A DNA stretch of 64,000 bases from an uncultured Armatimonadetes bacterium (lineage in GTDB: Bacteria > Armatimonadota > Armatimonadia > Armatimonadales > Capsulimonadaceae). A program made the translations under genes and the position numbers. Each line of letters opens with the position of its first letter. Within the stretch, counting starts at the first letter, position 1. Of this stretch, positions 1 to 64,000 are shown one piece after another. Location of the stretch: the NCBI GenBank assembly GCA_963835235.1, contig CAWIET010000003.1, forward strand, positions 182,960-246,959. The letters run 5' to 3'. The notes under the pieces are model-generated. The model did not search any database, was not told the origin of the DNA, and saw only the letters and a program-made list of their open reading frames with translations.

Positions 1-20
1 ACGAGCCGCTTTCGTACCGC

Positions 21-875
21 ATGGCATACGGGGGCCTGTTTGTGTGTTCCGCGCTGCTGGTGGGGTTCGGGGTGGCGCTGGGGCTGTCGCTTTGGGTCAG
101 TCTGCTGTTCTGGGCGCTGTTTCTGCTGCTGGCGCTGACGTTCACGCGCATTCGCGCCGAGGCGGGGCTGCCCTGGGGCCATGAGCCGCCGGGGGGCGTG
201 CATGGCAACCTGGTCAACATGGGCGGCACGCTCTCGTTTCGGGAGCAGGACATGGTGGGGTTGTCGCTCTTGCGCTGGTGCGACAGCGATTGGCGCTGCC
301 TGCCGCAGCCGGGGGAATTGGAGGCGATGAAGCTGGCCGGAAGCGCGGAGCCGCGCCCGATGAACCCGCGCCACCTGACTGTGGCAATTCTGGCGGCGAT
401 TGTGGTGGGGACGCTTTCGGCGTGGGTGTCGTGCCTGGGCCTGTATTATCACTTTGGGGCAGCGAGCGCGTCTGTGAACTCCTGGCGGACAGGGCAGGGC
501 CATTATGCGTTTGAGGAATTGCAGGGCTGGCTGAACAACCCGCTGCCGCCGGACGGGGCGCGCATCAGCGGGGCGGTGGCGGGCCTGGTGGTGGTGAGCG
601 TGCTGTCGCTGCTGCGGGCGCGTTTTTCCTGGTGGCCTTTGCACCCGATTGGGTACGCGGTGGGCAACACAGATACGATGACGTGGATATGGTTTCCGGT
701 GCTGCTGGGGTGGGCGGTGAAGATGCTGGTCTTGCGCTATGGGGGCATCAAGTCTTACCGCCTGGCGCTGCCTTTGTTTCTGGGTCTGGTGCTGGGGGAC
801 TACGTTGTTTCGTGCCTGTGGGCCTTGTTCTTCTTGTTCACCGGCCACCCCGGATACAGAACCTTCCCCATTTAA
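21..875 (+). CDS. polytopic membrane protein of unknown function, probably 5'-partial (frame is open to the window edge)
   Basis: 284-aa ORF with several hydrophobic helices (LFVCSALLVGFGVALGLSLWVSLLFWALFLLLAL, WIWFPVLLGWAVKMLVL). No stop lies between position 3 and the first ATG. Confidence 0.5.
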   Translation: MAYGGLFVCSALLVGFGVALGLSLWVSLLFWALFLLLALTFTRIRAEAGLPWGHEPPGGVHGNLVNMGGTLSFREQDMVGLSLLRWCDSDWRCLPQPGELEAMKLAGSAEPRPMNPRHLTVAILAAIVVGTLSAWVSCLGLYYHFGAASASVNSWRTGQGHYAFEELQGWLNNPLPPDGARISGAVAGLVVVSVLSLLRARFSWWPLHPIGYAVGNTDTMTWIWFPVLLGWAVKMLVLRYGGIKSYRLALPLFLGLVLGDYVVSCLWALFFLFTGHPGYRTFPI

Positions 876-924
876 ACCGAACCGGTAGTGCTATGATTTA
901 AGTTGCTGTGGTAGTCTGTCTGGC

Positions 925-1221
925 ATGGTGACCCAGACCGTTTCTTGCTACCACTGCGGCAGTGCCGACCTTATCCGCTTCGGCTTTCAGAACAACAGGC
1001 AGCGCTACAAGTGCCGTACCTGTGGCAAAACCAGTCGGGCTAACAAAGGCAGCAACGCCTATGACGAAACCCGTAAGGCAGAAATCCTGGCTGCCTACCA
1101 TGAGCGTGGCTCGCTACGGGCGATGACACGCATCTTTGGCGTTGCCCCCAACACGGTGCTGTCCTGGCTCAAAAAAAGTCGCATGCCTGCCACCACTGTC
1201 GGCGATACTGCTGCCTTTTGA
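925..1221 (+). CDS. IS1 InsA-like protein (zinc finger plus HTH)
   Basis: CYHCGSADLIRFG...YKCRTCGKT zinc-finger pattern, then an HTH (GSLRAMTRIFGVAPNTVLSWLKK). The ORF runs through an A7 tract at 1171-1177. Confidence 0.65.
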   Translation: MVTQTVSCYHCGSADLIRFGFQNNRQRYKCRTCGKTSRANKGSNAYDETRKAEILAAYHERGSLRAMTRIFGVAPNTVLSWLKKSRMPATTVGDTAAF

Positions 1222-1491
1222 GTCAGAGGACGTTCTGGAGCTAGACGAGTTATGGTCGTTTGTCCTTCGGCGCTAGCACAAGAGATGGGTCTGGCTGGCT
1301 CAGTGTCGGCGAACTCGTCAGATCGTGGCCTACGCGATAGGGGGTGGGGCCAGAGGGAATGCCGCCTTCTTTGGCGTCGCATTCCGCAGGACTGCAAGAA
1401 GTGCGTCTTGTTCACCGACTTCTGGCGGGCTTATGCCAAAGTGCTGCCCCAAGACCAGCATCGTGCCACTGGCAAGGGTGACGGGCAGACC
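1178..1491 (+). pseudogene. IS1 InsB-like DDE transposase, disrupted and truncated
   Basis: DVLELDELWSFV, RQIVAYAIGG and CRLLWRRIPQDCKKCVLFTDFWRAYAKVLPQDQHRATGKGDGQT are recognisable. They need an in-frame TAG (1274-1276) and a frame change in the G-run near 1343-1352 to be joined. The C-terminal third is missing. Confidence 0.6.
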
Positions 1492-1499
1492 AGGCCAGG

Positions 1500-3140
1500 C
1501 GGCGCGGCATCGGGTTCGGGCGGCGCGGCTCCGCCGTGGGCAGCGCCGTCGCCCACTGCCTTGGGATGAGCGAGCACGACCCCCTCGCCCGCCGCATCTC
1601 ATTTGAACGCTTCCTCTCCAAAGGCCGGGCAAAGCCGTCGGACATAGACATTGACTTCCGCCATGACCTGCGCGACGAGATGATGACCTACGTCCGGGAC
1701 ACCTATGGCCATGACATGGTCGTCAACGTCTCCAACTATGTCACGTTCCGCGCCCGCTCGCTGCTGCGGGACTTGGGCAAGGCGCTGGGCTTTGACACCC
1801 CCGCCATGGAGCGCCTGCGGGAACTGCTGGGTTAGAGCCGGGGCGACGCACTGGCCGAGGAGATCGCGCGGACGCCGGAGATGCGGGCGCTGGGGCTGGA
1901 CACAGGGCAGTACGCCGACCTCTTTGCGCTGTGCGCCCAGCTCTCCGGCCTGCCCCGGCACCTGGGCACGCACAGCAGCGGCCTCGTGGTTTCTGATGTG
2001 CCGCTTGCCGGGGTCTGCCCGGTGCAGTGGGCGGCTAAAGGCGTGACGGTGGCGGCGCTGGACAAGGACGACGTGGAGGCGGAAGGAATCGGCCTCTTGA
2101 AGATGAACCAGCTGGCCCTGCGCGCGCTGACGGCCATTGACCGGACGATGGACAGCCTCGCTCTGCAGGATCCCACGTTTGATTATGCGGGCCGGGATCG
2201 GGAAGACCCGGAGACGCTGGCGATGATCCGGACGGCGGAGACGGTCGGGTGTTTCCAGCTGGAAAGCCCGGCGCAGATGGCGCTACAGTGGCGGCTGAAG
2301 GCGGGCCACTTTGACGACCTGGTCGCATCCGTCGCCCTGATCCGGCCCGGCCCCCTGCAGGGAGGCACCGTCGCGCCCTACATCCGGCGGCGGCACGGCT
2401 GGGCGCCGGTGACGTACCTGCTGCCGGAGCTGGAACCCGTGCTGCGCGACACCTATGGGCGCATCCTATTTCAGGATCAGGTGCTGGACGTGGTGCGGGT
2501 GGTGGGCAGCCTGACATCGGAGGAGGCGGACCAGTTCCAGCGGGCGATCACGCACGCGCGCAGCCTGGAGGAGATGGCAAAGCTTGGGCGCGGGCTGTAC
2601 GCGCGGGCACAGGGCAAGGGGATGGGGAAGAAGGCGTTTTCGCGGCTGTGGAAGCAGCTTCAAGGCTTTTCCCGGTACGGCTTCTGCCACGGGCACGCGG
2701 TGGCCTTTGCGGATCACGCGCAGGGGACGGCGTGGCTTCTGCGGCATCACCCAGCCCCGTTTCTGGCGGCGACGCTGTCTGTGGAGTCGTGCGGCTTCTG
2801 GCCGGTGTCCACGGTGGTGGCGGAGGCGCAGCGTCGGGGCGTTGCGGTGCGGGGACCGTGCGTCAACCGTTCATCCGGCGCGCAGTGGACGGTGGAAGAG
2901 GAAGGAAAGGCGATCCGCTGCTCCCTGGCGTATGTGCGGGAGTTGCGGCAGGCAGCGCCGCTGATGGAGGCGGAGCGTGCGGCGCGGGGCGTGTTCCAGA
3001 GCCTGCGAGACGCCTGCCGCCGGTGCGCGTTTCTGACGCGGGAGTAGTGGGAATGGCTGACACTGTCCGGGGCGCTGGACGGGTTGTGCGCGAGCCGGCG
3101 GGAGGCGCTGTGGTCGCTGCCCGCGCTGCACCAGGAGCAT
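1500..3140 (+). pseudogene. DNA polymerase III alpha / DnaE2-like fragment lacking the PHP domain and C-terminus, with two in-frame TAG codons
   Basis: GRRGSAVGSAVAHCLGMSEHDPL...FERFLS...PSDIDIDF matches the conserved DnaE palm segment. PRHLGTHSSGLVVS, GLLKMNQLALRAL, ALIRPGP and SRYGFCHGHAVAFA follow. One frame reads straight through TAG at 1833-1835 and TAG at 3045-3047 (...LTRE*WEWLTLSGALDGLCASRREALW). Confidence 0.6.
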
Positions 3141-3149
3141 AGGAAGGCC

Positions 3150-3475
3150 GGGCAGGTACGCCCCCGGGAGGCGGACGGACAGAGGGCGCTTCAGGAGCGA
3201 CAGCAGGTAGTTCTGGGCGTGCCTGGCACTGATTTGCCGGGCGTCTTCAACGCCTTCGCCCGCGCACCACTGCTCCCACAGGCGCAGAGCATCGCCGTAC
3301 ATCCGCAGGGTGCTTTCGCGGATGCCTTCGGCGCGGCGCGCCCGCCGGTATTCTTCGTGCAGATGGGCGAGGGGATGGAATGCGCCGGAAGCTCCTGCTG
3401 GCGTGTCAGCGAGCGTTTGGAAGCGTCTTTGGAGATGGCTTTAGCAGGGGGCTTGCCACGAAAAGCTGAGACCAC
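3150..3475 (-). pseudogene. tyrosine recombinase (phage-type integrase) N-terminal fragment, frameshifted
   Basis: HLHEEYRRARRAEGIRESTLRMYGDALRLWEQWCAGEGVEDARQISARHAQNYLLSLLKR resembles the SAM-like N-terminal domain of integrases. No catalytic domain follows, and the upstream part (KRSLTRQQEL) sits in another frame. Confidence 0.45.
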
Positions 3476-3638
3476 GAAACACCTCTTTCTGAGATACCCA
3501 GTTTCAGTGTGAAACTATCCATACTAGCGTAAATTAATTATAGATAGTATATCACAAATCACCAAAAAATCAACCTGACTGCTTTTTGTGCAATCAGGCT
3601 GATCTCAGGTCTCTTAAAAGGGTCGCTGGGGAAGAGAG

Positions 3639-3713
3639 GGCGAACGATGGGACTTGAACCCACGGCCTCCAGTGCCACAAACTGGCGTTCTAACCAACTG
3701 AACTACGCTCGCC
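3639..3713 (-). tRNA. tRNA-His (GUG)
   Basis: Reverse complement GGCGAGCGTAGTTCAGTTGGTTAGAACGCCAGTTTGTGGCACTGGAGGCCGTGGGTTCAAGTCCCATCGTTCGCC folds as a cloverleaf. The anticodon loop is TTGTGGC, the G-1:C73 pair is encoded and CCA is not encoded. Confidence 0.9.
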
Positions 3714-3869
3714 ATGATGCGCGCCCGTTTCGCTTCGGCCCGCAAGGCGTATTATACCCCGCCCTGACCGGCGGCTGTCAAGGCCAACTTTCTCGCTTTT
3801 GAGCGCGGTTCTTGACAAAGTCCGGCACGCCTGCCACAATGCGTCTGTTTTTCAAGAAAGGCAGACAAC

Positions 3870-4883
3870 ATGACAACTTCTTCCCCACGCGGCGCAGTCA
3901 TTGGCTATGGCGGCGCGTTTAACATGGGCAAAAGCCATCTCAACTGGATGCGAGACGCGGGCATTGACCCTGCTGCCGCCTGCGATGTGGATGCCGCGCG
4001 CGTCGCCGTCGCTGAGGCCGACTTTCCCGGCGTTCGCACCTACACAAGCGTGGAGGACTTGCTGGCCGACCCCGGCGTTGACCTGGTTACGCTGATTACC
4101 CCCCATAATACGCACGCCCCGCTCGCTGTTGCCGCCCTGAACGCGGGCAAGCACGTCGTGTGCGAAAAGCCGCTGTGCCTCACGGTGGCCGAAGCCGACG
4201 CCATGATGGGCGCCGCCCGGCGCGCGGGCAAAATGCTGTCCGTTTTCCACAATCGCCGCCATGATGGGGACTTTTTGATGCTCAAAGAGGCCCTCCTGGA
4301 GAAGAAATTGCTGGGTGACGTGTTTTCCATTCAGGCAGGCTTTGCGGGCTACGGGCATCCCGGCCACTGGTGGCGCTCCGACAAAGCCATCTCCGGCGGC
4401 GCGTTCTACGACTGGGGCGCGCACTTCCTGGACTGGATACTCAACCTGATGCCCGGCCAGAAAGTGCAAAGCGTTACCGGCTTCTTCCACAAGCGCGTGT
4501 GGCATGACGTGACCAATGAAGACCACGTGCAGGCCATTTTGCGCTTCCATAGCGGCGCGCACGCCGACCTGTCGTTCAGCAATATCAGCAGCGTTCCCCT
4601 GCCCCGCTGGCGCATTCTGGGCACGCAGGGCGGCATTCTGGACGACGGCACCGTGAAAGACGGCATGAAGTTCTTTACGAATGTAGAGGGCGTGAAGGTG
4701 CAGGGCGAATTGCGAAACAAGCCGTCCGCCTGGAACCGGTATTATGAAGGCATCTTTGCCCATCTCACGCAGGGCGCGCCGCTGGACGTGACACCGGAGT
4801 CGGCCCGCCGCGTGATTGCAATTATGGAGGCGGCAGAGAAGTCTGCGCGCACCGGGCAGGCGGAGCCGGTTCCCGGCGAATAA
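3870..4883 (+). CDS. Gfo/Idh/MocA family oxidoreductase
   Basis: N-terminal Rossmann segment (GAVIGYGGAFNMGKSH), the EKPL motif (HVVCEKPLCLTVAEADAMM) and a typical length of 337 aa. Confidence 0.8.
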   Translation: MTTSSPRGAVIGYGGAFNMGKSHLNWMRDAGIDPAAACDVDAARVAVAEADFPGVRTYTSVEDLLADPGVDLVTLITPHNTHAPLAVAALNAGKHVVCEKPLCLTVAEADAMMGAARRAGKMLSVFHNRRHDGDFLMLKEALLEKKLLGDVFSIQAGFAGYGHPGHWWRSDKAISGGAFYDWGAHFLDWILNLMPGQKVQSVTGFFHKRVWHDVTNEDHVQAILRFHSGAHADLSFSNISSVPLPRWRILGTQGGILDDGTVKDGMKFFTNVEGVKVQGELRNKPSAWNRYYEGIFAHLTQGAPLDVTPESARRVIAIMEAAEKSARTGQAEPVPGE

Positions 4884-4920
4884 AGCCAAAAAGCCCCCGC
4901 GCAGGCAGGAGAAACGCCCG

Positions 4921-4960
4921 CGCGCAGAACACGCTCCCGCGCAGAACACGCTCCCGCGCC
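4921..4960. repeat. 17-bp tandem duplication (CGCGCAGAACACGCTCC x2 plus a partial copy) upstream of the cyclase-STAND gene
   Basis: Direct reading: 4921-4937 and 4938-4954 are identical, followed by CGCGCC. Confidence 0.9.
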
Positions 4961-4996
4961 CTTTGCCTGCACGTGATTTTCAGGGAACGAACACTT

Positions 4997-7678
4997 ATGC
5001 CTGCCCTGCCGACCGGCACCGTCACATTCCTGTTCTCGGATTTGGAAGGCAGCACGCGGCTCTGGGAGGAGCGCGAAGAGGTCATGCCCGACGCGCTGGC
5101 TCGCCATGAGGCCCTCGCCGCTGAAATCTTCACGCGGCACGCGGGCGTTCTGGTGAAAAGCCGGGGCGAAGGCGACAGCTGCTTTGCGGTCTTTGACGAA
5201 GCCTCCGACGCGATTCTGGCGGCCTGCGCGTTTCAGCAGGCATTGATTTCGGAACCCTGGCCGGTCGGCGTCGCCCTGCGCGCGCGCATTGCCCTGCATA
5301 CGGGCGATGCCGAGCCGATCGGCGGCGATTACCTCGGCCCGCCGGTCAACCGGTGCGCCCGTCTGCGCGGCGTGGCACACGGCGGGCAGATTGTGCTGTC
5401 CGAGGCGACCGCCCAACTTGTTCGCGACACGCTCCCTGCCCCCTTCAGCCTGGTTGACCTGCGCGAGCACCGCCTGCGCGACCTGACGCGCCCGGAGCGC
5501 ATCTATCAGCTCACCCATCCGTCCCTGCCCGCCGACTTCCCGCCCCTGGTCACGCAGGACGTTCCGGTTCACAACCTGCCCCAGCCACTCACCAGTTTCG
5601 TGGGGCGCGCGCGGGAGAAAGCCGACGTGCAGCGTTTGCTGCCCCAGAACCGCCTGCTCACGCTGATTGGCACGGGCGGCAGCGGCAAAACGCGCCTGGC
5701 CCTGAGCGTCGCATCCGAACAAACCGGGGATTATGAAGGCGGCGTGTGCCTGGTGGAACTGGCCGCCCTGAGCAACCCGGCGCTCGTGCCTCAGGCGGTC
5801 GCGACGGCGCTCAACATCCGCGAGGCGGCAGGCCAATCCCTCACCGACACCCTGCGTAACACCCTGCGCGAGAAGGCTCGCCTGCTCGTGCTGGATAACT
5901 GCGAGCATCTTTTAGACGCCTGCGCGCGCTTAACAAACACGCTTCTGGGCGGCTGCCCGCGCCTGCGCGTTCTCGCCACAAGCCGTCAGGCGCTGGGCAT
6001 CGCGGGCGAATGCGTTTACCCGGTTCCCCCGCTGATGCCGCCGCTCCCTGCCAGCGCGCGCGCTCCCCTCGCCCCCAACGCGCTGGCCCAAAACGACGCC
6101 GTGCGCCTGTTCATGGAGCGCGCCGCTTTGAGCCAGCCCCATTTCGCATTGACCGCGCACAACGCCCCGCACGTTGCCGGGATTTGCCGCCAGCTGGACG
6201 GCCTGCCGCTCGGCATTGAACTGGCCGCCGCGTGGGTCAAGATGCTGTCCCCGGAGCAGATTGCCCGTCGGCTGCAAGACCGCTTCCGCCTGCTGACCGG
6301 CGGCTCGCGCACCGCCGCGCCGCGCCAGCAGACCATGCAGGCCGCTCTGGACTGGAGTTACGACCTGCTTTCCGACAGCGAGCGCAGCCTGTTTGGGCGC
6401 GTGTCGGTGTTTGCGGGCGGGTGGACATTGGACGCTGCCGAAGCCGTGTGCGCGGGCGATGGCCCCGATGGAACGCACATTGAGGAATGGGACGTGCTGG
6501 ATTTGCTGGCGTCGCTGGTGGAAAAGTCGCTGGTCGTGGCCGATGATGTGGACGGTCAGAAACGCTGCCGCCTGCTGGAAACCCTGCGCCAGTACAGCGA
6601 AGATCGCCAGCGGGAGACCGGCAGCCCGGACGCGATGCGCGCGCGCCACTGCAACTTCTTTCTCGCGCTGGCCGAGCGCGCCGAGCCGGAACTGCGGGGT
6701 GCTAATCAAGCCGAATGGCTGAACACGCTGGAGCGCGAGCACGACAACTTCCGCGTCGTTCTGGGCGACAGCGATTCACAGCATTGCCTGCGTCTGGGCA
6801 TCGCGCTGCACCGGTTCTGGTACGCGCGCGGCTACATTTCCGAAGGGCGCGGCTGGCTGGCCGGGGCGCTTTCCGAAACCGGGGACGCCGCTCTGCCTCT
6901 GCGCGCCAAGGGTCTGAACGCTCTGGGCGTTCTCGCCTGGGCGCAGGCCGATTACGCCGCCGCCTGCGCCTGCCATCAGGAAGCCCTTGCGCTGTTCCAT
7001 CAGCAGCAAGACTCGGCAGGCATTGCCAGAACGCTGATGAATCTAGGCATCGTCTCCGACTACCAGCAGGAGTACGAGCAGGCGAGCGCCTTTTATGACG
7101 AAAGCATCTCCATCTTCCGCGCGCGCGGCGACATGAAATCCGTCGCGCACGTGCTGAATAATCGGGGCGCGCACTTTATTCATCGCAGCGAGCCAGCCGC
7201 CGCCATTCCGTTTCTTCAAGAGAGTCTTGCCATTCGGCAGACATTAAGCGATCAGGCTGGCATCGCGTCCGTGCTTTATGATCTGGGCATGGTGGCCTGC
7301 GAGCAGCAGCAGTGGCCGGAAGCGCGCGCCTCTTTACGGGAAGCCCTGCGTATTCGCCATGCGCTGGGGGACTTACGCAACATCGCCTTTGTGCTGCTGT
7401 ACCTCGCCTGGGTCGAGCAGGCGCTGGGGAGCGGTCTGCGCGCCGCGCGCCTGCTGGGTGCGACAGAAACGGCCTACGAACAGGCCAAAGCGCCCAAGCA
7501 CCCCAACGAGCACGACACGCAGAAACGCATTGCCGCCGCTCTGGGGGACGAGATCGGGGAGGAATATTACGCGCTGCTGTGCAATGAAGGCAAAACGATG
7601 ACAACACAGCAAGCGGTCGCGTATGCACTGGAACTGCCTGCCGGGGAAACAGGAGACGACGACAATGCACCGCATTAA
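4997..7678 (+). CDS. class III adenylate/guanylate cyclase domain fused to a STAND (NB-ARC-like) ATPase and TPR repeats
   Basis: GTVTFLFSDLEGSTRLWEE and RIALHTGDAEP...GPPVNRCARL (cyclase domain). Walker A is LIGTGGSGKTRLAL. The C-terminus carries repeated TPR-like helices (LNALGVLAWAQADYAAACACHQEAL, LMNLGIVSDYQQEYEQA). The start was moved to the ATG at 4997. Confidence 0.8.
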   Translation: MPALPTGTVTFLFSDLEGSTRLWEEREEVMPDALARHEALAAEIFTRHAGVLVKSRGEGDSCFAVFDEASDAILAACAFQQALISEPWPVGVALRARIALHTGDAEPIGGDYLGPPVNRCARLRGVAHGGQIVLSEATAQLVRDTLPAPFSLVDLREHRLRDLTRPERIYQLTHPSLPADFPPLVTQDVPVHNLPQPLTSFVGRAREKADVQRLLPQNRLLTLIGTGGSGKTRLALSVASEQTGDYEGGVCLVELAALSNPALVPQAVATALNIREAAGQSLTDTLRNTLREKARLLVLDNCEHLLDACARLTNTLLGGCPRLRVLATSRQALGIAGECVYPVPPLMPPLPASARAPLAPNALAQNDAVRLFMERAALSQPHFALTAHNAPHVAGICRQLDGLPLGIELAAAWVKMLSPEQIARRLQDRFRLLTGGSRTAAPRQQTMQAALDWSYDLLSDSERSLFGRVSVFAGGWTLDAAEAVCAGDGPDGTHIEEWDVLDLLASLVEKSLVVADDVDGQKRCRLLETLRQYSEDRQRETGSPDAMRARHCNFFLALAERAEPELRGANQAEWLNTLEREHDNFRVVLGDSDSQHCLRLGIALHRFWYARGYISEGRGWLAGALSETGDAALPLRAKGLNALGVLAWAQADYAAACACHQEALALFHQQQDSAGIARTLMNLGIVSDYQQEYEQASAFYDESISIFRARGDMKSVAHVLNNRGAHFIHRSEPAAAIPFLQESLAIRQTLSDQAGIASVLYDLGMVACEQQQWPEARASLREALRIRHALGDLRNIAFVLLYLAWVEQALGSGLRAARLLGATETAYEQAKAPKHPNEHDTQKRIAAALGDEIGEEYYALLCNEGKTMTTQQAVAYALELPAGETGDDDNAPH

Positions 7679-8162
7679 AATTAACTTCAGTCGAGCCGTG
7701 TTCGCGCTGGCGGCGAGCCTCATTTTCTGCGTCGGCAGACCTTCCCTGGCACAAGCAAACATCACGCAAAGCGATCCCCTCGTGACGCGCTTTTATGACC
7801 ATGACCCGCTGCAAGTCGTGGTGACTTATGACCCGGACGGCCACCAGATTCACGCGCTCATTATACGCGCCTGCGACGCCTCCAGCAAGTTGGATGTCAA
7901 CGTGACGGTTCCCGGCCAGCCCCCGCAGAGCGCTCAACTGATGCAGGGACAACTCGGCCATCTCACCATTCCCTGCATTGTGGGCGGCGCATACAGCATC
8001 ACCATCGTGCTGGAAGCCACCGTGAACGGCGTCACCAAAACGACTTACCTTCCCCTGCTTGTCACCTGCGGGCAGCGCGACGCTGGTCGCCATCACCATC
8101 ACTACCATCAGCATCACTTCCGGCATTTCCGCCAAAGCCGCCCGAAACGCCCCGGCTCCTAA
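7665..8162 (+). CDS. small secreted protein with a His-rich C-terminal tail, unknown function
   Basis: Signal-peptide-like N-terminus (MHRIKINFSRAVFALAASLIFCVGRPSLAQA) with AGGAG 10 nt upstream. The tail is GRHHHHYHQHHFRHFRQ. The start overlaps the stop of the upstream gene. Confidence 0.55.
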   Translation: MHRIKINFSRAVFALAASLIFCVGRPSLAQANITQSDPLVTRFYDHDPLQVVVTYDPDGHQIHALIIRACDASSKLDVNVTVPGQPPQSAQLMQGQLGHLTIPCIVGGAYSITIVLEATVNGVTKTTYLPLLVTCGQRDAGRHHHHYHQHHFRHFRQSRPKRPGS

Positions 8163-8311
8163 CGAGAACTGAACAAGAAGGAATACGCCCGTTTCTTGGA
8201 GAATAGCGACGCAGCGGCGGCAGCCAGAACAAACACCACAACAAACAGCAGCCCGCGCTTCAGGCAAGTCAAGCAAGACCAACGCAAGTGACCACACAGG
8301 AGGAACGAGAA

Positions 8312-9007
8312 ATGCGTAAGTCAACCCGCTGGCTCACCCAGAGCCGCCTTCTTCTCGCCGGAGCAGGACTTCTGCTCCTTTCCCACCCCGCAATGGCTGC
8401 CTCTGTTGGCAAAAATACATCTGCTCTTCCGTCTAGTCCTACTTCGTCTTCTTCCGTGACCCTTTCCGCATTACAAAAGACGCTGGTTTCCAACCATACT
8501 GACCATGACCCGTTGTGTATAAATATATACGACGCCAGTACACCACTACCTTCAATAACAGGTGTGACAGTTGCCCCCAATAATGGAAATCCGTCCCATG
8601 ATATTCTTCTTGTAGGGCATCCATACACAGTTGTTGTGTTCACTGACTACATGAACCCTAACTCCAAGGAACGTGTAGAATTGAGGATGTATTATATATC
8701 ACTCAATTCCTCAGGGAACCCTGTCCTGACACCTTTACCTGATAGGCACAATGTGTGTTACACCATCACGCCCGTTCCTACACCTCCTTCCATGCCTGGA
8801 ATAACGATGTTTACAGTTACATTCACGGATAAAGTATTCTATCTTGGTCTTGATACTGGCGACAATGAAAGCCACTTGAAGCGTAAAATGATGATTGGAG
8901 CAGTGACAATTGATACTACAGATATTAGTCAAGAACCTGCCGGTCATGTGCGCTATAAGGAACTTTTCTTGGAGCCAGTCTCCTTGCTCTTGAAGGATGA
9001 CCAGTAA
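8312..9007 (+). CDS. secreted protein of unknown function in a low-GC segment; distant paralog of 7665-8162
   Basis: AGGAGG lies 8 nt upstream of the ATG. The signal peptide is MRKSTRWLTQSRLLLAGAGLLLLSHPAMA. It shares a DHDPL motif with the preceding protein. Four 60-nt lines counted by hand gave 38-48% GC. Confidence 0.55.
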   Translation: MRKSTRWLTQSRLLLAGAGLLLLSHPAMAASVGKNTSALPSSPTSSSSVTLSALQKTLVSNHTDHDPLCINIYDASTPLPSITGVTVAPNNGNPSHDILLVGHPYTVVVFTDYMNPNSKERVELRMYYISLNSSGNPVLTPLPDRHNVCYTITPVPTPPSMPGITMFTVTFTDKVFYLGLDTGDNESHLKRKMMIGAVTIDTTDISQEPAGHVRYKELFLEPVSLLLKDDQ

Positions 9008-9009
9008 CT

Positions 9010-9630
9010 ATGAGCAACATATTTCTTATCTTACACGGCTGGGGCGGCAACAAGGCGGAGCACTGGCAGGAGCATCTGGCGCGGGAATTGACGGCGGCGG
9101 GGAAGGACGTGCGGTATCCCAAAATGCCGGAGCCGATGGCCCCGAACCCGGATAAATGGATGGACGGTTTACACCACGTATTGGAGGACGTTCCGGCAGA
9201 CGCCAATTTAACCGTGCTGGCGCACTCGCTGGGAGCCATCAACTGGATGCGTAATGCGGCGATGGCAGAAGGAATGGGGAACGCGCGTCCCGGCCCGGTG
9301 GCCGACCGCGTGCTGCTGGTCGCGCCGCCGTATGTGATGCATGAAATCCCGCCGCTGGACGCGCCGCCCGGCGCGGCGGACTTCTTTCCGCCCGCGTTGT
9401 CCAAGCCGGGCATCGCCGCCGTGAGCCGCGAAACCGTGCTGGTGGCGTCCGACACGGATGATTACGCGACGTTTGATCAGTCGGCGGCGTATGCGGACGG
9501 TCTGGGCGTTCCCCTTGAGAAACTCGCAGGCGGAGGCCACATTTCGCCCTACTACGGCTATGGAGAATGGCCCTGGGTGCTGGAATGGGCATTGGGGCAG
9601 GCGTCCCTGCCGCCCCGGCCCAATCGCTGA
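9010..9630 (+). CDS. RBBP9/YdeN-family alpha/beta serine hydrolase
   Basis: IFLILHGWGGNKAEHWQ N-terminus, nucleophile elbow AHSLG, about 200 aa. Confidence 0.7.
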   Translation: MSNIFLILHGWGGNKAEHWQEHLARELTAAGKDVRYPKMPEPMAPNPDKWMDGLHHVLEDVPADANLTVLAHSLGAINWMRNAAMAEGMGNARPGPVADRVLLVAPPYVMHEIPPLDAPPGAADFFPPALSKPGIAAVSRETVLVASDTDDYATFDQSAAYADGLGVPLEKLAGGGHISPYYGYGEWPWVLEWALGQASLPPRPNR

Positions 9631-9637
9631 TGAAAAG

Positions 9638-9666
9638 AACCCCGCTCCGATTTGGGAGCGGGGTTC
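9638..9666. terminator. hairpin between convergent genes (bidirectional terminator candidate)
   Basis: GAACCCCGCTCC-gattt-GGGAGCGGGGTTC is a perfect 12-bp stem, preceded by AAAA. Confidence 0.6.
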
Positions 9667-9697
9667 GCGCTTTGCGAGCCTTCGCGCAGTGCGGGAA

Positions 9698-9910
9698 TTA
9701 ATTGTCCGCGCAGTGCGGGAACAGGGCGCGCAGGCCGTCCAGCGTTTCCTTGCGCTCCACGAATACGTTGTCCGGCAGCACCACGTCCACGATGGCGACG
9801 CCGCCCGCGCACACCTGCGAAATGCGGATTTCCGCCAGCAAACGCTCCCCCTCCTGGCAGCCCCCGCACAGGCTGGACAGCACCAGCGATTGCCCCGTTT
9901 CCCGCGTCAT
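9698..9910 (-). CDS. small CxxC protein, function unknown (weak resemblance to the NifU C-terminal domain)
   Basis: LVLSSLCGGCQEGERLLAEIRISQ pattern. The start was set at the internal ATG (MTRETGQ). Confidence 0.35.
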   Translation of the reverse strand: MTRETGQSLVLSSLCGGCQEGERLLAEIRISQVCAGGVAIVDVVLPDNVFVERKETLDGLRALFPHCADN

Positions 9911-10069
9911 TCGCACCCGCCGCCGCCCTAAGTCTTTGCTATTGCCGCCGTTGTATTCCACAGTCCCGTTCTCCTTGCCTTAAAATGAGTGCTGAGAACG
10001 ACGGCTTTGTCGTCCTCGCTGCCCGTTGCTGCATGAACCATGCCAACCGAGCGGGCAAGCGCAGAATGC

Positions 10070-12169
10070 TTAAGGTTCCAGGATAAACAAGCCCGCGCGT
10101 CCCCACCGTTCGCCCGCAATCGCGTGCAGGCAGGGCTTCGCGTCCAGCGCGCCGGAAAGCAGGTCGCGCGCAGCGGGGCGGCGTCCGTTGTGACCGATTT
10201 CTACGGTTTCCATATCTGGTGGGGCGAGTACCAGCAGAAGCACCTGATTGGTGAGGCGACACACCAGCGGCAGAAAAGAAACAGGGGAGCCATCCAAAGC
10301 AGCGCGCACGCCGACAAACTTCTCGGTGGCGGGGTCAGGAGAGAACGCGCGCCAGCCGAGCGTGACCGTGAGGCGGTCAAAGTCAACGACGGCGTCGGGC
10401 AGCAGGGCCGCCTGCGCGAGCAGGACGCGCGGGGCTAGCGCCAGTTCCCGCCAGGATTGGGCGCGCGACACCGCAGGCGTCTTGTCCCAAGCCGCGAGCG
10501 CATAACGCAGAAAACGGACATCATGGGTCAGGGCGAACAGGTGCAGGCCCGCTTCGGCGCAGTCGTACAGGCCGGAATGCAGGCCGTCGTCGCTCATGCC
10601 GGGCGCGTCGGGCAGCAGCGGCAGGGCCAGCAGCCACGCGCCCCAGGCGTTCAGGGCGGCGCGCAGGCGGGCGTTGGGCGCTTCGGCATCCAGGGCGGCC
10701 AGATTGGAAATCACTCTTGCCACAGACGCGGGAGAGGGAGCCTCAAAGCTGGACAGGCGCGCTTCCAGCAGAAAGTCCGCCACTTTCCAGGCGGCCTTGA
10801 GAAAGACTTCGTTCTTCGTTTCCCGATAGGCCAGAACGCACGGGCGAATGACTTCCGCCCCGTCCAGCGCGTCGGATGCATCCGGGGACGGCGGGAGCGC
10901 GCGCCCGTCATCAGGCAGGCTGCGCGTCGCGTGAAAGTGCGCGCCGTCATACCAGCCGTCGTGATTGCGCTTGAGAATAAGCCACTGGCAGATGTTCAGA
11001 GCCGACTGCGCCTGAAGCGGCTCTTTGCCCCCCAGCGCCTCATGGAGCAGGAAAAAGCCGCGCGCGAGACGGGCGCAGGACGCGATGCCGTGCGCCGCGC
11101 CGCCTTGAAAGTCGGTGAAGGCGTCGCCAGTCTTTTTGTCCCAGAACGCGCCTTTGTTCGGCTCCGGCTGACCGTCCCGGCCCATGACCTGAAAGTCGGC
11201 GGCAAGACCGCTCGCGCCGTAGCGGATAAGGCGGGGGACGTTCTCGCGCGCATGGAAGCGGTTCCAGTCCCAGAGGGCTTTGTAGGCGTCCAGCGGGTAA
11301 TGGGGGAAGCCCGCGTAAATCATGCCGTCTTCCTCGCCGGAGGGCGGCTTCAGATAAACGCGCTGCGCTCCGACAGCCTGGTAGCGCGCCGGGTCAGTCA
11401 GCTGCTTTGCGATGGGGGCAGGGTCAAAAGCAGGCACAGAAACCAGCGGATGCAGAACGTCGCCCGCCAGCAGCGCGTAACGTTCGGTCAGCGGGGCGCG
11501 CGCGGCGGCTTCCGTTTTGGCGCGCAGGAAGTAAACAAAGAAGCGCAGGCGCTTGCTGCCACCCATCGGGAAGCGGCGCGCGGACAGGCAAAAGGCGCTG
11601 CTCAACTCGTCCCACCCGGCTTCCGGCTCCAGCGTGCTGAAACAGGCCGCGAGGCCGCCCCAGTGGGAATGAACCAGCGACGCAAAGTGTCCGTTTTGCG
11701 CCGCCGCGTCTAATGTCCACACTTGAGGCCGGTGCAGCGGCACGCGCAGCGACAGATGCAGCGTACCCGTTTTGCGCGCTGCTGTCTGCACGCGCATTTC
11801 TGCGACAAACGCGCCTTCCCGCGTGGCGTCAGGCCGCAGGCGCATTTCCCAGTGCAGCAGCGCGCCGCCCGCACCTAATTTGCGCTGCCCACCAAAGCAA
11901 ACCAAGCCGCCGCGCTTCTTTTCATGCCAGCCGATAGCGAGCGGGTAGGTTTCGCCGCCGACGGTGACGCTCGCCAGCGGGCACAGCGGCGTGGTTTCCC
12001 ACAGCACGGCGAGCGTTTTCGCGCCGCCGCGCCCGCGCGCCGTCACCTGCATCTCCCAGGCGCGCGCGTCGCCCTGCCCGGAAGGAGTCCACGCCAGCCA
12101 GAGGGCGACTTTGGGGTCTTCCGTGCGGCACAGGCGGTAGGTCACGGTCTCATTGGGGGTATCAGTCAT
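10070..12169 (-). CDS. large hypothetical protein, possibly an (alpha/alpha)6-toroid carbohydrate-active enzyme
   Basis: 699-aa ORF with strong coding bias. The C-terminal half is helix-rich with W/H/D-rich repeats (ICQWLILKRNHDGWYDG). No catalytic motif was recognised. Confidence 0.4.
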   Translation of the reverse strand: MTDTPNETVTYRLCRTEDPKVALWLAWTPSGQGDARAWEMQVTARGRGGAKTLAVLWETTPLCPLASVTVGGETYPLAIGWHEKKRGGLVCFGGQRKLGAGGALLHWEMRLRPDATREGAFVAEMRVQTAARKTGTLHLSLRVPLHRPQVWTLDAAAQNGHFASLVHSHWGGLAACFSTLEPEAGWDELSSAFCLSARRFPMGGSKRLRFFVYFLRAKTEAAARAPLTERYALLAGDVLHPLVSVPAFDPAPIAKQLTDPARYQAVGAQRVYLKPPSGEEDGMIYAGFPHYPLDAYKALWDWNRFHARENVPRLIRYGASGLAADFQVMGRDGQPEPNKGAFWDKKTGDAFTDFQGGAAHGIASCARLARGFFLLHEALGGKEPLQAQSALNICQWLILKRNHDGWYDGAHFHATRSLPDDGRALPPSPDASDALDGAEVIRPCVLAYRETKNEVFLKAAWKVADFLLEARLSSFEAPSPASVARVISNLAALDAEAPNARLRAALNAWGAWLLALPLLPDAPGMSDDGLHSGLYDCAEAGLHLFALTHDVRFLRYALAAWDKTPAVSRAQSWRELALAPRVLLAQAALLPDAVVDFDRLTVTLGWRAFSPDPATEKFVGVRAALDGSPVSFLPLVCRLTNQVLLLVLAPPDMETVEIGHNGRRPAARDLLSGALDAKPCLHAIAGERWGRAGLFILEP

Positions 12170-12186
12170 AAAGGCTTCTCAGGTGC

Positions 12187-13044
12187 TCAGGCGGCAACTG
12201 CCGCGAATGCTTCTATCTCCAGACGCTTAAATTGCAGCGTGTCCAACAGGTCGGCTAAATCCGGCTCGCGCAGGCTGAAGTATTCCATGATGTGCGGGTC
12301 AATCTCGCGCAGCAACTCATCGCCGCCGCTGCCAATCCCGGCGCGGTGCGCCAGAATGTTGCCTAAATAGACAATCGCGGCCAAATCAAACGCGAACTGC
12401 GAGCGGGTCGGGTGGTGGTGAAACTCAACCGCCTCCACGAGCGAAACCGGCAGCCCCCAGCGTCCCAGCACCCAGCCGCCGAACGCCGGGTGCGGCAGGC
12501 CGAGAACCTGCTTCTCGGCGTCATGGATGGCAAGTTGCTCGCGGGCCACCAGTTCGGTCACGCTCGCCAGGGAGCGCGGCAGAAAGCGCGCAATCACGAT
12601 TTTCCCTACGTCATGGAGCAGGCCCGCCGTCCACGCCTTCTCAGCATGGGGAAAGCGGACGCGCTTGGCGACCAACTTGGCGACGGTCGCGGTCGCCACC
12701 GAATGCTTCCACAGAGCGGGCATATCAAACCCGGTAGTCACCGACAGGCGGAACAGGTCAAACACGGCGGCAGACAGCAGGGCGTTTTTGAGCGTGGCGA
12801 ACCCCAGCAGGCCAATCGCCTGCGGGACGCTGCTGATTTGCTGTCGGAAGCCATAGTACGCGGAGTTCGCCAGTTTCAGAATGCGCGCGGCCATCGCGGG
12901 GTCGGCCATGATGACGCGGGCCAAGTCTGCCGACGAACACAGTGGGTCTTCAATCATTTGCATGACGCGCAGCACAATGGCGGGCAGGGTCGGCAGGTCG
13001 CCGACTTTGCCGACAAGTTGGTCAAGGTACTCATTTCGGGTCAT
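12187..13044 (-). CDS. HDOD domain signalling protein
   Basis: LPTLPAIVLRVMQMIEDPLCSSADLARVIMADPAMAARILKLANSAYYG and LLHDVGKIV are typical HDOD motifs. Confidence 0.8.
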   Translation of the reverse strand: MTRNEYLDQLVGKVGDLPTLPAIVLRVMQMIEDPLCSSADLARVIMADPAMAARILKLANSAYYGFRQQISSVPQAIGLLGFATLKNALLSAAVFDLFRLSVTTGFDMPALWKHSVATATVAKLVAKRVRFPHAEKAWTAGLLHDVGKIVIARFLPRSLASVTELVAREQLAIHDAEKQVLGLPHPAFGGWVLGRWGLPVSLVEAVEFHHHPTRSQFAFDLAAIVYLGNILAHRAGIGSGGDELLREIDPHIMEYFSLREPDLADLLDTLQFKRLEIEAFAAVAA

Positions 13045-13332
13045 GGCAGCGGCGCTCCGGGGTATGGACTGCCGTTATTATCGGCAGTTTGGGGCGCGCT
13101 CTGTACCCAAAAAGTACGGGAAAGTGGGGAACAGGGGAAAAGGAAACGAGGGGTTGAAACCCTCTCGTGTGCGAGGCATCGAAATGCACTCGCTGGGGAA
13201 CCTGCGACTGAACGTGCCGGGCACGGCAGACAGTTAACCCGCGTTCTTTCTTCGTGCCCTGCACGTTCGGCGGTTCCTGCCGCCCCGCAGCGAGGGGGAT
13301 TTATCCCCTCGCCTGTGTTACTTATGCCTGTG

Positions 13333-14049
13333 TTACTGACGCAGGGAGCGCACAAAAGCCGTCATGGCCGCGATTTGGGCAGGCGTGTTGCGCGTGCCGA
13401 ACGCGGGCATCGCGCCTGCGACGCCATTTTTGATGGTGGCGGCAATTTGCGCGTCTTTCAAATCCGTGTTTTGCAGGGCGGGGCCGATGGCTCCCTGCCC
13501 GTTCGCGCCGTGACAGCGGGCGCATTCGGACGCATACAAACTTTGCCCGTGCACGAGCGAAGCATCCTGTGCGCCGCTTTTTGCCCCTTTGGGCGCGGCA
13601 GCGGAAGCGGCAGGCAACGGCGCTGCGCTGCCGCCGAGCAGCATTTCGCCGCCCCAGTAGCCCGCCCCCGCCATCAAAGCAGAAGCCACTACCGCGACGC
13701 CCAGATACGCCCCCATTGCTTTTTGGGACGCCCTCTCCCGAACGCGCAGACGCCATGCCGCCAGCCCGACCAGAAGCGCGGAAGCGGGCCACACGAATAA
13801 ATGGTGCTTTGCCAGAAGCCCGCTGCCCCACACGCGCCAATCCGTGAGCACCAACCCGGACACGACGGCGGCTATCATGCCGAGCGCGCCGAGCAGCAGC
13901 GCGTAAAACGCGGTCATTTGCAGGTCGCGGCGCTCCGGCTCGCGCTTGATGGCAAGCGCCAGCAAGTCAAACACGACGGACGCAATGAGAAGCGCAATCG
14001 GGAAGTGCGTGGTGCCGCCATGCAGTTTAGCCCAGAGGGAAGTGTCCAT
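13333..14049 (-). CDS. membrane protein (DUF2231-like N-terminus) fused to a class I c-type cytochrome domain
   Basis: HGGTTHFPIALLIASVVFDLLALAI plus further TM helices. The C-terminus has the haem site CARCHG and the distal-Met region GAMPAFG. Confidence 0.65.
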   Translation of the reverse strand: MDTSLWAKLHGGTTHFPIALLIASVVFDLLALAIKREPERRDLQMTAFYALLLGALGMIAAVVSGLVLTDWRVWGSGLLAKHHLFVWPASALLVGLAAWRLRVRERASQKAMGAYLGVAVVASALMAGAGYWGGEMLLGGSAAPLPAASAAAPKGAKSGAQDASLVHGQSLYASECARCHGANGQGAIGPALQNTDLKDAQIAATIKNGVAGAMPAFGTRNTPAQIAAMTAFVRSLRQ

Positions 14050-14075
14050 CGCGGAAATAGTACCCGGCGCGGGGA

Positions 14076-16533
14076 CTAATTTCGCGCGCCGGGCGCGGGC
14101 AGAAACGGATGGGCCGTTACCGTGCGCCCGTCACTAACGAACGTAATGGCTCCGTTCCAGGCTGTGCAGTACGTTTGGACATGGTGAGCGGCGAGGCGGG
14201 CCACCGTCGCCGGGGCGGGGTGTCCGAAGACGTTGTGCGCGCCGCAGGAGATAGCGGCAAAGCGCGGACGGACGCGGGCAAGCCAACTGTCGCCGGTCGC
14301 GTTGCCTGCCCCGTGATGGCCGACTTTGAGCACGTCAGCCGACAAGTCAGGCGCGGCGGCTTCTATCGCGTCCTCGGCGGCAGTTTCGGCGTCTCCCGTA
14401 AGCAGAAAGCGGGTGCGCCCGTCAGTCAGAAGCAGCACGGCGGAATAGTTGTTCACGGTGGCATCGTCGCCGCCCGTGCCATAGGGAAAGCCGTCGGCGG
14501 GCGGATTCAGCACGTCAGCGCGCACGCCATCGCCCAGGTTGATTGTCATGCCGCGCGCGGCGTGGGCGTAGGGAATGCGCTTTTGACGCACCAAACGCAA
14601 GAACTCGGTGTACGACGGCGATGGGTACGGCAGGCGCGTCCCGTCCAGCACGGCCCCAATTTCTTCGTCGCGCAGCACGGCAGGCAGGCCGCCCACATGG
14701 TCGCCGTGCGGGTGCGTGAGCACGAGAACATCCACGCGGTTGATGCCCTCATAGCGCAAAAACGGCAGCACGACCCGCTCGCCCACCGCGTCGCGCCGCT
14801 CGTGCGCGCCTGCCGACTCGTCGTTGGCCCCGCCGCCATCTATCAGCAGGACGCGGCCCGACGGCGTTTGTACGCAGATGCAGTCGCCCTGTCCCACGTC
14901 TAGCACGGTCACGCGCAGAGTTTTCGGCTCAGGGCGCGAGCGCAGAAGAGGGGGAAACAGCAGCCACAGCGTCAGACTCAGGGGCACAATCAGAAGCGCA
15001 AGTCGCAGACGGCGCGGCGAAACGGCGGGAAAGCGCATAAAGCCCTCCATAGATGACGGCGTAATAGGCCACAATCCAAATCGGCGCGGGCGGCGCCACA
15101 GCGCGCGCGGTCCAGGGCGCTTCGCCGAAGGCGCGCACGATCCCAATCAGAGAGACAAGTCCCCATCCGGCAGCGTGGAGCAGGGCCACGCCCGCCGCGT
15201 GGCCGATTTGCCACACGAGCGCGCCCGCCAATCCCAGCGGAACAAGCGCAAAAAGCAGGGGCACGACCAGGAGATTGGCCCAGACGCCCGCCAGCGAAAC
15301 TTGATTGTACGCGCTCGCCACGATGGGAGCCGCGCCTATCTGCGCGAACAACGTCAGGCCGACCAGTTCCAGAGCGCGTCCCGCCGCCCGGCGCAGTCGC
15401 ACAGAAGAAACCCACCGCTCCAAACGAGGCCGCCAGAAGGCTTCCCAGACCGGCAGGGCGAGCGCCAGCGTCAGCACCGTCAGAAACGAGAGTTGGAACC
15501 CGGCGTCCCACAGCGCGGTCGGCTGCGCCAGCAGGACGAATAAAGCCGCGACAGCCAGTGCGGTCGGCGCATCCGGCTCGCGCTCAAACACAATCGCCAG
15601 GAAGTAAACCGTCGCCATGACAACGGCTCTTGTGACTGATGGCCTGCCCCCGCAAGCCATCGCGTACAGCCAGAGCGTGCCGATAATCAGCACAGCAGAC
15701 AGTTTGCGCGGCAGGGTCAGACGCTCGCACAGGAACAAAAGCCACCACGCGAGAATGCCGACATGAAGGCCCGCCGTCGCCAGAATATGCACCGTGCCGG
15801 TGCGTACAAAGTCGTCCAGCAAATCGGACGGCAGAGCGGTGCGCTGCCCCAGCAGAATGCCCGCCAGCGCGGCAGATTGCACGGAAGGCAGAGAAGCGTC
15901 AATAGCCCGTAGCGTGCGTCTTCGTCCCTGCCATGCCAGCCGCAGAAAGAGGTTGGCGCGCGTCGGCCCCTGCACCTGCGCCCCCTGCGGACGCCGCACG
16001 TTCAATTGGCAATAAACGCCGCGCCGGGATAAGTACTCCTGCCACGAGAAGCCACCGGGGTTGGTTGCCGGACGCGGCGTTTCCAGGCGTCCGTCCAGCG
16101 CGACGCGGTCGCCGTAATCAGGCACGGAAGAACCCTGTGCGAGCGGCAGCGTCACCCAGACCGCGCCGCTTGCTGTCTGCGTCTGCCTGCGCGCCGTGAT
16201 TTGCGCCGCTTGCAGGACGAAATGGGCGCGGCCCTCGCGCGTGTCAGGTTCGCTGCCTACCGTTCCCATCACCTGCGCGCTTGCGCCCGCCCAGTGCGAA
16301 ATGTCATCAACGGGCACGCTCTGAAATGACGCCAAGCGCAGCGCGCCTGCCCCCCAGCCTGTCAGCAGCAGGCTCGCCGCCACCAGCGCAGGCCAGCGCC
16401 CGCCGCCGAGCAAAGCCAGCGCGCCTCCAAGCGCAGCGCCTCCTGCCGCCCACAGGGGAACGTGCCATTCTCCCCATGCCCCAACTCCCGCCAGAAATGC
16501 CAGCGTCCACGCCAGAAGTGGCCTGTGCCGCAT
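14076..16533 (-). pseudogene. comEC: ComEC/Rec2 DNA-uptake channel, split into two overlapping frames (frameshift near 15020-15045, or assembly error)
   Basis: The upstream frame (14929-16533) carries the polytopic competence domain. The downstream frame (14076-15146) carries the last TM helix and the metallo-beta-lactamase domain (LRVTVLDVGQGDCICVQTP...LTHPHGDHVGG). The join lies in GGGCTTTATGCGCTTTCCCGCC. Confidence 0.7.
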
Positions 16534-16644
16534 TGCTCCCGCCCTCCCTGCCACGTGAGTGTACGCTACAAAAGCGGGCGTTTCCTCCCAAAAGCGGCCT
16601 GGGGAGGAAACAAAGCATTTGGGGTACGCTGTGATTGGGACTGC

Positions 16645-17822
16645 ATGAAACCAAAACCACTCACCGAAGACGTACAGAACTTTGCCCAGAACATTGTGGA
16701 TACGGTGCGCGAGCCGCTCCTCATCCTGAACGCCAATTTGTGTCCACTCCGCCAACCGCGCTTTCTATCAGACCTTTCAAGTGTCCCCGGCAGAAACCGA
16801 AGACCATCATATCTACGATCTAGGCAACGGCCAGTGGGATATTCCCGCCCTGCGGACGCTCTTGGAAGACATCATTCCGCAAAGTTCCGTGTTTAACGAT
16901 TACGAACTAGAACACGACTTTCCTGCTATTGGACGGCGCGTCATTCTGCTCAACGCCCGCGAGCTTCGCGCTGGCAACCACACCGAGATGCTGGTTCTGG
17001 CAATGGAAGACGTGACCGAGCGGCAGCGCGTTCACGACCTGGAAGTGCGCTTCACCGAGAACTTGCAGGAAAGCTACCGGCGATTGCAGGAACTGGAAAA
17101 GCTGCGCGACGACCTCAAGAACATGATTGTCCATGACCTTCGCACGCCGCTCACTTCGGTGATTACAGGAATGCAGACGCTGGAAGGGATTGGCAACCTG
17201 GATGACACCCAGCGCGAGATGGTTGCGATTGCCATCAGCGGGGGGGAAACGTTGCTGGGGATGATCAATGACCTGCTGGAAGTAGAAAAGATGGAGTTCT
17301 GGCTCCATGCAGCTTGACTACGCCCTGCTGGATGCCGCCGAGCTTGTCGCCAGCGCCGCCGGTCAGGTAGCCTCGCTCTGCAAAAGCAGCAGCCTGGCCC
17401 TTGGGGTGCAGATCATGGCTCACCTGCCTGCATTTGCAGGGGATGAAAGCAAACTGCGCCGCGTTCTTGTCAATCTTTTAGGCAATGCCATCAAGTTTAC
17501 CCCTGCGGGCGGAACGCTGATGGTGGAAGCGCGGCTCAGCGAGAATGCCCAATCCATACTGTTTTCCGTCAGCGACACAAGCGAAGGCATTCCAGCGGAA
17601 GCATTTGAGCGCATCTTTGAGAAGTTCGGTCAGGTAGCATCGCGCCACGGCGGGCGCACGATGAGCACCGGATTGGGTTTAACCTTTTGCAAACTGGCAG
17701 TTCAAGCGCACGGCGGCCACATCAGCGTGGAAAGTATGCCAGGAGAAGGCAGCACGTTCTCCTTCACCATTCCCCTTCTTCCTTCTCATGCCCCGATTCC
17801 AACTCCGACAGCCACCAGCTGA
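16645..17822 (+). pseudogene. PAS-sensor histidine kinase interrupted by two 1-nt frameshifts
   Basis: The PAS segment (REPLLILNAN / VHSANRAFYQTFQVSPAETEDHHIYDLGNGQWDIPALR) changes frame near 16735-16742. The HisKA H-box is IVHDLRTPLTSV. EVEKME|SGSMQLDY is broken by an extra T at 17297-17298. The HATPase_c domain (LGNAIKFTP, GLGLTFCK) is in the third piece. Confidence 0.75.
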
Positions 17823-17923
17823 CACTTCCAGTGAGGCCGCGCAGGATTGTACGCAATGGCGCAGGGTGTTTCCTCCCTGTTTCGGCAGGAAAAACACGTA
17901 GGAATGAGAAAGAAGCCTTTGCC

Positions 17924-18490
17924 ATGTCAATCAATCGCATTATGACGGAAGACCTTGACCTGTGGTATGGGGAAGAGTTCCCGCCAGAGATACAAGACGC
18001 TTTGCGGACGCTGGCGCGAAGCCAGAAGGTTCAGGAAAGGAAACGGTGCGCCGAATGGCTCAAAGAGGGGGCATCCGTTGACGCAAACAAAGCGCTGGTG
18101 CTGGAACTGGCCGACCTGCTCATTCCTGACCGGAACAACGACATTCGGTGGGGGATACTCACCATTGCGCTCAGTCCCATCTTGCGTGACTGGGAGCCGG
18201 AGCAACTCTGGCCGCTCGTGGTGAAATGGGGAAGCGTCAAAAACAGGGACATCCGCACCGGGGTTGGCGTCTGCGTCTTGGAACACATCTTGGAGCATCA
18301 CTTTGACGAATACTTCCGCAGGTCAAAGCAGTTGATTGAAGGCGGCAACAGACTGTTCGGCTTCACCCTGTCCTGCTGCGGGAAATGGGGGCAGACGCAG
18401 GAACCGGCTAACGCCGAAGCGTTTGATGCGCTTGTCGCTCCCTTTGCGAGACTCCTCCCCAAGTCATCGTCGCCAACCGCCGCCGCGTGA
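17924..18490 (+). CDS. hypothetical protein (helical repeat-like)
   Basis: 188-aa ORF from ATG 17924 with good coding bias. No motif was recognised. Confidence 0.45.
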   Translation: MSINRIMTEDLDLWYGEEFPPEIQDALRTLARSQKVQERKRCAEWLKEGASVDANKALVLELADLLIPDRNNDIRWGILTIALSPILRDWEPEQLWPLVVKWGSVKNRDIRTGVGVCVLEHILEHHFDEYFRRSKQLIEGGNRLFGFTLSCCGKWGQTQEPANAEAFDALVAPFARLLPKSSSPTAAA

Positions 18491-18508
18491 TGCTCAACAG
18501 GTGTCCTA

Positions 18509-18679
18509 ATGCAGAGACGCAATAAACCGTTCTGGCAGATGCCCTGGTGGGAATGGCTGATTTTGCTGGGCAGCCTGAGCGTCATCTTCGCCTTCTGCTG
18601 GGCCGCACATTTAGAGGCGCTTGACGCGCGCGGGCATCACTTTATCCCAGAATCAGAACAGAGCGCGCCTGTGAAATAG
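18509..18679 (+). CDS. possible 56-aa single-pass membrane protein
   Basis: Translated by hand as MQRRNKPFWQMPWWEWLILLGSLSVIFAFCWAAHLEALDARGHHFIPESEQSAPVK. It falls below the ORF-track length cutoff. Confidence 0.3.
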   Translation: MQRRNKPFWQMPWWEWLILLGSLSVIFAFCWAAHLEALDARGHHFIPESEQSAPVK

Positions 18680-18738
18680 CCCTGCGCGGGCTTTGGAGGG
18701 GGCGCACAGCGCATCGCGCTCAGAAGATGAGGCCGAGT

Positions 18739-19338
18739 TCACCCCAGCCCAATCTGGCACAGACAGCAGCGCGAAACGGGGGACGGGGCAATCAAAACGC
18801 CGCACCCGGCGCAGGGAACCCAGCCGTGCGCCCGTTTCCATTCCGAAGCGCGGGCAAGGCGGGTGAGCGCGTGACGCAGACGGTCGCGGCCTGCTTCGTC
18901 TTCAATGCCGCCGACAGCGGCTTCAATGCGCGCGCGGGCATCGGGAGAAAGCAGCGTGGTTTCCAGTTCGCCGTCGGCGGGCGCGGCGGGCAGAGGCGGT
19001 TCCTTATTCACCGGAGGCGCTTTGGCGCGCGCCAGGCCACTCGCCTTGAAATGCAGGTCGGTGAGAACAGGGCCGCCCAGCGCGAGGTTCAGGCGGCGCA
19101 GAATATCGCCCTTCAGCAAGACCAACTCATTGGCCCACACGCTGTTTTTGACCCGGACAACCAACTCCGTGCCGTTCTGCACGCGCTCTACTTGCGTGAC
19201 TCCCGCCACCTGCGGCCCCACAATCTCCGCCCACAGCGCCTTCGCCAGATGCGGACGCAGTTTGGCGGCTAAATCGTGCGAGCGAAGCAGGCCGTCCAAA
19301 GCGCCGGACGCGGGGGAAATGATGGGAGAACGTCTCAT
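18739..19338 (-). CDS. DUF721 (DciA-type) protein with a C-terminal Cys-rich extension
   Basis: LAKALWAEIVGPQVAGVTQVERVQNGTELVVRVKNSVWANELVLLKGDILRRLN matches the DUF721 core usually found near recF, dnaN or gyrB. The tail has CAGCG...CCLC. Confidence 0.7.
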   Translation of the reverse strand: MRRSPIISPASGALDGLLRSHDLAAKLRPHLAKALWAEIVGPQVAGVTQVERVQNGTELVVRVKNSVWANELVLLKGDILRRLNLALGGPVLTDLHFKASGLARAKAPPVNKEPPLPAAPADGELETTLLSPDARARIEAAVGGIEDEAGRDRLRHALTRLARASEWKRAHGWVPCAGCGVLIAPSPVSRCCLCQIGLG

Positions 19339-20177
19339 TTGCGCCAGGCCGGGTTAATCGGGCCGCCGTCCGCCGTGCGGAAGCGCGGCGCGGTCGGCTG
19401 GAAATCATAGCGGTCTACGCCCAGACCGTGCAAGACGGCGGCCTCAATCGGTGAATAGTCTGACGGGTCGGCGCGGTGAAAGCACATCGGCTCGCGCAGC
19501 ACAAACAGAAGATTGGTGATGGCGCGCGGCCTTTGCAGGCGGTTCTGCGAAATCGCGTGCAGCATGAATGGATGCAGCAAAAAGAAGTCGCCCGCCGCGC
19601 CTGTGATTTCCCGAAAGTCTTTGCACTCGGCCAGCAGCGCGGGCAAATCAAACTCGTCGGGCAGGACGCCTTCCGGGTGCGACGCGAGATAGCGCGCCAC
19701 CACGCCCACCGAGTCTGCCGCAACAAACGTGCCGCCGCCTTCAGGGAAAACATTTGTGAACAGCGGAATGCCCAGCAAGCCCTGCTCCGGGCTGTCCAGA
19801 AAGTGACGGAACATCCAGCCATCTTTGTGCCAGCCGGGAGACTGTGCCGACGCAGGCTGATATGGTCTGTCCGCTCCCTGCCGAAAGTTCATGGCAAACA
19901 GCGTAATCTGTGGGTCGTAGCCAAGCCGCTCCGCCCCTCCGACCAGCCCGCAGGAGGCTTCCCACGCCACCGGGGAATACACCGACAGCGCGGGCCTTTT
20001 CTCCGTATCCAGCCGCAGATACTCTTTTTCCCATGTCGCCGGGTCGTCTAATTCATAGCCGACACGGGCGCACTCTTCGCGCACCCACGCTTGCGACGCC
20101 GCACCGTCAAATGCGCCGCGCAGAACAATAAATCCCTCGCGCACGAATTGTTCACGCTGCTCTGCTGTCAGCATCAC
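19335..20177 (-). CDS. phytanoyl-CoA dioxygenase (PhyH) family Fe(II)/2-oxoglutarate oxygenase
   Basis: The N-terminal LTAEQREQFVREGFIVLRGAF and the GWHKDG segment are typical of PhyH-like proteins. Confidence 0.55.
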   Translation of the reverse strand: MMLTAEQREQFVREGFIVLRGAFDGAASQAWVREECARVGYELDDPATWEKEYLRLDTEKRPALSVYSPVAWEASCGLVGGAERLGYDPQITLFAMNFRQGADRPYQPASAQSPGWHKDGWMFRHFLDSPEQGLLGIPLFTNVFPEGGGTFVAADSVGVVARYLASHPEGVLPDEFDLPALLAECKDFREITGAAGDFFLLHPFMLHAISQNRLQRPRAITNLLFVLREPMCFHRADPSDYSPIEAAVLHGLGVDRYDFQPTAPRFRTADGGPINPAWRK

Positions 20178-20187
20178 GGTCTCCTTT

Positions 20188-21318
20188 TTATTGCCGGGCC
20201 ACCTGCCCTGCCGTCACCTCATACACGCAGGCGCGCTCTAAAACGCCTTTGGAGAACGCCCGCAAATTCGTGCAGGACAGAAACGTTTGGGAACCGGCGC
20301 GGGCAGTGAGGTCAAACAAATGGCGGCGGCGGGCATCGTCCAAATCCGACAGCACATCGTCTAACAGCAGCAGGGGCGGCTCTCCGACCAGTTCTTCAAG
20401 GAGTTGCCGCTCCGCCAGTTTCAGCGACAATGCGACCGTGCGCTGCTGCCCCTGCGACCCAAACGCGCGGCAGTCCTGCCCGTTGACGCAGAACAGAATA
20501 TCGTCGCGCTGCGGCCCACGCAAAGTCGTGCCGCGCGCCAGTTCATCCGAAGCCACCGCGTTTAACGCCTCTGAGAAACGAGCGCCAATGGCATCGGCGT
20601 CGGTCAACTCATCCAGCGAAAACGAGGGAACATACGCCACTTGCAGCGTGTCTCGTCCATCGCTGAGGGTGTGATGCACGCCCTCCGCCAGCTGCGACAG
20701 CCGTTCCAGAAACAAACGCCGCCGTTCTATCAAACGCGCCCCATGCTGCACCAGCTGGGCATTCCAGGCGGGCAGAGACCCACGCGCTTCGTGCCCCGCA
20801 CGCCCATCACGCAAATCTCTCAAGAGGCGATTGCGCTGCTCCAATGCCTTGCGGAACGCGCCGAGCGCATACACATAACGAGGGGAAGTTTGGGCAATCT
20901 CCAAGTCCAGAAAGCGGCGGCGCACGGATGGCTCACCCCGAATAATCTCCAGGTCGCCGCTGTCAAACAACACGGCGTTCACCTGCCCAATCACTTCGGC
21001 TAGTTTGGTGTGCCGCACGCCATTGATGCGCGCCGCCTTCTTTTCCGTCTGGGACAGGAGCATCTCCAAAGCGATGTCGGGCGACTGCACGCGCACCACA
21101 TCGGCTCGCACACGCGCGAACGGCTGCTCAAACTGCACCAGTTCGGTGTCTTTGGCCGCCCGTGCCGACTTGCTCGTCGCCAGCACGTACAGGCTCTCTA
21201 ACAGATTGCTCTTGCCCTGCGCGTTGCGCCCGACAAAGATATTCAATCCCTCTCCCGGCTCCACGCGAAGAGAAGCATAGTTGCGAAAGTGTTCCAGTTC
21301 CAGCGACGTAATATGCAT
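20188..21318 (-). CDS. recF: DNA replication and repair protein RecF
   Basis: MHITSLELEHFRNY...FVGRNAQGKSNLLESL (Walker A), signature LSQGQQRTVALSLKLA, Walker B LLLLDDVLSDLD. Confidence 0.95.
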   Translation of the reverse strand: MHITSLELEHFRNYASLRVEPGEGLNIFVGRNAQGKSNLLESLYVLATSKSARAAKDTELVQFEQPFARVRADVVRVQSPDIALEMLLSQTEKKAARINGVRHTKLAEVIGQVNAVLFDSGDLEIIRGEPSVRRRFLDLEIAQTSPRYVYALGAFRKALEQRNRLLRDLRDGRAGHEARGSLPAWNAQLVQHGARLIERRRLFLERLSQLAEGVHHTLSDGRDTLQVAYVPSFSLDELTDADAIGARFSEALNAVASDELARGTTLRGPQRDDILFCVNGQDCRAFGSQGQQRTVALSLKLAERQLLEELVGEPPLLLLDDVLSDLDDARRRHLFDLTARAGSQTFLSCTNLRAFSKGVLERACVYEVTAGQVARQ

Positions 21319-21412
21319 TCACGTTCTCAGGCGAAATGGACTTGCTCTGCGCTCCGCCTCCGAGTCTTTTACCCTTAGATAGAAGAATCTTAATTGGTAG
21401 TAGTAATAGAAG

Positions 21413-21675
21413 TGTGACTCAACTGTGACTCAACGAAACGCACCCATGCGAACGGGACGTTTTCGCCTGCAAACCCTACACATTCACGCTTGCACGAACA
21501 TCGCAGCCGCTGATAATGCTCCGTTTCGCTGAGTCACAAGAGAGTCACACAGTGTGACTCAACGGCACAAAACTGTGACTCAACGCTGCCCACTGTGACT
21601 CTCTTCCACCCTTGAGTCACACTTTCCCACGTTGAGTCACAGTTGAGTCACACTGTGACTCTCAATTGTGACTCA
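21413..21675. repeat. 12 copies of the 9-mer TGAGTCACA/TGTGACTCA (9 perfect, 3 with one mismatch), in both orientations
   Basis: Starts at 21413, 21424, 21553, 21574, 21594, 21654 and 21667 (TGTGACTCA-type on +). Starts at 21530, 21541, 21613, 21633 and 21644 (TGAGTCACA-type on +). Three same-orientation pairs are exactly 11 bp apart. Confidence 0.9.
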
Positions 21676-21700
21676 ATATCTCGCCTTGATATTGTCCCCG

Positions 21701-21820
21701 AAGTCAGGCCCAAGTCGCCCTAAGTTCACGCAAGTCACCGCAAGTCAATGCAAGTTAACGCAAGTGATATCAAGTGAAATGAAGTGATCACAAGTGATCA
21801 CAAGTGAACACAAGGTAAAA
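21701..21820. repeat. about 12 tandem 10-bp units NCAAGTNANN, with AAGT in strict 10-bp phase
   Basis: AAGT at 21701, 21712, 21722, 21732, 21742, 21752, 21762, 21772, 21782, 21792 and 21802, then AAGG at 21812. The units become more AT-rich toward 21820. Confidence 0.9.
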
Positions 21821-21950
21821 ACAGCCTTTGTCTGCCGAAAATCAGCCCGTTTGTCTGCTCCTAAGAGCGAACACAGGCGCCGTTGTCTACTATGCGTTTG
21901 GCCCGGTTGTCAAACACTGTCCCCTTCGCTGTGGACAAGGCCCCCACTCG

Positions 21951-22058
21951 GAAGGGCGACCCTCCCCCCACGTTTAGGGGGAAGGGTAAGACAAGCAAAG
22001 CGCAGCAGGGTTTCCTCCCCCCAAACTTGGGGGGCCGGGGGGGCCGTCCTTCCCCTGC
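21951..22058. repeat. GC-rich palindromic repeat element, copy B; same family as the insert in dapF
   Basis: GAAGGGCGACCCTCCCCCCACGTTTAGGGGGAAGGGTAAGACAA aligns at roughly 80% identity by eye with 61941-61984. It is followed by the hairpin CCCCCCAAACTTGGGGGG. Confidence 0.6.
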
Positions 22059-24854
22059 CTACAGGCTGTATTCAATCACCTTGCGAATGCGAGTCAGCAG
22101 GGCCAGCACTTCCGGGTCGGTCGTCATGTCGTCGCGCAGGCGGGCGTGGGCGTGGACAATCGCTGTGTGGCTTTTGAGGCCAAACGCCGCCGCCAGCGTC
22201 GTCATCGGCACCCCGCTCATCTCCTTGACGAAATACATCGCCACCTGACGCGCATACCCCGCGTCCCCTTTGCCGCGCCGCGCCGAACGCGCCCCGCCTG
22301 TCAGAATCAGTTCCGGCTCAATGCCCATCTGCGCGGCAACGGCATCCACAATCTGGTCAACTGTCGGCCCCGCGCTGGGGCGCGACGCGGGGTAATCGTC
22401 CGGGTGCGCTGATGCGAGCGGCAGGGAAGACGATGGCAGACGCTCCACAAAGTACGATGACAGCACATCGGACGCCAGTTGTTTGGTGACCGGGCTTTTG
22501 GCAAGCGACGCATACGCCATCAGTTTAATCAGCGCGCCCTCCAATGCCCGAATATTGCTTTGGATCAGGTTCGCCATGTACGCAATCACTTCATCCGGGA
22601 TACGCAGATTGTCTAAAATCGCCTTCTTCTGCAAGATCGCCATCCGCATTTCCAGTTCGGGAGGCGCAATGTCGGCAATCAAACCGCCCTCAAAGCGGGT
22701 GCGAAGCCGCTCGTCCATCGTGCGAAGTTCACGCGGAGAGCGGTCGGACGTAATCACAATCTGCCGGTTCATCTGGTGCAGCGTGTTGAACGTGTGAAAG
22801 AACTCTTCTTTGGTCTGCTCTTTGGACGCGATGGTCTGAATGTCGTCTACCAGCCACACGTCTACCGACCGGTACGCCCTGCGAAAATCCTCCGTGCGCT
22901 TGTCCCGCAGCGCCGCAACGTAATGATTGGTGAACGTCTCCCCGCTCACATACGCCACCCGCGCCTGCGGAAGCGCCAGCCGCACCTGATGACCAATCGC
23001 GTGCATGAGATGCGTGTTGTGCTCCCAGAACGTTGTCAGGAACGTCTCATAACCTGGCACTTCAATGGCAACCGTTGGCTCCACGCCCGCAGGCTCCACC
23101 GACACGACCTTCTCCCAGCGCAGTCCGGCGGGGGCTGCCGTATGACGCCACTGTCCCCGATTGGGCCGCGTCGCCGCCACTTGTTCCGCTACGCCTCGCA
23201 CGCGCTCCACCGCGTCTTCCTTGCCAAAGATGCCCACGCGCGCGGTAAACTGAAGCACTTGCGCGGCGGCATGAATGGCAACTGTCCAGGCCCGCACTTT
23301 GGGTTTGTGCGCGATGCGCGACACAATGCCCAGTTTCAGCAGCAACTCCTGCACGTCGCGCGCCAGCCCTTCCGACGCCGAGCAGTAGCCGATTTCCGTT
23401 CGCGGAAGACGGTTGCCCGGACGCTCCGCGCCGCACGCCGCCCAGCCATCGGTGGCGAACAAACGCGACAGGAACAAGGCCAACTGCTCCGGCGGCAGGG
23501 TAAATACAGCGGGCGGAATGCGTTTGTCGCGCGAGTGCTGCCCCATCAAACCGTGCCGTCTCAGCAGGTTTATCACATCATTGCGGCAGTCCTGACCCTG
23601 CGCCACGCGCCCGCGCCGCCCGACAATGCGCCAATCATAGCGGTTGTGCTGAATCAGGCGGCAATTCGTCTGTGCCACGCACTCCTTGAACTCCGCCAAC
23701 TGCGCGTTGTCCTGCTGGCTGAAGCGCACGCCTTGCGTAGTGCCGCCATCGCCAATCAAATACGCCAGCAGCTTCACTTCATGCTCCGGCAGGGATACGG
23801 GAGAGCCAAACGCAGGCAGGCATTCCGTCACCGCGACTAAATCCCCTGCCGCAATCGCGCAAAGGGGCGTCCATCCGCGCACCGCGATGCGCCCAAAGTT
23901 CTTGCCCATATGCCGCACACCCTGCCCCGTCCAGAGTGGGTGCTGTCCGTTGCGCCTAATCCGCCGCCCGCTTTCGGTTTCAATTGCCCACACCGGCTCA
24001 ACGGCATTCCATTCGGCGCGCGCGGCAACGGCCTTTATCTCTTCTTTAGCAAGCGTCAGCAGAGAAAACTCTGTACCCACCAACTCGCCTGCCTGCACCC
24101 GCCGCCCATCCGCCAGGTGCAGGGTTTCCGACGCGGCCACGCACTTTCCCAGGCCGGGATTGCCGTACAAAAACAGTGGGTTATACAGGGTTCCGAGCGC
24201 ACCGGCCACCGCCAGCGCGCCCGCATGAGCGAGCCGGTTGGACTTGCCCACGACAAAGTGCTCAAACGTGTATTTGTCGTTGAGCGGCGCGGCGGCCAGT
24301 TCCAGCAGAAACGGATTGCGCGCGCCTTCGGCAAGCCCCAGCGCGACGGCGGTTCCGCCATTGCCGCCATGCGTGGGCGCGGCGAAGGGAAGCGTCTCTT
24401 GCAGCGGCGCGAGGGCTGTGACAGGCGGCGCAAGCGCCGTCACAGGCGGCTCTGCCAGCGGCGACGCGGCCTGCTGCAAGGGCAGCGGCTTTTCGCCCAG
24501 CAAGGGCTGCACGGACGGGGTGGAAATGACAAACCGAACCTGCACGGCAGGCAGGTCAAGAAACTGCGCCAGCGACGCGCTGAGTATCTGCGCGTACTTC
24601 TTTTCCGCCCATTCCCGCGCAAACGCCGACGGCGCTCCGAGCACCACAATCGTTCCGTCCAAAGAAAGCGGCTTCAGGGGACGCAGAAAGTTGTCAAATG
24701 TCGGCTTGTTGAACTGAGAAGCCAGCGCGCGCAGGGTGCGATCCCACGCTTTACGCAGGGCGATGGCGCTGTCATCTTCACCGAGTTCCAATTGCTGCTC
24801 CTGCGGAGAAGGGTCATCATCGGGCGCGGCAGCATGGGGCGGGCGAATAGTCAC
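22059..24854 (-). CDS. dnaA: chromosomal replication initiator DnaA, containing an intein in the Walker-A loop
   Basis: Domain I/II N-terminus, then FEHFVVGKSNRLAH and LFLYGNPGLGK|[intein]|THLMHAIGH. Further motifs are DVWLVDDIQTIASK (Walker B), FHTFNTL, IVITSDR and domain IV (YARQVAMYFVKEM...FGLKSHTAIVHA). The linker has a PPVTALA duplication. The gene ends in TAG. Confidence 0.95.
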   Translation of the reverse strand: MTIRPPHAAAPDDDPSPQEQQLELGEDDSAIALRKAWDRTLRALASQFNKPTFDNFLRPLKPLSLDGTIVVLGAPSAFAREWAEKKYAQILSASLAQFLDLPAVQVRFVISTPSVQPLLGEKPLPLQQAASPLAEPPVTALAPPVTALAPLQETLPFAAPTHGGNGGTAVALGLAEGARNPFLLELAAAPLNDKYTFEHFVVGKSNRLAHAGALAVAGALGTLYNPLFLYGNPGLGKCVAASETLHLADGRRVQAGELVGTEFSLLTLAKEEIKAVAARAEWNAVEPVWAIETESGRRIRRNGQHPLWTGQGVRHMGKNFGRIAVRGWTPLCAIAAGDLVAVTECLPAFGSPVSLPEHEVKLLAYLIGDGGTTQGVRFSQQDNAQLAEFKECVAQTNCRLIQHNRYDWRIVGRRGRVAQGQDCRNDVINLLRRHGLMGQHSRDKRIPPAVFTLPPEQLALFLSRLFATDGWAACGAERPGNRLPRTEIGYCSASEGLARDVQELLLKLGIVSRIAHKPKVRAWTVAIHAAAQVLQFTARVGIFGKEDAVERVRGVAEQVAATRPNRGQWRHTAAPAGLRWEKVVSVEPAGVEPTVAIEVPGYETFLTTFWEHNTHLMHAIGHQVRLALPQARVAYVSGETFTNHYVAALRDKRTEDFRRAYRSVDVWLVDDIQTIASKEQTKEEFFHTFNTLHQMNRQIVITSDRSPRELRTMDERLRTRFEGGLIADIAPPELEMRMAILQKKAILDNLRIPDEVIAYMANLIQSNIRALEGALIKLMAYASLAKSPVTKQLASDVLSSYFVERLPSSSLPLASAHPDDYPASRPSAGPTVDQIVDAVAAQMGIEPELILTGGARSARRGKGDAGYARQVAMYFVKEMSGVPMTTLAAAFGLKSHTAIVHAHARLRDDMTTDPEVLALLTRIRKVIEYSL
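23016..24143 (-). mobile_element. 376-aa intein with a LAGLIDADG homing-endonuclease domain inserted after Lys237 of DnaA
   Basis: It begins with Cys (GLGK|CVAASETLHLADG) and ends ...TFLTTFWEHN|T, with Thr as the +1 extein residue, which restores GLGKT. The two LAGLIDADG motifs are KLLAYLIGDGG and LFLSRLFATDGWA. A block-B-like segment is NGQHPLWT. Confidence 0.85.
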
Positions 24855-24930
24855 GGTTCCTCAGGGTCAGCGGGATAAAAAACAGCAAGGCGGCCATTCC
24901 GGGTACAGAATTGCCGCCTCAGTGGAGCCT

Positions 24931-24959
24931 ATTATACTCCAATTTGCCGCCCAGAGCAA
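24931..24959 (-). promoter_or_regulatory. candidate sigma70-type promoter for dnaA
   Basis: The minus strand reads TTGCTC-17 nt-TATAAT (perfect -10, weak -35), about 75 nt upstream of the dnaA ATG. Confidence 0.35.
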
Positions 24960-24988
24960 GCAGTTTGGCTTGCTTCTTTGGCGGTCAT

Positions 24989-25534
24989 TTATCCGCCTAC
25001 GACGGCACGTGCGGCTTGCAGCACGGCCTCATAATCCGGCTCCGTCGCCACTTCTGGCACGGTCTGAATGTAGCGAATAACCCCGTCTTTGTCTATCAAA
25101 TAGATGGCGCGCGCCAGCAAACCCAACTCTTTGATACGCACGCCATAGTCATCCGCCAGCGCCCGGTCTTTGTGGTCGGACAGCATTTGCAGATGGTCAA
25201 TCTTCTCCTGCGTCGCCCACCGTTTCTGCGCGAACGGCGTATCCGCGCTCACTGCCGCCACCGCAATTCTGTCGGCGGGCAGCGACGCCACATGGCGGTT
25301 AAACTTGCCCGTCTCAAGCGCGCACACGCTGGTGTCAATAGACGGCACCATAATCAAAAGCACCGCTTTCTTGCCGCCTTCCGATAAATCGGCGAGCGAC
25401 ACCGGACGCAAATCCGACGCCGCCAGCACAAACTCCGGGGCTGTGTCGCCGACTTTAAGTTCCGTGCCGACCAGCGTCATCGGCACGCCCTTGAACGTAA
25501 TCGCGGCAGGTCTTTCTTGCGCTTGTGCAGTCAT
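24989..25534 (-). CDS. tpx: thiol peroxidase (Tpx-type peroxiredoxin)
   Basis: ITFKGVPMTLVGTELKVGDTAPEF, VPSIDTSVCALE (peroxidatic Cys) and PFAQKRW. The start was trimmed to the ATG at 25534. Confidence 0.85.
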   Translation of the reverse strand: MTAQAQERPAAITFKGVPMTLVGTELKVGDTAPEFVLAASDLRPVSLADLSEGGKKAVLLIMVPSIDTSVCALETGKFNRHVASLPADRIAVAAVSADTPFAQKRWATQEKIDHLQMLSDHKDRALADDYGVRIKELGLLARAIYLIDKDGVIRYIQTVPEVATEPDYEAVLQAARAVVGG

Positions 25535-25630
25535 GGGCCGTGTTCTCCTTCTCGCTCTTGTCCCCATAGTATACCCGCCGATACGTCCCGGCAGGAAACG
25601 CAGTCGGGTGCGGCGAAAGGGAAGCGCGCA

Positions 25631-26218
25631 ATGGTCTACTACATCTACAGTGTCTTTGCTTTCGGCTTTTTGGCTGGTGCGCTTTTCTTCAAGGGCTACA
25701 ATCAGGGAAGTTACTTGGCCCGCTCTGATGAGCACGTTCTAAGTTTTCACAGGCCCCGACTGATGCGGCTTGGCAGTGGAATGTGTGGACTGCTTTTTCT
25801 CGCGGGAGCCGTGTTTATTGTTTTTGACCCAAACCACATTTACTCCGGCCAAAGTGATGTTTCTTTTAAGTGGATTATGGGCGTGATGCTTCCGTTTGTC
25901 GCGTCTTTCTTTTTCTTCATGGCTAACCCACAAGAGGTTCGGGTGGATTTGGACACGCGCCTCTGCCACCAAACTTCTGGCTGGATACTTCGCCCCAAAC
26001 AGCGCACTGCTGCGCTCACCGGGGCGTCTCTGGTGGGAGTGATACCCAGTCAAATCTACATTGTCACTTTAATGATTGGGGGCGGGAAGAACTGCAATGT
26101 CACAATCGGCCAATTTCCTGTTTTGCCGATGGCGCTTGCGTTTGCTCAAGAGATGGGAAACAAACTCCATCTGCCTTTTCAGCAAATCACGGAAGCAGAC
26201 TTGATCTCGTTGAGTTAA
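25631..26218 (+). CDS. hypothetical membrane protein in a lower-GC segment
   Basis: Two to four hydrophobic helices (YYIYSVFAFGFLAGALFF, GLLFLAGAVFIVF, IMGVMLPFVASFFFFM). One line counted by hand gave about 48% GC. Confidence 0.45.
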   Translation: MVYYIYSVFAFGFLAGALFFKGYNQGSYLARSDEHVLSFHRPRLMRLGSGMCGLLFLAGAVFIVFDPNHIYSGQSDVSFKWIMGVMLPFVASFFFFMANPQEVRVDLDTRLCHQTSGWILRPKQRTAALTGASLVGVIPSQIYIVTLMIGGGKNCNVTIGQFPVLPMALAFAQEMGNKLHLPFQQITEADLISLS

Positions 26219-26260
26219 CCAAAAGAGGAAACCCCGCCGCCCCTGCCGAACAAAGACCCT

Positions 26261-26980
26261 ATGCCAGTTCAATGGGTCTTTTTTGACATCGGTGACGTGC
26301 TTTTTGACGAAGACCAGCAGCATTTATGGCTTCTGCACACCCTGCTTCTCACCCTGCGCGCGCATGGCAAAGACGTTCTGTGGGACGACTTCAACGCCAC
26401 TCGTAAGCAACTCGCCGCGCGCGGCCCCAACCCGGAAGCCGCCATCAAGGGAACGCTTGCCTTCTACTGCGTCAACGACAGCGAAACCGAAGTCCTCTGG
26501 CACGAAGCGCGACTGCAATACGCCGAAATGCGAAAGCCCCGCCCTTTTGGAATGCTGCTGGACGGCATCACGCCCGTCCTCCGTGAGTTAAAGCAGGACT
26601 TCCAACTGGGGATTATCGCCAACCAGCACCCACCCGTCGCGCAGGCCATCGCCAATTACGGCATTGCGCCCCTGTTTGGCGTGGTCGTGATTAGCGAAAT
26701 CGTGCATCTGTTCAAGCCCGATCCCGCCATCTTCCAGTATGGGTTGAACGAAGCGGGAACGACGCCCGCCGAAGCCGTCTTCGTGGGCGACCGTCCCGAC
26801 AACGACATCTTTCCCGCCAAAGCGCTTGGCATGAAGACGGTACGCTTTCGCCGGGGCGTCCAGTACCCTTTGTTCAACCCCACCGACCCGGCCTTTGTCG
26901 CCGATGAGACTGTAGACCATGTGGAGCAACTCGCCGCCGCCGTCCGCCGCGTCGCTGCCGGACAAGGACAAAGCGCATGA
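26261..26980 (+). CDS. HAD-superfamily hydrolase (subfamily IA, YihX-like)
   Basis: Motif I VFFDIGDVLFDED and motif IV VFVGDRPDNDI. Confidence 0.7.
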   Translation: MPVQWVFFDIGDVLFDEDQQHLWLLHTLLLTLRAHGKDVLWDDFNATRKQLAARGPNPEAAIKGTLAFYCVNDSETEVLWHEARLQYAEMRKPRPFGMLLDGITPVLRELKQDFQLGIIANQHPPVAQAIANYGIAPLFGVVVISEIVHLFKPDPAIFQYGLNEAGTTPAEAVFVGDRPDNDIFPAKALGMKTVRFRRGVQYPLFNPTDPAFVADETVDHVEQLAAAVRRVAAGQGQSA

Positions 26981-27771
26981 TTATTGAAGCGCGCGACGAT
27001 GTGGTCAGTCTGGAAGGGGCATTGGACAAAAACCTGTGGCCCACCATTCAGGCGGCGGCGAACCTGCTCCTGCGCCAGCACACGCACGGCATCATCATTG
27101 ACGGCTCTGCCCTCACCGACTGCTCGCCTGAAGGCGCGAAGACTTTCCGCGACGCGATGGACTATATTGAACGCTACCGCGCCCGCATTGTGGTGTGCAG
27201 CGTGCCCGAATGCGTCATGGATGTGATTAAAGCGACCCCCGGCGTCCGCTCGCGCCTGCCGATTGCCGACACGCTGGCAGAAGCGCGCGCCTCCCTGCGC
27301 CTGGCGACGGCGGGCGCATCCTCCACCGCCGCCGCAGGACGCCGCGCCTTGCAGGATATTCTGGTTCCCCTGCTGCGCGCTGACACGCCCGAAACCGTCG
27401 CCATGCTCGCCTGCCGCCTCGCTCGCGCCGATGGGCAGGGGACGCGGGTGCATTTAGCCTACATTCTGGAAGTCTCGCGCCAGCTGCCGCTCACCGCGCC
27501 GCTTCCCGAAGAAGAAACAGTCGCCTCGCAGACATTGGACGCCGCCGAAAAGTGGGTGCGTGGAGAAGGGTTGACCGCCGTGACGCACGTCATGCGCGCC
27601 CGCGACGCCGGGGAGGAGATTGTGCGTCAGGCGGAACTCTTGCACGCCAACGTCATCGTGCTGTCCCGCACCGACAGTTCTCACATCGGCGAGGACGACA
27701 TGAGCCGCGTCGCGCGCATGGTGTTAGACCGCGCGCCCTGCGAGGTTATTCTGAACCGTCTGCCGCAATAA
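26977..27771 (+). CDS. STAS-like domain fused to a universal stress protein (USP) domain
   Basis: The N-terminal 100 aa resemble anti-sigma antagonist/STAS folds (IIDGSALTDCSPEGAKTFRDAMDY...IVVCSVPECVMDVIKAT). The C-terminal half has the USP pattern (ILVPL...AGEEIVRQAELLHANVIVLSR...VLDRAPCEVILN). Confidence 0.55.
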   Translation: MIIEARDDVVSLEGALDKNLWPTIQAAANLLLRQHTHGIIIDGSALTDCSPEGAKTFRDAMDYIERYRARIVVCSVPECVMDVIKATPGVRSRLPIADTLAEARASLRLATAGASSTAAAGRRALQDILVPLLRADTPETVAMLACRLARADGQGTRVHLAYILEVSRQLPLTAPLPEEETVASQTLDAAEKWVRGEGLTAVTHVMRARDAGEEIVRQAELLHANVIVLSRTDSSHIGEDDMSRVARMVLDRAPCEVILNRLPQ

Positions 27772-28867
27772 TATCCAGCGCGTTGGGCAGGTGGGTCAGC
27801 ACATCGCAGCCCCCTTCCGTCACGAGCACGTCTTCTTCAATGCGGACGCCGCCCCAGTCTTCCAAATACAGGCCCGGCTCTACCGTCAGCACCATGCCGG
27901 GCGCGAGAACAAGCCCTTCGGCGCGCGGCGACAGCCCTAAGCCGTCATGCACGGCCCGCCCCAGCGCGTGCCCCAGACCATGCCCGAATGCCTCGCTGCC
28001 GTAGTGCCGTGTGAGAAAGTCCCGCGCCACCGCGTCTATCTCTTTGCCGGTTTTGCCAGGCGCGATGGCGGCAATGGCTCGTTGCTGCGCTTCCAGGACA
28101 ACGGCATACACTTCCCGCTGCTTGTCGTCTACCGTGCCAATCGCCACCGTGCGCGTGATGTCCGAATTGTAGCCATTGACCTGCGCGCCCCAGTCAATGG
28201 TCACGAAATCGCCCGTCTCTAATCTGCGCTCGCCTGCCGTGTGGTGCGGGTGCGCGCCGTTCGGCCCCGATGCCACGATGGTCTCAAACGCCCGGTCGTC
28301 CGCGCCGCCCTGCCGCATGGCGGTTTCTAAAGCAAGCGCAATCTCCCGCTCCTGCGTGCCGGGCTTCAGCAAAGGCCGAATGGATTGAAATGCCGCTTCC
28401 GCGACGGCAATGGCGCGTTCAATGGCAGCCACTTCGCCCGCGCCTTTCACCCGGCGCAGTGTTTCCACAAGGCTCTCAGTTGGCGTCCATTCCAGCGGCG
28501 CGGGGTTGTCCTGCGCCATCTTCTGCCACTGGGAATAAGTGAGATGACCCGCCTCAAACCCCACTTTGCGCCACTGTGGGCGCGCGCGCAGCGTCTCGGA
28601 AAGCGCCTGCGGATAACTGCCGCTGCCTTCCGCTTTCACAATTGTCCATGCGGGGCACTCGCGGGCGGCGCGCAGCGTGTAGCGCGGATCAGTGATGAGA
28701 ACCGCTTCGTCGGGCGACACCAGCGCCATCGCGGTTGACCCCGTAAAGCCAGCCATGTAGCCAATGTTCACGCTGTCCGTGAGCAAGAGCGCATCCACGC
28801 CTGCCTCCAGCAACGCGGCGCGCAGAGCGGTCAGGCGGGCGTCCACCGCAATCACTTCACTGTTCAT
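27746..28867 (-). CDS. M24-family Xaa-Pro aminopeptidase
   Basis: Creatinase-like N-domain plus the pita-bread metal ligands (DWGAQVNGYNSDITRT, HGLGHALG, LTVEPGLY, IEEDVLV). Confidence 0.85.
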   Translation of the reverse strand: MNSEVIAVDARLTALRAALLEAGVDALLLTDSVNIGYMAGFTGSTAMALVSPDEAVLITDPRYTLRAARECPAWTIVKAEGSGSYPQALSETLRARPQWRKVGFEAGHLTYSQWQKMAQDNPAPLEWTPTESLVETLRRVKGAGEVAAIERAIAVAEAAFQSIRPLLKPGTQEREIALALETAMRQGGADDRAFETIVASGPNGAHPHHTAGERRLETGDFVTIDWGAQVNGYNSDITRTVAIGTVDDKQREVYAVVLEAQQRAIAAIAPGKTGKEIDAVARDFLTRHYGSEAFGHGLGHALGRAVHDGLGLSPRAEGLVLAPGMVLTVEPGLYLEDWGGVRIEEDVLVTEGGCDVLTHLPNALDIIAADGSE

Positions 28868-29331
28868 CGGTGGCTTTCCTCAACCAGCGTCTTGGCGGCT
28901 TGCAGGGCGAGCAAATAAGACTGCGGCCCGAAGCCCACAATCTGGCCGGTGGTGACGGGGGAAATGACGGAGTGGCGGCGAAACTCCTCGCGCGCCTGCA
29001 CGTTGGTCAAATGCACTTCAATCGTCGGCAGGCGCGAGTCGCCAATGGCGTCGCGAATGGCGTAGGAATAGTGCGTGTACGCGCCGGGATTAATCACAAT
29101 GGCGTCGGCTTCCGACATGGCGTCCTGCACGAAGTTGATAATCTCGCCCTCCGAGTTGGACTGCTGAATGGTGACTTCCACGCCCAGCGTGCGAGCGTGC
29201 TCCTCAATGCGCCGGTTCACGGTGGCGAAGTCGTCCTTGCCGTAAATATCCGGGTCGCGCACGCCCAGCATATTGAGATTGGGGCCGTGTATCAGAGCGA
29301 TTTTGATGGGGCCGGTGCGGGTGAGCTGCAT
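28864..29331 (-). CDS. aroQ: type II 3-dehydroquinate dehydratase
   Basis: IALIHGPNLNMLGVRDPDIYG, QSNSEGEIINF, INPGAYTHYSYAIRDA and EVHLTNV. The start was trimmed to the ATG at 29331. Confidence 0.9.
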   Translation of the reverse strand: MQLTRTGPIKIALIHGPNLNMLGVRDPDIYGKDDFATVNRRIEEHARTLGVEVTIQQSNSEGEIINFVQDAMSEADAIVINPGAYTHYSYAIRDAIGDSRLPTIEVHLTNVQAREEFRRHSVISPVTTGQIVGFGPQSYLLALQAAKTLVEESHR

Positions 29332-29341
29332 AACGGGGCCT

Positions 29342-29521
29342 CTACTTGTCAGGAATGGTCGCTTCTTCGGGCAGCAAGATGGGAATGCCGTCACGGATCG
29401 GGTAAACGCGCCCGCACTGGTCGCAGACCAGCGTTTCTCCCACAAGGCGCAGGGGCGGGCGGTTGTCATCAGCGGGGCAGGCGAGTATCTCTATTAACTT
29501 GGGGTCAAGGGTCTGCGTCAT
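29342..29521 (-). CDS. Trm112/UPF0434-family small zinc-ribbon-like protein
   Basis: LDPKLIEILACPADDNRPPL...LVCDQCGRVYPIRDGIPILLPEEA. Its ATG overlaps the stop of the upstream glycosyltransferase (ATGA). Confidence 0.7.
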   Translation of the reverse strand: MTQTLDPKLIEILACPADDNRPPLRLVGETLVCDQCGRVYPIRDGIPILLPEEATIPDK

Positions 29522-30669
29522 CGTTTGGCTTCCTCCACAACTTGCTGGTACACGCGCAAGGTCTCTCTGGCTGTTTGCTCCCATGAGAACCCGGCGGCGC
29601 GGGCTAATCCCCGCTCCCGCCAGCGCGCGCGCACCAGCGGGGAGCCGAGCAGTTTGTCTAAAGCGTCCGCCCAGGCTGCTGAATTGTCGGCGGGCAGCAG
29701 GATTGCATCTGTTCCTACCACTTCCGGCAAAGATGACGCCCGCACGCACAAAACCGGGCAGCCGCAGGCCATCGCCTCTAAAGGCGGCAGGCCGAAGCCC
29801 TCATACTGCGACGGGTAGCAGAACGCATCCGCGCCCCCGTATAGCACGGGCAGGTCGTCGTCGGGCACGTAGCCCGTCCACACGATTTGCTCCGCCACTG
29901 ACGGTGGCAGCGCCGCCGCCTGCCGGTCTAATTCTTCTCCCAGCCAGCCGCGCTTGCCCACAATCACGAGTTTGTGCGGCGGCGGGTGCGGCCCTAATTT
30001 AACTAATGCGAACGCATCCAGCAGCAAAGACAAGTTCTTGCGCGGCTGCAAGACGCCTACCGAGAGAATGTAAGGCGCGTCGCCCAGCCCAAAGCGCGTG
30101 TTCACCATCTGCCATGCGTTTTCCTGCCCGCCTGCGGGCAACTGGAACCGCTTGTCGGCGGCCTCTAACACTGTGACCACTTTCTCCGGCGCCACGCGGC
30201 CCTTGTAGACGCGCAGAATGTCCCGGCGCGTGTTCTCAGAAACAGCCACAACGCGCGCCGCCTTCTGCATGGAGCGCGGCACGAATGTATTGAGCAGCCA
30301 GCGGTCGCGGGGCAAGAAAAGGTGCGGCAGCACCGCGAAGGACACGTCATGCACAGTCGTCACTATCGGACAGGGCGCACCGAGCAGCGGGACGTTATAC
30401 TGCGTATGCGCCACGTCTATCTTATCCACTTTGAGGGCGCGCGGGAACGCCCGGAGCATCCACAGGGCGTCATTTTTGGGAGACGGCAGCGCGCGCCATG
30501 AGAAGTTCGCGCCCAGCGCGGGCGGCTCGCCTTCCATCGGCAGGCGCGTGTAAAGAACATATTCGTTCTTTGCGTCAACTCCCGCCAGCCCTTGCAGGAG
30601 GCCGCGCCAATATGTCCGGTCGCCCGTAAACCGCCCCGACAGGCAGCGCGCATCCATGCCAATCTTCAT
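29518..30669 (-). CDS. GT4-family (GT-B) glycosyltransferase
   Basis: The C-terminal EGFGLPPLEAMACGCPVL motif and a length of 383 aa. Confidence 0.8.
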   Translation of the reverse strand: MKIGMDARCLSGRFTGDRTYWRGLLQGLAGVDAKNEYVLYTRLPMEGEPPALGANFSWRALPSPKNDALWMLRAFPRALKVDKIDVAHTQYNVPLLGAPCPIVTTVHDVSFAVLPHLFLPRDRWLLNTFVPRSMQKAARVVAVSENTRRDILRVYKGRVAPEKVVTVLEAADKRFQLPAGGQENAWQMVNTRFGLGDAPYILSVGVLQPRKNLSLLLDAFALVKLGPHPPPHKLVIVGKRGWLGEELDRQAAALPPSVAEQIVWTGYVPDDDLPVLYGGADAFCYPSQYEGFGLPPLEAMACGCPVLCVRASSLPEVVGTDAILLPADNSAAWADALDKLLGSPLVRARWRERGLARAAGFSWEQTARETLRVYQQVVEEAKR

Positions 30670-31460
30670 TGGGGCCGATCCGCATTGCCTCTCGCTTTCG
30701 GGGCAGCGAGCCAGCGCTTCAGCGTCCGGTACTGCTGATAACGCGCTTCTTTCAGAGGGGCGGGCAGGAGGGAAATGGCTTTATTGACGGCAAATGGCAG
30801 CAGGCCCAGATTGTCCCGAAACAGGCGCAGGCGGTCGTGCAGAAACGGCGTGTCGCGGTCGGTGGCGCTCAGGCCGCCGCCCTCAAAATCGGCAATCACT
30901 TCATTCAGGTAGACTTTGCGGATGCGCGAGTCGCCAAAGCAGCGCACATTGAACACGTAATCCGAAAGCACCGGGTAGCGCAGGTCAAAGCCGCCGAGCC
31001 TGTCATAAACACCGCGCGCGCAAAAGAGGGCCTGATGGCAGATGTTCACCCGGCTCAGTTTCCAGCGCGTGTAGCGGCCCCCAAAGCGACGCTGCAAGTC
31101 GTGCGCGTACACGTCGCCGTACACGAACGCCAACGGGTCGGCGGGCATTCGGGGCGCAAGCGTCTCCAAAATGCCGGGCCGCAGCGTGTCGCCCGCGCCG
31201 AGAAAGTAAGCGAACTGACCGGTCATCAGTTGCAGTCCGCCATTCATGGCGTCATACACGCCCCGGTCAGGGCGAGACATCCAGCGCAGGGAATTGCCAT
31301 AACGCGCCAGTGTTTCTGTCGTACCGTCTGAGGAGCCGCCGTCCATAACAACGTACTCAAACAAGGCCGGGTTCTGCGCCAGCACGGACTGGATTGTCTG
31401 TTCCAGCTTCGGCCCGCTGTTGAACGTGGGCGTGATAATGGAAAACAGCGTGTCGGGCAT
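30666..31460 (-). CDS. GT2-family glycosyltransferase
   Basis: FSIITPTFNSGPKLEQTIQSVLAQ and VVMDGGSSDGT. Confidence 0.8.
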   Translation of the reverse strand: MPDTLFSIITPTFNSGPKLEQTIQSVLAQNPALFEYVVMDGGSSDGTTETLARYGNSLRWMSRPDRGVYDAMNGGLQLMTGQFAYFLGAGDTLRPGILETLAPRMPADPLAFVYGDVYAHDLQRRFGGRYTRWKLSRVNICHQALFCARGVYDRLGGFDLRYPVLSDYVFNVRCFGDSRIRKVYLNEVIADFEGGGLSATDRDTPFLHDRLRLFRDNLGLLPFAVNKAISLLPAPLKEARYQQYRTLKRWLAAPKARGNADRPQ

Positions 31461-31465
31461 GAGGA

Positions 31466-32443
31466 TTATTGAAGGCCGGACGTGAGCATCAGGCGGGCTT
31501 CCCCGATTTTACGCACCATCTTGCGCCAATCGTAATTCTGCGTCCGTATATCGGTGTACGGCACGCGCAGTTCCGGCACGGCCTGCCGCGCCCAGCGGAG
31601 CGTTTCGTTCAAGGCGCGCACATAAGGCGGGTACAGCCGCCAGCGCAGGCGCAGAGGCATTTCGCCATAAACGCGGCCTTCCGCCACCGGGTCATACAGC
31701 CAGGAGCGGAAAATCTTCAATCCGTGATAGTGGAAGAACAGCAGCGGCTGCTCGTTGACGGTAATATTGCCGCCGCGCGCCCGAATGCGGAAGTTCATCC
31801 AGTTCCAGGGAGCCAGCCCTGCGCCGGGGTGCTGAAGCACAGCGACGCCGGGAAAGCGCGTCGGCCAATCGTCCAGGTACTTCTGGTCGGCGAAGCGCCC
31901 GTCCTCCATGCGGTCGTAGCACCACTCCAAGCAGCGCTCGCGCCACCAGGTCAGGCAGGCGCGGCCCCGTTCGTCATTGCGAAAGGTCAGCCATTCCACG
32001 TTGTAAATGCCCGCCGCCAGCATTTCCGGTTGGCTGGGGGGAAAGCGGTGCTCTATGATAGTGACAGACGCCTCCCCCATCTCCCCAAAGAGGGGTTCGG
32101 GGGAGGCGAAGAAGAACAGGTCGGCGTCCAGATAGGTAATCAAATCCACCTGCGGGAACTGGTTCAAAATGGAAAGCGGCAGCGACGGCGTGCAGGTGAA
32201 GTAATACTCCACTTTGCTCCGTGTGGTCTTGGCTGCGCGCAGTGGCGCGTCCTCCCGCTCAAAGTCGTCCAGCGCAATCGGGCGCAAATCAGGCAGGGCC
32301 AACCGGCAGAGCGCGTCATAACTTGGCGCGTCAAAGCAGAGCGCCCAGAGCGTGAACGGCTCCCCGTGCGCCTTGAGCGAACGGTACAGGGCAAGCGCCC
32401 GCAGCAGGTAATTGTGGTCAAAGTAGGTGCAGTAATAGCGCAT
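31466..32443 (-). CDS. putative nucleotide-diphospho-sugar transferase (GT8-like fold)
   Basis: MRYYCTYFDHNYLLRALALYRSLKAH and the DxD-like YLDADLFFF. Confidence 0.45.
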   Translation of the reverse strand: MRYYCTYFDHNYLLRALALYRSLKAHGEPFTLWALCFDAPSYDALCRLALPDLRPIALDDFEREDAPLRAAKTTRSKVEYYFTCTPSLPLSILNQFPQVDLITYLDADLFFFASPEPLFGEMGEASVTIIEHRFPPSQPEMLAAGIYNVEWLTFRNDERGRACLTWWRERCLEWCYDRMEDGRFADQKYLDDWPTRFPGVAVLQHPGAGLAPWNWMNFRIRARGGNITVNEQPLLFFHYHGLKIFRSWLYDPVAEGRVYGEMPLRLRWRLYPPYVRALNETLRWARQAVPELRVPYTDIRTQNYDWRKMVRKIGEARLMLTSGLQ

Positions 32444-33570
32444 CAGTTCGTTTGCGCCCAGTCCGTAACAGCCTCCGCGACCCTCTGCGCGTCCTCATGC
32501 GGCAGTTCCGGGTAAAGCGGCAGGCTGAGAACTTCCCGCGCGGTGCGCTCCGTCTCCGGAAGGGACGCTGCCTTCATGACCGCGCTGTATGCGGGCTGCT
32601 GGTGAACCGGAACCGGGTAATGCACCAGCGTCCCGATGCCCTGCGCCTGCAAATGCGCCTTGCAAGCATCACGCCGCGCGGAGCGCACCACGTATTGATG
32701 GAACACATGCGCCGCCCCGGACACGACACAGGGCAAGGTCAAGCCCGTGCGGGCCAGCAGGCGGTCATACAGGCTCGCCAGCGCGCGCCGCCTGCCGTTG
32801 TCTTCATCCAGGTGGGCCAGCTTGACCCGCAGCACGGCGGCTTGCAGTTCATCCAGACGGCTGTTGCCGCCGGGAACCTGGCTGATGCGCTGCTCGCCCC
32901 ACCCGTATTGACGCAGCAAGCGCACCTGTTCGGCCAGAGCCGGGGTGTTTGTGACGACCGCGCCGCCATCACCCAGCGCGCCCAGGTTCTTGGTGGGATA
33001 AAAACTGAATGCTGCCGCGTCTCCCCATGTCCCGGCACGTCTGCCATTCAGCGCCGCCCCGTGCGCCTGCGCGCAGTCTTCCACGACAAGCAAATCATGG
33101 CGGCGAGCAATATCCAGAATGGCAGGCATATCGGCCATCTGGCCGTACAGATGCACGGGAACGATGGCGCGCGGGCGGCCCGGCAAATCCTGGCGGGCGA
33201 GAGCGTCTTCCAGACGTGCCGGGTCAAGCGTGAAGCGGGCCGGGTCAATGTCCACAAACACGGGCGTCGCGCCGCACAGGGTGATGGCGGCGGCGGTGGC
33301 AACAGCGGTATGCGCCACTGTGAAGACCATATCGCCTGCCCCCACCCCACCCGCGCGCAGGGCCAATTGCAGCGCATCCGTGCCGTTTGCCACGCCGACG
33401 GCATGAGCCGCCCCCAGATAGGCCGCGAACTCCCGCTCAAAAGCCGCCCCCTCCTGTCCCAGAATGTACCAGCCGCTGTCCAGAACGCGGCGAATAGCGG
33501 CATCAAGGGCCTCTTTGCGGGCCAGGTAATTCGCGCCGGGGCTGCTTTGCGGGATGGAAGGAAGGGGCAT
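32443..33570 (-). CDS. DegT/DnrJ/EryC1/StrS-family sugar aminotransferase
   Basis: GWYILGQEGAAFEREFAAYLGAAHAVGVANGTDALQLAL and FSFYPTKNLGALGDGG (PLP lysine region). Confidence 0.85.
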   Translation of the reverse strand: MPLPSIPQSSPGANYLARKEALDAAIRRVLDSGWYILGQEGAAFEREFAAYLGAAHAVGVANGTDALQLALRAGGVGAGDMVFTVAHTAVATAAAITLCGATPVFVDIDPARFTLDPARLEDALARQDLPGRPRAIVPVHLYGQMADMPAILDIARRHDLLVVEDCAQAHGAALNGRRAGTWGDAAAFSFYPTKNLGALGDGGAVVTNTPALAEQVRLLRQYGWGEQRISQVPGGNSRLDELQAAVLRVKLAHLDEDNGRRRALASLYDRLLARTGLTLPCVVSGAAHVFHQYVVRSARRDACKAHLQAQGIGTLVHYPVPVHQQPAYSAVMKAASLPETERTAREVLSLPLYPELPHEDAQRVAEAVTDWAQTN

Positions 33571-33585
33571 TTTAGAGATACTCTG

Positions 33586-34584
33586 CTATAAATACTCGGA
33601 TAAGTGAGCGCGGTAAAATGCCAGCGTGCGGGTCAGCCCTTCGCGCTCGGCCACGCGCGGCGTCCAGCCCAGAGCGGCGCGGATTTTGTGGTCGTCGGCG
33701 TAGTAATCGCCAATATCAATGCGCTTGCGCTCGGCAGGGAACGCGCGCACGGCGTAGGAGCCGCCGCCATTGGCTTCTACCACAAAATCGGCCATCTGGC
33801 GCAGGGTGAGCGGCTGCGCGCCGCCCAGGTTGTAAACTTCTCCGTTGGCAGCGTCGCTGGCTGCCGCGAGCAGCAGGGCTTCTACGGCGTCGTCCACATA
33901 TGTGAAGTCGCGCCACTGGCCGCCGTCCCACACGTCAAACGGCTGACCCTGCGCCAGAAGGCGTATCCAAACGCCAAGAAACGTCTGCCGGGCATCTTTG
34001 ACCCGCATACGCGGGCCATACGTATTGGTCAGGCGCAGGGCGCAGGCGCGCAGGCCGTACACATTATTGTAGAGGATATGATACCACTCCCCGGCCATCT
34101 TGTTGATGCCATTCACATCTACAGGGCGCAGCAGATGCTTCTCATCTACCGGAAGGTAATCCGGCTTGCCGTACACCTGCCGCGTGCTGGCAAAGACAAT
34201 CTTGATGGACGAATTATGCTTGCGGCAGGCTTCCAGAATGGACAACTGGGCGCGGCAGTTGATTTCTAAGTCTGTATCGGGGTCTTGCATGGAGTCCATG
34301 TGGCTGGTCTGCCCGGCCAGATTGAATAGAAAGTCCTGCCCCTGCACCAGATAGCGCATCGCGTGCTCGTCGCGCACATCGGAGATGTTGACCTGCACAC
34401 GGCCTTCCAGCCCGTCAATGTTGAACAGGCTGCCGCCGTATTCAGGCACCAGGCTGTCCACCAGCAGAACGCGCGCTTCCATTTCCACCAGCCGCCGCGT
34501 CAGGTTGGAGCCAATGAAGCCCAGCCCGCCGGTGACAAGCACATTCCGCCCGCGAAACGGATCAGGTGTTACTTTAGCCGCCAC
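33586..34584 (-). CDS. NAD-dependent sugar-nucleotide epimerase/dehydratase (extended SDR)
   Basis: VLVTGGLGFIGSNL and the catalytic YGKPDY / YxxxK region. Confidence 0.8.
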   Translation of the reverse strand: MAAKVTPDPFRGRNVLVTGGLGFIGSNLTRRLVEMEARVLLVDSLVPEYGGSLFNIDGLEGRVQVNISDVRDEHAMRYLVQGQDFLFNLAGQTSHMDSMQDPDTDLEINCRAQLSILEACRKHNSSIKIVFASTRQVYGKPDYLPVDEKHLLRPVDVNGINKMAGEWYHILYNNVYGLRACALRLTNTYGPRMRVKDARQTFLGVWIRLLAQGQPFDVWDGGQWRDFTYVDDAVEALLLAAASDAANGEVYNLGGAQPLTLRQMADFVVEANGGGSYAVRAFPAERKRIDIGDYYADDHKIRAALGWTPRVAEREGLTRTLAFYRAHLSEYL

Positions 34585-35222
34585 AATGTATCATCCCCGA
34601 TTGTCGCCGTTATTTGATAGAGCGGGGATAGAAGCGCGCTCACTTCGTCCCTGCCTCCGGCTTCAATGAGCAGGTGTTTGGGCCAATGGCGCTGCCAATC
34701 TACTCCGTGCAGGCATTGCAGCTCGTAGCCTTCCGTATCCAGGCACAGCAAATCAATCCTGGAAAAGCCGTGCTCATCCAGCAGCGCGGAGAGCGGGCGC
34801 GCGGGGACACGCACGGGCCGCGCTTGAATGCCCTGATACCCTTCCCCCTGACGCAGATGACGCTCCTCTTCCGCAGGCGGAAGCGAGCCTCTGATAACGG
34901 ACATCAAGTTGCAATCATACATCTCAATCTCAGTGTCGGCATAGTTCAGCGGCACGAGAGCGCAGTTTTCTACCAGGCAGCGTGGCCGGTTGATGCGGCA
35001 CGCGCGCGCCAGCGCCGGGATGGGTTCAATCAGCAAACCGTGCCAGCCTGCCCACCGCTCCAGCCCCAGCGTGTTGGACTGCGTTTTGCCGTCATTTGCT
35101 CCGGCCTCTACAAAGCAGCCATTGCGCTCTTTTAAATGCGCCTGCAAGGTTTGATAGCGCGCGCGCTGCTCTTGAGTGTTCTGACGCCAGCAGTTATAAG
35201 GATGGCGGAGGAAGGAAAACAT
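34569..35222 (-). CDS. FkbM-family methyltransferase
   Basis: FVEAGANDGKTQSNTLGLERWAGWHGLLIEPIP. Confidence 0.7.
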   Translation of the reverse strand: MFSFLRHPYNCWRQNTQEQRARYQTLQAHLKERNGCFVEAGANDGKTQSNTLGLERWAGWHGLLIEPIPALARACRINRPRCLVENCALVPLNYADTEIEMYDCNLMSVIRGSLPPAEEERHLRQGEGYQGIQARPVRVPARPLSALLDEHGFSRIDLLCLDTEGYELQCLHGVDWQRHWPKHLLIEAGGRDEVSALLSPLYQITATIGDDTLWRLK

Positions 35223-35229
35223 CAGGGCC

Positions 35230-36375
35230 TCACTCCCCCCTGCCTGCCGCTTGCGGCAGATAACGGCTCAGAATAGCCGCAAGCTCCTGCATACGAAGCG
35301 CGTAAGTATGCTCTTTCAGCGTGCGCGCTTGTCCTCCGGCGGCAATTGCCTTGCGCTCCGTCTCATGGGTGCGGTAGTAATCTATCATCTCCACGCACTC
35401 TTCAGGGGAATGGTAGACGGCCACGTCCCTGTCTGGCTCAAACATCTCGCGTAGGTTGTCTTTGGCATCGGTGAGAAGAAGTGCTCCCACACCGGTTGCT
35501 TCAAACAGACGCATATTGTTGGCAAAGTTCTCCGCTGCGTTGATATGAAAGTTGAGGGCGATGTCGGCATTATGCAGAACGTTGTACATTTCCAGCGCCC
35601 ATGCCTCGCCCTGATAGCGCGGGCGCAGCGGCGAGCCGGGCCGTGTCACCTTAACGCCATAGCCCCACCAGTCCAACGGCTCGCGCGCAGCAATGGCTTC
35701 CAGAAAGCGAACGCGCTCGGAGTGCTCGCCGGAAAGCCCCCCCACAAAGGCCAGAGAATGGCGAGTGCGCTTTTCTAAACGTGACAGCAGGCTAGCCTCA
35801 AATCCGAGCCGAAAGTATTCGCTGTTCAAGCCCTGTCCCCGGAACCGCGCCACGAAGTGTGGAAAGGAGGTCAGGATCAGGTCGTAAGGGCTAAAGTCCG
35901 CTCCGTTTGCGTAAGGCGAAGCAATCTGCCCCACAATCAGATCCACCAGCGGCTTGACTTCACGCAGGAAGTTGGCGCTCAGAGCGTGCATATCCTGCAC
36001 GTACAGCACGTCGGGACGACATTGTGTGATTTGGGCTTTCAGAATGGCGTACACCCAGTTCTCGCTGGAAATGCGCCGCAGCCAGGGAATGATTTTGCGT
36101 CGTCGGGTCAGCGTCAGACTATTCGTCTCCAGCGGCAAGGCAGCCCCATTCTCCTGTGCCCACTGCCGCTGCAAAGGCTCGGCATTGATCACAACATCGG
36201 TGGCCTCATGGCCCAGCGCGTTGAGGTGAGTGGAGTAGAAGTCCGCCGTGCCAAAGCACTCGTCCATCAGCGCGCGCCATTGCTGTGCATATGGCTGCCG
36301 CGTGACTTGCGGCTGCCGCGCGTAATGGTCCCGCAGGAAGTCAGGATAATAGGTGTCTGCAATCAAGATACGCAT
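35230..36375 (-). CDS. CgeB-like glycosyltransferase (Glyco_trans_1_2-type C-terminus)
   Basis: MRILIADTYYPDFL N-terminus and C-terminal NMRLFEATGVGALLLTD...AIAAGGQARTLKEHTY. Confidence 0.6.
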   Translation of the reverse strand: MRILIADTYYPDFLRDHYARQPQVTRQPYAQQWRALMDECFGTADFYSTHLNALGHEATDVVINAEPLQRQWAQENGAALPLETNSLTLTRRRKIIPWLRRISSENWVYAILKAQITQCRPDVLYVQDMHALSANFLREVKPLVDLIVGQIASPYANGADFSPYDLILTSFPHFVARFRGQGLNSEYFRLGFEASLLSRLEKRTRHSLAFVGGLSGEHSERVRFLEAIAAREPLDWWGYGVKVTRPGSPLRPRYQGEAWALEMYNVLHNADIALNFHINAAENFANNMRLFEATGVGALLLTDAKDNLREMFEPDRDVAVYHSPEECVEMIDYYRTHETERKAIAAGGQARTLKEHTYALRMQELAAILSRYLPQAAGRGE

Positions 36376-38396
36376 GAAGAAGCGTTTGCGTCTCCGAGCA
36401 CAAGGGATGTCGCGCACAGGGGGCCGAGGCGCGCGCAGAGTGGAGAGTATTTAGAATACAACGTGCCGCCGTCCCAGTACTGCGTGAGGCCGCCGCGCGC
36501 CAGCAGCCGTCGCCGCTGCACGTCATGGCCTGACAGCGGCTCCTGCCAGAGAGTGTCAGGACACTGCGCCCCCCCGGCAAAGTCAAGCGCGGCATCGCTC
36601 GCCTCGTCCTGCCCGGTGTACACAAGATGGATGATGCGCCGCAGATGGCGCTGCAACACCTGCGCTTCCAGAACATTGCCCCCATCCTGCTGGGCGTCTT
36701 GCAGGCGAGCGTGATTGATCGCCAGAATATCCGCTCCCTCCACCAGAACCTGCTCCACAGCGCGCGCCTCGCGGGGCGTAGAAAACGGGGGCAGCCCGGC
36801 AAACTGGCTGTCTGGAATGATGTCGCTCAGGTCAATGGAAGTCGCCAGATGGAACAGGTTGTACCAGCGAAAGGCGCGGCCAATCTGCTCCAGCGTCACG
36901 GGCCGCTCCAGAAGCCTCCGCAACTGGCAGAAGTATTCATCCGGGGTCGCGCCCCATTCCAGAAAGTCATCCTGCGGGAACCCCGTCAGGCCCTGCGTCG
37001 CCGTGAGGACGGGAACCCCCGCGCGCGCCACTTCCGAGCCGACCGTGCTCCAACTGGTCAGCACCAAATCCGCCGCTTCCGCCAGGTCATAGCTGGAAAC
37101 AGGCTGTTCGGGCCAGACAAAGCGGCACTGCTGAAACGGCCTGTCAAACGCTTCCAGGAGGCGCTGCAAGTGCTGGGAACTGGTTTTAGCCCCCTTTGTC
37201 TTGCCTTCGCGCGGATGAATACGCACCACGAGCTGCAGGTCGTCCGACGCTTCCACAAAGCGGGTCAGGGCCTGAAGCCATTCCACCTGATCGGCAAAGG
37301 GCTGCGGCGCGTTGGCGGGAGGGTAGCCCATCCCCTTCATAATCGCCCAGCCTGCCAGGTTCTCGTCTAGGCTGCTCGTGTAGGCTACCAGAAGTTTTCT
37401 GTCGTCGGCGAGGCCAAGCGAGGAGCGAATATCCCCCTGAGTGAATGTTTTAGCGGGTGAAAAGCGGTGCGAGCCGTGCGCGCGGAAGCGCGTGATTAAA
37501 TCATCAGTGATTTCGCCCACGCGCCCTGGCGACAAAGCAAGCGCGCGCCAGTCCGGCCATGCCAGGCGCAAGTGCATGGTCACTGCTTTGCGAATTTCCG
37601 GCAGGAGCACATAAAGCCGCCGGTCAATGTTGTTATGGCCCGCCTGATTGACGCCGTAGCTAGGGATGCCGTGTTTGGCCGCCGCAAGGCGAGCGCCCAG
37701 CATGATGCCATAATTATCATAATGCGCCAGGCTGGTTACAGGAACTTGCTGACAGATGCGGTCAACCAGCAGATAGGCAAGCACGCTCGTTTCGATGAAC
37801 TGAAGCCACCCGGAGCGCAGCTCCGCGCCGACCTGCCCGAAGTCGTAAATCTTGGCGTTCAGCGCCATGTCCAGAATGCAAAGCTGACCGAACGGAACCG
37901 AGTCGAAAGTGAACTGCCGCAGGTCTTCGGGCGCTTCCTGCAGCGCGCGCGCAACATCCGCAGTCATCTGCTCGGTCAGAAACGAGCGCAGGTCAAGATG
38001 CGGCAAGCCGTAAGCATCCAGCATCTTCAGAGAGTCACTGGCGCAATGGAGACAGATGGGGCGTTTCACAGCAGAGGGGGCGGCGAAAGGAAGTTGCTGC
38101 ATGGTCATCACCGGGCAGCGCGAGAAGCATTGAAAGCAGCGCGTCATGCATACCGTGTGACCCCGCTCCTGCAGGATGCGCGCCAGCACGCACAGCGCTG
38201 CAACGTGCGGGGTCACGCCTGCTTCCGGCGCGAAAAACAGCACAATCCCTTTGTCTTTGCCGGGAACGGGCAGGGCGGGGCGCTGCGCCAGGCGTCTGTG
38301 CAGGCGCGGCTTTTGCCATTCCCACAGCACCCGCCGCTTCACCCGTCTCAAGAATTGAAAGGCTGGCTCCGGCAGCCAGCGAACAGGAGAAGTCAT
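36363..38396 (-). CDS. large hypothetical protein; candidate capsule-synthesis-type (KpsS/KpsC-like, HP-motif) keto-sugar transferase
   Basis: 677 aa. LQLVVRIHPREGKTKG and LVLTSWSTVGSEVARAGVPVLT resemble the HP-motif region of Capsule_synth/sialyltransferase-like enzymes. The N-terminus is Cys-rich (CFQCFSRCP...CLHC). The call is weak. Confidence 0.3.
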   Translation of the reverse strand: MTSPVRWLPEPAFQFLRRVKRRVLWEWQKPRLHRRLAQRPALPVPGKDKGIVLFFAPEAGVTPHVAALCVLARILQERGHTVCMTRCFQCFSRCPVMTMQQLPFAAPSAVKRPICLHCASDSLKMLDAYGLPHLDLRSFLTEQMTADVARALQEAPEDLRQFTFDSVPFGQLCILDMALNAKIYDFGQVGAELRSGWLQFIETSVLAYLLVDRICQQVPVTSLAHYDNYGIMLGARLAAAKHGIPSYGVNQAGHNNIDRRLYVLLPEIRKAVTMHLRLAWPDWRALALSPGRVGEITDDLITRFRAHGSHRFSPAKTFTQGDIRSSLGLADDRKLLVAYTSSLDENLAGWAIMKGMGYPPANAPQPFADQVEWLQALTRFVEASDDLQLVVRIHPREGKTKGAKTSSQHLQRLLEAFDRPFQQCRFVWPEQPVSSYDLAEAADLVLTSWSTVGSEVARAGVPVLTATQGLTGFPQDDFLEWGATPDEYFCQLRRLLERPVTLEQIGRAFRWYNLFHLATSIDLSDIIPDSQFAGLPPFSTPREARAVEQVLVEGADILAINHARLQDAQQDGGNVLEAQVLQRHLRRIIHLVYTGQDEASDAALDFAGGAQCPDTLWQEPLSGHDVQRRRLLARGGLTQYWDGGTLYSKYSPLCARLGPLCATSLVLGDANASSCVS

Positions 38397-38405
38397 TTGT
38401 GTTGC

Positions 38406-39454
38406 TCAGGCCATGCCCTTCGGAGTCAAGCGAAACTTGGCGAAGAGACGCGGGTACTTGTGCGCGAAAGCTTCCAGGGAGGAGCCGGGAGCGAGAAACA
38501 GGGGCGGACGCGTAGTGTCAGTCCCAAACAGGCTGTCTGCGTATTCCATCTGCAGAATGAGGCGGTCTCCCGCATCTAGCGGCTTGCCTTTATGGAAGCC
38601 GCGCGTGTCTACCACCACAATCGTGCCGCGCGGGCCAGTAATTTCCACAAAACGCTCCGGCGCGTAAAAGCGCCGCATTTCTTCATCGGAGATGCGGACA
38701 TATCCACGCTCTAACAGGGAGCGGGCTGCCCCCCGCGTTTGTGGGAGCCTGCCACATAACAATGCGGCCCGCGCCCTGTGGTCACATCCGTGAGATAGAA
38801 AAAGAACTTGACCCACTTGAGGCGCTCCAAATCAAAATGGTAAAGCTGGGCTGCATCCGAGGAAGCCTGCCGGGAAAACAATGCGCTCCACCACATATTC
38901 ACGGCATCCAGCACTGGCTGCGAGCCTAAGTAAGATTGCGCGACCGCAAGAAGTGATGCATCTGCCATAAGCGCCTGAACCGCAGGCGCATTGACAAGTT
39001 CCTGCTCTTCCACCTGGTACGTTTCCGCGAGAGGATGCTCCCAGTCGTAACGCGCGCGTTCTGGCAACCCGGCGCGCATCGGGTGCGGCGCGCAGGACGT
39101 CGCGAGGGAAAACGCTTCCAGTTGGGCGCATACTTCTTCCGGCAGGCGGCTTGAGAAAACATGGTATCCGTTCTGGTTCAGGGAATGGACAATACCAGCC
39201 AACTCCTGCCTGTTCATCTGCCCCAGCACGCCCTCTGCCGAGGGCAGCGCGTAAGGACGATGCAACGCGGCCAGCATCCCATGGAAGAAATCGCTGGCGC
39301 GGCCTGCGGTGCGGCAGTGCAGATGGATCAGGCTGGTGTGCGCGCTTAAAGGAGTAGACCCCGTTTTGCGGTAAACGCCGATGCCTGCGATAAGGGTCGC
39401 TAAATCGCGCGCCAGATGAACTGGAGCCGCCAGAGTTTGCTTCAGGGACTTCAC
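38406..39454 (-). pseudogene. PhyH-like Fe(II)/2OG dioxygenase split by a frameshift in a G6 run
   Basis: YHFDLERLKWVKFFFYLTDVTTGRGPHCYVAGSHKRGG in one frame continues as ..SLLERGYVRISDEE...GTIVVVDTRGFHKG in the next. The junction is the C6/G6 homopolymer at 38729-38734, and one extra G would restore the frame. Confidence 0.6.
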
Positions 39455-39504
39455 TAGAGCAGATGCTTTCCGTTCGTCACGTCCAATTATACCCGCCGAA
39501 GGTG

Positions 39505-40692
39505 TCAGGCTGCCAACGCGCGAAGGCTCTCAATCACCCGCTGCTGGCTGGCTTCCGTCAAATGGGTGGAGCAGGGCAGGCTCAGGGCTGTCTGGTACAG
39601 GCGCTCCGCGATCGGGCAAGGGGCAGGACAGCAAGCGTCCCGGTGCGCCGGGCTGAGATGGAGCGGCTGCCACAAGGGCCGCGTTTGAATGCCCAGAGCG
39701 GCAAGGTTTGACAGGACACTGCGGCTGTCCCTGCCGAACACGCGCGGGTCAATTAAAACTGTGTAAAGCCAGAAGGCACTGTCTTGTCCTGGAATTATCG
39801 GCATCGCCGTGAGGCCGGGAATGCCCGCGAGCGCCTCGGAATAGATGGCCGCAATGCGGCGTTTTGCTTCAAGAAAAGAAGGCAATTGCTCCATCTGCGC
39901 GCAGCCGAGGGCCGCCTGAAGCGCCGTCAGGCGGTAGTTGTAGCCGACTTCGGAATGCACATACTCCAAAGGATCGCTTTTCGCCTGCGTGGTTAAAAAA
40001 CGCGCCCGCTCTGCCCAGTCCACCCGGTCGGTGACTATCATGCCGCCGCCGCCTGTTGTCACGACTTTGTTGCCGTTGAAGCTGAAGCACCCAATATCGC
40101 CCAGATGTCCGGCGGGCTGGCTTTTATACGTGGCGCCCAGGGCTTCTGCGGCGTCTTCCACAACGGCGAGGCCATAGCGCGCGGCAGCTTCTTTGAGCGG
40201 GTCGATGTCTACGCAGCCGCCGAGGATATGCACCGGCAGCAGCGCGCGCACGCGGCGGCCCGTCGCGCGGTTTCGCAACTCTCCCCGGTCCCAGCGGCAG
40301 CCGCGTTCCAGGAACGACACGGCCTGCGGCACGTCCATCTGCCAGGTCTGCGGCTCGGCATCCATGAACACGGGGAACCCGCCGCAGTAGCGAATGGCGT
40401 TCGCCGGGGCGATAAAAGACAGCGTGGAGACGACTACTTCCTCTCCCGGCTGAACGCCCGCCACTTGCAGCGCGACATGGAGCGCGGCGGTGCCATTCAC
40501 AATGGCGACGGCCTGCGCGGTTCCGGCTTGCGCGGCGACCATGCGCTCAAAGCGTTCCACAAAGGGACCGACCGAGGAAACCCAGCCCGAATCGAGGCAT
40601 TCCCTGGCATAAAGCCACTCGTTTCCGCCAAGATGGGGCACGGCAAGAGGGATGAATTCGGGGCAGGGCGGCTGTTCAGACCTGGTAGGCAT
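39505..40692 (-). CDS. LegC-type (DegT-family) aminotransferase
   Basis: IPLAVPHLGGNEWLYARECLDSGWVSSVGPFVERFE, typical of LegC-family enzymes, and FSFNGNKVVTTGGGG. Confidence 0.75.
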   Translation of the reverse strand: MPTRSEQPPCPEFIPLAVPHLGGNEWLYARECLDSGWVSSVGPFVERFERMVAAQAGTAQAVAIVNGTAALHVALQVAGVQPGEEVVVSTLSFIAPANAIRYCGGFPVFMDAEPQTWQMDVPQAVSFLERGCRWDRGELRNRATGRRVRALLPVHILGGCVDIDPLKEAAARYGLAVVEDAAEALGATYKSQPAGHLGDIGCFSFNGNKVVTTGGGGMIVTDRVDWAERARFLTTQAKSDPLEYVHSEVGYNYRLTALQAALGCAQMEQLPSFLEAKRRIAAIYSEALAGIPGLTAMPIIPGQDSAFWLYTVLIDPRVFGRDSRSVLSNLAALGIQTRPLWQPLHLSPAHRDACCPAPCPIAERLYQTALSLPCSTHLTEASQQRVIESLRALAA

Positions 40693-41659
40693 CGGGTTGG
40701 TATCCGCCGGGGTGAGCGCGCATCCAGGCGATCGTGCGTGTCAATCCTTCTTCCAAACTTATCTTCGGCTCCCAGCACAGCACAGCGCGCGCCAGTGTGC
40801 TATCGGCCAGCAGACGTTCCACTTCGCTGCGTGCGGGGCGCAGCCGCTGCGCGTCGCATTCAATCTGCAGATGCCGCCCTATAATCCGCGCTATCAGATG
40901 TGCAAGGTCTCCCATGCTAATCTCTTGGCCTGAACCAATGTTGAATGTCTGTCCGACTGCTTCGGGCACGGCTCCAGCCAGCAAAAACCCGTCTACCGTA
41001 TTGTCCACATAGTTCAGGTCGCGCGTGGGCGTCAGGCTGCCCAGACGCACTTTTTCACCCGCCAAGCATTGACTGATGATGGTGGGAATAATGGCGCGGG
41101 CCGACTGGCGCGGGCCGAATGTGTTGAAGGGCCTCACCGTTGTCACCGGCACCGAGAACGATAGGTGGAACGCTTCGGCGATCTTGTCGGCTCCAATCTT
41201 GCTGGCAGAGTAAGGCGACTGCCCCTGAAGCGGGTGCGCTTCGCTGATGGGAACGAACTGGGCAGTGCCGTACACCTCGCTGGTGGATGTCTGCACGAAC
41301 CGCTCTGCCGCGTGCTCGCGGGCCGCCTGCAGCAAATTAAGCGTTCCCTCTATGTTGGCGCGTACATACGAACCGGGCGCAGAGTACGAGTATGGAATTG
41401 CAATCAGGGCGGCAAGATGAAAGATAACCGCGCGGCCCTGAGCAATGCGCGCCGTGCAGTCCCGGTCGCAGATGTCCCCGGCCACAATCTCCATCTCTGC
41501 ACGCAGCGGCGAGGCGTCCAGCCAGCCGCGCGTTCCGCGTCCATTGTAGCGCACAAGCGCCCTCACGTCCGCGCCCGCTTCTACGAGGCGCTCGGCAAGA
41601 TGGCTGCCGATAAATCCGCCCGCTCCGGTGACCAGAACGCGCTTTCCAGCCCAGGTCAT
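40676..41659 (-). CDS. LegB-like NAD-dependent sugar-nucleotide 4,6-dehydratase
   Basis: VLVTGAGGFIGSHLAERLVEAGADVRALVRYN, TSTSEVYG and YSASKIGADK. The start is at the ATGA overlap (41659). Confidence 0.7.
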   Translation of the reverse strand: MTWAGKRVLVTGAGGFIGSHLAERLVEAGADVRALVRYNGRGTRGWLDASPLRAEMEIVAGDICDRDCTARIAQGRAVIFHLAALIAIPYSYSAPGSYVRANIEGTLNLLQAAREHAAERFVQTSTSEVYGTAQFVPISEAHPLQGQSPYSASKIGADKIAEAFHLSFSVPVTTVRPFNTFGPRQSARAIIPTIISQCLAGEKVRLGSLTPTRDLNYVDNTVDGFLLAGAVPEAVGQTFNIGSGQEISMGDLAHLIARIIGRHLQIECDAQRLRPARSEVERLLADSTLARAVLCWEPKISLEEGLTRTIAWMRAHPGGYQPDAYQV

Positions 41660-42792
41660 TGCGCCCACTCCTGCGTTTTGATGTCTTCCTGCGCCTGCTG
41701 ATAATCGGCATGCTGCCCGATATCCAGCCAGTACTCGCGAACGGGGAAACTCACCACGCGCTTGCCTTCCGCAATGGCCTGCTTGATTAAATCCGGCATA
41801 TCAAAGCGCAGGCCGCCGGGAATCAAGGCGCAGACGGCAGGGTTGAGCAGGTAAATGCCCGCGTTCACAAAGCGCTTGAAGATAGGCTTCTCCGTGATGC
41901 TTTTAATGGACACGCCCTCGGCTTCCACGACGCCATAGGGGATGCAAAACTCATGCTGGCGCACGGCAACAGTCATGTCCGCATGATGCTCCCGGTGAAA
42001 GTGCAGCATGGCCCGAAAATCCAAACGGGTCAGGATGTCGCCGTTCATCACAAGCAAGGGCTGGTCACGGTGATTCAGCAATTTCAGCGCGCCCGCCGTG
42101 CCAAGGGGCTGTTCTTCATGCACATAATGCAGGTTGACGCCGAACCCGGCCCCGTCGCCAAAATGCTCGGTAATAACGCTGCTCTTGTAATGGGTCGTCA
42201 GGTTCAGGTGCAGGACGCCCGCCCGGCGAAGCTGGCCGATAATCAGCTCCAGCAGAGGCTTGGCCCCCACAGGAAGCATCGGCTTGGGAATGGTATCGGT
42301 CAGCGGCCGAAGGCGCGTGCCGCCGCCGCCTGCCATGATGACAGCGCTCAACGGCAGTTCGTACTCTTTCACCAGGTCGCCGAGCATGGCGAGGTCAACA
42401 ACGCGGCCTGCGCCATCCAGCAGGGGAATATGCCGCAGGGAGCGCTCGTCCATCAGGCGGATTAACTCGGCATCGGGCGTGCCCAGCGGCGCCGTCGTCG
42501 GCAGGCGGCCTTCCGAAGACGTTCGCTGCTCCAGCAAAGACTGAAGCGGCATCTCCAGGTCAGCCCCGCTCAGAATGGCGCGCCGGATGTCACCGTCCGT
42601 AATCGTTGCCTGCAGCCGCTGGCTGTCATCTAGCACCAGCGCAATCCCTTTGGCGTTCTGATCCAGGCAGACAATCACCTCGCGGAGCGTCTGCGCTGGC
42701 GAGACCAGAAACGGCTCCAGCGTCTTCAAAGAGGCATTGCTGTCCAGAGGGGCTTCTGCAGGCATCTTGTTTGCTTTGCTGTTACGCGGCAT
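41656..42792 (-). CDS. CBS-pair domain fused to a sugar-1-phosphate nucleotidyltransferase (PtmE-like)
   Basis: N-terminal tandem CBS segments (ATITDGDIRRAIL, HIPLLDGAGRVVD) followed by AVIMAGGGGTRLRPLTDTIPKPMLPV. Confidence 0.75.
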   Translation of the reverse strand: MPRNSKANKMPAEAPLDSNASLKTLEPFLVSPAQTLREVIVCLDQNAKGIALVLDDSQRLQATITDGDIRRAILSGADLEMPLQSLLEQRTSSEGRLPTTAPLGTPDAELIRLMDERSLRHIPLLDGAGRVVDLAMLGDLVKEYELPLSAVIMAGGGGTRLRPLTDTIPKPMLPVGAKPLLELIIGQLRRAGVLHLNLTTHYKSSVITEHFGDGAGFGVNLHYVHEEQPLGTAGALKLLNHRDQPLLVMNGDILTRLDFRAMLHFHREHHADMTVAVRQHEFCIPYGVVEAEGVSIKSITEKPIFKRFVNAGIYLLNPAVCALIPGGLRFDMPDLIKQAIAEGKRVVSFPVREYWLDIGQHADYQQAQEDIKTQEWAQ

Positions 42793-43843
42793 AGCCTAAG
42801 TCCTTCATCAGCGCGAGAAATCTGGCCCGCTCTGGCTCCTGAATGCGCGCCACGGCAGAAGGATAAGAGCTGGGCGAAAATCCTGCGACGGCGCTCAAGT
42901 GCCTGCGCGTGATTTCTGTCGTCTCAAGTCCATATTGGCCTGCAACGCGCTCCGCAATCGCCTCCGGCGCGCGCGCGAACTCTTCGTATTGCAGCGAAAT
43001 GCATTGCGTGGGATGTGACGCCGCGTAGTCCAGCCCTGCCGCTGTTAATTGCCGCCAGATGCTGGCGGCCCGCGTTTCCTGGTTCCATCGGGGAAACAGC
43101 GCGCTGCTTTCGCTGTCCAGATACCATGGAGCCGGGCATTCCTGCTCCGACACGGGCTTCCTGACCCACTCAATGAGGCCCTCTTTCAGGAAGGCGTCCG
43201 AGTACCATCCGCGCTTTAGAGAGGAAGCAATTACATCATTGCCGTTGCGAATAATGTGGAGCAGCACCGTGCCCGCAGCGATCCGGCTGGCAGTGGAAAA
43301 CAAAGGCTGGAACTCCGGGATCTTCAGTGCAAACAAAGGGGGGCGCTCCTGGATTTGGCGCAGGACATCCTGGCGGCGGCTCAACACGCGCCACTGTTCT
43401 TCCACCTCCTGCAGCGACAGCGCATTGCCATAGTAGCTGTCGTCGCGCGGGTTGAAGTTGAGGCTGCGCCCGTGCATAGCCTGCAGGAAATAGTCTTCAA
43501 AAAGAACCGCCCGAATGACAGTGGCATAAGTTTCCTGTTGGCGCGGCTCGGCGTGCAGCAGAAAAGGGAGCAGGCGCATCAACGCTGGCTCAAACAAGTA
43601 AAACGCGGGCCGAAGGCTGCCCAGAAGCTTGCCCAGAATGGTAGTGCCGGAACGCCCGACGCCGGTGATGATGACAAGGCGCTGGCGAAAAAGAGCCTCA
43701 TAATCGGGCGGGATGATGTAATCTTCCAGCGGCAAAGCTAGGCCCCAAACTTCAAGCGTCTCCTGGCAGACGATAGCATAGAAAGTAGTCAGGCAGGTCG
43801 CTGAGGCCACGCTGCCGCATCCATTGGCCGCAGAGCGCGGCAT
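42782..43843 (-). CDS. sulfotransferase-family protein
   Basis: PAPS 5'-phosphosulfate-binding loop-like IITGVGRSGTTILGKLLG. The start is uncertain (ATG 43843 or GTG 43807). Confidence 0.55.
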   Translation of the reverse strand: MPRSAANGCGSVASATCLTTFYAIVCQETLEVWGLALPLEDYIIPPDYEALFRQRLVIITGVGRSGTTILGKLLGSLRPAFYLFEPALMRLLPFLLHAEPRQQETYATVIRAVLFEDYFLQAMHGRSLNFNPRDDSYYGNALSLQEVEEQWRVLSRRQDVLRQIQERPPLFALKIPEFQPLFSTASRIAAGTVLLHIIRNGNDVIASSLKRGWYSDAFLKEGLIEWVRKPVSEQECPAPWYLDSESSALFPRWNQETRAASIWRQLTAAGLDYAASHPTQCISLQYEEFARAPEAIAERVAGQYGLETTEITRRHLSAVAGFSPSSYPSAVARIQEPERARFLALMKDLGYAA

Positions 43844-44816
43844 AGGCCGGTTTATGATGCACGCGCCGCCCGCAATAAAACGGCAGGCGCGCGCGGGAAA
43901 GACTGCTCTTAAATCGAAGCAATGGGTCATCTGGACGGGCAGTGCGCCCGCCGCCCAGGTGCAGGTTCTTGAAGCCACGCTCCTGTGCCCATCGGGCCGC
44001 CGTGTGCAGCAGCAGATTGTTCGGGGCGAGCGGCTTGAAGCGCGCATCGCTCCCAGCGAGATGGTAATGCATGGTCGTATGGTCGGTCAGAAACAAAGCC
44101 ATCGCAATCGTTTGTTCTTCCCGCAGCACCGCGAAGAGGCACGCTTGCTGGCGCAGCTCCTTTGCGAGCAATTGAAAGTAAGCTGCCGAAAACAGGTAAT
44201 ACTGGGCGGCCTGCACCTGAGCCATTGTTTGCCGGTACATGCGCTGGAACGCTTCCAGCCCTATGGAGAGGGGAACCTCATGGCAGATTAGTCCTTGTGC
44301 CAACGCTTTACGCACCATGTTGCGCTGGGTCGGCAGAGCGCGTTCCCACAACTCCTGCTCCGTGCCATCCAATCCGACCAACACTGTTTCCCGATTGAAT
44401 GCCACAGTCATGGCCGAGTCTGCAGCGTCCCGATTGCCCAGAAGCGGGTGAAAGCGGACATATTCCGCCACAACGCCCGCCTTTTGGCACCACCCGGCAA
44501 ACGCCCCCCATGCTTGTGCCAGAAACTTCGGCTCGCGCGTGGACGCCAGAGGCCCGCTGTAGCCATAAACTGTCTCAATGTCGCACCAGCCCGCGTCAAT
44601 CGTCTCCGTGCCGACCCGCTCAATGGGGCGCACCAGGAAAGGGTAAAACAGGAGACTGTCCCCTTCCTCAGCGACAAAGGCGCACGCTTTGCCGTCGCCA
44701 TTGGCCTCATGCGCCTGATGATACGCGCAGGAAAAGTAAATGTCGCTGTGTCTTAATCGTCCGCGCGCTTCTTCCCACTCTGAGTATTGCCGGGTTGTCA
44801 GCAGGCGGCTTTTCAC
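43752..44816 (-). CDS. FemAB-like / GNAT-fold acyl- or aminoacyl-transferase
   Basis: MHYHLAGSDARFKPLAPNNLLLHTAARWAQERGFKNLHLGGG resembles FemAB/BioF2-like acetyltransferase domains. The start was set at the GTGA overlap (44816). Confidence 0.5.
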   Translation of the reverse strand: MKSRLLTTRQYSEWEEARGRLRHSDIYFSCAYHQAHEANGDGKACAFVAEEGDSLLFYPFLVRPIERVGTETIDAGWCDIETVYGYSGPLASTREPKFLAQAWGAFAGWCQKAGVVAEYVRFHPLLGNRDAADSAMTVAFNRETVLVGLDGTEQELWERALPTQRNMVRKALAQGLICHEVPLSIGLEAFQRMYRQTMAQVQAAQYYLFSAAYFQLLAKELRQQACLFAVLREEQTIAMALFLTDHTTMHYHLAGSDARFKPLAPNNLLLHTAARWAQERGFKNLHLGGGRTARPDDPLLRFKSSLSRARLPFYCGRRVHHKPAYAALCGQWMRQRGLSDLPDYFLCYRLPGDA

Positions 44817-45484
44817 CCTGCCTTCGTCCCCTGAAAAATCCAGTGTTTCATCACGCGCGTCTCCGCTTCCAGACTGCGCGTCCTGTATTCGCATTCCACA
44901 GAGAGGAACTTCGCGAAAAGGGCCGAAAGTTCCTCTTTTGTGAAGAAATGGCACAGGCCCCGCTGACGCAAAGGGCCTTCGCTAACCTCAGAGTAAGTGT
45001 TTGGCTCTTCCATGAAGCCGCTTCCTTCGCCCCAGGAGCCGGAGGCCAGCATGATGGAAAAGAACTGGCCTTCCGGCTTCAGCACAGCCCGGACTTGCTC
45101 CAAAATCTCCTGCACTGAGGACAGCCGGTTATGCTGAAGGCAGGCGACATCAATCACAGCATCAAAAGCAGCGGGCGGATACAGCGCCGAAAGGGAAACG
45201 ACATCCCCTACCAGGAAATGCGCCGTCAGCCCATCCGCCTGCAAACGCCGTTCGGCCTTGTGGATGCCGGACGGCGAGCCGTCAATGCCATATGCCTCAA
45301 AGCCCTCGCGCGCCAGATACCAGATATTGGCCCCCTGCCCGCACCCGATTTCCAGTATCTTGATTTGGCTCCTGTCGGGGACAGCGTAAAAGCGCCGCGC
45401 GATGAACCGGATCAACTCCTCCGGCGGGTACTGGCCCCAGTCGCGCTCCGCGAAGATGTCTTCCCAAATGGGGTTCCAGCTCAT
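44813..45484 (-). CDS. class I SAM-dependent methyltransferase
   Basis: Motif I ILEIGCGQGANIWYLA. The start overlaps the upstream stop (ATGA at 45481-45484). Confidence 0.75.
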   Translation of the reverse strand: MSWNPIWEDIFAERDWGQYPPEELIRFIARRFYAVPDRSQIKILEIGCGQGANIWYLAREGFEAYGIDGSPSGIHKAERRLQADGLTAHFLVGDVVSLSALYPPAAFDAVIDVACLQHNRLSSVQEILEQVRAVLKPEGQFFSIMLASGSWGEGSGFMEEPNTYSEVSEGPLRQRGLCHFFTKEELSALFAKFLSVECEYRTRSLEAETRVMKHWIFQGTKAG

Positions 45485-46630
45485 TGAATTCCCTCCCCGG
45501 CCTCGCGGATGCGGCAAAGCAACGCTTCCATGTGCTCTGCCCCGTAGCGCTGGTCAATCGGCAGGCTGAGCATCTCCTGTGACAACTGATAGCTTTCCGG
45601 GAACTGCGCCCGACCCACCGCAGGCGGCAGGAGCCAGTGAACCGGGCAGAACACGCGCCGTGCCGCCAGTTCCGCGCGCAATGCGTCCCGCTGCGGCGCT
45701 GCCACGCAGAGGGGGAACGCCAGCGGCGAAACGCCCTCCGGCAGCTCCATGAAAAGAGGCTGGCCCACACGCTGCAAACGGGCGTCTGCCGCGAACGCCT
45801 GCCGCAGAAGCGCGAAGTTGCGGCGGCGGCGCTGCATGGCGTCTGCCCAGTCCCACGTTCTCAGCAGCCTCTCCGAGAGCGCCGACATCGCTTCCCACGG
45901 AACCCCGGCATCCACCTCCGCTTCGGCATCCGCGAACAGGGCCAGAAACGCCGGTTCCAGGGCGGCGCTCTCCGGGGAGCCGTGCACGAACTCATGCCGC
46001 AGCAGCTTGCCGAGGAGCCGCTGGCGCGTGAAGCAGCCCTGCGGCGCGGGCAGTGTCGGCAGCGATGCGCCTGACCGGCAGACAACAAGCCCCCCATCGG
46101 GAACCGGGAAATACTTGCGGAAACTGGTGAGGCTAAAGGCCCCAATGTTCCCGACAACCGGCTCCGGCGGCTCTATCAGCGAGCCGTGAGAGCAATCTTC
46201 AATCACGCAGCACTGGGAGGCAGCCTGGCGCAGGAAAGCGGCTGTGCGGGCGCAGACGGGAAATCCGAAATAATGGATGAACAGAAGCGCCTGCGGCTTG
46301 AGCGTCTCCAGGAGGCCCGCCGCGTGGGGGATGTCAATGGACAAGTCCCGCCGCACGCGATAAAACGGCGTCTGCATTCCTGCTTCCCGAAAACGCCTGC
46401 ACGATGCTGGGGCACAAATAAGAAGGCAGCAGAATGGTTCCCAGCCCCTTCGTTGACTGCTGAAGCCAGCGCGCCAGAAGCAACAGCGCGGTTCTGCCGG
46501 TCTTCACCGTGCGGCAGTCGGGAAAGGGCCAAACAGGGGCGAGCGCGGGGCAGGAAAAGACCTGCTCCGCGACCAGTTCCATTTCCCCGCCCAGCGGGAC
46601 GGCATTATTGACAGAGGAAGGAACGCTCAT
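45481..46630 (-). pseudogene. DegT-like PLP-dependent aminotransferase split by a 1-nt frameshift in a T4 run
   Basis: The N-terminal piece ...GRTALLLLARWL...ILLPSYLCPSIVQAF joins the C-terminal piece REAGMQTPFYRVRRDLSIDI...FIHYFGFP if one T is removed from TTTT (plus-strand AAAA at 46390-46393). Confidence 0.55.
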
Positions 46631-47811
46631 CGTGTCACGCACAAATGGGCGCTCTCGCCCGGCAAGTCTTGAAACTGCTTGAGGAGAAGCCGCGCGTCGC
46701 CTGCCGTCGCTTTCAGCGCCGCGACGATGCGTTCCGCCGCACGCCCATCGCCATACGGGTTTTGCAGGCCGCTCAGCGCGGTGCGGAACGCGGGTTCCAG
46801 GGCTTGCCGGATTGCGGCGGCAATCGCCTGCGCCTGAACCTCTGCCTGAATGACGTTTGCGGCGCGCAGGCGGCCCTGCTGGCGCGCTCCGATGTTGACC
46901 ACTGGCAGCCGGAACGTAGGCGCTTCCCAGATGCCGCTGGAAGAATTGCCCACCATGACATCCGCCTGCGCCAGCAGGCTGTAGTAACGGTGCTGGCCCA
47001 GACTGTGAAAAAAGGCCGCGCCGCTGCGCCCCCGCACGTAGGCTTGAATGCGTTCCGTGATGCGCTCGTAGTCGGCATCGGCATTGGGAGCCGTGAAAAT
47101 CAAAGTGCCTTCTACCATGTCCAGCGCGGCAAAAAGCGGCTCCATTTGCTGCGCCGGGCTATCCTCGCCCAGCGTGGCCGGGTGGTGCGTGACGAGCAGC
47201 ACCGGCGGCGCAAGAGACAGTCCTAATGCTTCGCTGAGCTGCGGGCGCGTCAGCAGGGGCTGGCTGCGGAGCGCGTCCAGAGCCGGGTCGCCGGTGACAA
47301 AGATGCGCCGGGTCTCCTCGCCCATCTGCTCCAGACGGCGCGCGTGCTGGGGCATCGCCACAAAGTGCAGATGGCTCATTTTGGAAACAGCGTGGCGCAC
47401 TTGATTGTCAATCGCGCCTTCGGTCACGTCCCCGCCGGAGATGTGGGCGACGGGAACGCGCAAGGCCAGCGCCGCGCCCGCTGCCGCCAGCAGTTCCAGG
47501 CGGTCGCCCACGCACAGCAGCACGTCTTGACCCCAGCGCGCCAGAATGGGAGCAAGATGGCTCATGCCCTGCCCGACCGCCTGCACGATGGCCTCCGGCG
47601 TGTCGGAAGCCAGCGGCATCGGCACCCTGTCATGGATGGCGAATCCATCGTCTTCAATCTGCCGCACTGTGCTGCCGAACGCGGGCAACAGATGCGCTCC
47701 ACCCACCAAGAGGCGATAATCCATCTCCAGGTCAGCCGCAATCGCCTTCAAGACAGGCGCGAGGCTGCTGTAGTCGGAGCGCGCGAAGGTGACCACGCCG
47801 ATGCGCCTCAT
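46627..47811 (-). CDS. neuC: hydrolysing UDP/GDP-N-acetylhexosamine 2-epimerase (NeuC/LegG type)
   Basis: MRRIGVVTFARSDYSSLAPVLKAI and VAHISGGDVTEGAIDNQVRHAVSKMSHLHF. Confidence 0.85.
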   Translation of the reverse strand: MRRIGVVTFARSDYSSLAPVLKAIAADLEMDYRLLVGGAHLLPAFGSTVRQIEDDGFAIHDRVPMPLASDTPEAIVQAVGQGMSHLAPILARWGQDVLLCVGDRLELLAAAGAALALRVPVAHISGGDVTEGAIDNQVRHAVSKMSHLHFVAMPQHARRLEQMGEETRRIFVTGDPALDALRSQPLLTRPQLSEALGLSLAPPVLLVTHHPATLGEDSPAQQMEPLFAALDMVEGTLIFTAPNADADYERITERIQAYVRGRSGAAFFHSLGQHRYYSLLAQADVMVGNSSSGIWEAPTFRLPVVNIGARQQGRLRAANVIQAEVQAQAIAAAIRQALEPAFRTALSGLQNPYGDGRAAERIVAALKATAGDARLLLKQFQDLPGESAHLCVTR

Positions 47812-47859
47812 CGCAGGGCGTCTTTCATTGCAGGGCGTCTTTCATTGCAGGGCGTCCCA
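47808..47859. repeat. 17-bp unit repeated three times at the neuB stop / neuC start junction
   Basis: TCAT[C/T]GCAGGGCGTCTT at 47808, 47825 and 47842. Each copy carries the reverse complement of ATGA. Confidence 0.9.
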
Positions 47860-48891
47860 GGTGAGCACGGCTTCCGCTTCCAGCGCCATCCGCACCTGGC
47901 GGCCCACGAGGACAGGGAGCCAGGAGGCGGGCAGCCCGCCTTCCGCGCGGCGCAGCATGAGGTCTGTCGCTTGAAGCCGCTCGCCCGCTCGCAGGGGCCG
48001 CCGGGTGACAATGACTTTCTGCACCACCTGCCTTGTTTCCCGTTCTGACGGCATGGCTCGCTTGATGCCGTTGCCGAGCGCGGCTTCCACCGTGCGAACG
48101 GCAGTCACGAGCGCGGCAAAACCGTCCGGCTCCAGCGACGCGCGGTGATCCGGCCCCGGCATCTGCCGACTCAGGGTGAGGTGCTTCTCCAAGATGCATG
48201 CTCCCCGCGCCGCCGCCGCCAGGGAAACTTCCAGGCCAAGCGTGTGGTCGGAAAAGCCGACCGGGCAGCCAAACGCCGCTGCCAGCGTGTCCAGCGCGCG
48301 CAGGTTGCATTCCGACGGCGGGGCGGGATACGCTGAGACGCAATGAAGCAGCGCGAAGCGCGGATTGCCCGCCAGCGCGCCGACGGCGGCTTCCACTTCG
48401 CCCAACCCCGCCATGCCGGTGGACAGGATGACGGGGCGGCCTTTGGCGGCGACGTGGCGCAGAAAAGGCAGATTGGTCAGTTCCCCTGACCCAAGCTTGA
48501 AGGCAGGCACATGGAGGCTCTCCAGAAAGTCCGCGCTGTCTTCCTCGTCGGGTGTGGACAGGAACAGAATCCCCTGTTCCTGCGCGAACGCCTGTACCTG
48601 CCGGAACTCGTCATGGCTCAGTTCCAGTTCTTTCAGAAGGGCAAACTGCGTGTCAGGGCTTCCCGCGCTGCGGCTCTGATAGGCCGCCGTCGGTGCGGAG
48701 CGCGTCACCAGCTTCTCGGTCACCCAGGTCTGGAACTTGGCGGCATCCGCGCCCGCCGCCCGCGCCGCCGCCACAAGACGCAGGGCGGTTTCCACGTCGC
48801 CGTTGTGATTGACCCCGGCCTCAGCGATGATGAAGCAGGGCTGCCCCGGCCCGACCAGCCGCCCGCCGATTTCCAGTGGGGCTGCTACCAT
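47842..48891 (-). CDS. neuB: nonulosonic acid synthase (NeuB/LegI type) with a C-terminal SAF domain
   Basis: PCFIIAEAGVNHNGDVETALRLVAAARAAGADAAKFQTW and GFSDHTLG. Confidence 0.9.
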   Translation of the reverse strand: MVAAPLEIGGRLVGPGQPCFIIAEAGVNHNGDVETALRLVAAARAAGADAAKFQTWVTEKLVTRSAPTAAYQSRSAGSPDTQFALLKELELSHDEFRQVQAFAQEQGILFLSTPDEEDSADFLESLHVPAFKLGSGELTNLPFLRHVAAKGRPVILSTGMAGLGEVEAAVGALAGNPRFALLHCVSAYPAPPSECNLRALDTLAAAFGCPVGFSDHTLGLEVSLAAAARGACILEKHLTLSRQMPGPDHRASLEPDGFAALVTAVRTVEAALGNGIKRAMPSERETRQVVQKVIVTRRPLRAGERLQATDLMLRRAEGGLPASWLPVLVGRQVRMALEAEAVLTWDALQ

Positions 48892-49685
48892 GCCGTCCAG
48901 CCCCCATCTACTACCAAATTGTGCCCGGTGACATAGGCCGAAAGGTCGCTGGCAAGGAACGCGACCGCGCCTTTCAGGTCCTGTTCCGCCGCCATGCGCC
49001 CCAGCGGCGTCCGCCGCTCGTATTCGCGCACAAACGGCTCTGGCTGGCCGCGCCAGACGCCGCCCGGCGAGATGGCATTGACCCGGATGCTTGGAGCCAG
49101 CGTGGCCGCAAGATAACGGGCCATCTGGATTTGTCCGGCTTTGGACGCCCCGTAGCCCGCCTCATTGGTCATCGCCGTGCCCGCGTACAGGCGCATATCC
49201 GGCCCCACCAGCCCGTAAATGGAGGAAAACAGAATGACCGAGCCGTCCCCGCCGCGCGCCAGAGCGCTCTGCGCCTCCTGAATGAGCGCGAGAATGGGTG
49301 TCAGGTCAACCCGCATCGCCTTCACCCAAGCGTCCGGCGTCTGCTGCGCGAACGGAACCGACCAGCCGGGCGCGTCGGCGTCCGTGTAGGTGGCGCAGTG
49401 GACAAGAATGTTTAGCCCGCCCATTTCTGTGATGGCCTCGCGCACGGCGGCGCGCGTGGCGTGCTCATTTGCCAGATTTACCGTCAGCGGCCAGGCGCGT
49501 CCTGGCCCTGTTTGCGAGAGCCGCGCGGCGCGTTCGGCGCAGGCGTCCGGGTTCTGGTCAGCGACGGCGACGATTGCACCCATCTCGGTCAGCGCCTCGC
49601 CTGCCGCCAGCCCGATATGGCCCGCGCCTCCCGTGATGAGAGCGGCGCGGCCCGATAAGTCCATCAACTGCGTCAAAGTTTTCAT
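48885..49685 (-). CDS. short-chain dehydrogenase/reductase (PtmA-like position)
   Basis: ALITGGAGHIGLA and the YGASKAG catalytic motif. Confidence 0.8.
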   Translation of the reverse strand: MKTLTQLMDLSGRAALITGGAGHIGLAAGEALTEMGAIVAVADQNPDACAERAARLSQTGPGRAWPLTVNLANEHATRAAVREAITEMGGLNILVHCATYTDADAPGWSVPFAQQTPDAWVKAMRVDLTPILALIQEAQSALARGGDGSVILFSSIYGLVGPDMRLYAGTAMTNEAGYGASKAGQIQMARYLAATLAPSIRVNAISPGGVWRGQPEPFVREYERRTPLGRMAAEQDLKGAVAFLASDLSAYVTGHNLVVDGGWTAW

Positions 49686-49688
49686 GGG

Positions 49689-50402
49689 CTATGGCAGCCA
49701 GGGCAGGGAAAGAAGGCCCGCCCGGATGAGCAAGTCGGTTCTCTGGAACTCATCCATGGTGTCAATGTGAATGGCACGGCGCTCTGGAATGGGATGCAGC
49801 AGCATCTTGCGGTGACGCCAGACAACGCCGTCTTCCGCAAACAGCGCCCGCCGCCAGAGGTACAGCGACGCATTGATGCGGTACACCGTCGGCACGTCCT
49901 GACGCCGCCCGTACTGCTCCGCGCCGGGCAATAAATCCTGCATCCAGCCGTCCCGCTCTACGACGCAGTGCCACAGCGGGTTGAACTCCGGCTCGGAGAC
50001 GCCCACAATGCCCTCGGCTGCCGGGCTGGCGGCCAGCCGCGCGGCGGCGGCGGCGATGTCTTCCGGCAGGCGGCCCGGACTGGTAGGGTCAAGCAGCAGC
50101 ACGCTCGCGTAGGCACGAGCGTCGCGCTGTTCCATTTCATGGAGCGCGTGCTGCAGAACGGGCCACATGGGCGTGTCGTCCTGCGCCAGCGCCGCAGGGC
50201 GCAGAAAGGGAATGTCAGCCCCGGCGTCGCGGGCGACTTCTGCAATGGCCTCCGAGTCGGTGGACACAATCAGCCGGTCAATCTCCGAGCACCTCTGCGC
50301 GCACCGGACGGAGTGCGCGAGAAGCGGCAGGCCCGCCAGCGGGCGAATGTTCTTGCCGGGCAGCCCTTTGGAGCCGCTGCGCGCGGGAATAATCGCCAGC
50401 AT
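49689..50402 (-). CDS. neuA: CMP-nonulosonic acid synthetase (acylneuraminate cytidylyltransferase, NeuA/LegF type)
   Basis: MLAIIPARSGSKGLPGKNIRPLAGLPLL. The ORF-track N-terminal extension (Arg/Pro/Gly-rich) was discarded. Confidence 0.85.
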   Translation of the reverse strand: MLAIIPARSGSKGLPGKNIRPLAGLPLLAHSVRCAQRCSEIDRLIVSTDSEAIAEVARDAGADIPFLRPAALAQDDTPMWPVLQHALHEMEQRDARAYASVLLLDPTSPGRLPEDIAAAAARLAASPAAEGIVGVSEPEFNPLWHCVVERDGWMQDLLPGAEQYGRRQDVPTVYRINASLYLWRRALFAEDGVVWRHRKMLLHPIPERRAIHIDTMDEFQRTDLLIRAGLLSLPWLP

Positions 50403-50425
50403 CGGGCGCACGGAGAAGGCAGCGT

Positions 50426-51421
50426 CTAGCAACGCGCCACGCTTTCCCCGCCTTCTAGCGGTTCCCATTGCCTCGTCTGCGACGAGCGGCGCGCGGCATC
50501 GCAGACAGCGACGGCGTTCACGCCGTCGGCAAAGCGGGCCAGCGAACCGGCGCTTCCTCCCGCGCAGGCGGACAGAAACGCGCGGGCCTGCTCGCGGAAC
50601 AGCGCGTCCGGCTCGAAGCGCGTTTCCCGGTGCTTGGCGGGCAGGCCAGGCTTTTTCAGCCGCACCGTGTGCCCGATAGCGTCCCAGCACAGCGTCCCCT
50701 GCGCGCCGAAGGCGGTCATGCGGCGCACCGGCACGCGCGCCAGATAATCCAGCGCCAGCGAAACCCGCGGGCCGCCCGGCGCGTTCCACCACAGGGCGGC
50801 CTGGTCTTCGGAGGCAATCTCCAGTCGTCCGCTTCGGGCCAGCCATCCGCTGAGATGCTCCGGCACGCCCCACAGCCAGCAGGCGTAGTCAATCTCGTGC
50901 GATAAGTCGCGCAGGACGCCGCCTTCGTCGGGGCGCGCGGCATAGGTGTCCTGATACGGGCGCTGGGGACGCCAATCAGGGAGAAACGAACGGCATTGAA
51001 TGTCCACCCCGTGCGTGGCTCCAATCTGGGGCAGCAATTCGCGGAACGCGCCGAGGCCCGCATCAAAGCGCAGACAATAGCCGACAAACAGGCGGTTCGC
51101 GTCCGCGCGGGTGCCTGGCACGAACCGGGCGATGTCGCACAGGGACGGCGCGAGGGGCTTTTCTATCAACACGAACGGCACGCCCCGCGCCAGCGCGTCC
51201 GCCAGGTCAGACAAATGGCGGCCCGTGTCGGTGGCGATGACAGCCCCATCCAGCGGCCCCGCGTCGGCAAGGCTGGCCGCTGCTGCAACGCCCTGTTCGC
51301 AAAGTTCCGCGCGGCGGGCGGGGCGGCAGGGAACGGCAACGGCCTCCACGCCGGGAAACGCGGCAAACGCGCGCAGGTGGCGCATCCCCGCAGAGCCGCA
51401 GCCGACAACCGCTATCCGCAT
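50426..51421 (-). CDS. Gfo/Idh/MocA-family oxidoreductase (PtmF-like position)
   Basis: MRIAVVGCGSAGMRHLRAF and VLIEKPL. Confidence 0.75.
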   Translation of the reverse strand: MRIAVVGCGSAGMRHLRAFAAFPGVEAVAVPCRPARRAELCEQGVAAAASLADAGPLDGAVIATDTGRHLSDLADALARGVPFVLIEKPLAPSLCDIARFVPGTRADANRLFVGYCLRFDAGLGAFRELLPQIGATHGVDIQCRSFLPDWRPQRPYQDTYAARPDEGGVLRDLSHEIDYACWLWGVPEHLSGWLARSGRLEIASEDQAALWWNAPGGPRVSLALDYLARVPVRRMTAFGAQGTLCWDAIGHTVRLKKPGLPAKHRETRFEPDALFREQARAFLSACAGGSAGSLARFADGVNAVAVCDAARRSSQTRQWEPLEGGESVARC

Positions 51422-51434
51422 AAACTCGCCTGCC

Positions 51435-52397
51435 TCACACTTTCCCTTGCGCGGACATCTGCCATGTCTGCCGCCACACGGCGCGGAACAATCGGGCCTG
51501 CTCGCGAGCAGCGGGGCGGGTGAGGGCAAGCAGGCTCCACGCTGTAAGCCGCAGGCCCGCGCCGAGCAGGGTCATGGCTTTCAAGAGCGTTCCCTGCACG
51601 CGGCCTCCATAGCGGGTGTAGTAGTAATAGCGGCTCTGATTGTAACTCGCCACCATGCGCGCGCGCGTTTTCCAATCCCGCCCGCTGCTTTCGCCCAGAC
51701 GGTGCCCGATGCGCGCAGACGGCAGAAAGTAAATCGGCCAGCCCGCGCGCCGCAGGCGGATGCAGAAGTCGGTGTCCTCAAAGTACATGAAGTAGGCGGG
51801 GTCAAAGCCCCCGACTTGCTGCCAGGCGTCCCGGCGCACGAACAGGCACGCGCCGCACACCTGCTCCACTTCCCGCGTCTCATTGTAATCCCAGTGGGTC
51901 ATGGTGTAGCCGCCCGTTATCTTGTTGCGCGGCAAGAGTTTGTGCAGATGGGTCTGCTCCCAGAATACAGCGCCTAAAGTCGGGTCGGTGGCGCAGGACG
52001 CCTGCGTGGAGCCATCGGGCAACACTAATTGCGCCCCGACCGCGCCGACTTTCGGGTGCGCGTCCAGAAAGTCGCGCATGGCCAACAACGCTCCCGGCTG
52101 CACTTCCGTGTCGGAGTTGAGCACAAAGACATATCGCCCGCGCGCGTTTTGCAGCGCCACATTGTTGGCGCGCCCGTAGCCCAGATTGCCGCCCGTGCGA
52201 AGCAGGCGCACCCCGCTGAACTCCGCTTCCACCATCTCCGGGCTGCCGTCCGCGCTGCCGTTATCGGCCACGGTAACTTCCATCACGGCTTCGCCTTCGG
52301 CGCGGCGGGCTTCCAGCGAGCGCAGGCAGGCGCGCAGAGCGTCACACGTATTATACGACACAATCGCGATGGAAATCTCCACGTTGGGGTCGTTCAT
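51435..52397 (-). CDS. GT2-family glycosyltransferase
   Basis: ISIAIVSYNTCDALRACLRSL, VADNGSADGS and FMYFEDTDFCIR. Confidence 0.85.
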   Translation of the reverse strand: MNDPNVEISIAIVSYNTCDALRACLRSLEARRAEGEAVMEVTVADNGSADGSPEMVEAEFSGVRLLRTGGNLGYGRANNVALQNARGRYVFVLNSDTEVQPGALLAMRDFLDAHPKVGAVGAQLVLPDGSTQASCATDPTLGAVFWEQTHLHKLLPRNKITGGYTMTHWDYNETREVEQVCGACLFVRRDAWQQVGGFDPAYFMYFEDTDFCIRLRRAGWPIYFLPSARIGHRLGESSGRDWKTRARMVASYNQSRYYYYTRYGGRVQGTLLKAMTLLGAGLRLTAWSLLALTRPAAREQARLFRAVWRQTWQMSAQGKV

Positions 52398-53185
52398 GTG
52401 GGGACGCCCTCTTGTTGACGCGCGTGGAATGTCTCGCGGTAAGCGTCCAGAACGCTTTCCATTGGGCCGTTCATTACCAATCGCCCTTTATCCAGCCAGA
52501 GGACACGCCGGGCGAGCCGCTCCACATGGTCAAGTTCATGCGTCACCATCAGCACGGCTTTGCCCTGCGCCTGAAACTCGCCCACTTTGGCAAAGCACTT
52601 CTCCTGAAAGCCCTCGTCGCCGACGGCCAGCCCTTCGTCCACCAGCAGGATTTCGGCGTCCAGGTGCGCGGCTATGGAGAAGCCCAGACGCAGCTGCATT
52701 CCCGATGAATACATACGAACGGGCAAATCCATCACCTGCGGGTCTAATTCGGCAAAGGCGAGAATGGCATCGTAGCGCGACGCCACCTGCTCCTCGGTCA
52801 GCCCTAATATCACCCCATTGAAGAACACGTTCTGCGTGCCGGTCAGTTCCGCGTCAAACCCGGCCCCCAGTTCCAGCAGGCTCATCATGCGTCCGGTCAA
52901 ACGCGCCTCGCCCGCTGTGGGCCGGTACACGCGGGACAAAATGGAGAGCAGCGTGCTTTTGCCGGAGCCGTTGCGGCCAATGAGCGCGACGGTTTCCCCC
53001 CGTGCCACCTGAAAACTCACGTTGTCCAGGGCGCGGCGGGTCTCAAAGCCGCTTACCTGCTCGCGGCGGGCCAGCCCGCGCGCCAGAGCCGCCGCATGGC
53101 TTTTGAGCGACGCGAACGTGCGGTGGTACACCCGGAACTCTTTGCACAGGCCCTGCACGTCAATGGCGGGCGTTGTGTCCCCCAT
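52394..53185 (-). CDS. polysaccharide ABC exporter ATP-binding protein (Wzt/TagH type, short form)
   Basis: Walker A GRNGSGKSTLL, signature YSSGMQLRLGFS and Walker B ILLVDEGL. No C-terminal carbohydrate-binding extension. Confidence 0.85.
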   Translation of the reverse strand: MGDTTPAIDVQGLCKEFRVYHRTFASLKSHAAALARGLARREQVSGFETRRALDNVSFQVARGETVALIGRNGSGKSTLLSILSRVYRPTAGEARLTGRMMSLLELGAGFDAELTGTQNVFFNGVILGLTEEQVASRYDAILAFAELDPQVMDLPVRMYSSGMQLRLGFSIAAHLDAEILLVDEGLAVGDEGFQEKCFAKVGEFQAQGKAVLMVTHELDHVERLARRVLWLDKGRLVMNGPMESVLDAYRETFHARQQEGVPT

Positions 53186-53190
53186 TGTGC

Positions 53191-54111
53191 TTATGGCCTT
53201 TCCGTGAACTTCCATTTGCGGGAATTGAAATAGGCGTACCCCGCCAGGCACAGCGCGATGCATTCTATGGTCGTCAGCAGAAAGTAGCGGTAGTCAAAGG
53301 CCGCGCTCATCACCGTGACCGCCGCGCCCCGGTTGGAGATCACGGCCTGTGGGAAGAACACCTGCTTGAACGCGGTCACAATCCACGCCAGTGGGTTCGC
53401 CAGGTACAGGTGATACGCCCACCAGCGCACCATCTCGCTGCCGATGCGCGCGGAATAATAGACGTTTTCCGCGAAGTAGATGATGGGCGTGAGATAAAAC
53501 AGGAAGCCCATGACAATGGTGACAATGAACTTGACATCTTCATAGAAGACGTTGGCGGCGGACACGAAGAACGCCACCCCTAGCGTCAGCATAAAGAGGT
53601 CAAGCACAATCACCGGCAGCCAGAAAATCTCGCGGGGTGGCGCACCTGGCCAGCCGACAAGAAGCGGCGTCAATCCCCAGCGGTACAGCACGAAGACAAC
53701 CAGCGAGATAAGAAACTGCGCGAAGTTCTGGCAGACGGTGGCGATGAGCGGGATTTCGCGGGGAAAATAGACTTTCTTGAGCAGCCCCAGTTTGGCGAGC
53801 ACCGCTGTGGACGAATCCAGCACCGACGTGGAAAAGAAAGTCCAGGGCAGCGTGGCGCAGAAGATGTACGCGCTCAGGTTCTTCGGCCCTGACCCCAGAA
53901 TGTAGCCGACCGCCAGCGTCAGCACGAACACCTGAATGAGCGGGTTCACCATTGTCCAGGCGACGCCTAGCACAGAGTTCTTGTACCGGACGCGCAGGTC
54001 GCGCTCCACCAGCGTGCGGATCAGATGGCGGAAGCGTCCCAGTTCCCGCGCTTCTTCCACCATCCCCAGCCCGCCGTACTGCGGGGTAATCACCACCGAC
54101 GCCGTTGTCAT
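53191..54111 (-). CDS. ABC-2 type polysaccharide exporter permease (Wzm/TagG type)
   Basis: Six hydrophobic segments. FRHLIRTLVERDLRVRYKNSVLGVAWTMVNPL is the typical ABC-2 N-terminal motif. Confidence 0.85.
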   Translation of the reverse strand: MTTASVVITPQYGGLGMVEEARELGRFRHLIRTLVERDLRVRYKNSVLGVAWTMVNPLIQVFVLTLAVGYILGSGPKNLSAYIFCATLPWTFFSTSVLDSSTAVLAKLGLLKKVYFPREIPLIATVCQNFAQFLISLVVFVLYRWGLTPLLVGWPGAPPREIFWLPVIVLDLFMLTLGVAFFVSAANVFYEDVKFIVTIVMGFLFYLTPIIYFAENVYYSARIGSEMVRWWAYHLYLANPLAWIVTAFKQVFFPQAVISNRGAAVTVMSAAFDYRYFLLTTIECIALCLAGYAYFNSRKWKFTERP

Positions 54112-54188
54112 GGAAACTCGTTTCGTTCGTATTTGTGCTTGCCGCGCGGCATCGGTCATGCCGTATCAAGCAGCGGGCGCGCTCTGCG

Positions 54189-54414
54189 TTACAGGGCAGC
54201 CACCTGCACGTCGCCAAGGGCTTCTTCCACGCTGTCATACTGGAAGGGCGTGACGCCAAACTGCCCCAGCGCGTCCATGACGGCAACGCCTGTTAGCCAT
54301 CTCTGCTCCCTGCCCCTGAGTGAGCAGTTGCGCGTCAAACACGGCGATGGCGAGGCGCAGGCGCTTGTCGGCGGGCAGGACGGTAACAGGGAGCGTGTCC
54401 AGTGTCAGAGTCAT
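54189..54414 (-). pseudogene. UPF0175-like small protein (antitoxin-fold), reading frame broken near 54296-54299
   Basis: Hand translation gives MTLTLDTLPVTVLPADKRLRLAIAVFDAQLLTQGQGAEM in one frame, then LTGVAVMDALGQFGVTPFQYDSVEEALGDVQVAAL in another. Together they resemble UPF0175 proteins (...LAIALY..GKLSLGKAAELAGMS..EF.DLLG..GI...Y). Confidence 0.4.
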
Positions 54415-54432
54415 GGCTGCCTCCTGGCGGCG

Positions 54433-54669
54433 CTACGCTTCCGTGCCGACAGCGGCGGGCACGCTATCCTCCGCCAGAATGTCGGACGCGCGTGCTGGTT
54501 CCAGCAGCTTCAAGAGTTCCGTGCGGGGGATGAGCACCTTGCGCTTGCCCGCAATGCGAAACGCATTCAGCTTGCCCTGACGAATGTAGGAGCGGATGCT
54601 GGACTGGCTGAGCTGAAGGTACTGGGCCGCCTGATCCACAGTCAGCAAATCTCGGTTTTCGGACTCCAT
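54433..54669 (-). CDS. excisionase-family (MerR-like) helix-turn-helix DNA-binding protein
   Basis: LLTVDQAAQYLQLSQSSIRSYIRQGKLNAFRIAGKRKVLIPRTEL. Confidence 0.7.
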   Translation of the reverse strand: MESENRDLLTVDQAAQYLQLSQSSIRSYIRQGKLNAFRIAGKRKVLIPRTELLKLLEPARASDILAEDSVPAAVGTEA

Positions 54670-54763
54670 CCGGGCGTGGTCTCTTTCTCGTGCTCCCGCG
54701 CGTCGCTCTGGGACGGACGCTCGCGGGGGCCGGTGATGCGCGTTGGCGTTATGATGTCCTCAC

Positions 54764-54792
54764 AGTATAGCCTAATTGTCAACCGTTGTCAA
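54764..54792 (-). promoter_or_regulatory. near-consensus sigma70 promoter heading the minus-strand glycan gene block
   Basis: The minus strand reads TTGACA-ACGGTTGACAATTAGGC(17 nt)-TATACT, about 95 nt upstream of the HTH gene ATG. A second TTGACA lies inside the spacer. Confidence 0.5.
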
Positions 54793-54824
54793 CAAACAAC
54801 GAACGGGCGGTGCGCGTCCGGCGA

Positions 54825-54860
54825 TAAAAAAGGCGCAGGGCTATTTCTAGCCCTGCGCCT
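54825..54860 (-). terminator. rho-independent terminator downstream of the His-rich secreted protein gene
   Basis: The minus strand reads GGCGCAGGGCTAGAAATAGCCCTGCGCC followed by TTTTTTAT. Confidence 0.75.
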
Positions 54861-54876
54861 GCGGACAGCGAACACG

Positions 54877-55338
54877 CTACATCGTTTTTTTCATCATGCG
54901 ATGATGGCGCATCTTGTGATGATGGCGGCGCATGCTGTGGTGGCGGTGATGGCGCATCATGGCGCGATGGGCCTGCGTCATGGTCTTGCCGTGCATGGTC
55001 AGCAATCGGCCTTTGGGGGTGACAACACGGTTGACGTGCTTGGCGCGGCGGCGGATGATGGACTTCTGGCCGGTCGCCTGGTGCGCGGCGACGCTGGCGT
55101 GCTCGCCACCCTTGCGGACAACGTACTGCGTGGCGCGGGCGGCTTTGTGGCTGGACTTGCTGGCGTTCTCCCCGGCTTTGCGGACGGGATACTGAATGGC
55201 TTTGCCGAGCTTGTGCAGCGTGTTGCTGTCGTGCTTTTCGGGCAGAGCGCCGCGTTCAGGCGTCTGCGCCAGAACAACGGGGGCGAGGGCAAGCGCGCAG
55301 CCAAGAGCGGCGGCAATGCCGAAACGAATGGTCTTCAT
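54877..55338 (-). CDS. secreted basic protein with an internal repeat and a His/Met/Arg-rich tail
   Basis: The signal peptide is MKTIRFGIAAALGCALALAPVVLAQ. The internal repeat is AIQYPVRKAGENASKSSHKA / ATQYVVRKGGEHASVAAHQA. The tail is HRAMMRHHRHHSMRRHHHKMRHHRMMKK. Its start overlaps the upstream stop (ATGA). Confidence 0.6.
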   Translation of the reverse strand: MKTIRFGIAAALGCALALAPVVLAQTPERGALPEKHDSNTLHKLGKAIQYPVRKAGENASKSSHKAARATQYVVRKGGEHASVAAHQATGQKSIIRRRAKHVNRVVTPKGRLLTMHGKTMTQAHRAMMRHHRHHSMRRHHHKMRHHRMMKKTM

Positions 55339-56387
55339 CGGACAAGTTCTCCTTTGGTTTCCCCTATGCCGGGGGAGGCGGATACGATGGCGTCGAGCAG
55401 AACGCGCGGCGGGTGCGGGTGCGGCCAGGCGAACGCATGGCGAAACGCGGCGTCCTGGCAGGCGGTCAGCTGGTCAAAGTTCATCACGTCCTGCGTGAGC
55501 AGGTTTTCATATTCCCAGGGCAGGCGCACATTATGCAGGCCCGCATTGTCGGTGCAAATCGTGATGTCCACGCCCGCCGCTTCGCATCGCTCGAACACTG
55601 TCCGAAGCGCGGACAGGTCGGTTAAAGTTCCCGTCTTCAGGTACGTCGTCGGGCAGACTTCCAGACATTGCCCGCGCCGCGCTACATCGTCCAAGAGTTC
55701 CGGGAACCGAAGCGGTATCTGAATGCCGTGCCCGATGCGCGATAAATAGGGCAACAGCGCCGGATGGCAGCCGTCGGGCGTCTCGTACAGATGGCCCGTC
55801 GTCTTCATTCCCCGCGCGTGGGCATCGCCAAACAAACTCACCCATTCGTCCATGCGCTCGGCATAATAGATGTCCGGCCCGGCGAGGTCAATCCCGCACA
55901 CGTGCCGCGGCAGGCTTTCGGCCAAATCCAGCATGGCCCGGTTGACTTCGGGGGGCAATTGCGAGTGCAGACACAAAATCTGGCGCATAAGCAGCGGGTG
56001 CTTGGGGTCGCGTCCGGCCTCGCCAACTAAAATCACCACGTCCCGCATCTGAGCAATGCGGTCGCGCTGTGACAACTGCGGGTCGGTGCGGTAATACGGC
56101 GTGTGACGCAGTTCCAGATAGCAGATGCCCTCAAACACATACGCGCCGCGCACCAATTTAGACACAAAATAGGCCAGCGTGTCTAGTGTCTGGAACGGTT
56201 CCACCAGCGCGTGCAATTCCAAGTATTCCGCCAGCGACGCGCGCGGGCGGGTGACAAACGCCTCAAACGCCTCATAGGTGGGATACACGCCCGCGAGCGG
56301 GTGGCCTGTTCGCACCAGAAAGCGCCAAAAGACGCGCGGGACGACCGCGCCGCCCAGATGCCGGTGCAGTTCAGCGTGAAGGGACAT
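55335..56387 (-). CDS. adenosine/AMP deaminase-family amidohydrolase
   Basis: The N-terminal metal-binding motif HAELHRHLGG and later GHG / TDN-type motifs (ICTDNAGL). Confidence 0.7.
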   Translation of the reverse strand: MSLHAELHRHLGGAVVPRVFWRFLVRTGHPLAGVYPTYEAFEAFVTRPRASLAEYLELHALVEPFQTLDTLAYFVSKLVRGAYVFEGICYLELRHTPYYRTDPQLSQRDRIAQMRDVVILVGEAGRDPKHPLLMRQILCLHSQLPPEVNRAMLDLAESLPRHVCGIDLAGPDIYYAERMDEWVSLFGDAHARGMKTTGHLYETPDGCHPALLPYLSRIGHGIQIPLRFPELLDDVARRGQCLEVCPTTYLKTGTLTDLSALRTVFERCEAAGVDITICTDNAGLHNVRLPWEYENLLTQDVMNFDQLTACQDAAFRHAFAWPHPHPPRVLLDAIVSASPGIGETKGELVR

Positions 56388-56618
56388 GGGGTGATTATAC
56401 CTGCCTTATTTCATGGGCAGGGAACTTTTCCCGCAGGGGAAACGCTGTAGAATACGTGCCTCACTGTTCACCGGCCTGCGGGCAGGCTGACAGCAAAGCG
56501 CTCAACTTTCTTGATCCTCTGTGGAACATTCTCAACGCGGAGTGCGTCCACAAAGGCACCGAAGCGCAACTCGCTTCTTAACTATAAACCGCTTTCGCAC
56601 ACGAAAGGAAAGACAACA

Positions 56619-57008
56619 ATGACACTCAAGAAGACTGCGGCCACGCTGGCCGCCCTGACTGCGGGCGCTCTGGCCGTCCTGCCTGCCACGTTCGCGCAGG
56701 TTCCGGCCCCGCCCTCCACGCCGATCCCGGCTCCCACTGCGCCGATCCCTGGCGTTCCGACGCCCGGCCATCCTTACGGCGGAATGCGCGGCTACAACCC
56801 GCACAACCCGTCGCCCTACCGCAACGAAAAGCAGCCGAATATGCGTGCGGCGGAGCGCAAACTGGAAGCGGCGATGGACGACCTGCAGCGTGCCTCCGAA
56901 GATAAGGGCGGCCATCGCACGGCGGCCATGAGGCTTATCAACCAGGCCATCGGCCAGCTCAATCAGGGCATTTCCTACGACGATACGCACGGCGGCAAGT
57001 ACCGCTGA
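56619..57008 (+). CDS. small secreted protein, unknown function
   Basis: The signal peptide is MTLKKTAATLAALTAGALAVLPATFAQ, followed by a Pro-rich linker and a helical C-terminus. Confidence 0.5.
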   Translation: MTLKKTAATLAALTAGALAVLPATFAQVPAPPSTPIPAPTAPIPGVPTPGHPYGGMRGYNPHNPSPYRNEKQPNMRAAERKLEAAMDDLQRASEDKGGHRTAAMRLINQAIGQLNQGISYDDTHGGKYR

Positions 57009-57035
57009 AGCGCCTCATAACAGAAGCGCCTCACC

Positions 57036-57072
57036 AAAAAGGCCGCTCCCATCAGTTGGGAGCGGCCTTTTT
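57036..57072. terminator. bidirectional rho-independent terminator between convergent genes
   Basis: AAAAAGGCCGCTCCC-atcagt-TGGGAGCGGCCTTTTT. Confidence 0.8.
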
Positions 57073-57083
57073 GTGTTGCAAGT

Positions 57084-57764
57084 CTACGGCGTTCTTTCCT
57101 CAATGCGCCCGTCGGCATAGCCAATCACCAGCCGCTGGCACAGCCCGACAAACAGGCCCGCGTCCACTACGCCCACCACCCGCTTAATCTCGGCTTCCAA
57201 CTGCGGCGGGTCAGGCAGGGGCGCTCCAAACGCCATGTCCAGCACGAACAGCCCGTCGTCGCTCACAAATGGCCCGCCGTCCGCTGTCAACCGGCGCGGC
57301 GCAGGGACGCCAAACTTTGCCTCCAGACGCGCCTGCGTCGCCGTCCACGCCCAGGAAAGCACGGCCACCGGCAGCGGGAACGCCCCTAATGCCGCCTTCA
57401 CTTTCCCTTCGTCCACCACGATAATCTCCGTCGTGGAGGCAACAGCAGTTAATTTTTCCCGCACCAGCGCCCCGCCGCCGCCCTTAATCAAGCACAGTGC
57501 CGGGTCTACTTCGTCCGCGCCGTCAATGGTGATGTCCAGTTGGGAAATGTCCTCCCACCTCACCAGCGGCAGGCCGTTCTCGCGCGCCAGCGTCGCCGAT
57601 GCCTCCGACGTGGCAAGGCAGCGCAGGCGCAGGTTCTCCTGCCGGGCGCGCGCGCCGATGGCAACAATGGCATACGCCGCCGTGCTGCCGGAGCCGAGGC
57701 CCACCGTCATGCCGGTCTCTACATAGGTTGCGGCGCGTTCGGCGGCTGTCTGTTTAGGGTTCAC
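57084..57764 (-). CDS. rpiA: ribose-5-phosphate isomerase A
   Basis: AAERAATYVETGMTVGLGSGSTAAYAI, IDGADEVD and KGGGGALVREK. The start is placed at GTG 57764. The ORF-track start at 57788 is a TTG only 10 nt from the tRNA. Confidence 0.85.
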   Translation of the reverse strand: MNPKQTAAERAATYVETGMTVGLGSGSTAAYAIVAIGARARQENLRLRCLATSEASATLARENGLPLVRWEDISQLDITIDGADEVDPALCLIKGGGGALVREKLTAVASTTEIIVVDEGKVKAALGAFPLPVAVLSWAWTATQARLEAKFGVPAPRRLTADGGPFVSDDGLFVLDMAFGAPLPDPPQLEAEIKRVVGVVDAGLFVGLCQRLVIGYADGRIEERTP

Positions 57765-57798
57765 GGGGTGTTCAACAGGGGATAGCAAACAAGAAGAC

Positions 57799-57884
57799 TG
57801 GTGCCGAGGAAGAGACTCGAACTCTCACAGGGTTTCCCCCACAGCGACCTCAACGCTGCGCGTATACCATTTCGCCACCTCGGC
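57799..57884 (-). tRNA. tRNA-Leu (GAG), CCA encoded
   Basis: Reverse complement GCCGAGGTGGCGAAATGGTATACGCGCAGCGTTGAGGTCGCTGTGGGGGAAACCCTGTGAGAGTTCGAGTCTCTTCCTCGGCACCA. It has a long variable arm and the anticodon loop TTGAGGT. Confidence 0.9.
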
Positions 57885-58027
57885 GGGCACAGGGGACATT
57901 CTACCCGCCCCGCCGCCGCCCTGTCAAGAACCCGTTACCAATGCCCCCGCAACACGCTCCTCATGCCAAAGCACTGGCAGCAGCAGAGCAGTCATAAATC
58001 AACATAGGGCAAACGAAAGCGTTCCCA

Positions 58028-58096
58028 TAGGCTTTTAATAGGCTTTTAATAGGCTTTTAATAGGCTTTTAATAGGCTTTTAATAGGCTTTTAATAG
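58028..58096. repeat. perfect 11-bp tandem repeat TAGGCTTTTAA x6 plus a partial copy
   Basis: Direct reading: units start at 58028, 58039, 58050, 58061, 58072 and 58083, then TAG. Confidence 0.95.
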
Positions 58097-58253
58097 TAAC
58101 TGCATAGAAACTTGATAGCAAACACATCGCCTTTCCATAGCCCATGCAAGGCAGCGGCAAGGGAAACGCACTGCTTGCACTTGGCAGGAAACGCGGGCGC
58201 GCGCGGCGAACACTCCCAGGACGAAGGCATTGTTAGGCGTCATAGAGGGCGAC

Positions 58254-58574
58254 ATGAGCAGCGCATCACGAACACTGCGGCGCATGAACAAGAACACAGC
58301 CAAACAGGTACAGGCCGCCATTCGCAAGGTGCTTTGGGAGCAATGGGATCCAATTGGCGTCAACGACGAACCTGCCGCCTATGGGGAGTATGACTCCTAC
58401 GCCGATAGCATCTATTCTTTGCTGTTGCGCGGCGTGAGTGACAAAGAAATCGCCCAGTACCTATGGCAGATTGAGACCGTGAACATGGGCCTCCCGCCAG
58501 TCAGCAAGGAACATCTCACGGCAGTTGTCAACGCATTACGCGCCGTAGATTTGGAACCGCCCGGTGCGCCCTGA
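58254..58574 (+). CDS. hypothetical small protein
   Basis: ORF with moderate coding bias (WEQWDPIGVNDEPAAYGEYDSYADSIYSLLLRG). The start is uncertain (58230, 58254 or 58284). Confidence 0.4.
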   Translation: MSSASRTLRRMNKNTAKQVQAAIRKVLWEQWDPIGVNDEPAAYGEYDSYADSIYSLLLRGVSDKEIAQYLWQIETVNMGLPPVSKEHLTAVVNALRAVDLEPPGAP

Positions 58575-58588
58575 CGACGCTTGAAACC

Positions 58589-59218
58589 ATGAACCCACAA
58601 GACGAACCCAACGCGCTGGAAGACACAGACGAACAGAAGCGGCGCAAAGACCTGTTAGATAAACCGCACATGAAGCCGTTGAAAGAGTACGCGGCAGCCA
58701 TTCGCGCCGCGCGCCCCGAAGCAAAGGTGCCCGACTTTGACCCCTGCGACGGCGGCACACGCGCCTGCGCTCTGTTTCTGCTGGAAGCGCCCGGGCCAAA
58801 AGCCGTCAGCAGCGGCTTCATCTCGCGCAACAACCCCGACCCCACCGCTAACAACTTCTGCCGCCTTCTGCAAGAAGCAGGCATTGCCCGCGCCGATACC
58901 GCCATATGGAACATCGTGCCCTGGTACGTTGGCAATGAGGGCGGTACGCACATTCGCGCCGTTAGCAAGAACGATTTGGAAGAAGCGCGTCCGTACCTGC
59001 AAGACTTGCTCACGCTTTTGCCCCATCTCCAAGTCATCGTGCTGGTCGGCAAAAAGGCACTCTCCGCCAAGCGTGAAATCCAGGAACTGACAAGTCGGCC
59101 TATCAAAGACACGCCCCACCCCAGCGCCAGAGTGTTCCGATTTTGGCCGCACAAGGAGGACGAAATGCGCGCGGAACTGCGGCGAGTTGCGGCTATAATA
59201 GACGCCGCAGGAGCGTAA
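58589..59218 (+). CDS. uracil-DNA glycosylase superfamily protein of an unassigned family
   Basis: Motif-A-like FLLEAPGP, a central NIVPWYVG...ARPYLQDLLTLLPHLQVIVLVGKKA and motif-B-like HPSA. It lacks the four-Cys Fe-S pattern of family 4. Confidence 0.55.
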   Translation: MNPQDEPNALEDTDEQKRRKDLLDKPHMKPLKEYAAAIRAARPEAKVPDFDPCDGGTRACALFLLEAPGPKAVSSGFISRNNPDPTANNFCRLLQEAGIARADTAIWNIVPWYVGNEGGTHIRAVSKNDLEEARPYLQDLLTLLPHLQVIVLVGKKALSAKREIQELTSRPIKDTPHPSARVFRFWPHKEDEMRAELRRVAAIIDAAGA

Positions 59219-59223
59219 AAAGT

Positions 59224-59484
59224 ATGAAGACAACGCCTCTTTCTGACAATCCTCTGCCGCAAGCATTGGTAGACGAACTCATGGCCGACGACCTGCCGCC
59301 GGAGATAGATGTAGACTACAGCAAAGCGCGGCCCAACCGCTTCGCCGCGCGCCTCGCGCAAACCCGCACCGTAGAGTTAGACCCGGACGTTGCGGCAGTC
59401 TTCACCACTCCCCAAGCCGTCAATGCCGTCTTGCGCGCCATTATCCAAACCCTGCCGCAAGCCACCCTACGCGAACCCGCCTGA
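59224..59484 (+). CDS. small antitoxin-like (BrnA/CopG-like) protein, tentative
   Basis: DYSKARPNRFAARL...VELDPDVAAVFTTPQAVNAVLRAI resembles ribbon-helix-helix antitoxin C-termini. No toxin partner was recognised. Confidence 0.3.
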   Translation: MKTTPLSDNPLPQALVDELMADDLPPEIDVDYSKARPNRFAARLAQTRTVELDPDVAAVFTTPQAVNAVLRAIIQTLPQATLREPA

Positions 59485-59538
59485 CGCTGTGTCAATGACA
59501 GGCAGGAATTGACCCATCCGGCGGCGAACCCTTGCCCC

Positions 59539-60606
59539 ATGAGCCTTCCTGACCTGCGCGAGCAGATTGACGCCGTTGACGCCCAACTCGTCGCCCTCCT
59601 GAACGAGCGCGCCGCCCTGTCCATTCAAGTCGGACAGGCCAAAGCGCAGACGCCCGACGCCCGCTACTTCGCCCCCGAACGCGAACGGGACATGATGGCG
59701 CATCTGCAATCCCTCCACCCCAATGGCGCGCTCCCCCCCGAAGCCCTGCGCGCCATTTACCGCGAGATTGTGTCCGCGTCTATTGCACTGCAAAAGCCCA
59801 TGACCGTCGCCTACTGGGGGCCGCCGGGCACGTTCACCGAGATGGCCGCGCAGCAGCGCTTCGGCTCGTCCACTCTCTTTTACGACTGCCCCACCATCCC
59901 CGACGTGTTCGGCGAAGTGGAACGGGGACGCGCCGATTACGGCGTCGTGCCCGTTGAAAACAGCACCGAAGGCGTGGTCAACTACACCCTGGATATGTTC
60001 CACGAAACCGAGCTTCGCATCTGCGCCGAGGTCTATGTCGGCATCGTGCAGAACCTCTTAACCCACGCCACCAACCTTGCCCAAATCAAGCGGCTTTACA
60101 CCGGCCCGCAGCCTTTGGCGCAGTGTCGGCGCTGGGTAGACACGCACCTGCCCCACGCCGAAACCGTAGAAGTCATGCCCACTTCTAAAGCCGCCCAGCG
60201 CGCCGCCGCCGACACCGAAGGGGCCGCCATTGTCGCCAAGCGCGCCTCCGAAGTCTACGGCGTTCCCCTCCTTTACGAAAGCATTGAAGACAGCCCGCAC
60301 AACCGCACCCGCTTTCTGGTCGTGGGCCGCAACGAGCCGCCGCCCACCGGCAAAGACAAAACCAGCCTGCTGCTCGCCGTCAAGAACGAGCCGGGGTCAC
60401 TGGGCCGCGCCCTGCGCGCCTTTGAGACGCACGGCGTCAACCTCACCATGATCCACTCGCGCCCTTCCAAGAACGCCGCCTGGGAATACGTGCAGTTCGT
60501 GGATATGCAGGGCCACGAAGCCGACGCCCCCGTGCGCGCGGCTTTGGCTGCCCTCTCCGCGCACACCCTCTTCGCCACCGTGCTCGGCTCCTACCCGGAA
60601 GCGTAA
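59539..60606 (+). CDS. pheA: bifunctional chorismate mutase / prephenate dehydratase (P-protein)
   Basis: CM domain LREQIDAVDAQLVALLNERAALSIQVGQAK, PDT domain VAYWGPPGTFTE...VPVENSTEGVV, and ACT domain TSLLLAVKNEPGSLGRALRAF...ESRP-like HSRP. Confidence 0.9.
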   Translation: MSLPDLREQIDAVDAQLVALLNERAALSIQVGQAKAQTPDARYFAPERERDMMAHLQSLHPNGALPPEALRAIYREIVSASIALQKPMTVAYWGPPGTFTEMAAQQRFGSSTLFYDCPTIPDVFGEVERGRADYGVVPVENSTEGVVNYTLDMFHETELRICAEVYVGIVQNLLTHATNLAQIKRLYTGPQPLAQCRRWVDTHLPHAETVEVMPTSKAAQRAAADTEGAAIVAKRASEVYGVPLLYESIEDSPHNRTRFLVVGRNEPPPTGKDKTSLLLAVKNEPGSLGRALRAFETHGVNLTMIHSRPSKNAAWEYVQFVDMQGHEADAPVRAALAALSAHTLFATVLGSYPEA

Positions 60607-60612
60607 GCAGAT

Positions 60613-61104
60613 ATGGAACTTGTTCCCATCTTCTTTGGCGGCCTGTTCTTTTTGGTCTGCGCGGGCGTGGGCCTGTGGCACATCCTCTTCAAGCGCGGCC
60701 CAATAAGGTGGCGTGGACTATTGATTGCCGCTATCGGGCTGGTCGGACTGGTTCCCCTGCTGATGGTCGCGCCGCCTCCCGTAATAAGCCTGTCCAGCCT
60801 GAGCGGAACTTATGCTGGCACGTTCGGCGGCGGCGAGCAGCAGTTTGTTTTGCATCCAAACGGCGCGTATGAACAGCGTTTCACGGCAGACGGCGGCAAA
60901 GTGACAAACAATCGCGGCACATGGGCATTGGACACTATTCAGCCCGGCAGCCTGGACTTTGAGCATCTGCTGATAACGTGGGATGGCTTCGGGCAGCCGC
61001 AAAAGGCGGAAGTAGGCAACTTTGGCGGAGCTAGCGTGCGTCTGGTGGGCGGCGGCATCTACTTCAACGACGACGCCGACATCTGCATCCGCAGGGTAAA
61101 ATAG
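60613..61104 (+). CDS. hypothetical membrane-anchored protein
   Basis: Two N-terminal TM helices (LVPIFFGGLFFLVCAGVGLW, LLIAAIGLVGLVPLLMV) followed by a soluble domain. Confidence 0.45.
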   Translation: MELVPIFFGGLFFLVCAGVGLWHILFKRGPIRWRGLLIAAIGLVGLVPLLMVAPPPVISLSSLSGTYAGTFGGGEQQFVLHPNGAYEQRFTADGGKVTNNRGTWALDTIQPGSLDFEHLLITWDGFGQPQKAEVGNFGGASVRLVGGGIYFNDDADICIRRVK

Positions 61105-61141
61105 CGCCGTCCACTACACGCCCCGGAAGAATTTTCACTTT

Positions 61142-61720
61142 ATGGCTCTTACGTTCTCACTGGACAGAATGGAGCGCGCGGTGGACAACGTGCGGCGGCG
61201 ATTGATAACAGCGGCGGCGGCCTTAGACACGGCCCATGTTCCCTATGCCATTGCGGGCGGCAATGCGGTTGCGCTGTGGGTGACAACCGTAGACGAGACC
61301 GCCGTCCGCAACACGCGCGACGTGGACATTCTCCTGCGCCGCGCCGACTTACCGCAGGCGCAGGCCGCGCTGGAAGCGGCAGGCTTCGTGTACCGTCATG
61401 TCGCGGGCTTAGATGTCTTCCTGGACGGCCCGGACGCCAAAGCGCGTGACGCCGTTCATGTTGTGTTTGCGGGCGAATGGGTGCGTCCCGGCAAAGCCCT
61501 GCCCGCCCCGGATGTCACCGATGCCGTGCGCGCCGCCGGGGTATCCGTGCTGACGCTGGACGCGCTGGTTGCTGTCAAACTGACCGCGTGGCGAGACAAA
61601 GACCGCGTTCACCTGCGCGATTTATTAGACGTAGGGCTGATTAACCCGGCATGGACGCGCCGCCTGCCGCCCGTGCTCGCCGCCCGCCTGCAAACTCTGC
61701 TGGACACCCCGGACGGGTAG
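61142..61720 (+). CDS. nucleotidyltransferase-fold protein
   Basis: YAIAGGNAVALW followed by RDVDILL (the G[GS]-x-DxD pattern of the Pol-beta NTase fold). Confidence 0.45.
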   Translation: MALTFSLDRMERAVDNVRRRLITAAAALDTAHVPYAIAGGNAVALWVTTVDETAVRNTRDVDILLRRADLPQAQAALEAAGFVYRHVAGLDVFLDGPDAKARDAVHVVFAGEWVRPGKALPAPDVTDAVRAAGVSVLTLDALVAVKLTAWRDKDRVHLRDLLDVGLINPAWTRRLPPVLAARLQTLLDTPDG

Positions 61721-61775
61721 CCGCTGCCTCTTTGCGCCGGGAACCGCCCTGCCCCTCTTTCTTGTTGACTGCACC

Positions 61776-62738
61776 ATGCGCTTTACCAAAATGCAGGGCG
61801 TGGGCAACGACTTCGTGCTGCTGAACGGCCACGATTTGCCCCTGAATGCTGACCTTCCCGCCCTCGCCCGCCAATTATGCGCCCGCCATTTCGGGATCGG
61901 CGCGGATGGGTTGCTGGTAGTGGCCCTCACCCCGCCCGCAGACGGGCGACCCTCTCCCGCTTCGCAGGCGAGGGTAAGACAATTTGGCCTGCTCCTACCC
62001 TCGCCTGCGTCAGCGGGAGAGGGTGGCGCGCAAGCGCCGGGTGAGGGCCTCCTCATGCGGATGTTTAACCCGGATGGCTCGGAAGATATGTGCGGCAACG
62101 GCCTGCGCTGCGTTGGTTTGTGGGCGCATCGGGCAGGCTGGCTGAACGGCACAAGGCAGTTCACCGTGCAGACTAAAGAAGGCCCGCGCCGGGTGCAGAT
62201 TAACTCCGTGAGCGAGGACGGGCAGAGCGGCGTTCTCACCGTCGATATGGGCGTGCCGCGCCTTCTGCCGCAGGAAGTGCCCTTCTGCGGGGCGCGGGGG
62301 GCAGAGGCCGTTATCCGTTACCCGCTGACCGTTGGAGGCGAAGTCGTGCCTATCACGGCGGTCAGCACGGGCAGCACCCACACCGTGATTTTCGGGGACG
62401 CGCCGCCCGATGAAGACACGTTCCAGAGGCTTTCGCCGTTGATAGAAACGCACCCACTGTTTCCCGAACGCACCAGCGTCCTGTGGGCCACGCCGCGCGG
62501 CGGCAGCGAGATTGCCGTGCGTATCTGGGAGCGGGGCGCGGGAGAAACGCTGGGGTGCGGCACGGGAGCGTGCGCCGTTGCTGTCGCCGCCCGGCTTGTG
62601 GGCCTGGCCGACACGGACGCGCCGTTAGACATCATTTCCAAAGGCGGAACGCTCACGATTGACTGGCCCGGCGGGAACGCGGACATTGCCATGACTGGCC
62701 CCGCTGTTGTCGTTTTTGAGGGCACGCTTGCCCTGTGA
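61776..62738 (+). CDS. dapF: diaminopimelate epimerase carrying an in-frame insertion of about 35 aa
   Basis: MRFTKMQGVGNDFVLL, FNPDGSEDMCGNGLRC (first catalytic Cys) and ERGAGETLGCGTGACA (second Cys). Extra residues PPADGRPSPASQARVRQFGLLLPSPASAGEGGAQAPGEG lie between LLVVALT and LMRMFNPDGSE. Confidence 0.9.
   Translation: MRFTKMQGVGNDFVLLNGHDLPLNADLPALARQLCARHFGIGADGLLVVALTPPADGRPSPASQARVRQFGLLLPSPASAGEGGAQAPGEGLLMRMFNPDGSEDMCGNGLRCVGLWAHRAGWLNGTRQFTVQTKEGPRRVQINSVSEDGQSGVLTVDMGVPRLLPQEVPFCGARGAEAVIRYPLTVGGEVVPITAVSTGSTHTVIFGDAPPDEDTFQRLSPLIETHPLFPERTSVLWATPRGGSEIAVRIWERGAGETLGCGTGACAVAVAARLVGLADTDAPLDIISKGGTLTIDWPGGNADIAMTGPAVVVFEGTLAL
61941..62045. repeat. GC-rich palindromic repeat element, copy A, inside dapF
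   Basis: The left arm CCCTCTCCCGCTTCGCAGGCGAGGGTA (61950-61976) is the near-perfect inverted repeat of TACCCTCGCCTGCGTCAGCGGGAGAGGG (61996-62023). A second hairpin is GGCGCGCAAGCGCC (62025-62038). The 5' module matches 21951-21995. Confidence 0.75.
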
Positions 62739-63475
62739 CGTACCCGAAGCCCCTCGCCAGGCCGTCTTTTGAGACGCGCTTTGACCGCCGCTCCTTTGGC
62801 GAGCCTTTGCGCGCCCTGCGCGCCGTGCTCATTCAGGACGCGGGCGAACCGTTGGTGGACGTTCGCGACGCCTGCCCCGCCGTGCGCGCCCTGCCAGGCT
62901 GCCTGCCACTCCTGCGCGTCACGGTGGCTGCCATGCTCCAATCCGCCGCCCTTGCCCTGCCACACGGCCACACGCTGACCACCGGAACCTGCCTCAGAAC
63001 GCGCGCCATGCAGCGCGGAATACGCGAGCGCTTCACAAAGGAAATGACTGCCGCGCACCCGGAATGGTCACAGGCAACGCTTCAACGTATGCTCAACCGC
63101 ATGGTCGCCCCGCCTGATGACGTGTCCCCGCCGCCGCACCTCACCGGCGGGGCAGTGGACGTGGGCATTCTTGGCCCCGACGGGCAGGCATTAGACTTTT
63201 CGTCCCCCACCGAGCGCTGGGACGGCGCGGTCACGTATTGTCACCTGCTGTCCCCGGCGGCGCGGGACAATCGCCTCATGCTGATTGGCGCAATGGAGGG
63301 CGCGGGCCTCACCAATTATCTGGGCGAGTGGTGGCACTGGAGTTATGGCGATCAGGGCTGGGCCTTGCGCGTGGGCATGAATTATGCCCTGTACGACGCG
63401 GTGGAGGTGGAAAACGCCGATGCCCTGTGCGTGCCCAAGCCGGAAGAGGCAGAAGTGGCCCCCTCCCCCCAATAA
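62735..63475 (+). CDS. M15-family D-Ala-D-Ala dipeptidase-like metallopeptidase (VanX/DdpX type)
   Basis: SPPPHLTGGAVDV and EWWHWSYGDQGWA resemble the Zn-ligand motifs of M15D peptidases. The GTG start overlaps the dapF stop (GTGA). Confidence 0.65.
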   Translation: MTYPKPLARPSFETRFDRRSFGEPLRALRAVLIQDAGEPLVDVRDACPAVRALPGCLPLLRVTVAAMLQSAALALPHGHTLTTGTCLRTRAMQRGIRERFTKEMTAAHPEWSQATLQRMLNRMVAPPDDVSPPPHLTGGAVDVGILGPDGQALDFSSPTERWDGAVTYCHLLSPAARDNRLMLIGAMEGAGLTNYLGEWWHWSYGDQGWALRVGMNYALYDAVEVENADALCVPKPEEAEVAPSPQ

Positions 63476-63490
63476 TGGGAAGCAGAAAAA

Positions 63491-63515
63491 GAGCGCGGGG
63501 TTTAAACCCCTCGCT
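63491..63515. terminator. hairpin between convergent genes
   Basis: GCGCGGGGTTTAAACCCCTCGC, a palindrome around TTTAAA, preceded by GAAAAAGA. Confidence 0.5.
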
Positions 63516-63545
63516 GGGCTATTCGCATTTCAGTTGTTCTGCGTT

Positions 63546-64000
63546 TCACTTGCCGAGGCAGAAGCGTGAAAAAAGGGCATGGACAACTTCTTCCGGCGCG
63601 CTTTCCCCGGTGATGCGTCCTAAAGCGTCCAGTGCGCCTGCCATATCCACAGCGGCGAAGTCGGCGGGCTGACCGTTCGCAACAGACTGCCGCGCCTCTG
63701 ACAGCGCGCGGCGGGCATCTTCCAGCGCGGCGCGATGGCGGACATGGGTGACAACTGTGCCGTTCTCCGCGAGCAGAGCCGCACCGCCTTCTAAAGCGTC
63801 GGCCAGCGCGTCTTCCAGCGTGCTCACGTTCCACCCCGTCGCGGCAGACAGCGGGATGCCGTCCGGCGGCTGCGCGGCCCGTTCCCCTGTCACCAAGTCC
63901 CACTTGTTCCAGACCAATAAATGGGGGCGGGTTAGCTCAACACGCAGGGCCGCGTCTTCCGCCGTCTCGCCTGCGGAAGCATCTAAAACGAGCAGCACCA
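63546..64000 (-). CDS. mnmE: tRNA modification GTPase MnmE, C-terminal part (5' end outside the window)
   Basis: G-domain remnants (VWNKWDL) and the diagnostic C-terminal FCLGK tetrapeptide region. Confidence 0.8.
   Translation of the reverse strand, partial: VLLVLDASAGETAEDAALRVELTRPHLLVWNKWDLVTGERAAQPPDGIPLSAATGWNVSTLEDALADALEGGAALLAENGTVVTHVRHRAALEDARRALSEARQSVANGQPADFAAVDMAGALDALGRITGESAPEEVVHALFSRFCLGK

Follow-up and report, generated by a model that had tools for sequence, protein, structure and literature searches.

The 740-bp non-coding gap between the genes dnaA and recF (positions 21319-22058 of the window, i.e. of the whole 64-kb stretch of DNA that was analyzed) is proposed to serve as oriC, the chromosomal origin of replication, in a bacterium of the family Capsulimonadaceae (Armatimonadota), and the GAGTCAC-containing 9-mers repeated in this gap are proposed to be its lineage-specific DnaA boxes. 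Based on sequence comparisons, we assign this interpretation a probability of approximately 0.8. A divergent class of DnaA boxes at oriC had been suggested for this locus in the original prediction, and the suggestion is supported by the anatomy of the gap, including a box-trio-AT-rich layout that matches canonical origin modules, by the conservation of the array across the family, and by the covariation of the boxes with domain IV of DnaA. The searched literature defines no origin in Armatimonadota, and searches for Armatimonadetes or Capsulimonas origins gave nothing on a GAGTCAC motif; if the oriC interpretation holds, the gap would contain the first origin defined for this phylum, within the literature searched.

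The 7-mer GAGTCAC occurs 14 times on both strands of the window versus 4.5 +/- 1.9 copies expected, with 14 or more copies obtained in 0 of 100 shuffles, and 12 of the 14 copies fall within positions 21414-21674. The count over both strands agrees with the original prediction of twelve cores in 263 bp of non-coding DNA (21413-21675), of which nine belong to perfect copies of the 9-mer TGAGTCACA and the other three to AGAGTCACA; the frequent extension of the 9-mer that had been described is seen in six copies, which reach GTTGAGTCACA. Seven 9-mers are located on the minus strand (starts at 21413, 21424, 21553, 21574, 21594, 21654, and 21667) and five on the plus strand (21530, 21541, 21613, 21633, and 21644), so that both orientations are indeed in use, and the three same-orientation pairs separated by exactly 11 bp were recovered as 21413/21424, 21530/21541, and 21633/21644. 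The more general pattern WGWGTCACA has 12 sites in the 64 kb, all of them inside the 263-bp span and none elsewhere. Outside the gap, a single other GAGTCAC had been mentioned; in fact there are two (19196 and 38032), neither of which is part of a full 9-mer.

Six of the nine positions of TGAGTCACA match the canonical DnaA box TTATCCACA, as previously claimed, but position 5 is mismatched in addition to positions 2 and 4. The working consensus of DnaA boxes in E. coli is TTWTNCACA (PMC5043019), and the new box departs from it at two positions only, by G for T at positions 2 and 4. When a canonical box is defined as TTATCCACA with at most two mismatches, TGAGTCACA with its three mismatches falls outside the definition; this is still compatible with an origin, given that Thermotoga and Epsilonproteobacteria have accepted species-specific boxes. 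A scan of the window for TTWTNCACA with at most one mismatch yielded 58 scattered sites, only one of them in the gap, and no cluster of canonical boxes anywhere, and hence no rival box cluster for DnaA. Judged from its sequence, the locus appears to be a variant-box origin that has the structural features of an origin save the canonical box.

The genes around the gap were confirmed by Pfam to be those named in the original prediction. On one side lies recF (20188..21318, minus strand; Pfam SMC_N/AAA_15/AAA_23), with 72-81% identical RecF proteins in Capsulimonadaceae genomes, followed by an open reading frame (ORF) of 280 aa that matched no Pfam family and by the DciA/DUF721 gene (18739-19338, minus strand). 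On the other side lies dnaA (22059..24854, minus strand), identified by Pfam, translation, and tblastn and encoding a 931-aa protein, which is interrupted inside its Walker A motif (GLGK/C...HN/T) by a 376-aa LAGLIDADG intein (23016-24143). Thus, a cluster of 12 candidate initiator boxes is located between dnaA and recF with dciA nearby.

The part of the gap closest to recF has the organization of a DnaA-dependent unwinding module. Two tandem TGAGTCACA boxes on the minus strand (21413-21421 and 21424-21432, 11 bp start to start) are adjoined by a DnaA-trio run on the plus strand (21398..21412), 5'-TAGTAGTAATAGAAG-3', i.e. 3'-GAA GAT AAT GAT GAT-5' in the direction leading away from the box; the complementary CTTCTATTACTACTA is immediately next to the proximal box. 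Runs of CTA and TTA are the complement of DnaA-trios (3'-GAT-5'). Read from 21432 down to 21398, the module is TGAGTCACA-GT-TGAGTCACA-CTT-CTA-TTA-CTA-CTA, and it continues into an AT-rich stretch (21355..21412; 62% AT versus approximately 38% for the window), which is the presumed DNA-unwinding element and also the recF leader. The start codon of recF is approximately 95 bp from the unwinding module. Both CACA ends of the tandem boxes face the trios, and the two boxes are positioned as DnaA-boxes #6 and #7 of the basal unwinding system, whose conservation throughout the bacteria has been described (Richardson 2016/2019; Pelliciari 2021, PMC8287927). The published search rule for that system asks for three or more NAN trios no farther than 16 bp from a box; the boxes are most often tandem, and spacers of 10-13 bp, measured from the better box, are the most frequent (PMC8287927). 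The layout in the window, where 11 bp separate the upstream box from the first trio, agrees with this rule. In B. subtilis, the DnaA boxes are located 5' of the trio complement, which is 5'-CTACTATTACTTCTACTA-3' (PMC10201434 and a 2021 preprint). The telling part of this anatomy is found just beyond the coordinates 21413-21675 of the original prediction. A second CTATTACTACTA at 51619 was considered as a trio run and rejected as a chance occurrence, being located in Tyr-rich coding sequence without boxes in its vicinity. Beyond the proximal pair, a spacer of approximately 100 bp with lineage-specific sequence (21433..21529) leads to a distal cluster (21530..21675) where ten WGAGTCACA boxes lie in either orientation and which is the presumed DnaA assembly region.

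When the same gap was compared in related genomes, a check named in the original prediction, the array was present in all 28 relatives examined, including the cultured type species Capsulimonas corticalis. The dnaA gene is directly upstream of recF in the 22 RecF-matched Capsulimonadaceae loci in which dnaA was detected upstream, and about half of these 22 dnaA genes contain the intein according to tblastn with extein and intein sequences. Sites with the GTCAC core number 9-22 per gap of 370-1040 bp versus approximately 1.6 per kb in the flanking DNA. When read on the strand of recF, almost every gap contains the same module, consisting of two or three co-oriented boxes, a spacer of 2-4 nt, CTAYTACTACTAY, and AT-rich DNA with TAAGANTC, and the trio run adjoining the boxes in nearly all gaps is CTAYTACTACTA; a few gaps, e.g. 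that of L007, have one co-oriented box at the module. The order and orientation of these elements are identical in the six Firmicute control loci, where TTATCCACA-type boxes are followed by a short GC-rich spacer and CTACTACTAC; because of this match, the new 9-mer can be said to fill the DnaA-box slot of a known unwinding module. In one relative, L049, dnaA is not adjacent to recF, so the proposed origin is not always linked to dnaA; in L048-L051, the sequences preceding dnaA contain no box arrays and look like ordinary promoters.

The composition of the window is regarded as uninformative rather than contrary. The GC-skew check that had been proposed, as available on 64 kb, gives the origin interpretation no support: the cumulative skew calculated in 2-kb bins over the window has no minimum at the gap and falls on both sides of 21.5 kb, the third-position skew of minus-strand genes is +0.06 to the left and +0.05 to the right of the gap, and the only strong outlier is a block of plus-strand genes at 58-63 kb. 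To the right of the gap, 29 of 40 genes on a crude gene map point toward it, but most of them belong to a single polysaccharide biosynthesis cluster of approximately 30 kb, and because this cluster dominates, the run of gene orientations was not counted as strong evidence. These observations bear on the possibility that DnaA does bind the 9-mers, while the locus is a titrating or regulatory cluster (similar to datA or DARS, or used by DnaA to control recF transcription) and the origin is located elsewhere. Neither skew nor gene orientation switches at the gap, and the array is directly upstream of recF. In Fimbriimonas, another member of Armatimonadota, the skew is jagged, no DnaA boxes are found at dnaA, and the origin predicted from skew is approximately 100 kb from dnaA (PMC4072686). 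Nevertheless, the evidence from skew is weak, with a single gene cluster dominating it, and a titration site has no need for the box-trio-AT-rich module that nearly all relatives keep in the canonical orientation and that stays with recF even where dnaA has moved (L024 with L050). We consider a non-origin cluster of DnaA boxes improbable.

Further evidence for DnaA as the cognate protein was obtained from the comparison of its DNA-binding domain. Domain IV of the window protein can be aligned only weakly with solved structures (31.6 bits to B. subtilis 8BTG, with lower scores for E. coli 1J1V, M. tuberculosis 3PVP, and Aquifex 2HCB). The recognition helix starts with DHTTV in all four solved DnaA proteins and reads FGLKSHTAIVHAH in the window protein (codons at 22146..22184, minus strand). 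In E. coli numbering, the helix has the changes G431L, R432K, D433S, and T436A, accompanied by P423T in helix 4, and in the family D433 is replaced by S or N. The window protein retains H434, T435, H439, and an arginine aligned with R399, where the alignment is less certain. The base-contacting positions of DnaA are 399, 423, 432-435, and 438-439 (PMC5043019, PMC7561715), and the D433-H434 pair has been described as highly conserved in other bacteria (PMC5043019). By their helices, 120 DnaA homologues were divided into three groups: Capsulimonadaceae proteins with K-[S/N/T]-H-[T/S]-A (62-77% identity to the query), a subclade of this family with K-N-R-T-A-V, i.e. with H434R (67-75%), and other Armatimonadota-like sequences (46-59%), whose helices range from partly altered (..ISHSA, VDHSA) to the canonical GGRDH[TS]TV, the latter at about 46-53% identity.

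The boxes differ along with these helices. In the 23 genomes with H434, 334 sites define the family box profile W-G-W-G-T-C-A-C-A, and 69 further sites were collected from the five genomes of the H434R clade (L052-L056), all of which retain the dnaA-gap-recF layout and the box-trio module. The H434R boxes read GAGTCAC-G, with G at position 9 in 57 of 69 sites and A in 3; by locus, from L052 to L056, this G is found in 9/13, 12/16, 15/15, 16/16, and 5/9 sites. Since the H434R clade is monophyletic in the RecF tree and sister to the lineage of the window, the joint H434R and A9G shift is one evolutionary event in which nearly every origin box was converted together. In Capsulimonas, with the helix K-N-H-S (T435S), position 1 of the box is C or G instead of T or A. 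In the outgroup genome OY969427.1 (L024/L050), DnaA keeps D433 and has S435 and S438 as in Epsilonproteobacteria; its boxes upstream of recF have a TTCAC core (8 in 450 bp versus 0.7 expected) and are followed by ATGATGATGATTATG trinucleotide repeats and AT-rich DNA, with dnaA located 0.6 Mb away. TTCAC is the box core of Epsilonproteobacteria (PMC5043019). Based on these comparisons, the box sequence co-varies with DnaA residues 433, 434, and 435, although each covariation is a single event, and other lineage-specific changes would correlate equally well. In the searched literature, neither G at positions 2 and 4 together with the loss of D433 nor the H434R and A9G pair is reported.

The box profile and its covariation with DnaA also bear on the suggestion that the 9-mers are iteron-like sites for a second, dimeric protein or transcription factor recognizing TGAGTCA, with DnaA acting on other, weaker sites. 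This sequence is a perfect 7-bp palindrome, and the sites occur in both orientations, including head-to-head pairs such as 21644 on the plus strand with 21654 on the minus strand. A dimeric binder, which the original prediction had offered as an alternative, is not supported by the pattern of conservation: over the 334 sites, the left T of the palindrome at position 1 is variable (T in 213 and A in 99; 0.74 bits), whereas the A that follows GTCAC at position 9, outside the palindrome, is conserved in 306 sites (92%, with G in 20; 1.5 bits). Position 3 is A or T, and in one large clade the distal boxes are mostly GTGTCACA. As the profile shows no two-fold symmetry, the palindrome is regarded as incidental and the site as asymmetric like a DnaA box. 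Moreover, many functional-looking boxes (AGAGTCACA, CGAGTCACA, or TGTGTCACA) break the palindrome, the boxes hold the DnaA-box slot beside the trios, their changes track those in the DnaA helix, and the window contains no other box cluster that DnaA could use. The neighborhood also offers no conserved candidate gene for such a protein, the 280-aa ORF being replaced by different genes in C. corticalis. A second origin-binding protein as the main ligand of the array is highly improbable.

The same boxes contribute to an unusual distribution of GANTC sites. The gap of 740 bp contains 14 of these sites versus 41 in the other 63 kb of the window, where controls of the same composition have 144-160 per 64 kb; GANTC is 3.6-fold rarer outside the gap than in these controls. 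The motif is enriched at the proposed origin and depleted elsewhere in the window, as in methylation-controlled origins. The gaps of the relatives contain 8-31 GANTC sites each, 1-20 of which lie outside the boxes (20 in L015/L016), with little depletion outside the gap. Every trio-proximal DnaA box in the family holds GAGTC, and two AAGANTC sites in the AT-rich stretch (GANTC at 21362-21366 and 21385-21389 in the window) are kept in all relatives with a free middle base. No DPPY/NPPY-type methyltransferase signature was detected in any frame of the window, and the window contains no identifiable SeqA-like protein, methyltransferase, or CtrA box; CtrA-type TTAA-N7-TTAA sites were seen only within an 11-bp tandem repeat at 58 kb that is unrelated, and were rejected.

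It is scarcely probable that the array consists primarily of GANTC (GAGTC) methylation sites for a methyltransferase or sensor with the extended 9-mer being secondary, since this would explain the depletion outside the gap, the abundance of GANTC in related gaps even outside the boxes, and the free middle base of the AAGANTC sites, but not a conservation that covers the full WGWGTCACA, well past GANTC, or the mostly GTGTCACA distal boxes of one large clade, which lack GANTC at unchanged positions, and the window has no methyltransferase signature in its favor. GANTC methylation would more fittingly be a further layer added to the oriC interpretation than a competitor of it, and the distribution of the sites suggests that GANTC as such may be recognized at the origin in addition to the boxes, either through methylation or through a protein that reads it. 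A further step, by which the DnaA box itself would carry a methylation switch and its full or hemi-methylated state would gate DnaA binding or re-firing, is tentative and, in our estimate, unlikely. If true, origin control of the Dam/SeqA kind would have been invented independently, via a CcrM- or HinfI-type methyltransferase, in a phylum without any characterized origin. As in oriC of E. coli (GATC/SeqA) and Cori of Caulobacter (GANTC/CcrM), a short methylatable palindrome is concentrated at the proposed origin and under-represented elsewhere in the window; in contrast to both of these methylation-marked origins, GANTC is here inside the initiator box.

Under the oriC interpretation, the following mechanism can be proposed by analogy with the basal unwinding system of B. 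subtilis. Domain IV of DnaA would bind the asymmetric 9-mer WGWGTCACA, with G at box positions 2 and 4 presumably going together with P423T, R432K, and D433S/N in the protein. The ten distal boxes (21530-21675) would gather DnaA, and the tandem boxes (21413-21432) would steer the DnaA-ATP oligomer onto the adjoining DnaA-trios (21398-21412, plus strand). The AT-rich DNA toward recF (21355-21412) would then open, followed by loading of a DciA-dependent helicase. The sequences themselves show the anatomy of the gap, its conservation, its agreement with canonical modules, and the covariation of protein and DNA; binding of DnaA, unwinding, and origin firing at the gap are what we infer.

The closest counterpart of the proposed origin is the basal unwinding system in incC of B. 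subtilis oriC, which shares the tandem co-oriented boxes, the short spacer, the trinucleotide run, the AT-rich DNA, and the location of the module immediately downstream of dnaA. The two loci differ in the box (WGWGTCACA versus TTATCCACA in B. subtilis), in the neighboring gene (dnaN is absent from the window locus, and the module abuts recF), and in the helicase operator (DciA versus DnaD/DnaB/DnaI). With Epsilonproteobacteria, e.g. Helicobacter pylori with the box TCATTCACN, the locus shares T at box position 5, K at the position of R432, and a box variant that goes together with substitutions at the N-terminal end of helix 5 (PMC5043019). The Armatimonadota outgroup L024/L050 shares with them S435, S438, and the TTCAC core, whereas Capsulimonadaceae are distinguished from them by G at box positions 4 (GTCAC) and 2 and by the replacement of D433 by S or N, with R at 434 in one clade. 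As far as quoted in PMC6669920 and PMC7561715, Ozaki 2006 reported the 12-mer AAACCTACCACC as the DnaA box of Thermotoga maritima, where nearly all contact residues are changed; this is a precedent, within the scope of those quotations, for a joint change of domain IV contacts and box. Unlike in Thermotoga, the present box is still a 9-mer with CACA, and R399, H434, T435, and H439 are retained. Finally, many copies of a short motif in non-coding DNA beside an initiator gene resemble plasmid iteron origins, but the units are here 9 bp long and present in both orientations, versus direct repeats of 17-22 bp in iterons, and the initiator is DnaA, with no Rep gene, in a chromosomal locus that is syntenic across the family; the locus is not an iteron origin by these features.

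The proposed boxes have practical consequences for the analysis of Capsulimonadaceae, a little-studied family of soil bacteria in which even the DnaA of C. corticalis is labeled as a hypothetical protein at NCBI. A perfect-box search for TTATCCACA with at most two mismatches would miss these boxes; in particular, they are outside the published search program for basal unwinding systems, because three mismatches exceed its two-mismatch rule (PMC8287927). The profile supplies species-specific boxes for origin-prediction tools, and the comparison shows a box-trio unwinding module that is maintained as its box sequence drifts. The lineages form a natural series of DnaA specificities, from D433 with TTCAC through S/N433 with GTCAC to H434R with the change of position 9 from A to G, which opens the code of DnaA-DNA recognition to direct testing with a small number of proteins and oligonucleotides. 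The variants to be compared are TGAGTCACA, TGTGTCACA, TGAGTCACG, the TTCAC-core box, and TTATCCACA. If the interpretation is true, DnaA with H434R should favor GAGTCACG over GAGTCACA, and the substitution S433D should shift the preference to T at position 4.

The remaining part of the gap, toward dnaA, contains several minor features. The Rfam search of the gap matched no RNA family, and the scan for promoter and terminator consensus sequences gave nothing informative. Short repeats of the TTGTC type (TTTGTCTGC twice, GTTGTCTAC, and GTTGTCAAA) are located at 21817..21938 and were absent from those gaps of relatives that were inspected by eye; the only canonical-like box of the gap, TTGTCCACA, is at 21930-21938 on the minus strand. 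At 21697..21816 on the plus strand, an array of approximately 12 units was observed in which AAGT recurs with a strict 10-bp period (CAAGTSAnnn) and the units resemble degenerate boxes; among 28 gaps, it was found in the genome of the window only. Two GC-rich hairpins formed by inverted repeats (21964..22034, minus strand) lie just past the stop codon of dnaA; they were not called by the consensus terminator scan because they have no T-run, and they are probably the transcription stop for dnaA.

In the 63 kb of the window outside the non-coding dnaA-recF interval (21319-22058, hereafter the gap), the GANTC motif occurs at 41 sites, compared with 144-160 sites per 64 kb in controls of the same composition. 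This strong depletion is much weaker in the related genomes. The scarcity of GANTC elsewhere, set against 14 sites within the gap itself, suggests that this genome encodes a methyltransferase or restriction system specific for GANTC. Two sites of the extended form AAGANTC (GANTC at 21362-21366 and 21385-21389) are located in the AT-rich leader of recF, and both are kept at the same positions in all the relatives compared (loci L001-L056), while the middle base may be A, C, G or T. Conservation of AAGANTC with a free middle base is the pattern that would be expected for GANTC-specific recognition.

The region between the cluster of GAGTCAC-core boxes and the end of dnaA is occupied by an array of AAGT tetramers with the repeat unit CAAGTSAnnn (21697-21816), in which 10-12 occurrences follow each other at an exact spacing of 10 bp. 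Some of these units, e.g. CAAGTCACC, are similar to degenerate boxes. Among 28 related gaps, the array is present in this genome only; it could bind DnaA with low affinity, form bent DNA or have expanded recently.

In the more distant Armatimonadota genome OY969427.1, a cluster of TTCAC-core boxes, ATGATGATGATTATG and AT-rich DNA precede recF (L024, positions 5700-6000; L050), and dnaA is located approximately 0.6 Mb away from recF and this cluster; the linkage of the origin-like module is to recF rather than to dnaA. In a genome with the H434R-type DnaA recognition helix (L049, protein P0010), convergent genes start at most 20 bp after dnaA, a glycosyltransferase cluster lies farther on, and recF is absent from the locus. 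The dnaA-recF linkage was lost at least once within the family Capsulimonadaceae. In another Capsulimonadaceae contig (L013, positions 1-140), GTTAAGG/GTTAACG repeats stand in place of the distal boxes; nevertheless, the trio-proximal GAGTCACA is retained.

The dnaA gene contains a LAGLIDADG intein of 376 aa (23016-24143, minus strand) inserted in the Walker A motif (GLGK|C...HN|T). A DnaA intein is carried by about 10 of 22 related loci, and the copies in L002 and L020 are devoid of the middle endonuclease part, the kind of patchy distribution that characterizes mobile inteins. The DnaA protein of the Capsulimonas corticalis type strain (CCAX7_13230; P0036, locus L048) is labeled in NCBI as 'hypothetical protein', although Pfam recognizes in it the N-terminal, ATPase and C-terminal domains of DnaA.

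Upstream of tRNA-Leu (57799-57884, minus strand), the intergenic region at a point of divergent gene orientation contains 6.4 perfect tandem copies of the 11-bp unit ATAGGCTTTTA (58027-58096). This repeat has no DnaA-type boxes nearby and gives rise to five TTAA-N7-TTAA matches. The origin region is adjoined by a polysaccharide biosynthesis cluster of approximately 30 kb (27746-56387), with almost all genes on the minus strand, encoding glycosyltransferases, DegT aminotransferases, UDP-GlcNAc 2-epimerase, a cytidylyltransferase, a sulfotransferase and an ABC-2 exporter.

Follow-up and report, generated by a model that had tools for sequence, protein, structure and literature searches.

A lineage-specific array of AAGT units phased at 10 bp in the chromosomal origin of a Capsulimonadaceae bacterium

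Introduction

Does a tetramer repeated once per helical turn beside the DnaA boxes of a bacterial origin mark a track on which a protein assembles, and if so which protein, or is it a tandem repeat without function? The question is raised by the 740-bp spacer between dnaA and recF in a 64-kb stretch of DNA (the window), which its RecF and DnaA relatives place in the family Capsulimonadaceae, phylum Armatimonadota. How bacterial origins, which differ widely, gain new control elements is little known, and at this locus a very clean conserved core of TAG trios, tandem boxes and perfect non-canonical boxes lies beside a young track confined to one lineage. An initial annotation of this DNA had described a phased AAGT array there, and had suggested either a protein filament track akin to low-affinity DnaA-site arrays or intrinsically curved DNA.

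Results

Twelve units in a strict register

Direct reading and counting of positions 21701–21821 gave 12 units in about 120 bp, 11 carrying AAGT and one AAGG, in the order GAAGTCAGGCC, ten AAGT-N6 units and then AAGGTAAAAA (Table 1). In the ten central units AAGT starts at 21712, 21722 and so on to 21802, spaced exactly 10 bp apart (n = 10) with no insertion or deletion, and the two flanking copies that the initial annotation had named, AAGT at 21701 (11 bp before the first phased copy) and a degenerate AAGG at 21812, were both read there. On the plus strand of 21301–22100, the sole AAGT outside the array lies at 21410.

The strict 10-bp phasing without slippage over about 12 units, as first described, was borne out by these exact copies and by comparison with randomised sequence: a pattern of three phased AAGT matched eight times, always within the array, against 0.00 matches in 100 dinucleotide-preserving shuffles. 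Among all 4-mers at periods 5 to 15, the array is the longest phased chain of the 64-kb window, and self-identity at lag 10 reaches 0.79 there and at most 0.46 elsewhere in the window; TRF likewise returned a period of 10. The array is thus real and non-random. Its columns 1–4 are invariant and columns 5–10 hold 0.15–1.08 bits, with C preceding AAGT in eight of the ten units and A in column 6, again in eight of ten.

Units 1–5 read AAGTC or AAGTT and are GC-rich, and units 6–10 read AAGTGA with more AT; units 8 and 9 are identical (AAGTGATCAC), with one GATC in each. The GC-to-AT gradient reported earlier is genuine, GC content by unit running 0.6, 0.5, 0.6, 0.4, 0.4, 0.3, 0.3, 0.4, 0.4, 0.4 and 0.2 from left to right (Spearman rho −0.73, p = 0.01). 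The placing of every unit on one helix face needs correction: with a unit every 10.0 bp and a helical turn of 10.5 bp, each box is turned 17 degrees from the one before, about 170 degrees across the array, and a common face would be kept only if the DNA were overtwisted or the path left-handed.

Table 1 Features of the dnaA-recF spacer and its flanks, with positions in the window
Feature	Position	Strand	Basis or remark
Left flanking unit AAGTCAGGCCC, 11 bp	21701–21711	+	One base off the register of the other units
Ten phased 10-bp units AAGT-N6, consensus C-AAGT-N-A	21712–21811	+	Direct read, count, TRF, shuffles, column analysis
Degenerate terminal unit AAGGTAAAAA (AAGG at 21812)	21812–21821	+	Direct read, count
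Lineage-specific 380-bp segment holding the array	21681–22058	.	Unmatched by blastn in all 50 related dnaA-recF loci
TTTGTCTGC direct repeats, 23-bp period	21817–21858		Within the lineage-specific segment
Two C-run/G-run hairpins, CCCCCCACGTTTAGGGGG and CCCCCCAAACTTGGGGGG	21961–21986, 22014–22039		Just past the dnaA stop codon
Cluster of ten TGAGTCACA-type DnaA boxes, both orientations	21530–21677	.	Conserved in relatives
Probable unwinding module: AT-rich stretch, trios, two tandem boxes	21368–21434	+	At the recF-proximal end, opposite the array
dnaA (931 aa), its Walker A loop interrupted by a 376-aa LAGLIDADG intein	22059–24854	−	Context
recF, directly downstream of the origin spacer	20188–21318	−	Context

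The array adjoins a conserved origin core

The dnaA-recF spacer is a chromosomal origin. No dnaN lies between the two genes, and dciA (18739–19338) is found two genes beyond recF. Twelve of the window's 14 GAGTCAC heptamers fall within 21413–21677, where the expectation for the whole window is 4.5, and the DnaA-box consensus of this origin is (T)TGAGTCACA. At the recF-proximal end, trios TAG TAG TAA TAG AAG at 21398–21412 run into the tandem boxes TGTGACTCAAC at 21413–21434, next to 21368–21407, where the duplex is least stable within the spacer (−1.10 kcal/mol per step) and ranks second lowest for the whole window. The basal unwinding system has been defined by at least three NAN trios with a central A, no more than 16 bp from a DnaA box, TAG being the commonest (PMC8287927), and TAG repeats are known in Thermotoga too (PMC10316083). 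In its sequence the 21368–21434 module matches this published system, and by a strict pattern it is present in 41 of 49 related loci. The initial annotation was therefore right to place the array in a true oriC adjoining DnaA boxes, twelve GAGTCAC boxes and the unwinding module sharing one spacer with it. One caveat on the identity of the origin is that GC skew does not turn from minus to plus at 21.7 kb, and in relatives does so only weakly.

From the dnaA-proximal edge of the DnaA-box cluster to the array there is a gap of 23 bp. A palindrome, CAATATC-N7-GATATTG at 21674–21694, bridges the last DnaA box and the array and could be an operator for a dimeric protein.

Several further features of the locus were recorded. 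The least stable duplexes of the window are AT-rich islands at 3530–3570 and 8500–9030, GC content being 0.57 at 8–10 kb and about 0.63 overall. The dnaA intein occupies 23016–24143 on the minus strand, with junctions GNPGLGK|C...HN|THL; a similar insert is present in 28 of the 120 best DnaA relatives, and a full-text search found no paper in which DnaA, intein and LAGLIDADG occur together. About 80 of the same 120 relatives carry the DnaA domain IV motif FGLKSHTA(I/V). The non-canonical box TGAGTCACA is used at 21413–21677 and in loci L001–L027 and L227–L250, while TGTGTCACA, an alternative form of the DnaA box, takes its place at many sites in L020 and L021. Many relatives have a second cluster of boxes, of the TGTCACA type, at the dnaA stop codon; the window has no such cluster.

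Of the 16 XYNY'X' palindromes, GANTC shows the strongest depletion in the window, with 41 sites outside the origin where 138 (Markov) or 216 (composition) were expected, and is less depleted in relatives (394 seen, 568 expected). Fourteen GANTC sites crowd into the origin core (21362–21674) because the DnaA-box core GAGTCAC contains GAGTC; the AAGT units are not GANTC sites. This depletion suggests a GANTC-specific restriction or methylation system, and the DnaA boxes are possibly methylation-sensitive.

Related origins share the core and lack the array

We compared the spacer with loci of relatives, 27 of them from genomes and about 24 from metagenomes, whose RecF proteins are 61–81% identical to that of the window. 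Many of these relatives have 9–16 GAGTCAC boxes upstream of recF, and the common order is recF, an AT-rich stretch, trios, tandem boxes, a spacer of about 100 bp, a box cluster and dnaA. In the 27 genome loci no phased chain of at least five copies of any 4-mer was found upstream of recF, in the approximately 24 metagenome loci no chain of at least three AAGT or ACTT, and no lag-10 or lag-11 peak anywhere in the related loci of either kind. When 21201–22200 was searched with blastn against 50 related loci, recF, the unwinding module at 21361–21440, the DnaA boxes at 21521–21680 and dnaA were covered, whereas 21681–22060 was covered by none of the 50; the array therefore lies in a lineage-specific segment of 380 bp. 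The initial annotation had asked for the same periodicity in related genomes and had named its absence from them beforehand as evidence against the proposal; phased chains, lag-10/11 self-identity and blastn all returned that absence.

At the same spacer position, relatives hold unrelated repeats and insertions: a hairpin element in L025, an inserted ORF in L022 and a TGTCACA-box cluster in many loci. Two closely related origins, L232 and L248, carry tandem repeats of 20–33 bp and of 13 bp, differing in copy number between them, in a large palindromic insertion between box cluster and dnaA. The spacer is a hot spot of repeat turnover in this group of origins. The best DnaA homologue among 5.8 billion proteins searched is 71–74% identical; no record of the exact recF product was found, and searches of public sequencing runs did not recover the stretch.

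The lineage-specific segment holds other repeats as well. Two copies of the direct repeat AACAGCC(C)GTTTGTCTGC stand 23 bp apart in 21817–21858, with further GTTGTC motifs at 21882 and 21906 (21882–21912). The two C-run/G-run hairpins beyond it have no counterpart elsewhere in the window; they may end dnaA transcription ahead of the origin.

Absence from some 50 related origins, together with a position outside the conserved parts, leaves the array at most an accessory protein-binding track, peripheral within the origin and specific to one lineage. It is not the unwinding element, nor is it needed for the conserved origin design; neither the 50 related origins nor the conserved unwinding module at the far end of the spacer supports a place in the origin core. 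Absence from all relatives also means that comparison lends no support to a function.

Growth by duplication around a constrained tetramer

In the variable columns of the array, identity falls from 3.4 of 6 between neighbours to 2.0 of 6 at a distance of four units or more, a decay which indicates growth by local duplication followed by divergence. The array, head-to-tail and with similarity decaying with distance, has the marks of a tandem repeat born by slippage. A 30-bp higher-order repeat, hinted at by the TRF score, was rejected, similarity dropping steadily with distance. The left units AAGTCAGG, AAGTCGCC, AAGTTCAC, AAGTCACC and AAGTCAAT are one or two changes away from GAGTCAC, which makes a DnaA-box-like seed plausible; the resemblance of early units to that core had been pointed out before, and AAGTCAC at 21732 and AAGTCAA at 21742 show it.

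The six variable columns have accumulated 23 changes when adjacent units are compared (a minimum spanning tree requires 15 or more), against none in the AAGT columns. Were changes spread evenly, four contiguous untouched columns would arise with P = 8e-5 (23 changes) or about 0.005 (15 changes), values that carry a selection effect, the array having been chosen for its regularity. An AAGT that stayed invariant through 15–23 changes elsewhere looks constrained, and from these counts the core is probably so.

A second array, at 58027–58140, consists of six perfect tandem units of ATAGGCTTTTA and, after them, five 11-bp units in which ATAG is all that matches the perfect ones, with one of the five reading ATCG. 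It is phased at 11 bp and lies outside any origin. Its neighbours are an rpiA-like ORF, named from its translation (57084–57788, minus strand), and a 114-aa ORF followed by a UDG-superfamily gene. This array too keeps only its tetramer, away from an origin, and phased tetramer tracks in this genome are accordingly not tied to DnaA.

Does DnaA read the array?

The initial annotation had likened the units to low-affinity DnaA sites. If that were so, DnaA-ATP would spread from the adjacent strong boxes over weak head-to-tail boxes, buffering DnaA or timing initiation. The closeness of the box cluster, 23 bp from the array start, favours this, as do the left units, which agree with the box core at five or six of seven positions (AAGTCAC, AAGTCAA) and point the same way as the plus-strand boxes; AGT at box positions 3–5 is kept in all units and A7 in most. 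Strong boxes stand exactly 10 bp apart in relatives L002/L229, L001 and L022, and units 8–10 bear TCACA or ACACA in 10-bp phase, although shifted 3 bp from the box register.

The E. coli oriC provides the model: in its low-affinity arrays (tau2-I1-I2 and C3-C2-I3-C1) sites of one orientation, one per turn, fill cooperatively, and its DnaA-ATP sites deviate mainly in the TGTG/CACA half and need a bound neighbour (PMC6727663). The array shares with them a place within oriC beside strong boxes, a common orientation and one site per helical turn. The E. coli arrays, however, have four sites at an 11-bp period, are bracketed by strong boxes and lack an invariant tetramer, whereas here 12 units follow at 10.0 bp with one open end, carry A for G and are absent from relatives. 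Anchoring, moreover, is doubtful: beyond the 23-bp gap the two nearest strong boxes are inverted, and no strong box lies on the right. The 11-bp period of E. coli is also that of this origin's own tandem boxes.

Base preference also weighs against DnaA. The first core position is A in 12 of 12 units, against 390 G and 2 A in 31 related origins (GAGTCAC 390, GTGTCAC 45, AAGTCAC 2), AAGTCAC being at the level of coding-sequence background. Were a base other than G simply tolerated, A, C and T would all be expected there, as drift has produced in the neighbouring columns. Most units have lost the CACA half or carry it out of register, CAC standing in register in unit 3 only. AAGT is not enriched in the relatives' origins (66 seen, about 86 expected), and of the 50 related loci, otherwise of conserved design, none has an array at the corresponding place. 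The earlier comparison is weakened by this, though the array does lie close to the boxes and its left units are box-like. We consider weak DnaA sites a rather unlikely explanation.

A repeat without function, or structural DNA?

A functionless minisatellite is, in our judgement, as unlikely as weak DnaA sites. A 10-bp repeat would have been expanded by slippage, in a spacer tolerant of dispensable sequence, and would now be decaying, the invariance of AAGT being due to common descent, a scarcity of independent mutations and the picking of a conspicuous case. Much of what we observed agrees: like a bacterial minisatellite (VNTR), the array is head-to-tail and lineage-specific, its neighbouring units are most alike (units 8 and 9 being the same), and its spacer collects repeats, L232 and L248 having young tandem repeats of differing copy number there and L025 and L022 other insertions. 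The array is absent from all relatives and no function-linked gene lies nearby. A VNTR, however, decays evenly over its unit, whereas the array keeps four contiguous columns untouched against 15–23 changes elsewhere (P from 0.005 to 8e-5). Its register was also held through ten units, and a second, independent case, the ATAG array at 58 kb, has likewise conserved nothing but a tetramer within otherwise unrelated sequence, an outcome that chance would hardly produce twice.

Intrinsic curvature of the array, or a role as a second unwinding element, in either case without a sequence-specific reader, is very improbable: AT content does climb toward 21820, the right half forms a secondary stability minimum (−1.26 to −1.29 kcal/mol per step, window mean −1.58) and the folding of single strands is somewhat stronger than in shuffles (z = −2.4 for RNA, −2.1 for DNA), but the clear minimum of the spacer, −1.10, lies at 21368–21407 beside the conserved trios, AAGT is not an A-tract, the period is 10 rather than the 3 of the genuine trios at 21398–21434, and no run of NAN trios was seen by eye at the right end in any frame on either strand. 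The curvature proposed in the initial annotation is not predicted by a wedge model, which draws the array as straight (end-to-end ratio 0.985, 77th percentile of the window; its own shuffles 0.958). In the same model a phased A-tract gave 0.316 and the 58-kb array 0.66, the most curved DNA predicted in the window.

Other classes of element

Rfam covariance models gave no match at E ≤ 1 in 21200–22200 and the folding z is only about −2, and an RNA element was rejected. No sigma-70-like promoter was seen at the array; one weak terminator-like hairpin is formed from GTGATCAC palindromes. An iteron origin, with repeats of 17–22 bp beside a rep gene, is not what we see: units here measure 10 bp, a rep gene is lacking and the initiator is DnaA with its own boxes. 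Arm sites of lambda-type integrases, which we take to be AAGTCAC-like, were set aside, no integrase occurring among the 15 ORFs scanned and 12 tandem copies being atypical. SeqA/Dam-type control was considered; the array has only two GATC sites.

Annotated plasmids and phages showed only chance-level similarity to the array. A scan of viral contigs for phased AAGT was dominated by simple 5- and 10-bp repeats, with few arrays having variable spacers and none of those linked to an origin. One six-unit array, AAGTATGGAG AAGTATAAAA AAGTATGCAG AAGTATGAAT AAGTATGCAC AAGTATATTT, is shared by seven viral contigs (L056, L069, L080, L094, L105, L133 and L137). In L105 its neighbours are a DUF1492/phrog_36 regulator gene on one side and genes for an HNH endonuclease and a portal protein on the other, and TATAAT follows it; this phage array is probably a binding track of a late promoter or cos region. 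Another viral family of phased AAGT follows an endolysin gene.

Discussion

The explanation that we prefer, while holding it only tentatively, makes the array an accessory track whose phased tetramer boxes an oligomerising protein would coat in cooperative fashion. A 10-bp repeat, probably seeded by a DnaA-box-like AAGTCAC, would have expanded by slipped-strand duplication in a dispensable, hypervariable part of the dnaA-recF spacer, and its register would have been kept since AAGT (ACTT on the other strand) serves as a phased binding box. A DNA-binding protein would read one tetramer per unit in the major groove, with neighbours 10 bp apart touching, such that 11–12 subunits or dimers could coat about 110 bp cooperatively, either following a gentle left-handed spiral or with the DNA slightly overtwisted. 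The role of the variable 6-bp spacers, whose composition runs from GC-rich at the left end to AT-rich at the right, would be limited to tuning local affinity. Lying 23 bp from the box cluster, such a coat could limit or buffer the spreading of DnaA, protect the origin against read-through transcription from dnaA, or act as a tether for it.

Among documented architectures, the nearest is that of parH with the OF operator of plasmid TP228. The parH site comprises 12 degenerate tetramer boxes, eleven of them direct, in about 100 bp with short variable spacers; ParG, a ribbon-helix-helix protein, coats it cooperatively with one dimer per box and no intrinsic bend, by direct readout of the tetramer and indirect readout of the spacers, and function falls gradually as boxes are removed (PMC3130281). 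The parH box is ACTC and that of the array, on the minus strand, ACTT. parH, however, has an 8-bp period and AT-rich spacers and lies just upstream of parFG on a plasmid, unlike the array with its 10-bp period, its spacers grading from GC-rich to AT-rich and its chromosomal origin; a scan of 15 ORFs turned up neither par nor RHH genes, and no parS was found in the window. In layout the array would fit a plasmid-type centromere (at least eight short repeats; here 12). No operon for a binding protein and an NTPase, as in centromeres of the parH, parC or tubC kind, adjoins it.

Similar organisation recurs in other systems. In ParR-parC type II centromeres, short head-to-tail repeats about one turn apart are coated into a superhelical complex; in R1 the iterons are 11 bp long, and pSK41 has 10-bp half repeats. 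There the whole repeat is conserved and the site lies upstream of parMR, genes of which none were found near the array. R1 parC has two sets of five iterons (PMC2241845). The basal unwinding system likewise sets periodic motifs beside DnaA boxes in oriC, and differs from the array in the 3-nt period and central A of its trios; the 21398–21434 module lies about 270 bp away.

Response regulators of the OmpR/PhoB type bind head-to-tail arrays with a 10–11-bp period and a short conserved core, usually of two to six repeats, and CtrA, MtrA and ArcA are response regulators that act inside origins. The array resembles such sites in period, orientation and short core and has no adjacent regulator gene; we know of no OmpR/PhoB-type motif that matches it. 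The array belongs to a known kind, short phased box arrays, and by analogy its invariant tetramer, once per turn, resembles a cooperative protein track. Phased AAGT arrays with variable spacers occur in phage contigs as well, some conserved across seven contigs.

Against this accessory track stand the small number of conserved bases, four being few for a specific reader, the absence from all relatives, P values affected by the choice of a regular array, and the lack of an adjoining reader gene: the neighbours are dnaA, recF, a protein without a Pfam match, dciA and a peroxiredoxin, none of them a candidate. Should a protein bind, DnaA acting in its normal box-reading mode seems to us a somewhat weaker candidate than some other factor.

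A bolder proposal, which we regard as unlikely, is that a DnaA-box fragment was amplified, in the manner of a microsatellite, into a 12-site track to become a recently evolved origin instruction. It would load an oligomer beside the box cluster, either DnaA-ATP in a non-canonical mode or a lineage-specific regulator or tether, and so tune initiation or origin positioning in one lineage. If true, this would be the de novo birth of an accessory oriC module, and, with DnaA as the reader, the first discriminating low-affinity DnaA-site array outside the E. coli group.

If nothing binds, the locus would serve as a warning that a neutral repeat in an origin can show strict helical phasing and an invariant core. 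Either way, the array should not be counted as functional DnaA sites in annotating this origin. If a protein does coat the track, AAGT once per turn would be a simple handle for finding its reader, and the locus would show that regulatory or tethering sites close to an origin can arise through tandem amplification of a fragment of a DnaA box.

Follow-up and report, generated by a model that had tools for sequence, protein, structure and literature searches.

Inteins concentrate in replisome ATPases, including DnaB, MCM, clamp loaders, RecA/RadA, and polymerases. In Pyrococcus horikoshii, the RadA precursor has no ATPase function, and the native exteins modulate how it splices (PMC4513877; PMC6195587). 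The DnaBi1 intein of M. smegmatis is a P-loop intein that is able to gate an essential replication ATPase (PMC6195587). For DnaA, the initiator of chromosome replication, the phrase "DnaA intein" occurred in no paper of the literature searched, and the examined papers that name an intein and DnaA together were irrelevant, one of them merely containing the word "DNAases". The Novikova 2016 survey likewise does not mention DnaA in its main text or among the top 15 bacterial hosts that it tabulates, while its supplementary listing may hold a rare DnaA intein. DnaA as an intein host hence does not appear to have been reported in the searchable literature, which agrees with the sequence-only reading of this locus, in which DnaA was not counted among the well-known hosts. 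Here, we describe an insertion in the Walker A loop of the dnaA gene of an Armatimonadota bacterium, located in a 64-kb window (the whole stretch of DNA that was analyzed). It is highly probable that this insertion is a class 1 intein with a LAGLIDADG endonuclease in the DnaA P-loop, with splicing and homing as set out below.

The dnaA precursor and its exteins

The dnaA precursor ORF occupies 22059-24854 on the minus strand in the ORF listing and encodes 931 aa, from a GTG start codon at 24854 to a stop codon at 22059-22061. A Shine-Dalgarno sequence, GAGGA, lies 3 nt upstream of this GTG. The public gene call P0001 begins at a TTG instead; the peptide upstream of that TTG is conserved in the homologs, which backs the GTG start. 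The host gene is the DnaA chromosomal replication initiator, as given by an equivalog-level match and by the presence of domains I, III (AAA+), and IV. The precursor scored 393 bits against TIGR00362 with the insert included (cutoff 343.9), and it matched Pfam DnaA_N, Bac_DnaA, and Bac_DnaA_C. The N-extein (aa 1-237; 24144-24854, minus strand) spans domains I-II and the first part of the AAA+ domain, ending with the Walker A half GNPGLGK at residues 231-237 (24144-24164). The C-extein (aa 614-931; 22062-23015, minus strand) begins with the +1 Thr (23013-23015) followed by HLMHAIGH, and contains Walker B (VDVWLVDDIQ, 22836-22865), sensor I, box VII, sensor II, and the DNA-binding domain IV.

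The sequence-only reading had placed an intein at 23016-24143, splitting the Walker A loop, and these coordinates were confirmed to the base. It also held that removal of the insert restores the P-loop, and this was borne out by two comparisons. The Bac_DnaA match, which falls into two stretches in the precursor, became a single 1-161/162 match with an E-value of 5e-66 after removal of the insert. The resulting 555-aa protein, with an intact loop GNPGLGKTHL, was aligned to B. subtilis DnaA (8btg) with an E-value of 4e-105 and no gap across the junction, where GLGKTHLMHAIGH is identical; Walker A, Walker B, sensor I, sensor II, and box VII were all aligned and all intact. An alignment with intein-free DnaA had been proposed as a check, with a gap-free course through this segment as the outcome that would speak against an intein. 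Instead, the intein-free DnaA sequences of the same family and of B. subtilis are continuous at the same codon boundary and leave a clean gap of 376 aa. The predicted masses are 60.4 kDa for the spliced DnaA and 41.4 kDa for the intein, close to the values of about 61 and 42 kDa that had been expected.

Architecture and class of the insertion

The insertion (aa 238-613; 23016-24143, minus strand) is a 376-aa, 41.4-kDa segment between GNPGLGK and THLMHAIGH. It is in frame, and its junction is exact to the codon in the Walker A motif GxxGxGK↓T (the arrow marks the junction here and below). It opens with Cys238 and closes with His612-Asn613, and Thr614 starts THLMHAIGH, in line with the Cys, His-Asn, and +1 Thr read earlier from the sequence. 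Thr is an accepted +1 residue for inteins (PMC4513877). The N-terminal splicing (HINT) lobe corresponds to intein residues 1-116 (23796-24143, minus strand), which are all-beta in the AF2 model. It contains block A, CVAASETLHLADG, at 24105-24143 on the minus strand, of which Cys1 is encoded at 24141-24143, and block B, GRRIRRNGQHPLW, at 23931-23969 on the minus strand. The C-terminal splicing lobe consists of residues 337-376 (23016-23135, minus strand), including the invariant His375 and Asn376; block F, TVAIEVPGYETFLT, is located at 23034-23075, and block G, TFWEHN, at 23016-23033, both on the minus strand, the latter forming the intein C-terminus. Between the two lobes, residues of approximately 117-336 (23136-23795, minus strand) were assigned to a LAGLIDADG homing-endonuclease domain by Pfam and by an alpha/beta fold in the model. 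Both of its motifs expected from the first reading were located, KLLAYLIGDGG at 23742-23774 and LFLSRLFATDGWA at 23439-23477 (minus strand), and the catalytic Asp pair D132 and D232 is intact in this copy.

Profile searches gave a divided answer. The LAGLIDADG part of the proposed profile check was positive, since Pfam LAGLIDADG_3 matched the intein with an E-value of 7e-12 and 45.9 bits (cutoff 22.5), and the Hint part fell short, as Pfam Intein_splicing (E = 0.016, 15.4 bits against 35.8) and TIGR01445 (15.9 bits against 24.5) remained below threshold. The intein part of NCBIfam PRK07773 (DnaB) was aligned to the insertion with an E-value of 4e-41, and a PDB sequence search with the intein gave weak matches to DnaB mini-inteins only. 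The curated HINT profiles were thus unable to settle the membership alone, and it was settled by the AF2 model together with Foldseek. The model of the insertion (pLDDT 92.3, pTM 0.92) had top Foldseek matches that were all inteins with homing endonucleases, namely TliVMA (E = 6e-19), PI-PfuI, and PI-SceI; mini-inteins including Ssp/Npu DnaB and Mxe GyrA were matched as well, and the endonuclease part matched I-Tsp061I, I-DmoI, and I-OnuI. The insertion hence carries a LAGLIDADG endonuclease domain whose two motif helices each end in a catalytic acidic residue, with an alpha/beta pseudo-dimeric fold in the model, and the earlier view of a full-size intein with an endonuclease agrees with both the model and the Foldseek result.

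The consensus of block B is TxxH, and Asp at position 4 of block F is usual in class 1 inteins, being common and not universal. In block B of the DnaA inteins, Asn occupies the Thr position to give NxxH in 36 of 36 sequences, with the His (H68) invariant. Position 4 of block F is Ala in all 36 (TVAVEV or TVAIEV) and also in the DnaC-like relatives described below; as the Asp is not universal, it is not a strict defining feature of class 1. Class 3 (WCT) inteins lack Cys1/Ser1 and carry Trp at position 12 of block B, with Cys at position 4 of block F and Thr at position 5 of block G. Assignment to that class was rejected, as the insertion starts with Cys1 and has Leu and Ala, respectively, at the first two of these positions. 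A bacterial intein-like (BIL) domain was also rejected, considering Cys1, the terminal HN, the conserved +1 nucleophile, and the location of the insert inside a conserved motif. The insertion is judged to be a genuine, canonical class 1 intein that is very probably splicing-competent.

In the pathway that we propose, dnaA would be translated as a 931-aa precursor with a split P-loop. Cys238 would undergo an N-S acyl shift, the N-extein would be passed by transesterification to Thr614 of the P-loop, and cyclization of Asn613, helped by His612, would free the 41-kDa intein and yield the 555-aa DnaA with a whole GNPGLGKTHL loop. The precursor would presumably be unable to bind ATP, and since its P-loop is split, an active initiator would be formed only after splicing. 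Once released, the intein could act as a site-specific endonuclease and would cut intein-free dnaA at the P-loop-coding DNA, and repair after such a cut would copy the intein in (homing).

Homologous inteins, intein-free alleles and a probable homing cycle

At least 36 distinct DnaA inteins were found at the same site in MAGs of Capsulimonadaceae/Armatimonadales, from independent assemblies that include closed chromosomes. The same architecture was recovered as 30 clusters at 90% identity (NCBI, ENA, JGI, and Logan), including closed chromosomes of 3.96 Mb and 4.14 Mb. An assembly or gene-calling artefact, namely a chimeric contig fusing dnaA to an unrelated intein gene, has a negligible probability; nothing was found in its support, the reading frame is continuous, and it is refuted by the recurrence of the architecture in these independent assemblies and closed chromosomes. 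Annotation pipelines at present give no intein label to these DnaA proteins of 830-1000 aa.

The homologs also bear on whether the insertion could be dead, leaving dnaA as a pseudogene or a non-ATPase paralog while another protein initiates replication. Such a reading may appeal to the facts that the evidence for splicing is indirect and that the curated HINT profiles stayed below threshold. However, C1, N65 and H68 of block B, H375, and N376 are invariant in 36 of 36 inteins, as is the +1 Thr, and all of the DnaA motifs are intact. The exteins are under strong purifying selection, with a dN/dS of 0.004-0.125 for the AAA+ region of the C-extein, which is a rough estimate like all those given here, because dS was saturated (1 or more) for most pairs. 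The gene also stands beside a conserved oriC-like box cluster. Directly downstream of dnaA, an AT-richer oriC-like intergenic region (21319-22058) contains 12 GAGTCACA boxes at 21413-21674 and, at 21722-21814, an array of 10-bp periodicity. The DnaA-box sequence is TTGAGTCACA, and related loci keep the cluster downstream of dnaA whether or not they carry the intein. Cumulative GC-skew, profiled over 18-30 kb of the window, gave no sign switch at this region. A peptide-pattern scan found one dnaA locus per genome, closed chromosomes included, and no second dnaA was present within the 64-kb window. A non-splicing insertion is therefore regarded as very improbable.

Intein-bearing and intein-free alleles were interleaved in the NJ tree of exteins, and the intein-free neighbors shared 92-98.5% extein identity. 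The intein-free allele L011 carries the uninterrupted site TACGGCAATCCGGGATTGGGAAAA↓ACGCACCTAATGCACGCTATTGGT. The endonuclease domain showed several different internal deletions across the homologs, and the catalytic Asp residues were lost in a number of homologous DnaA inteins. The interleaving of the two allele types with near-identical exteins gives the classic pattern of a homing cycle, to which the correlation of intein with extein distances given below also belongs. Being polymorphic across the whole bacterial family, the DnaA intein is not unique to the genome of the window; it persists today in some alleles and not in others, with repeated decay of the endonuclease and precise losses of the intein.

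Whether this particular copy remains active may be asked separately, as its endonuclease could already be inactive despite its motifs, and the pattern could reflect an ancient gain with vertical inheritance followed by repeated precise loss. Intein and extein distances correlate (Spearman 0.57), the GC3 of the intein (0.731) equals that of the host (0.736) and leaves no compositional trace of import, and the endonuclease is obviously dead in many lineages, all of which would suit an immobile element. On the other hand, both catalytic Asp residues are intact in the window copy, and the rough dN/dS of the endonuclease domain is 0.04-0.16 for full-size pairs (0.12 for pairs with the window), compared with 0.25-0.27 where it has decayed. 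Together with the patchy distribution of intein-bearing alleles, the values of the full-size copies are indirect evidence that the endonuclease may cleave the intein-free allele site-specifically. Precise loss of an intein is also difficult without an intein-free template, and in some pairs, such as that with P0006, the inteins are more alike than the exteins. The horizontal or vertical history was judged from identity correlations and the NJ tree only. We take immobility to be a tentative possibility that is not favored, and the window intein, by its motifs and conservation, is possibly still mobile.

The lobes that perform splicing are under purifying selection, with rough dN/dS values of 0.05-0.19 for the N-terminal lobe and 0.01-0.14 for the C-terminal lobe, most pairs again being saturated in dS. 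Purifying selection on these lobes in endonuclease-deleted lineages could be taken as a sign of a domesticated regulatory intein, whose splicing would be conditional on redox, temperature, metal ions, or nutrients and would gate initiation; this would add to the main reading, and it would account for an intein kept where the endonuclease has decayed. The P-loop inteins of RadA and mycobacterial DnaB splice conditionally (PMC4513877, PMC6195587), and the non-consensus Ala of block F and Asn of block B, found in every copy, could slow or tune splicing. However, any intein that resides in an essential gene should have its splicing maintained by purifying selection, so such selection is no evidence for regulation. 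Intein-free alleles with nearly the same exteins are common, so the host clearly thrives without the intein. No conserved second Cys offers an obvious redox partner, since the only near-invariant Cys besides C1 is C254 in the endonuclease domain. Conditional splicing of this kind is thus considered unlikely. Because domains I and IV are retained before splicing, the precursor could associate with the origin or with partner proteins, and might then behave as a regulator or exert a dominant-negative effect. That DnaA splicing serves as a conditional checkpoint on replication initiation, with the intein kept for the benefit of the host and not as a parasite, is quite improbable in our estimation.

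Under the preferred reading of a splicing and homing class 1 intein, the first step of chromosome replication is placed downstream of protein splicing, which makes this a natural system to ask whether initiation can be controlled by splicing. Full-size alleles, alleles with a decayed endonuclease, and alleles lacking the intein, some of which reach 98.5% extein identity, make up a compact data set on how the homing cycle runs in an essential gene present as a single copy.

Comparison with known P-loop inteins

The best structural matches to the insertion were the VMA inteins (TliVMA, 7qsu; PhoVMA, 7qst; PI-SceI, 1vde) and PI-PfuI (1dq3), with Foldseek E-values of 6e-19 to 1e-10 and TM scores of 0.54-0.68. 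In common with the insertion, these have a HINT domain of two lobes into which a LAGLIDADG endonuclease is inserted, but their identity is just 12-18%, and they reside in an ATPase subunit (archaeal or yeast) or in a ribonucleotide reductase. The RadA intein of P. horikoshii likewise sits where the Walker A loop ends (PMC4513877; PMC6195587), but it is archaeal, resides in a recombinase, and showed no close sequence relationship. The DnaB inteins (the Mtu type of PRK07773, P0152, and DnaBi1 of M. smegmatis) also have a replication protein as host, but all of them are far less similar in sequence. Among them, P-loop inteins such as P0152 possess an MGK↓C...HN↓TS junction and show 33% identity. 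The M. smegmatis DnaBi1 differs in being a class 3 mini-intein without an endonuclease, and the Mtu-type DnaB intein in being located in the H4 motif and not in the P-loop (PMC6195587).

The closest relatives share 51-59% identity and the same GK↓T/S P-loop position, and they reside in terminases and DnaC-like loaders. Inteins of the phage terminase large subunit (P0172, P0174) are 51-59% identical over the whole 376 aa and have GK↓C ... (F/W/Y)EHN↓T/S junctions in the Walker A loop with the same LAGLIDADG endonuclease. Their host, in contrast, is a viral DNA-packaging ATPase, in which the flanking extein reads AVKxxHxxGK↓T/S. The spliced exteins of the closest non-DnaA hosts were assigned to the terminase large subunit by PHROGs (phrog_2), and Pfam gave no match for them. 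The inteins of DnaC-like helicase loaders (P0138-P0144; phrog_50, Pfam IstB_IS21) share 52-56% identity at 100% coverage of the intein, and their hosts belong to the same DnaA/DnaC/IstB AAA+ group with an identical GxGK↓THL junction. At the DNA level, 14 of 15 nt of the core junction are alike between the loader locus L040 (GGGAAG↓ACGCATCTC) and the window (GGAAAG↓ACGCATCTC). These hosts are accessory loaders and not the chromosomal initiator, and the intein-bearing ones sit in mobile-element modules for replication or conjugation, beside a DnaD-like gene and SSB or beside conjugation genes. P-loop inteins at GK↓T/S form a large clade that includes the element. We infer, as to both route and direction, that the intein probably entered the dnaA of a Capsulimonadaceae ancestor from an element of the phage-terminase or DnaC-like-loader type. 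The allele series and these relatives can show how inteins jump between the paralogous P-loops of phage terminase, DnaC-like loader, and DnaA, the last of which is a new host for an already known kind of element.

The intein-bearing dnaA gene and its origin-like neighbourhood

The dnaA precursor ORF is located on the minus strand (22059..24854) and encodes 931 residues, of which the 376 from Cys238 to His612-Asn613 form the intein segment (23016..24143, minus strand). Residues 231–237 read GNPGLGK, and the sequence downstream of the insertion reads Thr614-HLMHAIGH; the boundaries obtained by translating the ORF were identical to those of the sequence-only reading. In the public gene call (P0001, 910 aa), an internal codon of this ORF, the TTG at codon 22, serves as the start (24789-24854 region). 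A GAGGA Shine-Dalgarno sequence was found 3 nt upstream of the GTG at 24854, and the peptide PDDxPxPQEQQLELGE, upstream of this TTG, is kept in homologues. These sequence features favour the GTG start (931 aa) over the TTG start, so that the residue numbering used earlier is sound.

The precursor matched the Pfam profiles DnaA_N, Bac_DnaA_C and LAGLIDADG_3, and its match to Bac_DnaA was broken into two stretches. Without the 376 residues, a single contiguous Bac_DnaA match was obtained (profile positions 1-161/162, E = 5e-66), and the 555-aa spliced product was aligned gap-free with B. subtilis DnaA (8btg, E = 4e-105). The segment GLGKTHLMHAIGH is identical between the two proteins, and the alignment takes in Walker B, sensor I, box VII and sensor II. 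Removal of residues 238–613 hence restores DnaA as proposed, and intein-free DnaA homologues align with a gap at the insert and contiguous exteins rather than running through it. The predicted masses of spliced DnaA and intein (60.4 and 41.4 kDa) agree with the first estimates of about 61 and 42 kDa. Within the domain II linker, whose length varies among homologues, 2.2 copies of a 21-bp unit stand in tandem (24404-24450) and encode PPVTALA twice.

The intein-bearing dnaA appears to be the true initiator gene, because it adjoins an AT-richer region with a box cluster that is conserved in relatives. This 740-bp dnaA–recF intergenic region lies directly downstream of dnaA (21319-22058) and has a GC fraction of ~0.50-0.58, compared with 0.61-0.65 for the flanking genes. 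The cluster (21413-21674) consists of 12 exact copies of GAGTCACA in both orientations, often as TTGAGTCACA; this box is found nowhere else in the 64-kb window, where ~1 is expected overall. Most of the Capsulimonadaceae-type loci compared (L001-L026, L038), whether they have the intein or not, hold the cluster at this same position downstream of dnaA. The 21319-22058 region thus resembles an oriC whose DnaA boxes are a lineage-specific variant. Between the cluster and the dnaA stop codon is an array of ~9 units with a strict 10-bp period (21722-21814; unit about CAAGTGAACA, nnTCACTTGn on the gene strand), which could serve the origin in DNA unwinding or protein phasing. The recF gene (20188-21318, minus) directly follows the oriC-like region with no dnaN between dnaA and recF (20188-22058), so that the usual gene order dnaA-dnaN-recF is broken. 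A thiol peroxidase gene of the AhpC/TSA family (24989-25735) is located upstream of dnaA.

Fold and predicted splicing chemistry of the insert

In the profile searches suggested by the sequence-only reading, LAGLIDADG_3 was matched and the curated HINT profiles gave weak scores (Intein_splicing, E = 0.016; TIGR01445, 15.9 bits with a cutoff of 24.5). The insert was aligned to the intein part of the NCBIfam DnaB model PRK07773 (columns 398-707, E = 4e-41) and to other NCBIfam models of intein-containing proteins (GyrA_w_intein, 2e-13; RecA intein model, 8e-11). A confident AlphaFold2 model of the insert (pLDDT 92.3, pTM 0.92), built from 31 aligned sequences, consists of all-beta lobes (residues 1-106 and 341-375) and an alpha/beta domain (~120-334). 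When this model was compared with the PDB using Foldseek, the top matches were exclusively inteins with homing endonucleases, namely TliVMA (7qsu, E = 6e-19), PhoVMA, intein homing endonuclease II (2cw7), PI-PfuI and PI-SceI; free LAGLIDADG enzymes and mini-inteins appeared lower in the list. Both of the LAGLIDADG motifs noticed earlier are present, in helices that each end in a catalytic-site Asp (D132, D232), and the window copy is a full-size intein with a complete endonuclease domain.

The insert was rejected as a class 3 intein, since it lacks the WCT motif and has Cys1, and likewise as a bacterial intein-like domain. Block B reads NxxH, not the consensus TxxH, and position 4 of block F is Ala instead of the Asp usual for class 1 inteins; the whole family is alike in both. 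By inference from the conserved residues, the DnaA intein would follow standard class 1 chemistry, in which Cys238 would form the thioester, the P-loop Thr614 would attack it, Asn613 would cyclise, and an O-N shift would give the ligated GNPGLGK-THLMHAIGH. The Walker A loop of the precursor is split by the 41-kDa insert. The precursor of the RadA P-loop intein is without ATPase function (PMC6195587, PMC4513877), and by analogy DnaA-ATP would be unable to form before splicing. The precursor retains domains I and IV intact, so it could conceivably have partial activities, for example binding to the boxes.

Distribution, decay and relatives of the DnaA intein

A protein search identified 30 clusters (90% identity) of DnaA interrupted at the identical point, together with many intein-free DnaA of ~70-77% identity to the exteins. 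In a peptide-pattern scan of species-representative genomes, each of which gave one dnaA locus, intein-bearing DnaA were all within Capsulimonadaceae/Armatimonadales (Armatimonadota), comprising 10 species (L001-L010) with the closed chromosomes OZ255718.1 and OZ241338.1 among them; the intein was absent from 17 related loci and every Chthonomonadales locus. The junction is codon-exact at every locus compared. Alignment of 36 distinct DnaA inteins showed high conservation of both splicing lobes, with C1, N65, H68, H375, N376 and T+1 invariant in 36/36, which include the junction residues first pointed out. The endonuclease domain carries several distinct internal deletions (intein length, 263-379 aa); the catalytic Asp of motif 1 is changed to G, N, V or E in 6/36 and deleted in 5/36, and that of motif 2 is changed to G, S or E in 9/36. 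In the DnaA homologue P0030, a low-complexity PSEGQEG repeat replaces the first half of this domain with the splicing lobes intact, which is an unusual route of endonuclease decay.

Nei-Gojobori dN/dS values, which are rough as dS was frequently saturated, were 0.05-0.19 for the N-lobe, 0.01-0.14 for the C-lobe and 0.004-0.3 for the exteins; those of the endonuclease domain were 0.04-0.16 between full-size copies and 0.25-0.27 with one partner decayed. They indicate purifying selection on splicing everywhere, and on the endonuclease only where it is complete. An NJ tree of 120 exteins showed the 30 alleles with the intein dispersed among those without it; next to nearly every one of the 30 lies an allele that lacks the intein, with 92-98.5% identity in the exteins (for instance, P0010/P0052, 98.5%; P0016/P0081, 98.1%). 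Intein and extein distances were correlated (Spearman 0.57, Pearson 0.69), with a few pairs, notably the one involving the DnaA homologue P0006, having inteins more alike than exteins; GC3 was equal (intein 0.731, exteins 0.736). The combined data are consistent with a homing cycle, in which the intein would have resided long in the family and been passed on mainly vertically or locally, with decay of its endonuclease, precise loss of the element and, probably, renewed invasion.

In an intein-only search, the closest relatives outside DnaA were in AAA+ proteins of 520-655 aa (52-56% identity over 100% of the intein), interrupted at the homologous P-loop position, GDVGTGK↓C...WEHN↓THLAVAV (arrows, splice junctions). 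The spliced sequence was identified by phrog_50 (E = 3.5e-66) as that of a DnaC-like helicase loader. Two such loaders have the related intein at GK↓TH (L040, 8001-9848; L041, 8001-9866). One loader gene adjoins a DnaD/DnaB_2-like gene and SSB, and the other a T4SS coupling protein, Replic_Relax and TraG; these replication- and conjugation-type neighbours place both on mobile elements. The junction DNA reads GGGAAG↓ACGCATCTC in L040 and GGAAAG↓ACGCATCTC in the window. Across 1.84 billion representative proteins, an exhaustive HMMER scan gave 3178 relatives (175 at E < 1e-30). Among the best 150 of the 3178, one was DnaA (P0006), and most of the non-DnaA members have xxGK↓C...(F/W/Y)EHN↓T/S junctions. 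Two of the closest (57-59% identity) are terminase large subunits after splicing in silico (phrog_2), and more distant members interrupt the DnaB P-loop (P0152, MGK↓C...HN↓TSLCLNIA) and the DnaB H4 motif (P0155). These relatives make the DnaA intein one branch of a large P-loop intein clade, whose members are chiefly in phage and mobile-element genes, and ectopic homing from such a gene would be its most economical source.

DnaA as an intein host

DnaA had been considered to lie outside the well-known intein hosts, and the literature searched agrees with this. The phrase "DnaA intein" has no occurrence in the searchable literature, those texts with both terms that were read proved irrelevant, and further searches were likewise empty. 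In the most extensive survey, that of Novikova et al. (2016), DnaA and DnaC appear neither in the main text nor among the top 15 hosts, of which RNR alone is listed for Armatimonadetes; the DnaC-like loader, too, has no mention there as a host, as DnaC does not occur in the article's full text. Source annotations call the intein-bearing proteins plain DnaA or leave them nameless. The DnaA intein would gain much in interest only if splicing acted as a conditional gate on initiation. Among the sites at which inteins insert, the P-loop is the most frequent (PMC4513877). The element type, fold, site class and evolutionary behaviour are already textbook, and the host, DnaA, is the new part.
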